The notes beneath the pieces were generated by a model. It was not told the origin of the DNA. It was given only the letters and a program-made list of their open reading frames with translations, and searched no databases. The translations under genes and the position numbers were made by a program. 64,000 nt of DNA from contig CAJNYD010000033.1 in the NCBI GenBank assembly GCA_905331295.1, forward strand, positions 1-64,000, in the 5' to 3' direction. Origin of the DNA: Rotaria socialis. Lineage: Eukaryota. Below, piece by piece: positions 1 to 64,000 of the stretch (positions are counted from its first letter, which is position 1; every line of letters starts with the position of its first letter).

Positions 1-975
1 ACAAACACCTATTCTAGTTTAAAGAACAGATTTACCATGTAGAATTTCAGTGAGATACAAGTAGTTAGTTGTGACTAAGTGAGTGGGTTCATATGAGCAT
101 GCATTCGTCTAGAAAAGATTATAATCCCATTCAACCATTTGTACACATGCCTAAATTTTGACCTGAAATCCATACACACTGTTTTCTTCGACCATATATG
201 TAGTTCTCACAAAGAACTTGGAGTATCTGAATCTAGAATTTCTTAAACTCAATCACATTTTATGCATATTTTTCTATAGCTCGGAACAAAACTATTTTGC
301 TGTTTAACAAAAATAAAGTTCTGTCATTTTTGTCTCGTTTCTTTATAAAACGAAAGTGTTTTCTATTACAAGTTCCAATTATTTGTATAACAATTTTTCC
401 ATGTAAGATAGCTGCGCTGATGGCAAACTTTAAAACGAATTTCATCAGAATAAAATTCAATAAATTGGGCTTGGCCTAAGTGAAGAAGAATTTGACATTA
501 TTAGACTTTCGTATCGCTCTCATTCATTTATCGCCCAATCAATTTGGAAAGATTTGAAAGTTATATTGATTTAAAAATCAATTTTCTACTACACAAATTC
601 CATAAATAATTACTATAAATGATATTTATTGAATAAAAATAAACTATTTTCGATATTTTCAAATGAAAAAGATGTAGAAATTTCAGTAAATAGAAATGAA
701 TTCACTAAGCATTTATTCAAAACTTGTATTTTTTTTTAATTTGAAATATCTATTTCGATCAGTTATTTGATCATGCTTTGCGTTCATCAGAATTGGAATA
801 TGAGGAATACAAATAGAAGGGAAAAAATCAATACCAAATCACCAGTTGATGATATCTACATGATAACAGAATCAAAGTCGCTAAATATAAAACAATCTCA
901 TAGTGAAATTCAAATGCGTCGTTGGGATTTCTTATTCGAAAGAATGAAATTCTCATGATTATTCTGTTGATAAGT

Positions 976-2696
976 TCATGATAAAAATATCCTCTGGTGT
1001 TCATATTCATGCTTAAGTTGTAATGAAATCTGTTCGTCTTTTGGCTGTTTTAGATAAATAGATAAAAAGTAGAATAGTTTTTCGATTAATTGATGATTAG
1101 CTTGTATTTGTTGCAATTGATTTATTTCATTTGATTTATATTGATTTAATTGTTCATCAAGAAATTTAATTAAATCTTCATATTCAATTCCAACTTGTTC
1201 TGATAAACGTTGTGATTTTTCGCAGATTATAATTTTATTGTGAAGTTCATCGATCCTCGAACGAAATAAAGCTACTTCACGATGAAGTTTATCAACAAGT
1301 TGATTATCATTTTCCATTGAAATTTGTTTAGCTGAAGAATAAAATGGTAATAAAAGATTTATACGTTCACCAAGAAGAACACTTGACTGTCGTTCAAAAT
1401 CTTTTAATGTTATTCGACCATCTAAAGAAATAAACAGATTAATATTATCAGATCCTTGCTTAACTTTGTTTTAACGACAAGATGCATCAAACATTTAGTA
1501 TATAATCAAACAGAAAGAAAATGATATTTGCCTTTTCTTTTTCATAATATCATTTCTAAAATTAGAGTTTTGTTGAAAATTATGTTCACATTAGACCTAA
1601 GAAAGTTTTATTCGAATATCGATAGTCATGAATTAGCCGTTGAATTCTTTTCAGTAGAAACTTTTCAAGTAATTTAAAATTAATTTCCTGATATTTGTTA
1701 TGCAAAAGGGAAAAACATTACTTTTATTCTTTTGGACAAAATCCTTTTGTAAAATGCTAACGAAAAAGTTAGTCTTCATAATTTGACATTCATTAGAGTC
1801 ACTTCACTATACTATAGAGTACTAGTTCCTTTTTTTTGTTTTGCATAAATTTAAGGAAATCTCGCTAAAAAGGTGACAAAATCAAGAAGCAACAGACAAA
1901 TCAAAAGGATAATAGAAAACAAATTTTTTTAACCTGCATTTGTTTGTGATAATTGTTGAATAAATTGTAATTCTCGTGTATGATCTTTCAATAATAGTGT
2001 CGGATAGATTTTCTTAAGTAACGCAACAAGATCAATTAATTTAAACCTTGAATTCAGTAATGATTGAAGTGCTTCATGTGATATATCAAGTCCTCTTAAA
2101 ATTTGATCACTTTTATATTGTTCTTCTTGATGATTTTTTTCTCGAAACGATAAATTAGATGCAATATGCCGATGTTTTTCATGTTCATGATTACGTCTAT
2201 GAGATGATCGTCGCATTTGCACTTCATTTTCTGTTGTTAAACTTCGGTTGTGAGAATTTTTTCTATTTTTACTCGAACTAAAATTAAGACTTTGATAAAT
2301 GTCTTCATCATCGTCAATCGATCTTTCTTCATTCAATAATTGTTGATACTCTTGTGATGATAAAGGCGGAAGAAAATGCTGCACATGAAGACGAACGTGA
2401 TTTGTTATCGCTGCTGAACGAAGAATATTAACAGCGTGTCTCCAATTGATACCTATAATTGTTTCATCGTTGACCGATAAAATTTGGTCGCCCACCTAAA
2501 CGTAAAATAATCTTCTATGAACATTGTTGTTTAATTAATTTACTTTTAATCGTCCATCTCTTTGTGCTAGACCACCATCAAGTAGTTGTCTTATATAAAT
2601 ACCCGATTGATTCGTAGCACGCTTAGTGCCTAAAATTCGGATGCCAAGTCCATTGCGACTGTTCAAATATACTATGAGCTCGTCTGTTGTCATCAT
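976..2696 (-). CDS. PDZ + EF-hand-like + coiled-coil protein, STXBP4/Synip-like (3 exons: ~2696-2544, ~2495-1935, ~1421-976)
   Basis: Spliced translation MMTTDELIVYLNSRNGLGIRILG...GIYIRQLLDGGLAQRDGRLK|VGDQILSVND (PDZ), then TNA|DGRITLKDFE (EF-hand-like loop) and a coiled coil with EYEDLIKFL. GT-AG introns join the frames. Confidence 0.7.
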
Positions 2697-5600
2697 TGAT
2701 ATTATTACACAAATCGAGATGTTGTCACCAATTGAGAAAATACAACATTGTGCTTCAAACTTTCTATTCTAATTTTTCAACCTTGAGTGCATCCATACAA
2801 CTGTAGAAATAGAGAGAGGGTGTGAGTGAATGAGCGAGTGAAAGCAGTTGTTGAATTGAAATTCAATCAATCATACTCATTCAAGTTTTTATAGGATATA
2901 CAAACATGCAATCGTATTTTGATAGATGCGTCAAATGAACACACTGTTGCCATCATCCTCATTTCGTTGTGTTGTGTGTGTGTGTGTGATACATTAATTT
3001 AATTTAATAGTGTAATGACTCTGAAAATTAGCTGATAGTTTTTCCTGGCTACTCTCTCAGGTTCGGATAAGCTATAGACTTACATGTAGGGTACCGTTGC
3101 ATGTTAGAACCAATCGAATTACTTTCCTGTTTTTATCCTCATACATCCACAAATTGTTTGATGTTAACATGCAGACATGAATATTAATACGCAAGAATTT
3201 ATATAAATAAATTTTAATTGAGTTATTGGAAATTGTTTTAAATTAATTGATCATGTAAATACAATTAAAAAGCAAGCTAAGCAATAGATTATTTTCATTT
3301 CGATAGATTATTTATTTTTAGCCTGTTACCACTGAAAACTCAAATATGAATCAAATGAAAACTTGATTTACAGATAAAAACAAAAATAACATATTTAATG
3401 AAATTTCTTTTTGATAGAAAAGAAATGCTAATTAATTAGGATACTTTTGTAGAGCTTACCATATCAATAAAATTAAAAAGCTCAATTGATTATTTTATAA
3501 AAAAAATCTTATGACAAAATATTGAACCTGATTGAATAAATATCAGTTGATTCAACGTATAATTTTCAAATGTTTAATAAAAGGACGAAGAAAAGCATTT
3601 TAACTTTTTTGATATTAGATACTGTTTTTCTAAATAAGTCATTTTCAAAATAAATGCAATTAAAAACAAATACACGTGTATTTAATGAAGAGTAGATAAA
3701 TCAACTGTAGAATAAAGGGTAGCATTTTATTAATCAGCGTGTCGAGTTTAAAGTGATAAGATTTTATATATGAAATTTCTTGGTGTCAAAAAAGTTGAAA
3801 AACAAACAATATTTTTTAATAATCCAAAGTAAAGTTTCCATTGCGTCGAAATGTTTTATGAATATTTAACATCAGCAGTAGTATTTCTTTGGTAGAAGTT
3901 TTTCATCTAATGATCTTTCCTGTAAATACAATGTACAAGTTTGTGTGGTACTACTCCAAATGAGAGGGGGCGACATCCTGCCTGCCCCCTCCAGTCATTC
4001 ATAGGCGAAACATCTCTGAATGGCATATTCAATAAACAATTACTATAACAAATATTTTATGAAAGAGATAAAAGATATGCAAAATCAAAGGCTATACTTG
4101 TTTTCTTCAAACACGGCAGATAGATTTTGTACATAGATCATTACTTGTGACTAAAGGGACTGCATAATGTCTAAAATAAACCCATAGTTGATACTAAAAG
4201 AAAAATACATGAACTGGTTTCATCGCTATGAATTCAACTTGTCTCAATTAATGGTGATGAAAAACGTATTCGCATAGGCAGCCTAAAACGTTTTCTTAAA
4301 TATGAAAGAGAAATAAAAATAAAGTACAGGCAAAACTTTCAGCAAATCCAAAGGTTAACTGGATGATACCAGAATATTAAATTCATCCCTTTTGATCCGA
4401 AGCTTTAGAGTTCGAGAGTATGCACACAACAAAAAGTAATGTATAAATAATTTCTAGTCAGTGACGGCTTGATATTGAAGTTTCATGAGCAAATTTAAAA
4501 GCAAATAGTATCCATCAAGTACCGCAACGATCATAGATGCTTTCTAATCGCGGTGGATTCTTGCTGTTAGAAGCACTGCCTAGACGAATTTCAAACACGA
4601 TACAGAAAACTCTTTCGTATTTCAAGAGAGTTTGTATATTTTTCACGTAATAACAATTTTGCTTTTGTAAATCCATGGAAGAAATCTATGTAAATCATCT
4701 TAAACATAGATCTACTCAACATTTCAATGATAGTGTGCATGAAAAATTTCTGGATAGGTTTGGTTTGATTAATTCATTTTCAGTTTTCGATATATATTTC
4801 ATAAAGAATAATTTAATACAACAAGATATTCTCGGATTTCTCTAACCAATGGTAATTATACCATTTTATGAGTCTCTATGATAATGTTCACATTTTCCTT
4901 CAACTTCTCAAGTTCCTTTTAACACGACGAAGAATTCAGAGCAATAGCTATTGTCTAATTTTATTATTATTTTATTGTTTCGTTTTTTAAAATTATTTCT
5001 CTCAGATTGATACAACAATTATTATATGTGTCGAAAATAATCATGATGAATAAGAGAAATCTTTGCTAATTGTTAAACGAGCTGGTTGCTATTTACTAAT
5101 AAAATGACTCGAAGATAATATTTTGTCTGATTTTCTTAATACAATTGATTTGTGTTTTAGGTGTATTTAATACTGGTTGACTATATAAATCAAAATAATA
5201 AGTAATTTTTGTGATATTATTTCAATAAATAAAATATAGTTGGTTTTTGAATATTTTGAAATGAAAACAACAACGTAGAATTTTATCTAAAGAGAAAATA
5301 AATTTACCGTTGTTTATATTCTTGATTTTCAAATTTGTTGATATAATCAATAATATTATTTAAATGAGTTCATTTTACTTTCAACTAAAGATATCTACTT
5401 CGATTACTTATTATTTTTTTCTTATACTCTATTCATTTAGAATGAAACGTAACGAATAGAAATAAAAGAAAAGAAATCGACATGAAAACCGTAGTTGATA
5501 ATTTCCACATGAGAAGAACATACAAAAATTGGTTTGGATAAAAACAAATAGAGAGAAATTGAAATATATATATTGTTAAGTTATAACGATGAATCCTTTT

Positions 5601-6146
5601 GTTGCTATTCATATTTATTGTATTTTAGTTGTGATACAATATGTTCATTCCTTGAATTTTGTTTTATAAATAGATAAATAGTTTATTTAATTTTTCGTTT
5701 AACTGATTAACTTCTCTGTGATCGACTTTCAATAATTAATTTAGTTAATATTGATATAGTTGCTCACTTTAAATAAAATTTTCTCAATACAAATTGTTTG
5801 GAAGTAAGATTCAAGAAAGATGAAAATATAAAGTTGTCTTAATGAAAACTATGGACTAGAATAAAAAAAGAGGTCACTATCGGACAATATGCATATATTA
5901 TTCTAATACATGACGAAATGATTGGCAAAGATTATTGCATACAGCTAACCGAATACCAATGAATCATTGTTGGTATAACAGAACACAATCAAAATTTTTG
6001 TTACGCACACACATACACCACAACTATATGTAAGGAGGTCCCTATTACGCACTTTTTTTAGGGTCACTCGCGAAACATTCTTTTCATCTTGTGATTTTCT
6101 TGTTTATATTGCACTTTGCAATTCCATCTGACACATTTATCTAATC

Positions 6147-10342
<4,196 letters not shown>

Positions 10343-11362
10343 ATAAAAGAACGACATTTTTTTCTATCTTTTCGCCCCAAACATTTGTGTACATACTCAT
10401 TCCTTTTTTCTTTTTTTTTCAAATAGTTCTTTTTGCAGTCGTTCCTGGCTCTGTTTTTCTTTATTCAACTATTTTTCTTATCTGTATTCATTGAAGTTCA
10501 AGATGTGACAACAACATAAAGAATTGGCTCGCCGAATATAAAATAAAATACTAGTAGAGAAATCATCATTATTATTTTTCCTATAATGTCAATGTTTAGA
10601 TACTGTGTTCTGAACTAAGAAATAATGGGAATAATATCTCAAGCATTAATTTCTAAATGATGTTTATCTCAAGAAAAATGAATATAAAATAAAAGCGTTC
10701 TATGATCAAAGATTACATTGATTTTATAACGACCATTTTCTAGTAACAATGATCACGTGAAAACAAATGCCAACAGCGTAATCACGATTGTATACTTAGA
10801 CACCATATATTCCAATGTTATATAACTGTGTTGTTCCTTTTTTTTTGGCAGTTTCTCAAATGAGAACGAACTAGTTTCTATGTTGAAAATTATCGTAATA
10901 CCCTAAGCAAACAAATAATGACGGAAAATGATAAAAACCGATCGTAAATCATTATTACCTGTTAGAAACCATAAGTACTATCATTGGAAATCAATAGATA
11001 TTACTGTAAATCATTGACAGTATTTCTTTTATCATTTTGAAAGAAAAGGCCTGATTTACATTGCTGTGTTTTTTTTTGTTGTTGATATATTGATTAGCTT
11101 ACTTTTTATTGACTGTTGATAGTCATAGTGTTACTCTTCGATTTCTTGTAATTTTTCTTTATTTGTAAACATTTCATATAATTCGTATAGATTCTTGCCG
11201 AACGACTAGCAAAGGATTCGACTGTAAGAAAAAACTCGGAAGCTAAAGAAATTAATTCGCGTATTGTTATTTTCAATATATTAGTCTCAAAAATGATACA
11301 CTGTTGACTATAATCCCAGTTCTATATTATTATATCTATAATCGTGTGTTTATATTGTTATA

Positions 11363-12285
11363 CCGGGTGATCCAAAAGGTTTGCAACATTTGTGCTTTTA
11401 CATGTATCTCAGTTAAGATAATAGAGAAAATTTCAACTTGAATTTTAAAAGAAGCGCGATTCAAGCCTCTACAAATTTGTATCCACGTTAATTTAAAATA
11501 ATAGAATTGAACGGTTTTATGGATAGAATAGTGTGACTACATAAATTGCATCTACTTCCCGTACAGCATCTTTAATAAATTATTTTTTCTATCGAAACGA
11601 ATATATCGTTTAAAAAAATAAGACATTGTTAGATAACTCTTGAAAGGATATGTGGATTTAACATGTATTTAACATTCATACTTTCGATTAGACACAATTT
11701 TTCGGAAAGCAATATTTTGAAATATGATGAAAATTTCTCTCTTGATTCTTGCTTTTCAGACAAAGGCTTTTGAAAGTCATCTATGGTCAAACCGAGTTCA
11801 TTTTCCCAACATTTTATAGAAAAACGATTTATCATTCTACTTAGAGCTTACACAACAGATGTCAAAACGGTTCGGTTCGAAGAAACGTCTGAACAGTTCC
11901 AAGAATGCTGTTTTGGCGGTAATATTTCCGATAGACAATTTTTATTAGACATAAGTGGATTTAAATCAAACGCAGATAAATAACTCTGAAAGAGCACTAA
12001 TATGTGATCATATTACAAGAATTTTATTTTTAGGTGCCTGCTTATAACCTGGGAAAATTAGAAAAAGTGTAGCTAAAAACTTGTGTGGGAGATCGATGCA
12101 ATTTATGTAGTCACACTATTCGGTCCCATAAAGACGTTCAGTTCTATTATTTTAAATTATCGTGAATACAAGTTTATAGAGAAGTCAATCGCGCTTCTTT
12201 TAGAACTAAAGTTGAAATTTTATCTGTTATCTGAACCGAGATACATGTAAAAGCAAAAATGTTGCGAAAATTTTGGATCACCCGG
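11363..12285. mobile_element. Non-autonomous Tc1/mariner-type element (MITE) with ~200-bp imperfect TIRs
   Basis: TA|CCGGGTGATCCAAAA...TTTTGGATCACCCGG|TA. The inverted similarity extends to about 11560 and 12087. TA target-site duplication. No transposase ORF. Confidence 0.85.
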
Positions 12286-13265
12286 TAGTTATGCCTTGTA
12301 TAACCACACTCTTATGAGTAAATCTTTTAATTATACCATTACTGTTCGACACGTAGAAATCCAATGGTGTATCTTTAGTCATTCTATGAATAATTATACT
12401 TAGGGTTATATAGATATTGATATACTCCTTCGTATGTGCTCTTACACTTGTACCTTTGTAATCTTATATATTGATGAATATAATCTTCCATAGCAAACTT
12501 TATAACTATTTATCTCATAATGTGAACCTATTAATTACATATTCTCATATATGATCTTGCAGGATGTATGCCAATGTAAAATTCAAATAGTTTAGTTCGA
12601 TTGATTTCTTATAGTCTATCTCATCTCATATAATATGACTGGTCGTTATCATTAATTCACCTGAACAATAGAGCATATTAGAGAACTTCCATAGTTTAAT
12701 AAATTTATCATTAGTGTCGAGTACGTTAGATTAAGATATTATTCAGATTTCGTATGCAATCATTGTTTTATTAATCGTGTCATCAATAAAAATTTTACTT
12801 GATGTTTTTGTAGGATAATTACAAAATATTGTCAGATGTCAATTTATAATTGTTATAAACGGCTACTGTAAAGCGGTTGTTGATTTTTCGCCTTCATCAC
12901 AACAGGTTTGGTACGTACACGATGGTGCCTAACTAAGATGTTTTCTGAAAAATACATTCTATAATAGTTATTCTTTTTTTTCAATTAATCAGAATCGACA
13001 TATGTTCGATCAGACTCAGAGTCAACAGGATTAAAGATTTTTAATAGTCGAAAAAAACTAGAAATAAGGTTTACCGAGGATAAAAGTGACAATAAAGTTA
13101 TGAAATATTTTATTACAACGTTAATTTGAAGAAGCAGAAAAAATCTACAGGTACGAGCCAAACAAATATCGAATACTTAAACACCGTTATCTTTTAGCAA
13201 CTATTAGTATCAGAGAGTTTTAAAAAAAGTCACTACATCATGCTCTACCAAGTGACATGGATGAA

Positions 13266-13635
13266 CGAAGGTGTTCTTTTTGTGTACTCAAAAAAAAAGT
13301 GAGTACACTAGATTCGGTCAGTGTGTCCGGCTGTTAACACGATAACTCTCGAAAGGCTCATCCGATTGTCATGAAGTTTTGTACACAGAATGATCTCATC
13401 AATATCTCAGCCAAGTTCGAAGATGAGAAGGATCCGTCAAAAAATGGCTGAGTTATCGAAAAAATTGTCATTATTGACCAGACCATCCCTGAGCGGGAGG
13501 GAGTACAGGGATTTTTCAAAAAAAAAATTGTTTTTCTCAGAATTATTCACAACATGTATAAATCGACTCATTTTTTGCAGTACACATGACAATTGGATGC
13601 GAACCCAGTGTTTCCTCATTTATTTCTACTTGAAT
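13266..13635 (+). mobile_element. Helentron/DINE-1-like non-autonomous element, family A (internally deleted copy)
   Basis: 5' hairpin GTGTACTC-A8GT-GAGTACAC, then ATTCGGTCAG TGTGTCCGG, and a 3' sub-TIR AGTACACA. It is homologous to the inverted copy at 25812-26367. Confidence 0.7.
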
Positions 13636-13775
13636 TGATTACAAATAAAAGTTAATTTATTAATTTACTTGAAAAAATGGATTGTCCTACTGGTAACAAC
13701 ACTCTAAAAACAATGAGAAATAAATACTGTCATTATCAAATGAGTTCATGTTTTGTATTTGGCTAAAAAAAAGAT

Positions 13776-16182
13776 TTATTTGGCTTGAACTGGTGGTTTC
13801 CATTTTAAACTTGAACTGTTATGTGGAAAAAGAAACCACGGGGGAAAATAATGCTCTTTAATACAATTTTGAAATGGTACTGGGTAATTAAGGTCATGAA
13901 CAACATTTCCACCAGCCAGCCAAGCGGCCCACCAACTATAAGTACCGGCTGTAGCAATTGTATGTTCACATAAAGCTAATGCAGCTAGATCATCACCTGA
14001 GAAATACCTTGCTGGCGTTATGAAGACATCAGAGAAATTTCCAAGATTTATTTTCACATAATTTTTATCATCGCTTGCAACTAAAAATCGACAATTAATA
14101 TATTTTCTTCGATAATAATCCATTGCCCAAACAAGATAGTCTACACTTGTATCAATTCGAAAAAAGGTTAAAAAATCACTTCGACGAATATGAATTCCAA
14201 CCCAAGTGACAGGTGCTAAGGGTGGTGGAGGATTTATAAGAAGAGATTTTAAATATGGATGTGGTACATTGTTTTTTGTATAATTACCCAAATTCAATGG
14301 TATATTCCAAACAGCTGAAAATTAAAAAGTTTTATAAAAAGATTTGTTAGTATTCAATAGATAACTGCTGAAGATAATTGAATTGATTTATTGCTAACAT
14401 AGATTTGAGCAACCTCATACAATGAGCTTTAGCAATGTCTAGGTAATTCAAAGATAAGCAACGTTTCACGTCATGAATCCTGCTATTTACGTATGTAAAT
14501 TTTTCAGTTTTTTCAATCAAGTTCTATCTATGGTGCAGTAGTGTCGAACTTGAAAGCTGAATTCAACTGAAACTTCAACTTTCAACGAGGGATTTTCAGC
14601 CTTTCGTGACAACCACATCCACAGAAGTCAATTACAAGAATAAAAACTTTTAATAAATTATTTTAAATTTCACAGTTTCAAATCATTTTTGTTGTGTTTC
14701 TGAACATGAATTATGGTACACAATTTAAAAACTAATATAACAAAGTAGCATCTACGTAGCAATGAGCTAAGAACCCAAAGCTTTCTCAAAATATTCAAAA
14801 CTCATTTGGAGCTCCACAATCTAATTAGTTACAGCTTACAAACAACAATTAACCAGTTCAAAACTTTTCTCGTTTGTCTTAAAGAAAATATATCGCAATT
14901 ATTAGAATTTCAATCAACTATTCTATTCTTCGAAAACTAAAACATGAATCAGGATTAATATCCAGAGAATTTATTTTCAGTGTCATAATATCGATTATAT
15001 GAGAAGTGATTGTTCAATTAACTTTCTTCTTTTGGGTTTTTTTCTACGATAATTTTTGAAAAAGACATTTCAGTATAGTCGTAATAGTTAAAGGTAAGAA
15101 TGTGCGTCTCAAACTTGGTCTAGTTGCCATTAGAATACATTGACGGAAATATCGTTCTTTAGCTTCAAGTTTTTCTTTCAAACTTCTGCATTGCTATTCG
15201 AATGGCCAGCAAATTATTATAAATAAATGTGCTTCGGTAGTTTTGTAGCGAGCAAGTTTCTATGTACATTCGACAACAAGAAAGAACAGAAATAAAATAA
15301 ACACGAGGTACTCTTACATATATTTTTTTGTTTTCAAAATTATTTTGAAAACGTCCGAATTCAATAAGAAAATTGCTTTCATCTTTCTAGATTTTTAAAA
15401 TCGCCAACTATCGCTTTCACTTTTTATGTTCTTTCAATATTCTAAAATCCTTCATTTAATATTATAAAATCAAATAAATAACTCTAACCTTTTAGAAGCT
15501 GATCAACTAAGGGTACAACGCTAGCAATAGCTCCTGAATTGAATTGAAATAAAAATGCAATTTCTTCTTTATATTTTTCAAAATATCCATACGCTTGATA
15601 GAATCCAACCATTTCATATCGATTAAAAGTGGAATTTAGTGGAATTTTAAATAAATCACTGTATAAAGTACAAGCACTATATCGTCCATATATATCAGTT
15701 CGATTAACTACAACAGAATCATCTGTTGTTAGCTGAACTTTTGTTTGATTTATTGGAATTAGAAAAACTGATCGAAGATCAATTAAAATCCAGGGTGCTA
15801 CATAAAGTTTACATTGATGTAGACGGGCTAACCCATAAGCACTGGCAAATAAAAACATTCGATTTCCAAGAGCTCCATCAGCTGTACGAATTATAATTAA
15901 ACATGTTAGCGGTGCTTGAGCTTTATCATGAAGATTTTTACTATAATTATTATTACTAAGAAGTAGACCTCTAATTGAAGAATAATAAATTTTGGAGTTT
16001 GACGACCGTAAAATGGTAAATTGACTTCGATCAAACCAAAACTGATAAATAATAAAAAAGACAATGAGTCCGAATATGAATAAAACTAATTTTCTATGCG
16101 TAGTATGGGATTGGACATAGTGAATATAATCATCGCTAAGACGCTTTAAATGATCTAACTTTGAAAGTAATTCGTTATACAT
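13776..16182 (-). CDS. GT11-family alpha-1,2-fucosyltransferase, type II membrane protein (exons 16182-15489 and 14314-13776)
   Basis: N-terminal TM segment LVLFIFGLIVFFIIYQFW. Motifs GALGNRMF, GFYQAYGYF, GIHIRRSD, FLVASDD and DLAALALCEHTIATAGTYSWWAAWL. A phase-1 GT-AG intron at 14315-15488 joins the frames. Confidence 0.88.
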
Positions 16183-19100
16183 TGGGTGATGGAAATTTTA
16201 CTGTTCTTTTTTCTTTTATGAATCGCATTTTTGTTGAGTTCTCTTAGAAATAATCCAAACGCAAACTAACCTGAATGCAACCAATAAGAAATATACTTTT
16301 TATGGTCTTTTTTTATATTTTTTCCTTTTCTGCTATTTGAAGCATTTCTGCCATTAGAATGTAAAGCATCGAAGTGAAGCCTACCATAATGGAGTCCGTC
16401 ACTACGGGTGAACAATGAGCTAAATTCATATTCTACAAGATGCAACAATGCATGTAACTTATTTTATGTAGTTTCAACCAATAGCATCATTATCCGTTTT
16501 TTACTTTCATTCATCCAACAACTGTTGAAGATAAAATCAGTGTTGCTAACAGCAAGAATCGACAATGACAATGGAAACAAAATATCCATGATATGTATAT
16601 GATACTCTATTCTACAATTTACTCATAAAATAATAAAATGTCATGAAGAGATATTCTCCAGGCAAGTTTCATTGCTTTGCCTTGCAAATTACGAAGAAGA
16701 AGAATACGTTTCATATTTATATTCAAGTTGGAGCATTAGTTTTTATTTTTATTGACAAAGTAGCACACGAAAAAGATTCATAACTAGCATAACAATCTAC
16801 CAAGAACATGAAAAAAAATGTGTTTGATCTTTAGTTATAATTAGTTTTCTATTTATCTAGCGAACATTGTCTCGCCCACCTACTCTGGTTTTACACGGTG
16901 TTATGTTCCATTTTTAAGCTTTTATTTTATTTTATAATATTATATATCAGGCAGTGAGAACCTAACGAAACATATCAACAAGAACTAATCTGAATATATA
17001 TACTTATATATATATATTCGAGATTAAGGAAAAGAAAAACAAACAAATAACTATGGACCTATAACATTATATAATGAAGATGTCAGATCCTAACACACGG
17101 TTTATTTGAGAAAATATGAATCATTAATGTCAAAAGTAACAACATGAAAAAACTAGACGAAAACATCGATCTGTATGCGAAAGAAAACGCTGTATTTCAC
17201 TAACGAAGCTAATTGATGATAACATTGTAAGCAGCTGATATGATCCGTAATTCGTTGAAATTAATATTTTGTTTTTCTTTACAGTAGTTGTGTAAAAAGA
17301 TTATATCTTTAACAATTCTTAAGCTTATATGTTGATTGAATTTTTAAAATACTTCAGTTTTACCTTTATCATTTTAAAAGGCGTTTTAATTGAATAGATG
17401 TAATTATATATTGAAGTTACACCACTGACAGAGTTATTTGATTACGATAAAAAAAGATTCCTCATTTTCATCAACAGAAGAGTCGATAGAAATATAATTG
17501 GATGAATCAGTATATAGCTATGGCATTAGCATAGTTTTATTCTGAAATAGGATTACTAAAGTAATATTCTTCTCTGTGAAACTCACATACATTTTTCGAA
17601 GAAAATGGTGAGTGTAAGTTTACAAGCGAGATTTTTGCGGCTCCCCAGCTCCCCCCCCTTCCCATTACAAACATTAGCTTAAAATTGTACTGATTAGGAG
17701 CTTGACTAATTAGGTTGCTATTTCTTTCTTTTTTTAATTCCAGGCTACACGAAACTAGTAATGCTTGCTCATTTGCAGACCATACTAACTAATTTAGGTA
17801 CCATTATAGACCAAAGAAGCTAGTCGCTGCCACTGTTAAATATACGAGCTAGCAATTAATACTCCATTACAGACATAAGCAAATAGACAATGACCTAATT
17901 ATAGGTTTTGGAAATCAAGGCAGATCTTTCTGATGAACTGTCTTAAATTATTTTAGTAAGCCTAAGAATATATGTGAGTTCCATATTTTAACTCCAAAGG
18001 GGCTGCGCTAGCAAGCTTTTTTTCTTTGCTACTTTTACTGAACTTAAAGACTATCGCATGATTGAAAATCTTATTTACCATTTGATAATACCATCTTAAT
18101 TTGGTGTAGTTTATTCCACACTTTCAAAAATAATTCAAAATTTTGTTATTCTCAGACTAAAGTGAGCACACATGCAGGGTATCATTTTGTTCTTTGATTG
18201 TAAAACTACTATGTAACTTAATTTAAAACTTTTTTAGATTTCTATTAGAAACACTGCATAATATCACTGATCAATGACAGGGACACGATTTATGAGAAAC
18301 GAATCAAACATATTTTGTTTTTGAAGGAATTTTTCTTTATCAATTTAAGCATTATTTTAAGGAATCTATAGAACTTTGAAGACTTTAAACATAAGGATAT
18401 GTCTTTGCGAAACGAAGAATTTTTCGTTACTTGATACAACATCACAGCTTTTCATTGATTGAGTTCCTATACATGCTTCAGCAAAATGTTGGAAACCTAG
18501 ATTGAGAGTATCCAAGCATGCTGAATGCAATGTATAGATAGTAATGTATTTTTGAATTTTTTTATACACCACATTGTTAATCGCTGAAATCTTTGTATGA
18601 AATCATCTTTTTCGGTAGCTAGAGATTTTTCGACGGGCTTAAAAAATATTCTGCTTCCGATAGATTCGAATTGAGATAGGTTTGACTGGCTATTTAAAAT
18701 ATTTTTTTGATTACTTTTTTGTGGTGGCAGTTTCATATCGATGATGAACATTGTGCTTCAATGTTTCGCAGCATTTCTCATCTAATGAAGAAAAAAAATG
18801 AGAATAGCAGATAGAAATTTCCAGATTTATTTTCTTATTTCAGATTAATCACTCTTTTGATGGTAATAATGTAACAAAAACGACGAACTATAAGTACTCG
18901 TCTACGAAAAAACATTTACAAGTGTTAGGCTTTCGCACATTTGTGCAACCGACTATGACAAGCATAACATGGAAAATAAAATAGAGGATATCATTTTAGA
19001 AATTGCTCGAAAGTAATATTGACTGAATTTTCTCTAATGAATGGAATAACATATCAACTATAATCGGATTGCTAATTGTAACGGATTTGTAAACTTATCT

Positions 19101-19961
19101 TTCCTTAAATGTCAGATACTATTACGTATTTTAACATTTCAATTCTGAATCAAAAGCACGAAAAGCGATTTAGCTTCTCTTCTTTACATTAGAAAAATGC
19201 TTTATCTCCATTGCATAACGAGTTGACTCGCATATATAAAATCAGCAATTTTTTTGTGTGATATGATTCAATTATTTTCTGATGATTTGATACTATGTAT
19301 TGATTGATGAATTTATTTTGTTTCATATCTTTACGTTGACAGGCCGATAGTGACGTGTGAGACGTTCAATTTCAACTACTTGAAAACCTTAAGTACGAAA
19401 TACCTCTATTTTGGACATTTCTTCCATGTTGAAATCCTCCAATGCTACGTTCCATCCCTTCACATATGACCTACGCTTTTGACGAGTCTTTTCTTTTTAT
19501 ATACAAAACATAGCGAACTTATTTCTGATATCATTTCTAAGTTAACTACTTGAATAAATAATTTTTAACAATGATGCTGCGTTGTCAGCGTCATCCGGAT
19601 AGATCAATCAAGCGACTGAATAAGATATTTCAATGACTCAATTCACACAGTTAGAATGTCTTTGTACAATTAATAGAATGAAAAAATTCAAAACACTATT
19701 CACTATTGACACAATACCATTTACTCGATACTTCATGCATGAATGCATCTGAGGTACCATAACGATCAATGTTATAGAAGCACAAGAGAAAAACGAAATA
19801 TAATATGAAGGTTAGAAGGGCGATACGTCACTATCTGTATCATTGTCTCCTTGTACGAATGCTTGACAAGGCTTCATACACATGCATACATTTCTTCATT
19901 CATAAACTGTAGGCAAGTAACCGGCGAGTTATAACATTTTGAACAAATATTTGGTGAAATA

Positions 19962-21206
19962 ATGGCGAAAGAAGCGACTCGTGCTGAAATTTCATTATCA
20001 GACATCAATGATGAAACATCATCATCTTCAGGCAATCAACAAAATAGACCATTGAATGTAGCAGCTGCGAAAAATTCAATTAAGCAGTATGTTACCAATG
20101 TCTTAAGTAAACTTGAAAGGGATGTTGAGCATCAGACTAATTTAGCAGAATCTCAAATCGAATTTGATACACCAAAAAATAATTATCGTGTTTATGAAAA
20201 TGTATCTGCTTTTCGACAATATCATTCTCATGCAGAAGCAATCGCAAGAACCGATGCTCATCGACGTCAAGAAGATATGACTAGTGAGGATGATTTAAAT
20301 GGCCATCCATTGTCAGAAGATCGCGTAATTAAATGCTTACTAGAGTTTCTTTTTCAAAAACAAAAGTGTAACTTCTTTTTCTTCCTTTTTTTGTTTTAGT
20401 CAGCCAATCTACATGAATCAACTACAGAGTTGAATTTGGATCCGAATCCAACCATTCAAGAACGTGAAAGTGCTGAAAAGATTTACAAACAAAAGGTCTA
20501 TTTACGTCAATTGCAACCACCTACTCCACAGCCAATAGAAATTCAAGTTCAAGAAGTTTTACTTCAACCGCAAACACAAAAACCACCAATACATGTTCGT
20601 GTTGGACAACGTGAGCCTCGAACACCTTCGCCAATTATTATTAAGAGTACACCACCACAACCTCCATTCACTGACTCTGATCAACCAGTTATTTACAATA
20701 AATATGTTCCACCACCAAAGCAAGCACCACAACAGGTATCATTCTTGATTAGTTATTGAAAACTTCGAAAGATCTCTTCTAGATAATTATTCATCGTTAT
20801 GCCGATTTACCACCGAAACCACGTAGGTTAATTTAGCTATTTTTTTTTAAATTCTATATCGATTATTTTTTTCAACAAAGGTCCTATTGTTGTTGAACAA
20901 TGGTTACCATTTAAACCAGCGCCAAAACGTATAATTAAACATTCATTACCACGTGAAGCCGTTCAAACCCCACAACCTCCACACAACATAATTGTGTCAT
21001 ACGGGAAACCACGTACTCTTGTTGAAGTTGAATTAGTTCGTTTGCCGGTAGTTAAAATAGATCCGCATACTTATCAACAAATGAGTGCTGTTGGTCAGCA
21101 AAAATTGACTCAGCATCCATCATTTCAACATGAACAAGATTATTTATCTGAAGATAAATTAGTACACGCATCTCGTATATCTAATCCAATTAATTGGCGT
21201 ATTTAG
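19962..21206 (+). CDS. Proline-rich low-complexity protein of unknown function (about 4 exons)
   Basis: ORFs joined by short GT-AG introns. Blocks YLRQLQPPTPQPIEIQVQE, PRTPSPIIIK, IIHRYADLPPKP, PIVVEQWLPFKP and NIIVSYGKP. Confidence 0.7.
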
Positions 21207-22954
21207 ATAGAAATACATTACGCACGTATTTAGTATGCATGCCTACCAAAGCTCGTATCAATTTATTGTTAATTATTTAAATTCAATAAAAAAAAACTAG
21301 ATGTGACATTATGAAAGAGAACTATTCGAAAAACTACACGTGATACTGCTGAAGTTAGATATTTATGAGATATTGCCGTATACCTTATATCGATAATATA
21401 AGTGCCACCTAGATGAACCCTACTAGGATCATAAAGCTGTTGAGTATGAAATAAAATCTGTTTTAAGTTTTGAACCAAATGTAAATAAAAGAAGCAAATC
21501 CTTAAAAACAATACAATGCAATTCTGAATTAAAAGCGTCAAAAAAGAAAAACCCAATCAAATTCGTCTTCTGTTAAAATACAATTGATTGTTCACAAAAA
21601 TAAATAAATATAGCACTTTTAAACAAAAAGCAGAAGTTTCTTCTATCCTATGATACAGTTTAGATAGAAAAATTAATCTGAATCCAATAGGTGCCTGACA
21701 ACAATATGTTAAAATAGATAATACTATTGAATTACTTGTACAGGAAGAACACAATCTCCAATACACACTATAAGATTATAGCTAACGTTCAAGTTTCATT
21801 TGGTAAGTTATTCTATGTGGTCCATTGACGCAGGACCAATAAAAGCATAATATAGATCAATTGGAATACCTTTTTTTTTGGAAATCATGAGTATTGAAAA
21901 GAATAAAAATGAATGGAGCATCAGGAAACATATATTCGTAGTGAAAACTAATATATTACATCGATTTTTTGTGCATACTGTTTACTCAAGTTCAAAAGAA
22001 AATTTTTCTTCTATTTATACTCGTTGTGAAAGATAAATATATATAAAAACCGATCATGATAAATTATTTTTAAGGCAGATAATGAAAAAAGATTTAATAC
22101 ATTTAGCCTGAAAATTTTTATTTCTCTAATTGAGCTTTGAAGACTTAAATTCAATTTGAAAGTCTTGTCGCATAACTGAACGTTGTAGCATTCAACATGA
22201 ATTTTATTATTCTACGACGATTGTCACTGTTCTAAGATCTGCAATTATATGTTTTTTATAATATTGAAAGATAAAATGTACATAGATGATAGCCTATAGA
22301 AAAATAATTTCATCGATATTTCATTTCGATTATTGAACAGTTCATTTTTCGATTTTACTTTGTTGTAAATATTTTCAACGAATTATCTACATAATAATTA
22401 AATTGGCAATGAAGAATTATGAGATGTGTTTAATAATCTATAATCATTTAAAGTAATGTTCCATTCAATCTTACGACAAATATATTGTCTTTTCTGAAAT
22501 GTTTACATAGAGATTGATTGTGTTAACATTTTGCAATAATTAAATGGCCAATCACGAAAAAATCTGATAAAAAATCATTAGCATATGACTAAAAGTTAGT
22601 CAAATATTTAACGAAAGAATCTTAAATTATTGATTAAAATTAAATTAAAACTTTTCCTATCGATATAATCAAATTTTAAACAAATCTGAAATTTCAATTC
22701 ATCACAAATTCTATCATTTAATTGATTAAAATAAAAAATGATTTTACTGTTTTCTTAATTACAATTATCGACAAGAAATAGAGGAGAAATTTTTCGATCA
22801 TTTTCTAAATCATTCTCATATTCAAATAGTTAATTACTATTCAATTTTCAGATAAATGAAGAACTTATTCAATGTTGTTTATCTTGAAAAATAGAAAATT
22901 TGAATTGCTCTGTTATGGCAATTTTTTCGATATGAAGGGAAACAAAGAACTATT

Positions 22955-24742
22955 TTATAGATAATCTTTCAAATAGTGAACAATACCCGTAAGCATTTCA
23001 TGAGCGACGTCTAATTTGAATATTCCTTCTAGAAATGTTAATGAACCAAGAAAAGTATTTTCAAAATGTCGATGTGTCACATGAACTCCATTAGATTTTA
23101 CACGAGCTGCATAGATAAATCCTTCATCTCTGAATTGATTGTGATCAACAGTGAGCACATATGTAGCTAGTCATTTCGATAGTTTTTCATTCTCGACTAA
23201 CAATGGTGATAAATCGGGTTCTAATGTTTGTTGAGCATTTTTTCTTAGATTTGCGCCACCATCAATGTTGTCATTGATTGATTCTTTGTAAGTTTGCCGA
23301 TATTTACTTGGAATTAATGGCCAATCTACATATGGACGATATTGTTTCTTTTGTTCAGTTGTCGTATGATTATTGGCAAGTATATCATCACTAATACTCC
23401 TATTGAGATATAATTCGAGCATCAAACCACTTTTTCCGGAATCAAAAATATTTACATTCGCTTCTCGATACGATGGAAGCATGAAATCAAAAAATTGTAC
23501 TACAGGATAAATAAGAATTTGAAGACATGGAATGTTTTTCGTCATATTTTCGTTGGTAAACCGTGTTGCAATTACAGTAACAAAATTTCCACCTATCAAT
23601 AAATATTGAACAAATTCCTTTATAAATAACTAATTATTAAATGCATATTTCTCTTCCGTTTCTTTTTATATTTCATAATTTTTAATTAAATTTTAATTGT
23701 GTCTGAATTTGAATAGCTCTTTCCACTTCAAATTTAAAAGTAAGTTTGATTTTTATCGAGCTCAAAATTTTCTACGAGTTAATATCAGTTTTAAACAAGA
23801 CAAGCGTTTTGGATCTCTAGAAAATTTGAGAATCTTACCAGCTGAATCTCCTGCAATAGCAATACGTGTTGGATCGATGTTAATCTTGTTCGCATTATCT
23901 ATATCAAGGATATGCTTTGTTACTTTTGTACAATCATCAAGTCCCACTGGAAAAGGATGTTCTCTGGTGATAGACGATATCTATTATATAAAGCATTGCA
24001 TACGATGAAAAAATAAAATAGTTGTATTTTTTTCAACTTGTTGAATCAGCACATACTCAACCGAAAGGACAATAAAATCAGTTTGAACAGCTAATTCACG
24101 TGTTATTGGGTGATGAGTTTCTAAATTTACGATGTCATTCGAATATCGAAATATTCGAAAAGACTCACCAACTAAACCTTTGCAGAAACCTCCTCCGTGA
24201 TAATAAATAACAACAAAAAGTAGTTTAAACAGACTATTTACTGAATTTATGGGATAGTAGAAGCGTACAGGTACTCCCTCAATAATCATATGGTCAATCT
24301 ACGAAGAGTCCTTTATGAAATCAATTCAGATAATATGTTTAATAATACTTTTAGATTAGTCTTAATTTCGATCGGTTTTAATTTTAATAGGAGAATCACA
24401 CAACTACGTTGAATAAGTCATTTTGATGACAAACCAACAGTTTCAGGCGTGAAACCCTATAAGAAAAAGAAAAGAAAAAAGCTACTGACAAAGATTCTGA
24501 AGTTGTCTTATAATTTATTTAATTCAATTATTTAAAAATCTTTCGTTCCTATCAAAATCATTAACAGATATTTCCTTTCATTATATTCTTACAATAAATT
24601 TAATTATTTTCATTGATGCATTGAGTAAACGAACGTGGCTCATTTGTGAAATATTCTCACTATTTGGAACATGATATAGATATGCCAAAATACATATGAA
24701 AATGCTACCAAGTGTAGCTGACAATTGAAACGTGTAACTCAT
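22955..24742 (-). pseudogene. Arylacetamide deacetylase/NCEH1-like (HSL-family) esterase pseudogene
   Basis: HGGG and GDSAG motifs and SPLL are present. Lesions: in-frame TGA at ~24418-24420 and at 23171-23173, and a 2-nt insertion near 23961-23964 breaking YRLSPEHPFP. The expected catalytic Asp and His positions read N (HNQFRDEG) and L (TFLGS). Confidence 0.8.
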
Positions 24743-25811
24743 CGATTTCGTACCAATAGCTACATATATGATCTAGTAGGAACGATAGTGATGTTCTAAT
24801 AAGTTTTATGTTTTATCTTCTCAAACAAAGTTGAAATTGAAAAAGGATATTCTTCATGGGTAGCTCTTAAAGTAAATAGGAATTTTTATTTCTTTTTGCG
24901 TTCTCTTTTTTTGTAACCACAATGTATGTTATAAAAAAAAGGCGCTGTGTCAACAACTTTCGTTCTCTTATAGTTGCAGCAACATCAAGGATAAAACATT
25001 ATAGATTGTGCTTTCTGGTACTTCTTCACGTTTGTTCATATTCATCTATTCGAACAAGACAAAGGTAAGTTTCATTCTTGTTAGATAGACTCTAGTTAAA
25101 CGAGAGTTTCATTTGGAAACATGTTTACTTGTTACAAGACCTTGAAATTTAGATTTGTCAAGGTAAATTCAGAAAGAATAGAAAAAATGTAAATATTCAA
25201 GGAGATATACACATATTAAATAACCTTGGCTATTCCAAGTTATTGTTTTTATAAGTAGTCTTTGATTATTCTGATTCTACTAATTAAGCAATTGTTATTT
25301 TCCAATCTTCGATCTCATCTCTTTTGATTTTATATCATTCGTTCAACTAAATGATAGATTCATACATACCGAATGATCTCTCATATTATGCTCTGTCTTA
25401 CTACGCATCTAGAAAAATGATAAGATAAAATCTATATTCATATTCTGATTGTTTCATCAAAAACTGTCTAAGATATTTCGATAGATAGAAGAAGAAATTT
25501 TTAAAAAAACTATCTGATGTTGGTGTTTATATTGTATTATATTTCGCAGACAAATACGACAAGATTTATCTTTTTCGAGTAACACACACTAATCGGAACG
25601 TTTTAATCAACTATATAGTAAGAGAACTTTTTATTGTTTTTGAAATCGTAAATGGTTTTCAAATTTTGATCTTTTCTTTTGGTATGACTTTGAAAAGATT
25701 GAAGATTTAATTCACATCGAAATATCTAAATATCAACTGCAAGAACATTGATGTGATTTATATAATTTACTTTTCTTAATTTTTGAAGACGCATCGTTTG
25801 AATTCATGCAG

Positions 25812-26367
25812 ATTTAAGTAAAAATAAATGTGGAAACTTCGGATTTCATCCGAGAGTTATGTGTACTGCAAAAAGTGCATGCGATATATGAGTCATTCTA
25901 GAATGTCTGAACACGAAAATTATCATGAGAAACTAGGCAATTTGATTTCTGGATGGAGTTTTTGTGAATTTTGAGACGTTTTTCAGGCGATGTTTCGTTA
26001 GAAAGCTATGACTTAGTTCAAAACTAATATCAGATTTAGAATCAGCGTTAAAAACTGAGTCGATTTATATATGTTGTGAATAATTCTGAGAAAATTTTTT
26101 TTTTGAAAAATCCCTGTACTCCCCCTCAGGGATGGTCTGATCAAAAATGACAATTTTTTCGACAACTCAGCCATTTCTTGACGGATCCTTCTCATCTTCG
26201 AACTCGACCTAGATATTGATAAGCCAATTCTGTGCACAAAATTTCAGCTCAATCGAATGTAATTGTGAAGAGTTATCGAATAAACGGACGCCCGGACGGC
26301 CGGACACACTGACCGATTCTATATTGTACTCTTTTTTTTTTTTCGAGTACACAAAAAAGAAACTTCG
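25812..26367 (-). mobile_element. Helentron/DINE-1-like non-autonomous element, family A (longer copy)
   Basis: Read on the minus strand: sub-TIR TGTGTACTC, GTCCGGCCGTCCGGGCGTCC microsatellite, 3' AGTACACA and a TCGGAT-GAA-ATCCGA hairpin. Matches 13266-13635. Confidence 0.7.
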
Positions 26368-27970
26368 AGTATTCTATTCACTTTTTAATTGCAATCACTA
26401 AGATTATTGTAGCGACGGAATTCGTTTGCTTACGTACAATAAATTATATTGTAAAACATACATCGTAGTGTCCTGATAAATCCCGAGGGGGACGTCCTTT
26501 GCAAATGTCTTTTTCGCTGGAATCGTGACAAGCGCTGCGATTTATGATTGTAAACTAAGTCTTTTATCTCCAGTTAAAAATTTTATTAATAGAAAGTAGA
26601 CATGCGTTTATTTTTGTTCAGATTTGAACCATTAAGTATCTGAAGAATGAAGAAAAACGTTTCTGATTATCGAAAATAGAGGGTATCTAACGAGTTCCAT
26701 CTGGTGATCATCTAATAATTTGATGAAAATTTCGAGATTTCTAGAATAATTTTTACTAATATTTTGCATGTAAAGTTTTTCCGATATAAGTTCATGTTTT
26801 TTTGGAAGACACGAAATAAATGCTACAACTACATGTTTAGTCATTTTTCTATGAGCCAATCGAACATTTTACAAAAACGAAATTGATTTTTCATTAAAAT
26901 CGTGAGACTAATTATAGATTTGTGGAGTTCTAGTGAAAAGTTATATCAGATTCTTACTCGACTACAAATTTTCATACCGTTAACTGGTTTTCTCTATAGT
27001 AGTTTGGGAGAGAAAATATTAATTCAAAGAAATTATTAGACAAGTTAGAATTAACGAAAATAGTTATGTCACTAGTTCGACAGAGCAATGACACTTTACA
27101 AGATGTTCTAGTTAATTTCTTCGCAAACTTTAATTCAGTTGGTAACAATGCTTGTAAACATTGAGATATAAATCTTTATTTTCCTCAAACGAAAATATAT
27201 TCAGTTTCTTCGTACGCTTAAACTTCTAGAAGCAATTTAGATTTCTTTGATGACTCTTCAGAAATATTCACTTGATTGATTTGGTAATGATTGAGTAAAT
27301 TGAAATATGAACAGTTACAATAAAAAAAAATCAACTTTTTTAAAATATTTTCAGTCAGAAGATAAATGTATGTTCAATGAAGCAGAACATACACTTCAAT
27401 ACATATTTTTCAAGAGCTATTCTCTGGAGAATAAACCTTTTATGAACTATAGCAATCATTTCAAATTGAATAATATTCTGATAGAATTCTCAGAAAGGTT
27501 AAAATCAATAATTTTGACCACAACAAAAGACTAAAATATGGGCAGACGACTGAGTGAATGTTATGGTTCCCAATTTTAATAAAGTTTTAAAAATCTATAA
27601 AAAATATTCATAATAAGAAATTTTCTATTACGTTGAGCTATTTTATTTAAATGGTTTTTCTTTTAAAAAATGAATCTTTATAAAGTAGCGTTGAAAAAAA
27701 TTTGTTTTCTCAAATTTAAAACCGAATCAATTCATTCGCATATATGATAGGAGCTTTGCCGAATCTTTAAGATTTAGTATTAATTTTAGAAGTTTTTAAC
27801 ACCATCCTTAATAGACTAGACTTGATTAATGGAATCTAACTGGTTTCCATATCAAATATTTATCAGCGCATCTATTAGTATTTTAGTAAAAAAAATGCTT
27901 TAAAAGGTATTCAGATAAAAATTACTCGAAAGAAAGAATTATACTTTTCATATATATATATATATAAGAA

Positions 27971-28800
27971 CTAGATGGTATTCGAGTTTCACTCGTATAC
28001 AAAATGCGGTGCGAAGCACGGGCCGAGTACACGAAAAAATAAAAAGTTTAACGGAAAAAGAACAAGCGCACTGAATATTCGATGAAAGATGGGATAAAGG
28101 ATATCAACAGTTAGATCTCGATACGCTTACAATGCGTTGGAGCGAGCTATTTGTGATTTTCTGGTCTTGAGATCGTCATGTCAGAAAATGACCTGATATG
28201 ATGTGCACGAATAGTTTCCAAGAAAAAGAAACGAACAATCAGTCGTGGCTTCTCTACTTTCATTTCTTAGTGGAAATGACTTCGCTATTTATGTATAAGG
28301 ATTTAAAACAGAAATTTTCTACTGAGCAGCTGATCGAAATTTCAAATACTACTTAAGTAACCATTAACAATTGCATCACTGTGAAAACTCCATGTATGTC
28401 TAGCGGCATGTTTTGCAAGAACGATTTCGATTGAACATTTAATTATCTCAATGATTCAATATCTATTATCAGCTGTGAGCGAATACACTAGTGGCTAGCA
28501 TTTGCTGATGACGTCATTTTAATTATCTCCAATCTTGAAAACGACAAATTCCTTTCATTTTCGTCATTTTGGAACATCATTTGTGAGTGAACGGAATATC
28601 AGATTGAAGAATAGAAAAAGTATGTCAGAAGTTCAATCTCGATACTTTCATCTCCCGTTTCAATGAGTTCTCTATGGTTTTCGGTACTCGAGATCATCGG
28701 GTCACAAAATGATGAAAACGATGCGTACGTCGAGAAAGCAAAAGCAAAAGAAAACTCGCGACGGACTACTTGAATGCTGTGCTTTGCACTGCATTAATAA
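27971..28800 (-). mobile_element. Helentron/HINE-like non-autonomous element, family B
   Basis: Sub-TIRs AATGCGGTGCGAAGCAC (28003-28019) and GTGCTTTGCACTGCATT (28779-28795). CGAG-TTTCA-CTCG hairpin and CTAG terminus at 27971. Internal duplicated block (~28110-28210 vs ~28635-28730). Confidence 0.65.
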
Positions 28801-29898
28801 AAAAATTTGTCTTTTATTTCTAAATTCTAATTATCATGCAAAAAAATCCGTTGTTCGCTGATACAAGTTATAAATCTTATTAGTTGATGTACTTGCATAA
28901 TTATCGAGCAGTTACCATAGTTTTCAATGTTCTTTCATTAATTATATACAAGCTATTTTTCTCTAATCAAATATCATGTCCTTTGTTTCACAATAAAAAG
29001 AAACCCATCCAGCTCTAAATACTAGTTATGTGGGTGTTCGGTATGCATATTTATGAAAAGAAAGATAAGAATGAACGAGTCTTTACTATCAGTCATGATG
29101 TGTGATTTTTACCCTTTTTTCACAGTGTACGCATTAAAAGAAAAAATGTTATTAATACTCGATCACGTCGCATAGCCTTCATTTTAAAACACACACGTGT
29201 AGGTCTATAGTCTGATTCGTTCGTTTTATACACTACCTAAGCTAAATAATACCACTTTCAAATATAATGAAACACACGATTTTCTCCCAGGATTAAACGC
29301 TTTAATTTCGAGTTAATTCGTGTGAGCGCTTTTTTTAAACAGTTATCGAATACTTTTTCGAGAATTGTGTAATGAATTTATCGGCGAATCATTTAGAATT
29401 AGATCTAGAAGAAGAATTTTTTTCTGAAAGTAGTTTTTAAGTCAATCTTACAATTTATTGCATATCATATCATGTGATCAATTACTATTAGAATCGGAGT
29501 TTTTGTTGATGCTTCAGCCTTTTTTTAAATATAGAGACGGCCTATAGTTATTAGAGAATAAAGTACGAACACACGAAATGGTAGTATTTACTTTCAGAGG
29601 GCTATTAAAAGAGATGAAAAGTTGAAAAATGAACAGAAGATCATTGATATATAAGAGATAAACATATTGACTGTTATTAATATAGTTGTGAATAAGATCG
29701 GATAATAATTTGAATTTTTAAATGTACGAATCTATGAACTTATTTGATTAATTGATGGATAAAAAAAATAGTTCCAATGTTATTGCAAGATATGATCGAA
29801 AAATTTGTTAAATGATCTTTCAGAAATAATTTACTATTATTTATTTTGATTTAGTTAATCAAATTTAACTTGGTATCTATACAAAAATATTCAGTCAA

Positions 29899-32800
29899 AT
29901 GTCATCACGAAGAGGTCGAGATTATCCTGATGGTATATTTTCTTTTCTTTAAAAAGATATTTTCAATTGATCGGGATCTTTTCTTTTAGATGATGATCGA
30001 GATCGTCGATCATCTAAACGTCGTATGTATTCTTTTTTCTTTTGCTAGAGAAAACTTAATGGAATTGTTTATCTATTGTTTTGAATTTCATATTAGCTCG
30101 TTCAAGTCGTGTCGACGAAAGTTCATCTGAATCATATCAACGTCGATCATATTCATCATCTAGCGTAGAAGAAAAACCTTCGACTTCTTCAAATCAACCC
30201 ATTAGATTTACTGAATTCACCTCGACTTCTGTAGTACCAAAATCTTCAATAGACACAGAAATTGATGCAAAAAAGCGTTCACATTCGTTTGTTCGTCCAC
30301 TACTACGTTCAGCTGTACCAGATTCTCAAATAATAACACTGGCACGAAGACCAGCGTTACCTGGACGTGGTAAAATAGCGATAGAAAAGAAAATAATTTA
30401 TTTTTATTTAAATCTGATTAATTGTTGTAGCTGGTCAGCGATTTGAAATTTATACAAATCATTTAAAGATTGAATTTTCCAATGCGACTGAATCATTAAT
30501 ACTTTATCAATTCGATGTAGATGTTGAAATATTAATGCGTGATGGTTCATGGCGTTCATGTAAAAAAGATGAACGCTTTCAGGTTATGAAAACAATTATC
30601 GAACGAGAAGAATTTCCACTTGTTTGGTATGATCAAGGGAAAAGTTTATATTCAACTCAAAATTTAACCTTAACATTAAAAAAAGAATATGAATGTGAAA
30701 TAGTCCATAAAAAAACAAATCGAACAAATCGTTTTCGATTTTTACTTATTAATCTTGTCAAAACTTATGATTTAAAAATAATTTTCGATTTCATTCAAAA
30801 GAAAATGCCTAATCGTCCACATGATCCTGTAAGAATTCTAGAAATTTTATTTAAACAAACCCAAAGAGCTGATATGATTACAATAAAAAATCAATCATAT
30901 CCAAAAAATCAAAAATTAGATGATCTAGGTAAAATATTTTCATAAGAGAAACAGAGAAATTGTATCATCATGAATTTTCATTAAGGTGATGGTCGTGGTT
31001 TAGCTGCAGGATTTTATCAAGCAATCGTACTTGGTGAATGTGGTCCAACATTGAATATTAATAATAATTTTTGTTGCTTTTATCAAAATGATAATTTAGT
31101 TCAATTCATTTCCTGTTATTTAGGCCAAGATATTAGAAAAAATGGTTAGTTAAACATTGAAACATTATTTCTCTCAAGTTACTTTTCGATTAGTATTGTC
31201 TGAACGATATCAAATTTAGTCATTTCTTGTTTTTTCAATTTTACATTACGAGATACAGACTATTTTTTACCTTCGATTGTTCTTAGTCGATCAGCTGTGA
31301 TCGTTTGTGAGGAAAAAACTCTATCAGCTTAGTTTTCCAATTTTCATTTGTTTATTTACCGGTTATTACTAGAAATTTCAGCTACAAGTTTGACTGGAAA
31401 TAAATTTAATAGTCATATAAAACTATTCATTGGTCAAGAATATATTCATCTGTGTTAAAGTTTTAACAACTTTTCGCTCGTTATACCTCCTATTAATTGC
31501 GAAAGTTTCACCTGGAAGTTTAATCATTTAGATTATCAAGAGATTTGTATTCATAGCGTAAAAATGCAGTAAAATGCTTATAAATAAATAAACGAATAAA
31601 AAAATATGTGTAGATTAGATAGTAAGAGCAAAACAAGTCTTGCTACTTTTATTATTATTATTATTATTATTATTGTGATTTACCAGAAGAAGTTAAATGA
31701 TAAATATTTTCAAGTAAGAAGAGTTTGAACAAACAGAAATCTCTTTGCGTCAGTTTTAATCTGCAACATTTTTTCAACTAAATTATTGTTTGAAAATACT
31801 TTGTTTTTGTAAACATTATCGCATGATGTGACACTCTAGTGATGAATTAAATTCAGTAAAACAGAGTTTTTGTATCTACGGGGGAAAAACATTTGTTTCT
31901 AGTCCTCTATCCTTTCAAACTAAAAACTCCGACAGGTCTTCAACATTTTACATGTTTGGCAAAGAAGATATATTGTATTTTTTAACGCCACTTACTTAAC
32001 CTATTCTAATGACTGAATGAAAATTATTTATAAGTAAACTTTTCCATCATAACATTTTACCCAAATAACTGACATATCAATAAATAAAAAATACTCACTT
32101 TTGGTAATTTGTTTTTTCTATTGAATAGACATTTAATTCATTAATATTATAAATACTCTCCCCTAAATTTGAATATATTCCTTAAGTATATCGACGTCTT
32201 TATAGACGAAATAAAAATTGATTACTTTAATGTGTATTTGAAGGTATCTCACCAAACGATCAATCGTTCTTAGTACGTAAAATCTTAAAAACTATTTGGT
32301 TTGTAACAACACATACCAATCAAGTTCGAAAATATCGTTTAAAATCATTTGGTCGTTCATCAAATGAGCATAGATTTTCTCAAGATCATGGTGAAAATCA
32401 AGGCGAGCAAATAAATGTTACTGATTACTTTCGAGAAAAGTGGAAAATTCGTTTACGTTATCCACAATTACCTGTTGTTGAGCTGTTTAATCCAGTGGAT
32501 AAAAATAAATCACATTTTTTACCAATGGAATTAGTTACTGTCGATGAATGGCAGCGAAGTTTAAAACCATTAACAACTGAACAACGAGCAAAAGTAACCA
32601 AAAAAACTGTTGTTAAACCGGGCGAACGTTTTGGAATGATTCGACGCGTTATTGACGAATGTCGGTTTGATCAAGATTCTTATTTACAAAAATTTGGTAT
32701 CAAAGTTCATTCTAACGATATGTTGAAGATACCGGCAAGAATTTTAACGCCACCTGACATAAAATATAAATCAACAAAAGACGATCAACGCGATATTATT

Positions 32801-35009
32801 GAAAAAGTACAAATTGGTAAATGGTATTTAAATAATCAATTTAATAAAACACGTGAAATACGTATCTGGGCTCTTGTGCTTGTCAGTCAAAAAGAACCTG
32901 ACGCACGACAAGTCGGGTTAGCTAGAGATTTTGCAAGTAAAATTCCAAAGGTTAGAAGATTTATTGTTTTTCAAATGATATAATCAATAATCTCATTTTT
33001 TTTCTTCTCGTCGAAAAGGCAATGTCGAGATATGGTGTTCGATTTAATTCAGCAGCTATTGAAAAATCCGATGCTGCTGTACCCGACACTATTTTAGCTC
33101 GGATGAATGAGCTTAAAATGTTAGGATGTGAAGTTATCATTTATATTCTCAATCAAGTTGGTGAGGATATATATCATGTGATTAAATATTTTGGAAATGT
33201 TAAACTTGGTAAGAACCGATTTCACTCTTTTGACATTTGAATGAACTGTTTCCGATTTTTTTCCAAGAAAATGAAGTGTGAAGGATAGTTAACGAAAATT
33301 TACTGAACATAATACAACTATTTAGTATGCTCTTACTTTTGAGGATTGTTTGTTAGATTGAAGAGCAGATCTTTTCTTATAATGCATCTGATGAAATGAG
33401 CCATTCGCAAGACAAACATATTTTTGTTTTAAATTGAGATCATTCTAAATAATCTATATTTTATTGAAACTTTAGTCATCTCAACTTCAAACGATTGTTG
33501 AGCAATGCAAAAATCTAAATAAAAGAAAATCTAGAAAACTTTGCCGTTTTGAAGAAGAAATTATGTTATTCGAGTTAATCATTTTTATTTTTCTGTGTCA
33601 GACTATTAATAAAAAGCTTTTCTGGTATCTAAATCACTTCATTGTTGTAGGTATGGTTACTCAATGTACACGTTTCGACAAACTTTTTGCCAATAGTGAA
33701 CCACGTAAAATGGATATGTATATTCAAGTGAGTTTTTTATATTTAAAAACAAAAATTTTCTATTTAACAACACAATCTGAGCAAATAGAATTTGGTACAA
33801 AAATTTAATGCAAAATTGGGCGGTATAAACCAACTGGTTTCGTTGATGCGTGCATTAACCTCTTCATCGCCTCGTACAGATATTTTTATGTTTTTTGGTA
33901 TCGATTGCACTCGTACAACATGTTCACGTGAACAGCCATCAATAGCTGCTATTATTGGATCAAAAGATTCAACAAGTTTGTTTGAGTTTTATTCATCTAC
34001 AAAAAGACAAATTCTTTTTAGGTACACAATATGCTGGCCGTGTTGTTCAGCAATATTGCCCAAAAGGAAAAATATCAGTAGAGATAATAAAGGATCTTCA
34101 TATTTATGTTCGAGAATTATTACATGAATTTTCTCATCATAATACTCATCTACCAAATAAACTTGTCTTTTATCGTGCCGGTGTTGATGATGGATCTTTT
34201 CAAAAAGTACTTGATAATGAAGTGCGAGCAATTCAACGAGCATGTAAAGGTAGTAAAGATCATCATATTAACTCATTCAATAAAAGTAATTATCTGTTTT
34301 AAATAAGAACTTTATGGTTACAATGAATTACCAAAAATTTGTTTTACAATTGTTAAAAAACATCATAATACTCGGTTTTTTACTTGGGATAAACAATCAA
34401 ATCAAACACATAATATTCAACCAGGTAAAAGTTCTTTTTTTATTGGCTAGTTCTTTTTTATTAGTTTTCTGTTTTTTGTTTTAATTTTAGGCACAGTTAT
34501 TGACACAGATATTATTTCACCGAATGGATTTGATTTTTATCTTAATTCTCATGCAGCAATTCAGGGCACATCCAGACCAATGCTTTATCATGTTTTATAT
34601 GATGATATTGGTTTTACACCAGATGAAATTCAACAGTTAACGTGAGAATTTTATTGTAAATATTAAAAATAGAATATAAAAGTTATTATTAGATATTATT
34701 TATGCCATACGGATGTTCGATGTACGAAATCTGTGTCTGTTCCAGCACCAGTTCATTATGCGACACTTTGCGTATCTCGTGGCCTAAACCTTGATTATGA
34801 AGGACAAATGTCTAATGAACCGCGTAGTTTTTCTATGTAAGTTTTCGAAGTATTTATTCCAATGAAATAATACAATAAAAAGCTTTCATTTTAGTTCCGA
34901 TGTGGGTGAAGAATTATTAGATGAAAATGTTGTTGTTACATTAGATGATGTTCAAACAATAAAAATTAATTTTAATCCATCAATTGAGAATACAATGTGG
35001 TTTGCATAA
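29899..35009 (+). CDS. Argonaute-family protein (divergent AGO; N, L1, PAZ, MID and PIWI domains), multi-exon
   Basis: [33 protein letters not shown] ([28 protein letters not shown]), MID ([20 protein letters not shown]) and PIWI ([55 protein letters not shown]). Ends in MWFA-TAA. Confidence 0.92.
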
Positions 35010-35590
35010 ATATCATTTTATTTTCGTTTGTATAGAATAATTTCATTTATGGCATTGAGATTGTTTGGTCAAATTGATCATGCATTTAATCATGTGTTCT
35101 TCGTTCGTTTTAATTGTTTTGTTCGTTGTTTTCTTTTTATATTTCTTATTATTCTTCATAATTTATTTCAATGTAACAATGCTGCGATTAGTTCAGGGAT
35201 TTGACTGAATAATAATAAAAAAAATAATATCATTTATATTTTATATTAACTTGTAAAAAGACAGTGGATGAAAACTAGTGAAAATCATGTTATGATACCA
35301 TCATTCGGCATTGAGAGATTTGGTGAATATTGAGAATCACCATAGTAAGTAATAGAAGAAATGTTTTTAAATAAAATTTGCTCGATTTTGCACTTTTTTT
35401 ATAAATAAATATAAGAAAAAATTTAACGAACGCCTGAAGTACGTGGTTTGTTTTTATATGTAGGCGTCATTGAGAAAAATAATATTCATTCTGAATGCAT
35501 TGATATGATAAAATAATTGAAAGGAACGCTCGAAAATTAGATTTGTTACTTTTAATGAGAATAATAAAGAAAAGACGATTTAAATAAATA

Positions 35591-35935
35591 ATTAATGCGA
35601 TGCGAAGCATAGCATTTATGTAATCCGTCGCGAATTTTCTTTTGCTTTTGCTTTCTCGACGTACGCATCTTTTTCATCATTTTGTCACCCGATGATCTCG
35701 AGTACGGAAAATCATAGAAAAATTATTAAAACGAGCGATGAAATTATCGAGATGGAAACTTTTTACATCTTTTTTCGAATCTTCAATCTGAAGTTCCGTT
35801 CACTCAGAAATATGGTTCCAAAATGACGAAAATGAAAGAATTTATCGCGAGATATCTAAAATGACGTCATCAACATATGTTATTCACTATACCCTATTCA
35901 TTTACAGGTGATGTCAGATAATGAATCATAGCGTT
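35591..35935 (+). mobile_element. Truncated copy of family B Helentron-like element, inverted relative to 28450-28800
   Basis: About 340 bp are reverse-complementary to 28450-28800, e.g. CCGTCGCGAATTTTCTTTTGCTTTTGCTTTCTCGACGTACGCATC vs GATGCGTACGTCGAGAAAGCAAAAGCAAAAGAAAACTCGCGACGG. Confidence 0.75.
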
Positions 35936-36820
35936 AATTAACCGATCTGGCCTCGGATTGCACTTCTTAAAAATATAGGAATCCTTAGAGAATCAAGCTT
36001 GTCAAAAATATAGGATTTTCGATAAAAAATGATAAAAAGAGAGGACGTTTTATACACCGTTTCTGTTCAATTGTTTTGGCGTTTTTTAACTGCTCTGCTT
36101 GAAAATCGTTTTAATGAAGCTGTTATAAACAGTTCAACCGTAGCAAAGATCCTTCTGTGATTTTTCCTACTGAAATAAGTCGCTAATTCGAGGATCATTA
36201 TAAAAGGTTTTCACAAATTGATAAATAACAATAAAGTAGATCATAAACTTTGAAAAAACAAATACATGAAAAAGACAAATACTATTCTTCATGATAAAAA
36301 GGGGCGTTTCAGGTTACGGACATGAGTTCCCAAAAATTCTCAACCTAATTTTATTGTTCTGGTAATCAGCATTCATCGCTTATTATTTTCCACAAGTTTA
36401 TTTTGTATTTTATCATAACTCAATTCTTTCTGGTAATAAATAAATGAAAATACATGTACATAGGATAGAAAATATTTTCTTTTGGTAACAATATCCTCAA
36501 AATACAGAGAGAAGCTTTTCATCTAGGGGTATATATATACAGCTTTTATATCTAACTAAAACTCCGAAACTAGTACATGATCACTTTGTGAATGTTTTTT
36601 TCTTTTGAACTATTTTGTATTTTATGCTTAGTCTTAGTATTAAACAATGTCTCAGTCAGCCCACTAAATAGGCGAAAGGAAAAATACTGTTTAGAACAAA
36701 TGTCACTATAATACACGGATTTGTCCAAAACGCATGATTATACACATTAAAAGTTTTCTTTCGTCGAAAGACAATAGCAAAATTAAGAGAGTTTCGGAAA
36801 TTTTCTACTTTTTTCGATAC

Positions 36821-36897
36821 AATATAGGAAAAAATAGGAAAAAATAGGACAAAAATAGGACGTGTTTGAAAATATAGGAATTATAGGAAATATAGGT
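36821..36897 (+). repeat. Short imperfect tandem (AAAT)ATAGGA repeat, probably subterminal repeats of a decayed DNA transposon (~35947-36911)
   Basis: About seven ATAGG(A) units. The same unit occurs at ~35972 and ~36005. Confidence 0.45.
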
Positions 36898-37154
36898 CGA
36901 ATCGCAGCCCAATATTAAGAAGTAACTATTGTACAATTAAATTAAGAAATCAATAAACAATTATACCCGAGTGTGATGCTCGACATGATGGTAGAAAAAT
37001 ACAATAAGAAATGAAGAGGAAAAAAGTTATGAAGAATAAGAGAAAAAATCTATATGTTGAAGAAAACGCAACCCACACCCACAACTAGTAAATTTCGTTT
37101 TTTTTGAGATAAAAGTTTCTACTAAGTTTATTTATTAATTTAACAACTATATAG

Positions 37155-37921
37155 GTACGTCAACAACTTCGACAACATCAACTAGTAAGTCATACATTGT
37201 ATCTTAGTATTAATTGTTTTCCTTTTACTCGTAGCATCAACATCATCTACGTGTAAGTGTTTTTTTCTCTTCTTCGTTTTTATATTTTCAAATAAAATCC
37301 ACGTCAACTACATCCAGTATCCTATGTGTACAACGAAATTCGTTTTGGTAATCATTCTAGCTACCACTAGTACAACTGCATCAATTGAGTTATATCTTCT
37401 TTGTTCATCTTCTTTAAATTGATTAATCGAAATTATTAGCAACGACTCCAACACCTACGTGTGTTCCAACTTCTGTTGGCTCTGTAAGTACTCTTTTTAC
37501 GACATCATCTGGTAGCATCACTTCGTACACGTGTTTCGCATATGAATGGGCGTCGCCTACTGCAGGTTCAGATACTCTTGCCTTTAATTTTCGTAATGAT
37601 CCAGGCCTCTGGTATCTTGATGATGTCTTAGTATACGCTGGAGCTGTTCAAATGCTGAGCAATATACAGGTTTCGAAACTGGTTCCCTTTCGCCTTGGAC
37701 AAGAACAACACCGTATCGATCATGTACAATTTTTTCCAGGTCAAGTAGCTAGTAATTCGCCTCACAGTGGAATTCATGGTGTTATTCATGGAAGTAATGG
37801 ATGTACCGATGAAATTAGCCAACAATTAATAGCTACAGCTGGAAAAGTCTATATATAGAGTTTTTGGTTAAAATCAGATTCGACAGGCTCTGTCATATCG
37901 TGGACAGTTACTCTTTCGTAA
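37155..37921 (+). pseudogene. Thr/Ser-rich microexons followed by a beta-sandwich/carbohydrate-binding-like domain; disrupted
   Basis: Microexons encoding TSTTSTTST and STSST. The main exon from 37440 encodes LAFNFRNDPGLWYLDDV and MLSN-TGFETGSLSPW (the latter displaced by a +2 then +1 frameshift). An in-frame TAG at 37856-37858 precedes SFWLKS...TLS-TAA. No clear start exon was found. Confidence 0.6.
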
Positions 37922-38869
37922 TTTACTTCAACAAAAGACTTGAATCATTTATAACCATCTCCGAAAATAGACCATAAGAAAACTAAAATTTTTGTTTTAT
38001 GATTTTTTTTATCTTGTGCGTTCTATTGAAATAATAAATATTGTCTATTACAATAATAGTCCGATCGTTCAATCCCATAATTCACAATGACAAACAATTA
38101 AATTGCCACTCACTATCCCAATATTTAAATAATGATAAGATCAAAGTAAATTGCCATATATTGTATCAGCATTAGAAATAAACTAAACGGTCAATCTTTG
38201 CCATTAAAGACGAGCTTTTGAATGCAAAGCAAGCAATTCGACCTACAAATTGGCATGAACAGTTTTATTTTATGAACTTTTCTCTTATTGTTGATAAGAA
38301 ACAACACAAAAATATATATTTTTCATTTTTTGATTATTCTTGAATCACATAATGAATAAAAGAAAAGTCTTAAATTACCAAGAATCAAAATTCAATTACT
38401 TTGTGTCTGATTGTGATTGAGAGAGAAAATACCAAGTCGGTTAAGTACTTTCTGTTTCTCATCGGTAAAATTCATATAGAAATATGATCGAATCAGAATG
38501 AAAAAGAAACATTTCTTGAGTTTTTATTTTAGTTTCTAATTTATGCCATATTATTGAAAAACAAGTCTGTTGTGAAGAATGAGATTGGTATTTGGCTCTG
38601 ATTATTTGAGCAAATAATTAAACTAAAAGACAGATGCAACTAATACAATAGGTAAAGCAACACGAATTATCATTGACATAAAAAATTAAAAAATTCAAGC
38701 AATAAACTTCTTTTTCATATGATTGATTGCATATGTCATTAAGACATCGATACATATACGATATGCATTTCTCGATTTTCATCTCGTATAACAGAAATGG
38801 CAAATTTCTTCACAACAAGTAAGACTTTGTACTTTGAGCACTGTTAGAGTTAAAAATGATTTTTAAAAT

Positions 38870-38985
38870 TTCAACTAGTTATAACCTCAAGTTATAATTA
38901 AGTTCGAGTTATAACATAAGTTGAAAGCATTTAAACAAAGGAAAAAACAAACGAAATTTTTTTCAGTTATAACTAGTTATAACTG
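38870..38985. repeat. Cluster of palindromic GTTATAAC units, likely a MITE remnant
   Basis: AGTTATAAC recurs about 5 times, including the palindrome CAGTTATAACTAGTTATAACTG. Confidence 0.45.
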
Positions 38986-40189
38986 TTTGTAAATCCCACA
39001 GTGACTTTGAGGGAGGAGTGTTTTAAACAAATTGAAGAAAAAAATGATTTTTTTTCTAAACTCTTCTTCTTTTATTTCGTTGAAAAGAAGAAAGATATTT
39101 TTGACTGTGAATGAGAGTAAAGATCATGGTAATATTGCGAGTCCAGTGGAAGTAATAGAAGTAGTAAGTTTCAGTTTCTTCTATTCAAGGTTTTTTCCAA
39201 CTATTTGAATGCTGATTTCACATGTTTTTTTAACATCTAAAATGAATACTAAATAGTAAATAGCTAGAGTATCAACAATAATTATAAGCATGTCGATTTC
39301 GAGTGACTGTTGTTTTTAGTATGAAAAATTCTATTTGATTAAATGCTTTCTTTGTGCAGAAACTATGATAAGTTGCTTTCGTTTAATGGAGATCTTTCAA
39401 AACAGAGTTTCATAATATCTAAAATTTAATATTTGATAACAAAAAAAATAGGAATTTATTCTTATTTGAATATTCTATAGTCTAACTTGACAGACGTCCT
39501 TGGTCTTTGTTTGATAGCAATAAGTAAGCTAGATATATTTCTACTTGAAATCATTAAAATCTATATTAAGACATAATCATGCGGAACGATATCAACACAC
39601 CCTAAATTTTGAATGAAATTATAATCGTTCGTCCTAATATGCCGACAACGTTTCGATATTTAGTGAGACTATTGAAATTTTAAGGACTGGAAGTTTTGAA
39701 ATAGATTCTTTTCCTCTTTGAATACGATCCACAGTTCATCTCTCATTTGGCGAAATATTCTCTTGCGAATATAAATCAAATTGTTCAATAAATGATTAAC
39801 AAGCTTCTTGCATGAACATTAGGTTCCGATCAAAATTCAATGGGTCGATTACAGGTATTTCAGTATATATTGGACACAATGTGATCACATATGTTTAACA
39901 ATTGTATTTCATTGAGTCAAATATTGTAGCTTTTTTGTTTCATGATAACCGATATATATATATATAGTACATGAATTGTTATTATTCTAGATGTATATTT
40001 CCACGATCTTCCACAAATTGCGATGTGTTACCGAAAGATTAATAACCATGTGAAAAAATATGAATAAATCAGAAATGAAGAGAATTTCTGAGAGAGTAGG
40101 TGTGTATCAATGTAACATTCACACCCACATCCACACCCACCGTCAAATATTTCAACACTCATAGAAGTTTTAAATAATCGCGAAGAAGC

Positions 40190-40486
40190 CATTTACGGAA
40201 AGAATAGTACCGAATCGTAGAACACCTTTCAACCGTTCGAAATCTATTAAATAAAACGAATAGTTAGTATGTGCCCATAATTCGACTCAGGCCCAACATT
40301 GAGATGATCGTAAACCAGTTGAATACGGGCAGTTAATCACAAGACTACGGTCGTAAATGGACCGTATTTCACCCATTTGGTATCGACTGTATTATGGCCG
40401 CTCTTTTACGTGTCGTGTATGGCTAACAACAGCCTGAAAATCTAGTATCCGACCGTTTACAACGACCGAGCTTGTTTGACCTGGGG
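40190..40486. repeat. Degenerate TACGG/CCGTA-rich repeat ending in GACCTGGG, probable MITE fragment
   Basis: Recurrent TACGG, CGTAAA and CCGT motifs in a locally GC-richer patch. Only one putative terminus was seen. Confidence 0.35.
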
Positions 40487-40709
40487 GTGACTCATCTAAT
40501 CAATATCAAATATTGCGCCACTTTGTGATAGCGCCCTCTATTTGTTTTTTTCTATTTTTTGCAAGCCAATTTTCAAGAACTGAATTCGATAAATGAAAAT
40601 TTGCTTCATTTTTGTGGTATATAAGTTGTATCTAACCGCGCCCAAAAACCTGAAAACCAATCATCATTCAGCGTTTGCTATTGCTTCACTTTATTTCCTT
40701 ATTTCCTTA

Positions 40710-40835
40710 GGCCCCAAACAGACCAAAAAGATAAAACAGAATTAACCACTAAATCGTCTCGAAAAGATGACTTAAGTGTGAATTAACCAATCACGTTGCT
40801 TAATTCTGTGTTCTTTTTTTGGTCTGCTTGGGGTC
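40710..40835. mobile_element. 126-bp PIF/Harbinger (Tourist)-like MITE
   Basis: TTA|GGCCCCAAACAGACCAAAAAG...TTTTTTGGTCTGCTTGGGGTC|TTA, with a 3-bp TTA target-site duplication. Confidence 0.75.
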
Positions 40836-41211
40836 TTACAGACTAGTGGATAAGGGTCATACTAAATGTGAAATATTTCTTCAATGATTTTTATCGAATT
40901 GAGTTCATTTAATTATAAATGAATTAATTGTTATTTCAGTCAAAACTCTACTGGTGCTTCTTTTTTTCCTTTTGCCATCATTAACAACCTCATTCAAGCG
41001 AACTATGCTGATACCTAAATGTTCCAATATGAAAATAGACAATCGAGGAAAGAGTTTTCTTTTCAAACTATGACATTTAGATCTATTCGAATTGATAGAT
41101 TACAAAAGAAAAACATTTCGTATTCAATAATCGACGTCGGATAAATGTTTTTTTAATTGATATTTCATAAAATTGTATTTTACATGTAATATTGCTTTTG
41201 AAGATAAAAGC

Positions 41212-44200
41212 ATGTTTTTAAATAAAAGCTTGCATCCATTATACCGATATCAATATTTACTGATTCGCTATCGGAAAACAAACAAAAACTATTCGATTAC
41301 ATCATCCTCATCGAATAATTTAAATTCAACCATGAAGTCACTTGTTGATTCAAAACAATATGAAAAAGCTTTGAAACTTTTCAATGAACAATCTCAAATT
41401 TCAACAGATTTTACAATAAACATGGCAATAAAGGCTTGTACAAAGCTGCATGATTATCAACAAGGAGTCAACATTAAAGAAAAGCTTTCACCAAAAACAC
41501 TCAACAATCCGTATATTCAAACATCATTAATACATTTTTATAGTGAGTCACTGTTTTACCAATAGAAGGCATCATTACATTAAAATATTAACGAATGGAT
41601 GTTCTATATATACATTTTCACAGAATATTTTTGAGTAAATGATACAGAACTCCAGTTTTTTTTAAATTTGTTGCTCAAATACGAGTTCTATAATTATTTC
41701 TCATGAAGTCTTTTTTTATTCATTTTTGTAAACAAACATTTTAGAAAATATACCAAACAATCCACCAATTATTACGAGAGAGTTAGAAAAAGTAGTCGTT
41801 TTCACTTTGAATTATTCGTATGTCATTTGATCATTTAAATTGACGTTTGAAAAAGCACGAAGAGATTTTTCTTTATGATTTTATTTGATATATTTTCAGT
41901 GTTTTTTTTTATATTCTTATCTAAAATCTATAGAAATAGAAGAATTCAACAATCGAACATTAGAAATTAAGAAAATCAAATAATCTCGATCTTCAAATAA
42001 GTAAAAGTGTTGAGATAGAGTCTGAAAAAGATGAGACGTCAAATTTCGTCTTTTAGTCAATGAGAAAAATGTTTAATGATAGTGATGATCGAAAATCATC
42101 ATTCGAATTAACCATAAAAATTGGATTCTTTTTTATTTGTTTTCGATTTTAATACGTAATATCAACAAACCATCGTGTTTTCCTTAATTAACACACAATA
42201 ACCAATATAAAACATTCTATTATATTCAACTAGTGTGTTTATTAATTACTTGATTCTATTTTTCTTATTAGTGCAATGTCATAAAGTTGATCATGGCTAT
42301 CATCTATTCTCTAAAATTGTTAACAAATCAAATCCAATGTATGCATCAATGTTTAAAGGTTACCAAGTTATTTTCTAATGTACTCACTACGAAAGATTTG
42401 TTAATTAATAGGTCTAATTACTAATAATATGTCTGAAAAAGTGTTGGACCTATTTGATGAGATGATAATTGAACCTGATAGTGTAACTCTCACAGTTTTA
42501 TTTAATGCATGTGCTCAAATTGCCAACAATCGAGCGATGAAGATTGGGAAAAATCTTCTTCATAAAATGCCTACTAATTATCAAAACAACAATGTTCTAC
42601 TAAATTCAGCAATAGACATGTTAATGAAATTTCGTGATATTGAGAATGCTGAACATGTTTTTCAATCAATGAAGAAGAAAGATATTATTAGTTATAATGT
42701 GATGATAAAAGGTAAGATATAGGGTGTCCGGAAAATCATAAACCACGAGAAAAACATTTTGAATATCTGTCGTATTTCGATTGAATGAGCTGATATTTTT
42801 ATACAAAACAATGGATTTATTCCTTAGGTCAAGAATAATAAACATCAAACTATTTTAATTAATTCTGTTGACTAGTGTCTTTAGCTTTCGTACAGATATT
42901 ACAGATAGATGTCTTGTTAGTCAATATCCGCTCAAAATTTTATCCATAAAGCCGTAAGACTTTGTTGGCAAAACTACCATATTGATTTTTTTGTAATTTC
43001 TGAAAAGTGAGTTTTCTATTGTATTCAAGAGGGAATGCCACCAATTGTTCAATCGCTTTTGCTTTAAAGTTATTTGCATTATATAGTTTCAAAACTCTGA
43101 AAACAAATTTGAGCAACTAGCTTATTGTTACGAAAATAATCCATTTGTAAGATATGAGTGCCGTGGTCCCTTCTCAGAAAAATTGATTTTCGAATTTTGA
43201 CTTGAAACTTTACACAGACACACGTCCCAATTAGAATAATTCTCTGTAAAAGTTTTAGGCCTTTTGATTTGTTTGTTTCATCAAATCTGCTGCTGTATTT
43301 GAACGAATGAAAATACACATTTTCATGATAGTTGTTTCTGACAATAGGAACAATAGAAAGATCTGAAACGCTCACAGAAAGTTTTCCTTATTGAGGCGCG
43401 CATCTATATAACGTTTTAAGTCAAAATTCGAAAACCAATTTGTTCCAATTTTTCTGAGGAGAACCACGATAATCACTAAAAGCCGTACCTCACAAATCAA
43501 TTATCTTCGTAACAATAAGCTATAACTACCCAACCTTTTTTTCGAGTATTCATAACTCTTTTGATGATCTTTCTTCATCAGTGGTATCCATGGTAAAAAT
43601 ATCAAGACATTTGATCGAAACAGGACGGAGATTTTCAAATTTTCGTTTGGCTAATGACTTTTTGAACACTATATATATTTTAATATCATTTTAAATATTG
43701 TGAAATTTAACTTAGGATATGCTACAAATGAAATGTCAGAAAAAGCATTAAATTTATTCGAACAGATACATTTAAACTTAGATAATGTGACCTATATTAT
43801 TATTTTTAATCTATGTGCTGAACTTGCAAATGATCGAGCGAAAAACATAGGAAAAAAACTTCTCGTTGAAATGCCTAATAACTATAGAAATGATAATGTT
43901 ATTCTAAATTCAGCAGTGCACATGCTAACGAAATTTGGTGATATGGAAGGTGCTGAAAATATTTTTCGATCAATCAAGAAAAAAACAATTATTAATTACG
44001 GCAGTATGATGAAAGGTAATATATAATGAATATCATTTTAAATATTATGAAATTTAACTTAGGATATGTTGCAAATGAAATGTCTGAAAAAGCATTAGAT
44101 CTATTCGAACAAATACATATAAATTTAGATCATGTAACTTATACTATTGTTTTTAATGCATGTGCTCAACTTGTCAATGAACAAGCAAAACAAATTGGAA

Positions 44201-47200
44201 AAAAGCTTCTTGACGAAATGCCGAATAATTACCGAGACGAAAATATTGTATTGGCATCGGCAATACATATGTTAATGAAATTCGGTGATGTTAAAGGTGC
44301 TGAAGATATTTTTCAATCAATTAAAAAGAAACATATTGTTGCTTATGGTGCTCTTTTAAATGGCTATAATTCAAATGATGATCCATCAAAATGTTTTAAG
44401 ATTCTGACAGAAATGCAAGATCTTGATATTATTCCCAATGAGATTATATGGAATATATTAATCGGTGCATGTTCACAAATCGGTATGCTTTTGAAAGGTC
44501 AATATATTGTTGATCAAATTCCTTTGCATATGCAAACTAAAAAACAAATACAAAACTCTTTAATTGATATGTGGGTAAATAATAATAATCAAAAAATATT
44601 GAGCATTTTTGATTTTGTTCATTCATTTTTTGTTTTGTTCTTTTGTAGGGTAAATGTGGTTCAGTTAAAAATGCCGAAGATGTATATAAATCAGTTTCTG
44701 ATCGTGATGCAATCACTTACAATGCAATGAGTAAGGAAATTTAATTTTATTGGAATATTCTTTTGATTATGGGACTTTATTTTTTTCAAGTTAATACATT
44801 TGGCCGTAATGGAATGGGTTTCGAAGCTATTAAACTATACAGAGAGATGCCGAATAATCTACGTGATGAAATTTCACATATTTGCATTTTAAACGCATGT
44901 TCTCATTCGGGTCTTCTTGATCAGGCTCAGATAATCTTCAACGAAATTCCAATCAAAACAGAAAGAATCATCACTATCATGGTCTATTGTTTTCTATAAT
45001 TAATTACATTTCATATTACTAATTAGTTTAGTATTTTAGATTGATTGTTTAAGTCGTTTGTTTGTATTTGATGAAGCACAAAAGTTAATAGATGATTATG
45101 AAAAAACGAACGCGCCATATTTTGTTATGTATAGTAAGTATTTTTCATACTATTAGTAAGATGAAAAAGAATGTAATGTTCAATGAAGACATGAATTGTT
45201 TCATTGGTTCTGAGCGATTTTCGTTTAAGAAACATAGAGATTTTTAAGTCTTTAGTCATACATGTTTCCTAAAAATATATTTGAGATACAAAAATACTGT
45301 AATTACAGCCAGTCCAAAAAGTATCCGCGCATCCCTATGTTTTTTTCGTATTTCTTAGTTTGTAAAGCAGAAATCAAACTTTTATATTTTTGCCAAGTAG
45401 ATAGTTCTTACTTCGAACGAGGTTCTCTATAAAAACAAATCATCAATTTTGACAATCATTTTAAATTTGGGAATGTCTCCTGAAAATGTTCGGTTTTTGA
45501 ATATGCTAGGCGATCGCTTTGGTAACATCAGAATTGGGAAAGCGAAAATTAATCGAGAATTTTATGGAAAAAAAATAAAATGTTCAACTGAATAAATGAA
45601 CTAAAGCATTAATAAAAGAAAAAGGAAGACATCATTGCAGAAATACAGATCACTACAACGAAGCGTATGTTGAGAGTGTGTGGATGCGAGTGGCGTCGGT
45701 TTCAAGAAGATTCACCCTGATAGCTATGCTCACTGTTTAATTTATCGGTTGTCCGTCTTGGGATTATTTTTTTTTCTGGGAAAATATGACGTGTAGTTTA
45801 ATCATCATATGGAACTAGGCGAAAAAGTAAGAAGTAATAGAGGCAGCTTATATCCAAATTTGTTTTTCATTGCATGGTGCTGACTATTGTGTTTTTTTTT
45901 CTTTTTTACTATGAATTAGTCGACTATTTTTCGTATCGACCAATTCTCGTCGATCCGTTTCCAGCATTGATAGTTATAGACCTCGTATATATTTTTCATG
46001 CCGAATATGTTCAGTTTTGAAAGCTCTTTTCGAATCTATTTTCAGATTTCCACTAACACAAGACAACTCTGTAATTGAGTTGGAATTGTCAAGAGTTGGT
46101 TGAAAAAAACTTGAAAATTTGAATTTTTTGCCAATTCCGAAACCTTTCTTTAATACTCCCATAAATTCCTACCACAGGTACGGATAGCACGAAACAAATT
46201 GGTCTTGACTGATATAAAGCATCCATAGGTAATTGTATTCTTCATCAGGGGAAATATCAACTTTCATACTATACTTCAGGAATTGGTGCACTCTATGTCA
46301 TAGTGTTCCACAGATTCAGATTTTTCTATCGTTATCTATCTTACTGTTACCCGTGCCAGACCCGCCGGTTGCAATATTCTCTCTCACGTTCGATACATTT
46401 CATGATGATAATGTACTTGAATAGTATCAAAAATTAGTTTCGCAGACTCATCCCTTTATGAGCAATCTAGATATATAAGTTTTATAATCTACAAGAGATG
46501 AAAAATATTTATTTTAAAATTCAAAAAAATTTGCACGCATTTTAGTATGAAAGATGAAGTTTTAGTGAAAATGAACCATTGAAGACGATTAAAAAAATCT
46601 AATTATGTATAAAAGAAATGAACAAAAATTTGCTTCAATTTAGTATGACTTTCATTTTCTATGAATGCATTGCTCATTTTTCTTATTTCAGTGGCTTTAT
46701 TATCGGGTGCACGTAATAATCGCAATATGACATTATCTGAAAAGATATATAATCGAATGAAAACTTTATTTCCTGATCAGAAACAAGGTCTTCTATCTGG
46801 TTCAATTCTTCTCTCAAATGTTTACTCGTCTTTGGGTAAATACGAGCAAGCAAAAAATCTTCGATATCATGAAAAAAAAGAATTAGGAGTGAAAGTAAAA
46901 ATTGGTTTATCATGGACAGAAGTGTATGGCGAGCTAGTGGTAAAGTATTTCTGTTAAACGCTAAAATGAGAAGATAATTTGTCGACCTTTTAGAGGTTTA
47001 AAGCTCATGATCATTCTCATCCGCGATCATCAGAAATCTATGCTGAATTTGATCGTTTATCATCTATCTTGATTAAATATAATTATAAATTTGATTCCAC
47101 TTGGATAACTCGTCAAATGAATGAAGAAGAAACAATAGAATCTGTTTTATGTGGTCATAGTGAAAAATTAGCCATTGGTTTTAATTTAATCCAAAAGCCT

Positions 47201-47432
47201 ATTCCAGAATTTATTCAAATTACTAAAAATCTTCGTGTTTGTGGTGATTGTCGTAAGTTAATATTGTTTTTTGTTTGTTATAATTTCAATTGTTCTTAAT
47301 AATTATTTTATTTCAGATGAATTTACAAAACTTATAGCGAAATTTTATCAACGTAATATTATTGTTCGTGATGCAAATCGTATCCATCATTTTTATCCAA
47401 ATGGGCAATGTTCTTGTCAAGATCATTTCTAG
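41212..47432 (+). CDS. PLS-class pentatricopeptide repeat protein with E1/E2 and DYW-type cytidine deaminase domain (11 exons, ~839 aa)
   Basis: Exons 41212-41542, 42272-42358, 42412-42711, 43716-44015, 44063-44574, 44649-44730, 44791-44981, 45040-45133, 46692-46939, 46994-47252 and 47317-47432 splice to 2520 nt without internal stops. The protein has P-L-S triplets, [54 protein letters not shown] and RDANRIHHF...CSCQDHF. Confidence 0.93.
42720..43673. mobile_element. Decayed Tc1/mariner-type MITE in intron 3 of the PPR-DYW gene
   Basis: TAGGGTGTCCGGAAAATCAT at the left and ATGACTTTTTGAACACTATA at the right, with further inverted similarity (~90 bp) and TA flanks. Removing it leaves a ~50-nt intron resembling intron 4. 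Confidence 0.65.
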
Positions 47433-48352
47433 TAGTTGAGCAATAAAACTGAGAATTTCGTCGCTGAAAATAATCATGATTATTATTTACACTAAATAAA
47501 ATTCTCTTGACCAATTTGTTGAATTTTTTTTTCTACCTTGACAATAGAGATCAGCGGAGTCGCACTATTTGATTCCTAAACCCGACCCGATTCCGAAAAA
47601 AATATTTTTTTCGATTCCGACTCCGGAAAACCCCTACTTTCTTTTGCAGCTTAGTGACATCTAATTCATATCAAATGTTTGATATTCTGAAAGGATATAT
47701 AAGTAAATGAATCAATAAGGAACGAACAGTGCATATTGTCATAGAATTCATTTCTTTACGTTTGTTTTCGAAAGTAAAAACTATTATGAATAAAAAGCAT
47801 TTAACTACCCAGTCAGACAAAAGTCTTCGAAAAACGCGTTATAACACGTTAAAACGCTGTTTTAATGAAATCTTAACGTGTTTTAACATGATACACGCAT
47901 AAATATTTAACTCTTTCATGTTGTAACGCTTTGAGTAGCTGCCAAATTCGAGTTCGAATATAAACGAAATTTTCCAAAATTTTCATCAGCTCCGATCCAT
48001 AGAAAGAAAAAGATTAACTTTCTGCTATACTTTCCTGTTAGAATAGGAAAATAGGAAAACCTTTTTTTCATGAGGGTGTGGGCGTGTGTCTTGTTATATA
48101 CCCTCATGCCCAGGCCCACCCATACCCCAAAATGTGAAATTATATAAAAACTCCTATTTTATTCAGCTTATTGGCGTCGAGATTACTTTCTATAAGATTA
48201 CTATGATGTGGCAGGGGCGTGAATATAATGGAGCCCTACACCCCCTAGTTTTGAACATTTTATCTTGTATTTGTCAACGAAAGCGAAAAAATTGCTCTTT
48301 TAGGGACGCTTTAGCGTCGGATATACACGAACAAAGATGTGGTACCGCTGTG

Positions 48353-50021
48353 CAGAGGTGCAGAATCTACCCGTGTGCGCGTACGGCCGTGTGGGGAAAA
48401 TTTTGCAAGCCTAAGCATCGGGGGAAATTTTTGGAAAAATATTTTCTCTTCTCAGCGTGCAGGGGCAAGTATTTTTCCAAACGAATCTTGTTTTATTTAT
48501 ATGTGCATGTGCATCGATTATATCATGCATCTTTCTTCTTTTATTTTATGTAAATTTTGAAAGAATCATCCATTTCTTACTCACGGTTTCAGTATATTCT
48601 TCTTTGTTTGACGCTGATGATGCGTCGCACTACTGTTTATCTTTCGCTCTTTCTTGGGCGTAACTATGATGCAAAAACGGCTATTTGTTTTCTCCTCTTT
48701 TCGTTTTGTTTCTCCCTAACCGAATGCCATTAGTTGTTGTCTTTTCTCTATAGCTACATATCGTTGTAATTGTGTACTCCTATACATATACAAGCGCTAT
48801 GATGACTAATCTACAATCATAGAACAGATGACGCATAATATGATCCTTGTCACTCGCAAACCTTTTCTTTTCATTCATTTTTGTTTCGCTTCCTCTTAGT
48901 TTTTAGAATATTTAGCATGTCTGAATAATAGAAATGTATTCTAGTAAATAGCAGGTATCATGTTTTTATTGTGGATGAGTGGGAAGAAAAGATAACGCAA
49001 ACGTACATTAGAAAAAAAAACACCATAAGGAAATATTTAAATTAACGATTCATAAAAATAACTTAACCAGATATCATTGTGATAAAGAAACAACTGAAAG
49101 TAGCAGAACAATTACCAGTGTTGATTATGAGGATGCTAATAAATTTGAAAAGTAACAGCAAGAAAATGTCATTCTATAATCTCCTGGCGTAGCAAAATCC
49201 ATAAATCAGCACTGCCACTTCACCTTCAATATTAACGTAGAAAAAAACAACAGAGAATCATCATCATCATCATCATATGCACAAGTGGGTGATGTGATAA
49301 TGACGGGATTCTATCAAATACTGAGATGATTTCTTGATACTGAGAGGTTTAAAAATCAATAATAATTTAGAGACAATCACGATTATGCCTTGTTCTATCT
49401 GGAAAAGACAACCACCAAAACATTTATTAAGTGTCATAAAATTTCATGTGAGATATTTCAACATATTAAACAGAAAGTAAATGAACTTCTATCACCCCGA
49501 TTTCAAAGTTTAAAAGCTAATGTGGAATTACACTTTTTAAACAAATCACATACTGTATACATGATGTGCACAAGAACAAAATGAAAGACAACAAACATTG
49601 AAGATTTTCTTAAAAAGAATGAAAAAGCTAGATTGACTGTTTACAGAGTTGCTTTGTTTTTATTCGAAGCAGTTTAGGTGGTGTTAGATTTGTTGATACG
49701 CTAAATCTACAAGAGTTATATGAAGCACCTGTTGGTACATATAGATAAATTCAATTTTTTTCTGTAATCTTTACATGAAGTATATAAGCTGCTTCTGTTA
49801 TATTTAGACAGTCGGTAGGTTTTTGAGAAACTTAGAACATCAATGGCAAGAATTATGAAAGAACAAGTCATAGACTATTGACAATTTTTTTAAGGATATA
49901 CCTACATCTTAAACGAGAATTCCTTGCTTTATTATTCAATTTTATAGTGGGGGAAATTTCCCAAAAAGAAAAGTTCCGTGTGGGGAAATTTTGTATTTTT
50001 TCGGCAGATTCTGCACCCCTG
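48353..50021. mobile_element. Non-autonomous hAT-like element
   Basis: TIRs CAGAGGTGCAGAATCT...AGATTCTGCACCCCTG. Subterminal GTGGGGAAA repeats at both ends. The 8-bp flanks CCGCTGTG/CACTTGTG are a degenerate target-site duplication. Confidence 0.65.
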
Positions 50022-50870
50022 CACTTGTGATATCTATGCAAGTATAAACGTCAGAAGATACATTCATGACATAAATGACTTATAATTATAATAGGTAGTT
50101 TTTTTAAACTGAATTTACTTCTTCTATGAAAAATGAGCTTTACACAAAGTTGTCACTAAATAACGATAGCTCGTTGGAAATAGTTACTCATGTGGATAAC
50201 ATGGGTAACCAGAATTACATTTTACTAAAAAATGTAGTGATTTTTCCCGAAAATATCTCGCGCTTAGCACATTTAAAAGTAGTTCTTAGAATTCAACAAG
50301 CAAGTCTGAGTGCGTTCTGTATTATTTGAACATTTATTATCGACTCAAAGCTAAAAATGATATGGATATTTTAACGAGTAATCCCATTTTTACAATTGAA
50401 TTAGGTACACATTAAACTCTACTTTGTGTAATTCCTTTGATATCTGGTAAGGCGTTCTAAAACTTTCGTCATACAATACAATGCAGCTATACAGAGTAAT
50501 AAAATACAGTTACTATCTACTTCAATAATAAATGCGCAGTTCTGAAAAGTAAAACTTCAATGGGCAAGTCTTCAATTGAAATGGACAATTGCCCATTTCC
50601 CCCTCCCTTGGTTACGCCGCTGCATGTTGTGAATACCGAAGCAGTTGTTGCGGTAAATCGTGATATTTATCCTTCATGTGGTGAATTACACTGATATACG
50701 GATATGAAGATAGATATTTACTGCCTGTTGGCTAACACCATCTATCATTGTTTTGATTGGCTTGCTACAAAACTAGATTTGTCCATCATATAATCAGTAG
50801 TTTTTATTTCATTTTGTTCTATTTTGTTTTGTTTACTAGTGCTAGTTATCAAAGATTATACATATTTTAG

Positions 50871-51675
50871 ATGCTGGTTCGAAAGTTATTTAATCGGCAA
50901 TCATTTGCCATCTCATCTGCTACACTTGGCCGTTGTATTTCGACAAGTTCATATCGTTTAGCATCGGATAAAGAGTTTGTTCATCGTGACACGCCACAAA
51001 ACAATCTCGATGTGAAATTTGACTTTACACCTGACAATTATAAACGAGTCAATGCTATTACTGCTATGTACCCTGAAGGACATAAAACAGCAGCTGTTAT
51101 ACCTTTACTTGATCTAGCTCAACGTCAACATCAAGGTTGGTTACCACTGTCAGCAATGAATAAAGTAGCTGAAGTTCTTAAAATGCCTCGAATGCGTGTA
51201 TATGAAGTATGCTGATTTGAAAAGAAAGACATTTGATTTGATTTCCTTTCGATTAACAATTTAGGTTGCTACTTTCTATACAATGTTTAATCGCAATCCA
51301 ATTGGAAAATATCACATTCAAGTATGTACAACAACTCCATGTTGGCTATGCAATTCGGATGGCATTTTAAAAACAATTGAAAAAAAATTAGGTATTCACG
51401 TTGGTCAAACAACACCGGACGGTCTATTTACTTTAGTCGAAGCTGAATGTCTTGGCGCTTGTGTTAATGCACCGATGTTATCGATCAATGATGATTATTT
51501 TGAAGATTTAACAGAAAAGGAAATTAGCGATATTTTAGATGAAATTAAAAAAGGTGGAAAACCAAAAGCTGGCCCAAGATCAACCCGTTTTGCAGCTGAA
51601 CCGACAGGTGGACTCACTTCATTAACTGAACCTCCCAAAGGACCTGGATTTAGATTACGTAAAGAACTTCAATAA
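50871..51675 (+). CDS. NDUFV2: NADH dehydrogenase (ubiquinone) flavoprotein 2, 24-kDa complex I subunit (intron 51207-51264)
   Basis: Mitochondrial presequence; [35 protein letters not shown]; 2Fe-2S cysteines in CTTTPC and [21 protein letters not shown]. Confidence 0.97.
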
Positions 51676-52277
51676 ACTTCTATCCTTTTTCTTTAAAAAA
51701 AAGTGTGTGTGTATAAATACAGCGGATTAGAGTATAAAAGAGTTCCTATTATAAAACGATTATTTGTCTTCATTTTCAAAAAACAATGTAAAGTCGTATT
51801 TTTATCGTTTGAACGATCGTGGAGGATAAAAAGAAAAAGAAAATACGATGTTTTTGCAGTAGAATAATTGAATTCAAATTTGAAAGACTGATTTCACTGC
51901 ATCTCTGTGATTAAAGAACAGTAGAGTACTTGAAGAACGTTTATTAGCAATGTGTTTTTTGGATTTATTTTCTATGACAATTATCATCTAGATCAGCCTA
52001 AGATAGTGATCTTAATAAACGATGACATTTTATATTTTCCTCGTATTCTATATCAAGAATATTTTTTAGCGTCATTTAGATAGAAAATTTCTTTTGCTAT
52101 CGAAATCACTTTTTTAAATTCAAGCTCGGTACTAAACATTATGGTAGCTATTCTGAAATATTCATACTATTGATTTTTTTCCATCGTCTTACATATTTCT
52201 TGAAACATAATTATTAAAATTTGATTACTTTCATGTAAAATTACAATTGCCAATGGAACTAACATGTATATCCGAAG

Positions 52278-52542
52278 CAGTGGCATAGCCAGGATGTTTT
52301 AAGTAGATGGCAATAGTGGGCAATTAAAAACTCTAGTTAGCAATAACTTTTGTTTTAAATATCTGCATTATGGAAGCCGTTATTTACTGGAAGAGATTGA
52401 AAATTGATTTTTGTAAATCACTTGATTAAATTTCATCAAGAGAAAATGTGTTGAAATAAAACATTCCTTAAATCTTTAAATGTACACAGGTTTTAATATT
52501 TTTTAACAATGGGCAATTGCGAAGCTGCTGTCTACGCCACTG
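52278..52542. mobile_element. hAT-like MITE
   Basis: CAGTGGCATAGCCAG...CTGTCTACGCCACTG with 8-bp flanks ATCCGAAG/ACCCGAAA. A related solitary end (GTTACGCCGCTG) lies near 50611-50622. Confidence 0.65.
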
Positions 52543-55336
52543 ACCCGAAAGAAGATTTCAGGAGTTGTCTCACACTTTCAAATAATTTTTGCAAGGAGAA
52601 TATATGTAACAGAATAATATCTTAATCAATTTTTACATATTTAGACTTGCCAGAACATATGATAATTTTCATCTTTGCATTCGCTCCCTTTCATAAGTTA
52701 ATATCATGTGAAAATAGTAAATTGCAAATGCTATCATGAACAACAGGTACTAAGTCATTTAGGCCGAATGAAAAATCTTTTTTGTGAGTCTCTTGGTTGG
52801 CACAGTTAGTGCTAAAAGTTTTCTTGTCAATCGCTTAGCAACTATTCAATGGTATATCTTTGATTGGTGTCAACAGGAAGGCTCTTCGACAGCTAATGTC
52901 TGACTCTTGTGAATCATCGATATAGTTTATTTTATTTTGAATAGTATCGTCCTCCTTATTAGTCAAGATAGTTTATTTGCTATCAGATTATAGATGAAAC
53001 TTGGTAAAAGCTATAGAAAATTGTTTCAAATCCGCTCTCCTTTTGTTTCTGAATCAGTTTTTTAAGTCGAAATTATGAGCAAGAGAACGTCAACCATAAA
53101 GTTTCATGTAGTGCATATCAAAACCGACAACTTCTCACTATCATAAAAGAAAAAGAGATGACTATCATGCACTTGTGTCGCTAATTTACCATTTCTATCA
53201 TTCATCGATTCTTTCACAATAATTTTAGTGTTTCAGATGGTATTATTAAGGGAATGCTTGAAAGAACTGACTGATGATTATCGATCTTGCGAGTCATTTT
53301 GTACGGATAGAGGATGCGTGAAAGAAAAAAAAGGACGAGCATCAGAAGAGGTTTTTGAAGTAACCTGATAGGAGACACGGTTCATTCATAAACAGTGATA
53401 ATTCATCCATCTAAAATGCATGACTCGTTTTTATGAAACTATTAATTTACAATTTAAGAGAATCTACTGCAAATCATGATGTTAAATACGAGACATCGAT
53501 GTAGGATTTGATCTATTCATCTACTATGATTTATGTTGCTGTTGTTTGAGAAAAGTACGGATCTGAAATCACCTAAACTCATAAGAACCTTCCTTTCTAA
53601 AAAAAAAAAGAAACGAAAACATTCTATTAAGTGTCTCAAATGTACAGTTAATGGTGATAATGTATTTTTTATTATCTTAATTTATACAGGTATTATAGTT
53701 TTTATAGGTAAGATGAAAACATTTGACATAAAAAGAATCTTTTAAAACGATCACAGTGAAATCTATTGGACAGCATGGTTTATTATCAAAAACAATTACA
53801 AGCTTAAATGAACTACATATGAAAAATCTATGACGAATCAAATTAACGAGTAAAATATCTTCAGGAGCAACAGTTACCACGAGAGTATATACAACTGCTT
53901 GATATTTATTCTAGCTAATCACACAGGTATATAGAAAATACAGACATTATAGTGAAACATTTTTTGTTCTATACTTGGCATTCATTCTTTATAATTTTAT
54001 TCCATAGTGATTATAGAGTTAATAAATATGATTTTCATAGTATTTGCATCATGATAAATGGTGTTGATTGCAATCCAGGAATTTGTTTCTTTATTGATCC
54101 TTGATATAATCTGTATACACCATCTAAACAATTGATATTTTCATTCTGAAAAGTAACTTTACGACTTCAATATTTTTGTATTATTTCCCATTGGTTCGAT
54201 GAACATATTTGAAAGACTATTGTATTATTTATACTTGAAAAACAACCAAATATAATCAATCCTATACAAAGAATACCGGCATTCTAACTTATAAAACAGT
54301 AGCACTAACAGAGGCAATTTCGTATCCAATTATAACAATAACAATAACATTTTCAGCTGTAAATTGATATGGCTAAATCTCGGTAGCTTTGCGTCAATCA
54401 GAAAAATAATGTCTGTTTATCTCTAGGCTTTATTTAGACTGCATTCGTTTCATAGTTAAGTATTGTACCAGTATTGACTCTAACTGGGATATTTTTTGGA
54501 TCAGAGTCCATGTGTTTCTCTAAGTAAGCTTCAGCAAATGGCCTTGTGCTCTGACTTGATCTTCCCAAAACATCTATTCTAGATCAATACAATATTCTAT
54601 TGGACCTCGCAGAACACATATCAAAGCTGAAGAAAATAGAACACGTCAACACTTGAAGCGCCCACTTTTTTAGGTTGAACTATAGAAAGAGACTAATTAG
54701 TGACGTGTTTTCTTTTACCAAGTATCTTAATTTATTTGTTTTCTTTTGCTTAGCATCATTGTCAAAAAGGGTGCCATAATCTTGAAAGGTTACAATGTGC
54801 CCGAAATTATTGCATATGGAACCGCCTTCGTTGTTATATGCGTATCTATCCGATCAAGAGAGTTTTCTTAATGAAAAACTGACAGATGGTAAAAGAAAAG
54901 AAGAAAAAAAATATATATTCAAAAATTTCAATATTTATTACGATGACTAGATGATAAATTCTTTACATTATCCTATTATTTAACCGAAATTTAATATATA
55001 TATATATATACAACTGATTAAAGTTGCAACATACTTGATTTAATATAACGGTTCATCTTTATGGGACGATTAATCTATTTGTTAAAAAATAAACTCACAT
55101 GTACAAAAACGAACTATTAATAAAATCCCAAATACACGCCGCGTTTGTTTTTCAAATCTATCAATTGACAATAAATATAGTGACGAGTTTGTTTAAAACA
55201 TATTGTATTGTGCGTAAGTGCATGAGTGTATGTGTGTGTGTGTGTGAGTGAGTGTGTGAGCAAAAGTGTGTTTCTTTGACAGAATTTTCGAGAAAAAAAA
55301 ATGCTAAAAGTCAAAAGAAGAAAACTGACTATATAA

Positions 55337-58300
55337 TCAATATTTTTTATTCAGTAGACCAAGTTTTTTAATTTGAGCGTATTGTGAAGGTATTTCCATT
55401 AGAGCACGGAGAGCAAATGCCGAATCCGTATTTGTTGATGCTTCAAAAACACTGTGATAATCAACAAATTGAAAATTATCAAATTGTCGTGTTGGTAATG
55501 AATCATCAAATTCTTCCATCATATCCCAAGGCCCATCACCAACACCGATCATAACAATTGATAATGGATAATTACTTGCTTCAACAATAGCATCTTTTGT
55601 TTGTCTTTCATTAGTGACTTGGCCATCAGCAACAATGACAAGAATGTGATACTAGAATGATAAGTGTTTAACATGCAGCAGGAGAAAATTTCAAGGTGGT
55701 AAAATAGTTCAAAGCATTAAAAAAGAAAAGCTGAGTTCATTTCGTTTAGAATAACTCTAGTTGAACTTTCTTAAACAGATGATCTCATTTGTGTTTGGCT
55801 TAGTGGAATGACTCATTAGCAATTTTCGACCTTGCTTATCGTTTGCATCGACTATCAACTATCGTCATTAATTTTGATTAGAAAAATATGGTAAAAATGA
55901 AATATTATCTTGTAGAAAAAAACGGTAACATACTTCTCCAGTTTTCTTCACAATTCGAACAGCTTCTCTGATTAGTGGTGCAAAATTTGTCGGTCCAGAC
56001 ATGCGCACTTTCGGTGTGATCTCATTATAAGCTTCGAGAACGCCACGAAAACCTTTACAATATGAGCCATCTGGCTGTAAAGAGCAAAATAAAAACATGT
56101 GACTAATATGTTTTTAGATTAGCAGAATAAACATACACGTAATGGAAAAATTTTTCGATCAAGTGTTGACCGATCACCAAAACCAAAGACCGGTATTAAT
56201 TTGTCTGAATCATATTTTTCTAATGTTCTGCCAACAATAGTTATAACCTAAATTGAAAATGTCGTCAAGATAAATTTTTTCTTCCTCTTTCGAAATTCAA
56301 CTGAAATCTTCTTACACTTTGATATGGATTGACTAAGTCATCTTGTATATGATGCAAAGATAAACCATTAAATGAATTTTTTCCCGTTTCTAAATTACTT
56401 ATGGTATAATCGATACCAAATATAAGTTGTGAATGAGTGAGACCAACTTCTTCAACAGCTTTATTAATTTCATCTAGTGATGTAAACTCATCTTTAATAA
56501 CATGATCATGCGTTGTAGAAACTTTTCCTAAAAGCGTTATTTTTACATATATATTTCTATAGTTTAATTATTAAAAGTAGAACTTACGAACAATCACCGG
56601 TGGACATGGTATATTTTCTATTAGTGAACTTTCAGCAGTTGAATTTTTTGGATCTATCTCAAATCGTGAACGACGACGTGAACTTGATGTTACGGGCTGT
56701 TCTGCGCTGGGCGGAAGGTTTAGTGCTTTGGATTGCTCTAGCTTAGATGGTGGATTTGGTGTTATAGACTGTTCTTTAGATTTCGATTTTGGCGCTGCAG
56801 CTTGTTCTACTTTAGATGGAATACTGGGTGTTATCGGCTGTTCTTTCGAAGGTGGTTTCGGCGTTGCAAATTGCTCTACTTTAGGTGAGACAGTTGATGC
56901 TGTGGATTGTTTTTCTTTAGGGGTTGGATTTGATGCTGTGGGTTGTTCTACCTTAAACGGTGGTTTCGGCGTTGTAGGTTGTTCTACTTTAGATGGGACA
57001 ATTGGTGTTGTAGGCTGCTCTACTTTAGAAGGTAGATTTGACGTTGCAGATTGTTCCTTCGAAGGTGGTTTCGATGTTGTAGGTTTTTCTACCTTAGGAG
57101 GTAGATTTGACGTTGCAGATTGTTCCTTCGAGGGCGATTTCGATTTTGTAGGTTGTTCATTTGGCGTTGCAGATTGTTCCTTTGAAGGCGATTTCGATGT
57201 TGTAGTCTGTTCTACCTTAGGTGGTAGATTTGACGTTGCAGATTGTTCCTTCGGAGGTGGTTTCGATGTTGTAGGTTGTTCTACCTTAGGAGGTAGATTT
57301 GACGTTATAGACTGTTTTTCGTTAGATGTTTGATTTGATGTTGTAGACTGTTCCTTAGATGGTGTGGATTGTTCTTTCAACGTTGTTTTCGATGGTGTAG
57401 ATTGCTCTTCTGTAGATACCTTTTGAAGCGATTTCTCTATCCTATCGATATGATTTGTTGATAATTTTGGTTGATGTAACGATGATGATGATGAATTCCG
57501 ACTCTCAATGTCGTCTATAATAGAAAATGATCGATATACTCTAAGATCTGTCATATATTGACAAAGTATAAACAAAAAAGAAAAGTAGAAAGTAGCATTC
57601 TTTTCTCCTTTTAACCTGTGACAGTTGGCAATGATGTGACATTTATTGAATTTGATATCGAAGTAGTTTTACTAGAAAAGTCGGATGAATGTAACGTTGA
57701 AGAACTTTCTTCAGTAATATTTGGTAATTTTCGAACACTTGGTAAACAATGTTCCAATGATTCTTGATTAAGAAGATTATTTTCAAGACTTTGTCGGCGT
57801 CGTTGTTCATTAAGCTTATTTTCATTGATTTTAGTACATCGGCGTCGATAGAAAATATATATGATGATGAGAATAAGAAGAAGGAGCAAAGAAACAGATG
57901 CTAAAACTAATTTTGATCCATCTTCTTGAGTGAAATATGACAAAGTTGATGTTGATGGAAGAATAAATTTCTTCTATTATTAGATAGTGCATAATTAATT
58001 ATTCGATGCTTTTTTTTTATAGAAACCAAACAAACCTGTAAATCTGACTTTGAGCGTACACATTGATTTCGGTCGCTTCTCGATGATATTGATGCAAAAG
58101 AAGACCAACGATTCTATAAAAACAGTTTTTACAGATCATTGATATTGATATTTAGATAAGCAATGTTATTTGAGATATCTATAGATTTATGGCTTGTTAG
58201 TTTCTTTCATTCAGTTCGCATTTCTTAACAATAAATATTTAAGATCTTCTTTTACACGACTCCAGAACTTTTCATTAAACAATCCTTATTAAAAAACTCT

Positions 58301-59586
58301 TCCGCCTATAAAATCACAGAAAACTGCTAATAGATTTTATGTCACTCGATGCTGAGTGTATCTAATAATGTGCTCTATTAATTTTGTTTGGCTTGCTTAT
58401 TTGTTAAGGTAGCATTCGTCTTATCTATTCATAGTGCTCTATAATGATAAGTTAATGATAGTTTCTATAGGCATGCCACCCCCTCTTAATGATGTTGAGT
58501 CAGACAGCATGTTTTCTTTATTTTGTTGTATTTCGTTCTCCAATATCTCACTAAATGTGGCTCGTTTTTCTCCTATGTACGGTAGTATTTTTCAGATGCC
58601 ACAATGACAACGATTACAGTTTCGGTCTTTTTTTTCTCATCAACATATATATGCATACATACATACATACATAACAAAATGTTTGTTTTGTTAGGATAAA
58701 ATCTGATTTCAGCAGAAACACAAAACAGATAAGAGGTTCATATCTTCTAGTTATCGATCAAAAGGAACAGATGAATATGTCACTGTAAACGCTTTTTTGT
58801 TATTCTCATTAATTGTTTTTCTGCTGCTGCTTTTTCTTCATCTATTTATATATACTTAAATCAGAATGTCTGTTCGACTCACTAGTTGACCAAATAATCA
58901 TCAAATCAGCATGTTGCTTATAGGATGAAGATAGATTGACTCTTCGCAATTTGCCAACGACAGAACAGTCTATGCTGATAGTTTACATTGTGTATAACTG
59001 TAGAGAAATCGCCGTTGAAAAGTAGTGACGAAAATAATATATTCGAAAACAATTGCTACATATTCTCATGAGAATAGTACAAACAAATGAATTGCAAATT
59101 AGTATCATCTCAATAAGTATTTAATAATCAATAAAGATGTTCACATATTTATAGTTTCATAATCTATCTTCTAAATCTCAAAGAACGAGTAGAAGAAAAA
59201 TATTATCTAAATCTATGCCATGAGATCAGTATGGGCTTTTTTTACTTTTTACTATAAACAATTTTTATATAATGTATTGAATTTTGAAATACCATAATAA
59301 TGTTAAGTAGTTTTATTACCTTACTCGACTTTTTAGTTTGTTGCTCTTGTTCGCATACTGATTGATCAGAAGGCCATATTGGCCTTATACCATATTTACC
59401 AGAGTGCACATGCTGCAGTCGAGATAAACTGGACGATGACAACAAGCGTTGCTGCTCTTTGATCGACGGCTGTACAATGCGCTGACGAAAATCAATACGT
59501 GATGGAAAGTTATTGGGTACATCCGAAGTAGAATAAAATACCTTCGCCAACGATTTTTCGGACGAATGTTTCAAATATGTTTTCAT
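55337..59586 (-). CDS. Atypical copine: single TM helix, P/S/T/K/E-rich repeat linker and C-terminal copine vWA domain, no C2 domains (multi-exon)
   Basis: vWA motifs [15 protein letters not shown]...[63 protein letters not shown] and [11 protein letters not shown] segment [24 protein letters not shown]. Upstream exons 59586-59320, 58113-58036 and from 57973 splice in phase; the 5' end is less certain. Confidence 0.8.
56700..57420 (-). repeat. Coding tandem repeat (alternating ~11-12 aa units, e.g. [23 protein letters not shown])
   Basis: Repeated GGTAGATTTGACGTTGCAGATTGTTCCTTCGA and GATGTTGTAGGTTGTTCTACCTTAG blocks within the 334-aa ORF. Confidence 0.85.
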
Positions 59587-61894
59587 TGATTGATTTGAAA
59601 TCGACAGTAAACAAAACACAGCGACAAATATGTGTTGATTGCTTTTTTCCTTGTCGCCTATTCCATATCATCTGGTGTCACTTCTCTTTAATTTGTACCT
59701 TGGCTTTATGTATCTTTGTCTATCTCTCTCTCCCTATAATGGTTCTTGTTTGTTAAAGATAGTGATATGATGATAAATCAATTAACAATGGAAATATTGA
59801 GAATAGCCAGTCGCCCGTTAGCACAACCGATTTCAGTCGTCGCCAGCCTTCTTCGCCTTCTTCTTTTCTTGTTGTGTTGTCAGCAAGACATACACTCTCA
59901 CATTTATCATACTATGTATCCTACCCCCAGTGATGTAATTCAAGACGAGGAGGAGAAAAACTGGCAGAGACAAAGAACTAGATAAATTCGCGCATCGTTG
60001 CTAAGTTCTTGCTCTGGTAAATAGTTCGGAGTAAATAGAAGAAGAAAAAAAGGCAAAAAAATACGAAGAAAGCAAGACACATACAAACATAAAATATATT
60101 GAGAAACACAACAAACAATCTATACCGCACGCTAATTCTATTAAGCTATGGATCAGTTCACATAAGCCATCTTCTTCGACATTCTTTTCATTGTCAATGT
60201 ATATGTATTCATTTTATTCAATTGTTAGAAAAGGATAGTAAAAATAACGTCGATATGCTTGAGAACGGCAGACATTGCATCAGGGCATTGATTATCGACC
60301 AGCTGTCTAACATTTTGACTCTATTGTGTGAAAAACGACCTTGGAATAATCATATTTATGTATTTTTCTATATGCAGAGTTTTTACTATTAGTTTGATGG
60401 TCAGGAGTCTTCAAACATTGACATGAGTTGTTAGAAAAAGAAAACAGTTTAAGATTGATCGATTATTTTCTATTTGTTAGTTAACGAGTGGACTGATGTA
60501 TAACAGATAATCGAAAAAAAAATAGTGAAACTTTTCTTGATGTCACCCGTTTGGTTTCTTGTTGTGATAAATAATTAGACCATATCATTGACTGTAAATA
60601 GAATGAATAAATTACTCAGAATTGACATATGTAAAGACAAAATTGAGTCGCATTTAAAGCTTGATAAAACTTTTTCGACAGATTATTTCAGTCTATATTT
60701 GTGAATGTATATCATATTAATCAATTTAACTGGTTATACATGAGAAGTCATAGATGATTTTTCGATGAAAACAAAAAAAAATTCATTGGTCAATAAGATC
60801 ATCTCGCAAAAGTCATTAACGTATAAATAATGACTTTTATCATCAGGCAGTTCAAACAGATTTCCATGAAAAAGATAAGATTCATAGAAAAAGCTAATAA
60901 TAATTGTGTTTAAAAATAGGCAAATGTCACTAGATAGATAAGACTACTGCATTAAACAAAAGATAGAATAGAGCTATTCAAGGACACAACTATTTTTATA
61001 TGTACTATATCAAACAGTTCTCTACGCCTACTAAGTCATATAAACAAATCGTATTTATAAAAGTAGATCGATTTCATTCAATCGTAAAAAATATTAACAC
61101 AGCTATTTTTTATAGTCATTGATATTGATGTAATGATTTTTCATTTTCCCTACATCATCAATAATATACATTGATTTTTTAAGATAAAAAAAGATTTGTT
61201 TTTGAAGTAAAACTCAATATAATACAAGATCAATTTATTCGCTATATATGTACATTTATTCCTTCAATAATCACTAAAGTCTGTTATTTTGATAAACATC
61301 ACATTTTTATTTTTCTACAATCTCAGAAAAACCATTCACGATACATTCGTTTTATTCTATGCATTGTTGTATTTCTCACTGCTACAACTATAATTATTGT
61401 ACAATAACTACACGGTCCATTAAAAGTCTGTAGGTTACTTGTTGGAAAATCATTGCCCTTTTTATCCATACGATGCTACTTGTGGAGAACGACAGCGTTC
61501 AAATGAAATAGTTAGGTTTGCCATTTGAGGTTGTACATTATTTCGATTTGCTCTTTTTGCTTGAGATTTTCAATGATCGGAAATGATTATTGGCATTTTT
61601 ATGTAATCGAATGCAACAGTAAATTAGGTTTTTTTTTAAAATATCAGTTCTATTTTATTTGTTCCTATGGTCATTTTTAGTAATTAGTTGAACTGTTTTT
61701 TGTTATAGAAAAGTAACTTTAACAATATTTTATATTCCAATCAAAAACATCAATAGAGATTAATAGATATTGATTCATTATAATTAACAACACTTTAATT
61801 TCTCTGATTTCGAATGTGCACTAAAATGTTGAGTATTGTTTTTCTGCTTTCGGAACTCGGTATTTTCAATTTCTACAAAAGTAATGTCAAATAC

Positions 61895-62302
61895 CTACGT
61901 ATTTCGGAATCATTCTTAGCACTCATTGAATAAGCAGTCGGTTTGTCGCCATTGAATCGCCTATGTTGGAATTCTATCAATTTAAGTCATTCGACACGAT
62001 CTGTTTCATACAGTATCTGTTCTTTGGTCTTTATCTGTTTAACTCGCCGTGAAAGATATAATCATTGTTCTCTTAAGAAATTTCTTGGTGTGTTTTACGA
62101 TATTGTCTATCTTTCATTCGATTAAGTACGAGATGATTTGACTTTCCAGCAAGTCTCCATGAACATAGTTGAACTGGTCGAACGAAATTTTGTTTCGATG
62201 TAGAACCTTCTACTTCGACGCCAATGATAAGACTGGCATTTGTGTAATTATCTGGCCGTGTATCAATATCAAAATAAACATCACCGAGTACATAGATTGA
62301 AA
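61895..62302 (-). pseudogene. Possible decayed exon(s) of an unidentified gene
   Basis: After a CAG acceptor an open frame ISIYVLGDVYFDIDTRPDNYTNASLIIGVEVEG...QLCSWRLAG runs about 76 codons, followed by stop-interrupted frames. No family recognised. Confidence 0.25.
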
Positions 62303-62963
62303 TCTGTTGGCGAACAAAATTTTATGTGATTGGCGAGGAATCATAGCGAGAGAGAAAAATTATGTTTATTACTTATTGCAGATACATGAAATATATTAAT
62401 GTCAAAAAGTTCTGTGTAGAGTCAATTTGATGAATATATCACTGCTAATAGAACATACAAGTAATCGTTTTTAGACCTTAATTTGCCATTTTATGTTCCG
62501 ATGACTCAATCTATCATTCTAAAAATGAATTTCGCATCATATTCAAAAGAATAGCACAGTTAGGTATGAACAAATAGTTGGATAAGTCGAGATTATTTTG
62601 ATAATTCAAATGTAGTAAACCTATAAAATGTTATGTACCATAAAAATACAGCAAGAGTGTCGAATCTAAAACATTTCAATAAACCAGAACAGGGTTCAAA
62701 GTATTCCGCCCAACACTTCACACATAGATATCCTGAAGCTAGTTTTTATCTACTCCTTGCGTTTCATCGCACTGCTTTCTTCTATCAAGATTAGTTTCCT
62801 GAGCAATGTTAAATTGTAAAGAAATCATCAAAACGATATCGAATTTTTATTTATTGAAGGGTCAAGTCGTGTTTTTCATTTTTGTTAAACATGCAAAAGA
62901 TTAACTATTCTTCAGATAACGAAATATACACTATTGCTGTTGTGTGTCGTTTTAGTACAAACG

Positions 62964-64000
62964 ATGTCTTCAAAAACAATCTACTATTACTTATTCATTC
63001 TATGCCAGTAAGGATACAACCTACTATTTTCTACTGACTGAACGTTGCAAAGTCTTTCTTTAAAGCCTGACAGACTGTTTTTTCTCAAAATGTTTGCATT
63101 TGATTTAGTGCTTTGGTGGTTCAAGTCAACTCTCAATTTTGCAATGGTATGGCTCAATATGATGGATGTTCGATCAATAGTGGTTGTGGATGTTTACAGG
63201 TTGTAGGCGTCATTAATATCGGCAGTTGTAGCTATCTATACTTGGCAGAGTGCTCCGAACTAGTTAAATGCGATCATAATAACCTTTGCTATTCACCTGA
63301 TCATATATGTGTGTATCATCCTCGATATCAAAGTCTTCCTGTTTGTTATCCAGTACCGAATTACAATCAGCAACTCTGTCCACCAATATCAAGTAAGAGA
63401 ATGATCAAGTGACCGAAGGCTGCGAATGTCAGTAGTTTCAAGTTTGACATATATGGCGAATGTAGTTGCGGATCTTCTTTTTTTATATAAATCCATCAAG
63501 CATGAGTCACACAACAACATCCAAAAGAATATATATCCACTACCGATTTTCATTTTTTGTGTAACAAAAATAAGACTTTAAAACGGTTTCAGAAATTTCG
63601 AGTTCACTTAGTTCGATCGTTACTGTGCAAGCTTAGCAACAATATCATTTTATATATTTTTTTATGTTAGACGTAGCACTACGCTACAAAAAAAAAGTTC
63701 CTCCGGTGTACTCGTCGGAAGAACTTTTTTAGGTTTCGTATTCTTGGCTGAACCCTTTTAAGTTCAGTATGGTACTTCTTGTTTTTTTTAGAGTGTACAT
63801 GACCTGTTTACATCATTTTTTTTTATGATAATCAATAGTGACGAACGCCACAGCTACAACAACAGTTTCAACTACAACTACAACCAGAACTCAGCAATTA
63901 GGTAACTTTTGATCAATCCCTCTTGGCTTTATTCATTTATATTATTTTTAATCTGATGTATATATTTACTTTTAATGAGAATTAATTCTGCACAGGTACC
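62964..64000 (+). CDS. Secreted cysteine-rich protein with Thr-rich microexon(s), truncated by the window end
   Basis: MSSKTIYYYLFILCH|ALVVQVNS signal peptide (intron 63008-63108), Cys-rich exon CSINSGCGCL...CSELVKC...ICVYHPRYQSLPVCYP...QLCP, and a Thr-rich microexon at ~63839-63901. Confidence 0.7.
63682..63795. mobile_element. Small TA-flanked MITE in an intron
   Basis: TA|CGCTACAAAAAAA...TTTTTTTAGAGTG|TA. Confidence 0.45.

Follow-up and report, generated by a model that had tools for sequence, protein, structure and literature searches.

A plant-type PPR-DYW gene and C-for-T codons in mitochondrial DNA suggest that bdelloid rotifers likely edit their mitochondrial messages

Because an intact gene for a plant-type deaminase in Rotaria socialis coincides with C-for-T "errors" in the mitochondrial DNA (mtDNA) of bdelloids, we propose that C-to-U editing likely repairs the mitochondrial messages of these animals. 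Judging from sequence data, it is quite probable that the gene, which lies in the 64-kb stretch of DNA analysed here (the window), encodes an intact mitochondrial PLS-PPR-DYW protein that acts on mitochondrial mRNA, where it changes a single specific cytidine or a few of them to uridine and restores conserved codons. A wider reading, which we regard as probable, is that bdelloids possess full plant-type mitochondrial C-to-U mRNA editing that was acquired in one horizontal transfer, is now required for functional cytochrome oxidase and cytochrome b, and acquires new specificities through the duplication of 300-nt exon modules, with sites being gained and lost between species and tens of sites occurring in one gene in some lineages. 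Mitochondrial C-to-U editing in an animal is a proposal, of which the papers found give no demonstration. The gene family has already been published; what is new are the candidate sites, their fit to the code, the presequence and the variation in exon modules.

Hand parsing of the protein revealed five P-L-S triplets, the first of which is degenerate, followed by P2-L2-S2, E1, E2 and E+/DYW (Table 1), as the initial annotation had described. The P-L-S-P2-L2-S2 array was also recovered in the alignments to 9kfx and 5iww and in a helical predicted model. The best match among the solved structures was the consensus PPR-DYW editor 9kfx (E 5e-106), which was also matched by the predicted model (pLDDT 88.7) in Foldseek (E 1.6e-30). 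The Pfam score of the DYW domain was 102.9 bits (cut-off 24); that of the E motif was 20.9 bits, which is under the cut-off of 27.3, although the E1-E2 alignment to 9kfx was nevertheless continuous. The HxE and CxxC ligands and the second zinc motif, which had been reported as retained, were confirmed in the spliced frame: H770 and E772 belong to the HSE that begins with CAT at 47156, C798 and C801 to the CGDC at 47240, and the second-zinc residues are HHF at 47385 and CSC at 47409. All four catalytic/zinc positions were intact in the 47 family representatives aligned (47/47), which were drawn from 94 hits of at least 380 aa and this gene's model, and a strict regular expression for HxE and CxxC matched 97 of the 120 best hits. 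The description as plant-type holds for the architecture but not for the PG box, at the place of which IGLSW stands; the protein ends in DHF instead of the terminal D-Y-W, and it therefore lacks the strict features of the land-plant DYW subgroup. The proline of the PG box is retained in 6 of 93 bdelloid domains. In the DYW:KP (U-to-C) subgroup, the HxE region and the C-terminal end are both altered; the protein does not have these features, as its HSEKLA is standard and its end is DHF. Outside plants, both the PG box and the terminal D-Y-W are variable, according to the available text of PMC13386178. In the hand parsing, the code residues at position 5 and the last position were canonical, with some atypical S-motif codes (AH, TY). 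By its array, E1-E2 region, deaminase motifs and code, the protein would be a PLS-class DYW editing factor.

Table 1. Features of the gene and their positions in the window
Feature	Position	Strand	Basis
PLS-PPR-E-DYW gene, 11 exons, 839 aa	41212..47432	+	identity to P0123; five spliced joints in X9
Exons 1-6	41212-41542, 42272-42358, 42412-42711, 43716-44015, 44063-44574, 44649-44730	+	
Exons 7-11	44791-44981, 45040-45133, 46692-46939, 46994-47252, 47317-47432	+	
33-aa N-terminal extension, presequence-like	41212..41310	+	6 R/K, 0 D/E; composition
Remaining part of exon 1, plus exon 2: the degenerate first P-L-S triplet and beginning of next P motif	41311..42358	+	hand parsing
Exon 3, module A: 300 nt, phase 1, one 100-aa repeat unit	42412..42711	+	
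Palindromic insertion in intron 3, ~950 bp	42720..43673 (approximate ends)	.	nested inverted repeats I1-I3; raised DNA-run depth
Exon 4, module B: 300 nt	43716..44015	+	
Module C: 347-bp intron-plus-exon unit	44016..44362	+	position of 1-2 extra units in other assemblies/runs
Final P-L-S triplet, P2-L2-S2, beginning of E1 (exons 5-8)	44363..45133	+	hand parsing, alignment
E1 and E2 motifs (exon 9)	46692..46897	+	hand parsing, alignment
E+/DYW deaminase domain (exons 9-11)	46898..47432	+	motifs, Pfam, alignment

All ten introns are GT-AG and the joined exons form the single open frame that had been claimed at the outset. Of the six sets of junctions that stay open, we chose the one that retains CGDC and whose product is identical to P0123, a database protein named Rotaria socialis. 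Introns 1, 2, 4, 5 and 6 were precisely absent from the contigs of sequencing run X9, which is presumably RNA and is labelled as another organism, and none of these joints was found in the DNA runs X5 and X7; the gene thus appears to be expressed. Run X11, a guessed RNA run labelled as the same species, covered no exon and carries no weight as evidence. The introns were described as short and host-style; the latter stands, but introns 1, 3 and 8 measure 729, 1004 and 1558 nt. Of the ordinary animal genes said to surround the locus, a [2Fe-2S] gene that we take to be NDUFV2-like lies 3.4 kb downstream and the kinase, presumably AMPK, is more than 30 kb away, both names being assigned by likeness; an Argonaute gene is found ~7 kb upstream. 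Contamination was rejected on the basis of the host-like introns and GC3 (0.21, compared with 0.17-0.26 in the neighbours), the splicing and many Rotaria assembly records.

Named bdelloid proteins made up 110 of the 120 best hits, and the 93 named bdelloid DYW domains formed one clade (support 0.955) inside which this gene nests; the nearest outside domains identified no donor. The gene is therefore no lone case but a member of a large published family (PMC13386178). Chen, Qu and Zhang (2026), in the available part of that paper, assigned the bdelloid DYW-subgroup PPR genes to cluster IV, counted ~1,670 bdelloid DYW domains and reported ~60 DYW genes per genome in A. vaga, 58 of 60 of them expressed. 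Rotifer DYW-PPR proteins were noted as early as 2011 and had been counted in the thousands by 2026 (earlier mentions are in PMC3239186, PMC4202320 and PMC5295000). The accessible passages of these four papers name no rotifer editing site, target or compartment, and PMC3239186 merely suggests mitochondrial editing. The donor is disputed in the portions available: plants in PMC13386178, as opposed to a position sister to Naegleria in PMC4202320 (support 0.93).

The mtDNA sample comprised 37 bdelloid mitochondrial contigs and the GenBank mitogenomes of Rotaria rotatoria, Philodina citrina and Adineta vaga; the GenBank bdelloid mitogenomes were PCR-sequenced according to the excerpt of PMC2784805. 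Two rotifer-like sequences (P0226, P0227) were excluded from the outgroups. In bdelloid mtDNA, otherwise invariant cox1 and cob residues are encoded with C instead of T. Radical changes at conserved columns of the 37 contigs were C-for-T at 21 of 888 opportunities, compared with 19/5,210 for the remaining classes together (p 2e-8) and 5/648 for other transitions (p 0.016), and C occupies just 662 of the 20,387 four-fold sites in the mtDNA contigs. In cox1, 12 radical C-for-T site-states occurred in 41 bdelloid sequences and none in 104 arthropods, with no reverse radical state in the same 41 sequences. H, T and L stand in the RefSeq cox1 of R. rotatoria at the positions of Y, I and F in arthropods (Y18, I245 and F377 in R. 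rotatoria numbering); Y and F are present in 104/104 arthropods and the I column is conserved in at least 95%. In cob, P. citrina and A. vaga have S inside the PEWY loop, the candidate codons being PEWYF(S) and CI(S)RS in P. citrina and PEWY(S) in A. vaga, and other C-for-T states include Pro replacing an invariant Phe or Leu (P0465, P0336). The S-to-P state at cob column 210 probably does not reflect editing, P being the residue in solved structures; it was left out of the 27 hand-picked sites and retained in the rule-based test. Candidate sites number 0-11 per contig and appear to be gained and lost across bdelloid lineages, the cox1 HFH site being C in 12 of 33 contigs dispersed over the tree. 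Contig L010, which covers cox1 only, shares 98.7% identity with L035; among 19 differences only two change an amino acid, and both are C-to-T, restoring Y and F. A candidate C was found in none of the six cox1-only contigs compared with 17 of the 31 longer ones; L010 and other short contigs are of putative RNA origin, with L010 having a foreign 5' end near the Y site, and the short contig L020 carries an L-to-S change under the rule's threshold. For cob, the same comparison gave no clear separation, a C-for-T state being present in 13/26 short compared with 36/61 long contigs.

Among 67 family proteins, 54 distinct code strings were found, mainly ND, TD, TN, NN, GD and GN; GD, AD, TD and NT are validated PPR codes in the part of PMC6468296 available. 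The bases upstream of the rule-picked C-for-T sites match the family code in the plant register alone (z 4.2, n=32; 3.1-4.5 after thinning), shifted registers giving at most 2.1 and control sites 0.4-0.7 (A/G) and 1.9-2.1 (T-for-C). G at -1 occurred in 0 of the 27 hand-picked sites compared with 4.4 expected. Together with the mtDNA pattern, this fit gives indirect support to the sequence-programmable C-to-U system of the initial annotation, in which the editing activity itself is what we infer. The code scan of mitochondrial genes that had been suggested showed a fit at the level of the family, but the predicted target core of this protein (G at -12, purines at -10 and -4, A at -9, U at -7 and -6) gave no significant site among ~1,340 columns from the mtDNA of other bdelloids. 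The best candidate, an F-to-S site in nad1, scored 6.9 of 9.8, ranked about fifth and fits worse once the extra module described below is included. This null result would also be expected if the family edits mitochondrial RNA while the present paralogue is orphaned, its site having returned to T, or is an RNA binder that serves stability, processing or translation, and the coming and going of sites and the excess of paralogues over found sites point the same way. We nevertheless consider this unlikely for the present gene, as its catalytic residues are all intact, its last 400 aa are nearly invariant (0-1 differences in 12 of 14 near-identical records, those reaching the C-terminus) and its modules are under purifying selection, with a dN/dS between modules of 0.20-0.41 rather than the neutral value near 1. 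For the family as a whole, ~60 DYW genes per A. vaga genome (as given in the available text of PMC13386178) set against so few candidate sites per contig speak against editing; because gene number exceeds candidate sites, many paralogues may be idle or otherwise employed. The rarity of the PG proline, the atypical S codes and the T-for-C control values also count against it.

The probable mitochondrial location proposed earlier agrees with the N-terminus, which is a putative mitochondrial presequence, import being predicted from composition. Residues 1-31 have a pLDDT below 50 in the predicted model, and in 37 pooled N-terminal extensions D+E amount to 2.1% compared with 10.8% in the protein body, with 8.3% R, a composition that resembles the presequence of the NDUFV2-like gene of the window. 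Translation from the second Met (M41) would instead yield a cytosolic enzyme that deaminates nuclear-encoded or foreign (viral, transposon) RNA, the mtDNA pattern having some other cause. Many records do start at this downstream Met (17 of the 65 proteins having the first repeats are without an extension), and defence genes typically show expansion and repeat shuffling; yet 44 of the 65 keep an extension of presequence composition, the RNA-like X9 contig begins upstream of the first ATG and the family code fits mitochondrial sites in register, which makes a cytosolic role very improbable. That there is no editing at all, the DYW family being catalytically silent and the C-for-T states being mild defects such as asexual lineages may build up, nuclear copies, or errors and chimeras of metagenome contigs (the 5' end of L010, a frameshift in L006), is hardly credible, since the changes are unidirectional, opposed to base composition and recurrent at identical codons, are shared by PCR-sequenced mitogenomes, put Pro at invariant Phe or Leu, are absent from arthropods and have code-matching bases upstream.

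If bdelloids edit their mitochondrial messages, the basic, acid-free N-terminus would direct import, each P or S repeat would recognise a single base 5' of the target, S2 being placed at -4, and E772 with the zinc site would deaminate the target C; in each species, the sites served by the dozens of paralogues would be few and would change over time. In the available sections of the sources, land-plant PLS-DYW editors (moss, PMC6397227; 9kfx, PMC13324415; OTP86, 7o4e; DYW1, 7w86) share the (P-L-S)n-P2-L2-S2-E1-E2-DYW order, HxE, CxxC, the second zinc motif, the position-5/last code, the S2 register at -4 and the avoidance of G at -1. Differences from them are the animal host, the ten introns, each symmetric 300-nt exon holding one repeat triplet, the lengths of the P (32 aa) and L (37 aa) motifs, a position 5 that is often G, xGLSW for the PG box and a DHF or DYF end. 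Heterolobosea (Naegleria gruberi, Acrasis kona) likewise have, outside plants, a DYW-PPR family that was acquired horizontally and expanded within the lineage, together with mitochondrial C-to-U editing, which was experimentally shown there according to the available text of PMC4202320, whereas we infer it for bdelloids. If true, an animal would use a hallmark of plant organelles by way of a foreign gene turned essential, and constructive neutral evolution would have a clean example; the COI and cytochrome b proteins published for bdelloids would contain wrong residues at edited sites, and engineers could draw on many guide-free C-to-U editors that are adapted to animals and vary naturally in their code.

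The symmetric 300-nt exons would allow the duplication of whole triplets and hence a changed specificity. An extra exon-plus-intron module, absent from the window, was present in both DNA runs aligned (2/2), and the 14 near-identical database proteins have three (4 proteins), four (8) or five (2) modules; the window sequence may be without one 100-aa module, either because the assembly collapsed or because alleles differ in repeat number. The palindromic insertion in intron 3 is likely a non-autonomous transposon and interrupts a copy of the 47-nt intron, as the matching intron tails reveal.

What is new here is evidence, tied to named sites in GenBank mitogenomes, that the bdelloid DYW-PPR family may edit animal mitochondrial mRNA, which we did not find in print; the named sites make the question of editing in rotifers directly testable. 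The candidate sites are C-for-T states, in which an otherwise conserved residue is encoded with C where T is expected. A short cox1 motif retrieved 37 mitochondrial contigs, which are bdelloid (87-91% identity to named proteins). Because several of them are near-identical, sites rather than cells were counted. Among the radical changes at 1,875 conserved columns, there were 21 distinct C-for-T sites per 888 opportunities, compared with 19 per 5,210 in all the other classes together and five per 648 for the other transitions, an excess that arises despite the C-poor coding strand of bdelloid mtDNA. In cob, 105 columns are shared with 33 outgroup proteins, and at these C-for-T could explain 14 site-states (62 cells), versus 17 others (39 cells). 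A state of this type occurred in 36 of the 88 full-length bdelloid proteins, including those of P. citrina, A. vaga and one Macrotrachela, and none was found at these columns in R. rotatoria. In cox1, 41 bdelloid sequences showed 12 radical C-for-T site-states and no reverse ones, while 104 arthropods, which are a distant control, had none in 28,496 cells. The RefSeq R. rotatoria cox1, the sequence of which was obtained from DNA (PMC2784805), has H18, T245 and L377, the last replacing F of the conserved HFH motif. Two records have Pro at an invariant Phe or Leu, each of which would require two edits. The highest number among the 37 contigs was found in L008 (11 candidate sites across five genes), which makes it a good lineage for testing editing. 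Separately, the divergent rotifer-like cytochrome b proteins P0227 (from a 13.4-kb contig), P0226 and P0219 had, at conserved columns, 33, 23 and 16 changes of the C-for-T type, along with 4-6 reverse and 46-51 other changes; these are possibly heavily edited lineages or possibly decayed copies.

The strongest tie of the family to mitochondrial C-to-U editing is the in-register fit of its codes to these candidate sites, since the codes, which are nuclear, and the sites, which are mitochondrial, come from independent data. Using the plant register, in which the PPR motifs run to -4 (PMC13324415), and weights that were our own interpretation of the published rules, the pooled family code matched the upstream bases of 27 hand-picked sites with z 4.0 and with z <1 at six shifted registers; G at -1 was found in none of these sites versus 4.4 expected. 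Since the site contexts had already been seen when these were picked by hand, the test was repeated on sites chosen by rule, against a binary purine/pyrimidine profile, giving z 4.2 for 32 sites and 3.8 for 36, 3.1-4.5 with clusters thinned and <=2.1 off register. The A-for-G and G-for-A control sites reached z 0.4-0.7, and T-for-C control sites z 1.9-2.1, which is only partly explicable. The protein of the window (839 aa) would probably be imported into the mitochondria, where its P and S repeats would read about 12-18 bases of RNA and the C four bases beyond S2 would be deaminated, restoring a conserved codon; for the bdelloid family as a whole, the same reading is very likely. Scored with the code of this protein alone, none of some 1,340 mitochondrial columns stood out significantly as its target. 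The four catalytic residues were intact in 47 of 47 family representatives, and 54 distinct code strings were found among 67 parsed proteins, the code pairs being mostly among those validated in PMC6468296. An N-terminal extension was present in 44 of the 65 proteins that contain the first repeats. In 37 pooled extensions, D+E amounted to 2.1% versus 10.8% in the protein body, with R at 8.3% and S at 15.8%, a composition resembling the presequence of the NDUFV2-like protein that is encoded in the window.

Some contigs may be RNA-derived edited products, although this is weakly indicated by the sequences. L010, which contains only cox1, and L035 differ in 19 codons, of which just two alter the amino acid, both by C-to-T in L010 and restoring Y and F; the first of these sites lies close to a chimeric 5' end in L010. 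Where the cox1 of R. rotatoria has H18, T245 and L377, L006, which is 95% identical to it, carries Y, I and F. A candidate C was found in none of six cox1-only contigs versus 17 of 31 longer ones; when the comparison was repeated on cob, 13 of 26 short and 36 of 61 long contigs had such a state, without a clear contrast. L020, one of the short contigs, had a single L-to-S change, which was below the threshold.

The 11 exons and all of the motifs named in the initial annotation were recovered at their positions in a single 839-aa frame, whose product is identical to the database protein P0123, named Rotaria socialis. Its PPR repeats and DYW domain were well above the Pfam cut-off, and the consensus PPR-DYW editor 9kfx was its nearest solved relative by sequence and fold. 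The copy at 41212..47432 is the sole one in the window, where no further PPR-DYW genes were found. Introns 1, 2, 4, 5 and 6 were exactly absent from contigs of X9, a run taken as RNA by guess and labelled as another organism, and none of their joints was found in two DNA runs; the X9 contigs extend 5' of the first ATG. GC3 was 0.21 versus 0.17-0.26 across six neighbouring exons. The spliced introns in the RNA-like X9 and the GC3 within the range of the neighbours rule out contamination, as had been argued previously, and establish a host gene. In one X9 contig, the match begins at AG (41202-41204), 8 nt 5' of the ATG, and is preceded by 15 unmatched letters; this AG fits a splice acceptor, and a trans-spliced leader is conceivable. 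Leader splicing occurs in bdelloids. X11, also RNA by guess and with the species label of the window, covered no exon of the gene. Across its last 400 aa, the protein recurs identically or near-identically in records under the names R. socialis and R. magnacalcarata (within P0002-P0137). Among the other features of the window, the glycosyltransferase gene is possibly another foreign gene.

Features of the window other than the PPR-DYW gene
Feature	Position	Strand	Remark
Argonaute gene (PAZ, linker 2 and Piwi domains)	30060-34300	+	~7 kb upstream of the PPR-DYW gene
Glycosyltransferase family 11 gene	13779-14321 and 15487-16197	-	domain match on the first stretch
High-copy repeat	47545-47900		just 3' of the PPR-DYW stop codon; 5-10x the depth of the gene in DNA runs

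Exon 3, exon 4 and the beginning of exon 5 each form a 300-nt phase-1 module that encodes one 100-aa repeat unit. Intron 3 duplicates the 47-nt intron 4 and carries an insertion of ~950 bp. The modules diverged under purifying selection, as the dN/dS proposed as a check in the initial annotation was 0.20-0.41 between them. Three modules were found in four, four in eight and five in two of 14 near-identical database proteins, and both DNA runs examined contain an additional module (code pair AH -> TD); because of this variation and the extra module, the repeat number of the window reflects either a genuine shorter allele or a collapse of the assembly.

The bdelloid DYW-PPR family has already been published, and the gene adds one member to it; 925 of 983 candidates matched in the homology search, and named bdelloid proteins made up 110 of the best 120. 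PMC13386178 counted 1,666 DYW domains in bdelloids, reported that 58 of the 60 DYW genes of A. vaga are expressed and inferred a transfer from plants; its abstract, Discussion and other available passages name no rotifer editing target. Mitochondrial editing in rotifers was suggested in PMC3239186, the rotifer DYW domains were grouped with Naegleria in PMC4202320, and rotifer DYW-PPR is mentioned in PMC5295000. No report demonstrating rotifer editing was found in a search that lay mostly outside subscription journals, and in the two bdelloid mitogenome papers, RNA editing was not discussed in the searched passages of PMC3426538 and was not mentioned in the searched text of PMC2784805. In the proposed DYW phylogeny (166 domains, FastTree, midpoint root), the 93 named bdelloid domains formed one clade (support 0.955), and a single acquisition would fit this monophyly. 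Unlike plant DYW with its PG box, only six of the 93 domains retain the PG proline, and bdelloid domains terminate in DHF or DYF; both features would count against a plain plant identity. The Adineta vaga protein P0001 contains two PPR-DYW units in tandem and the Adineta ricciae record P0091 contains an OTU domain, each possibly a fused gene model.
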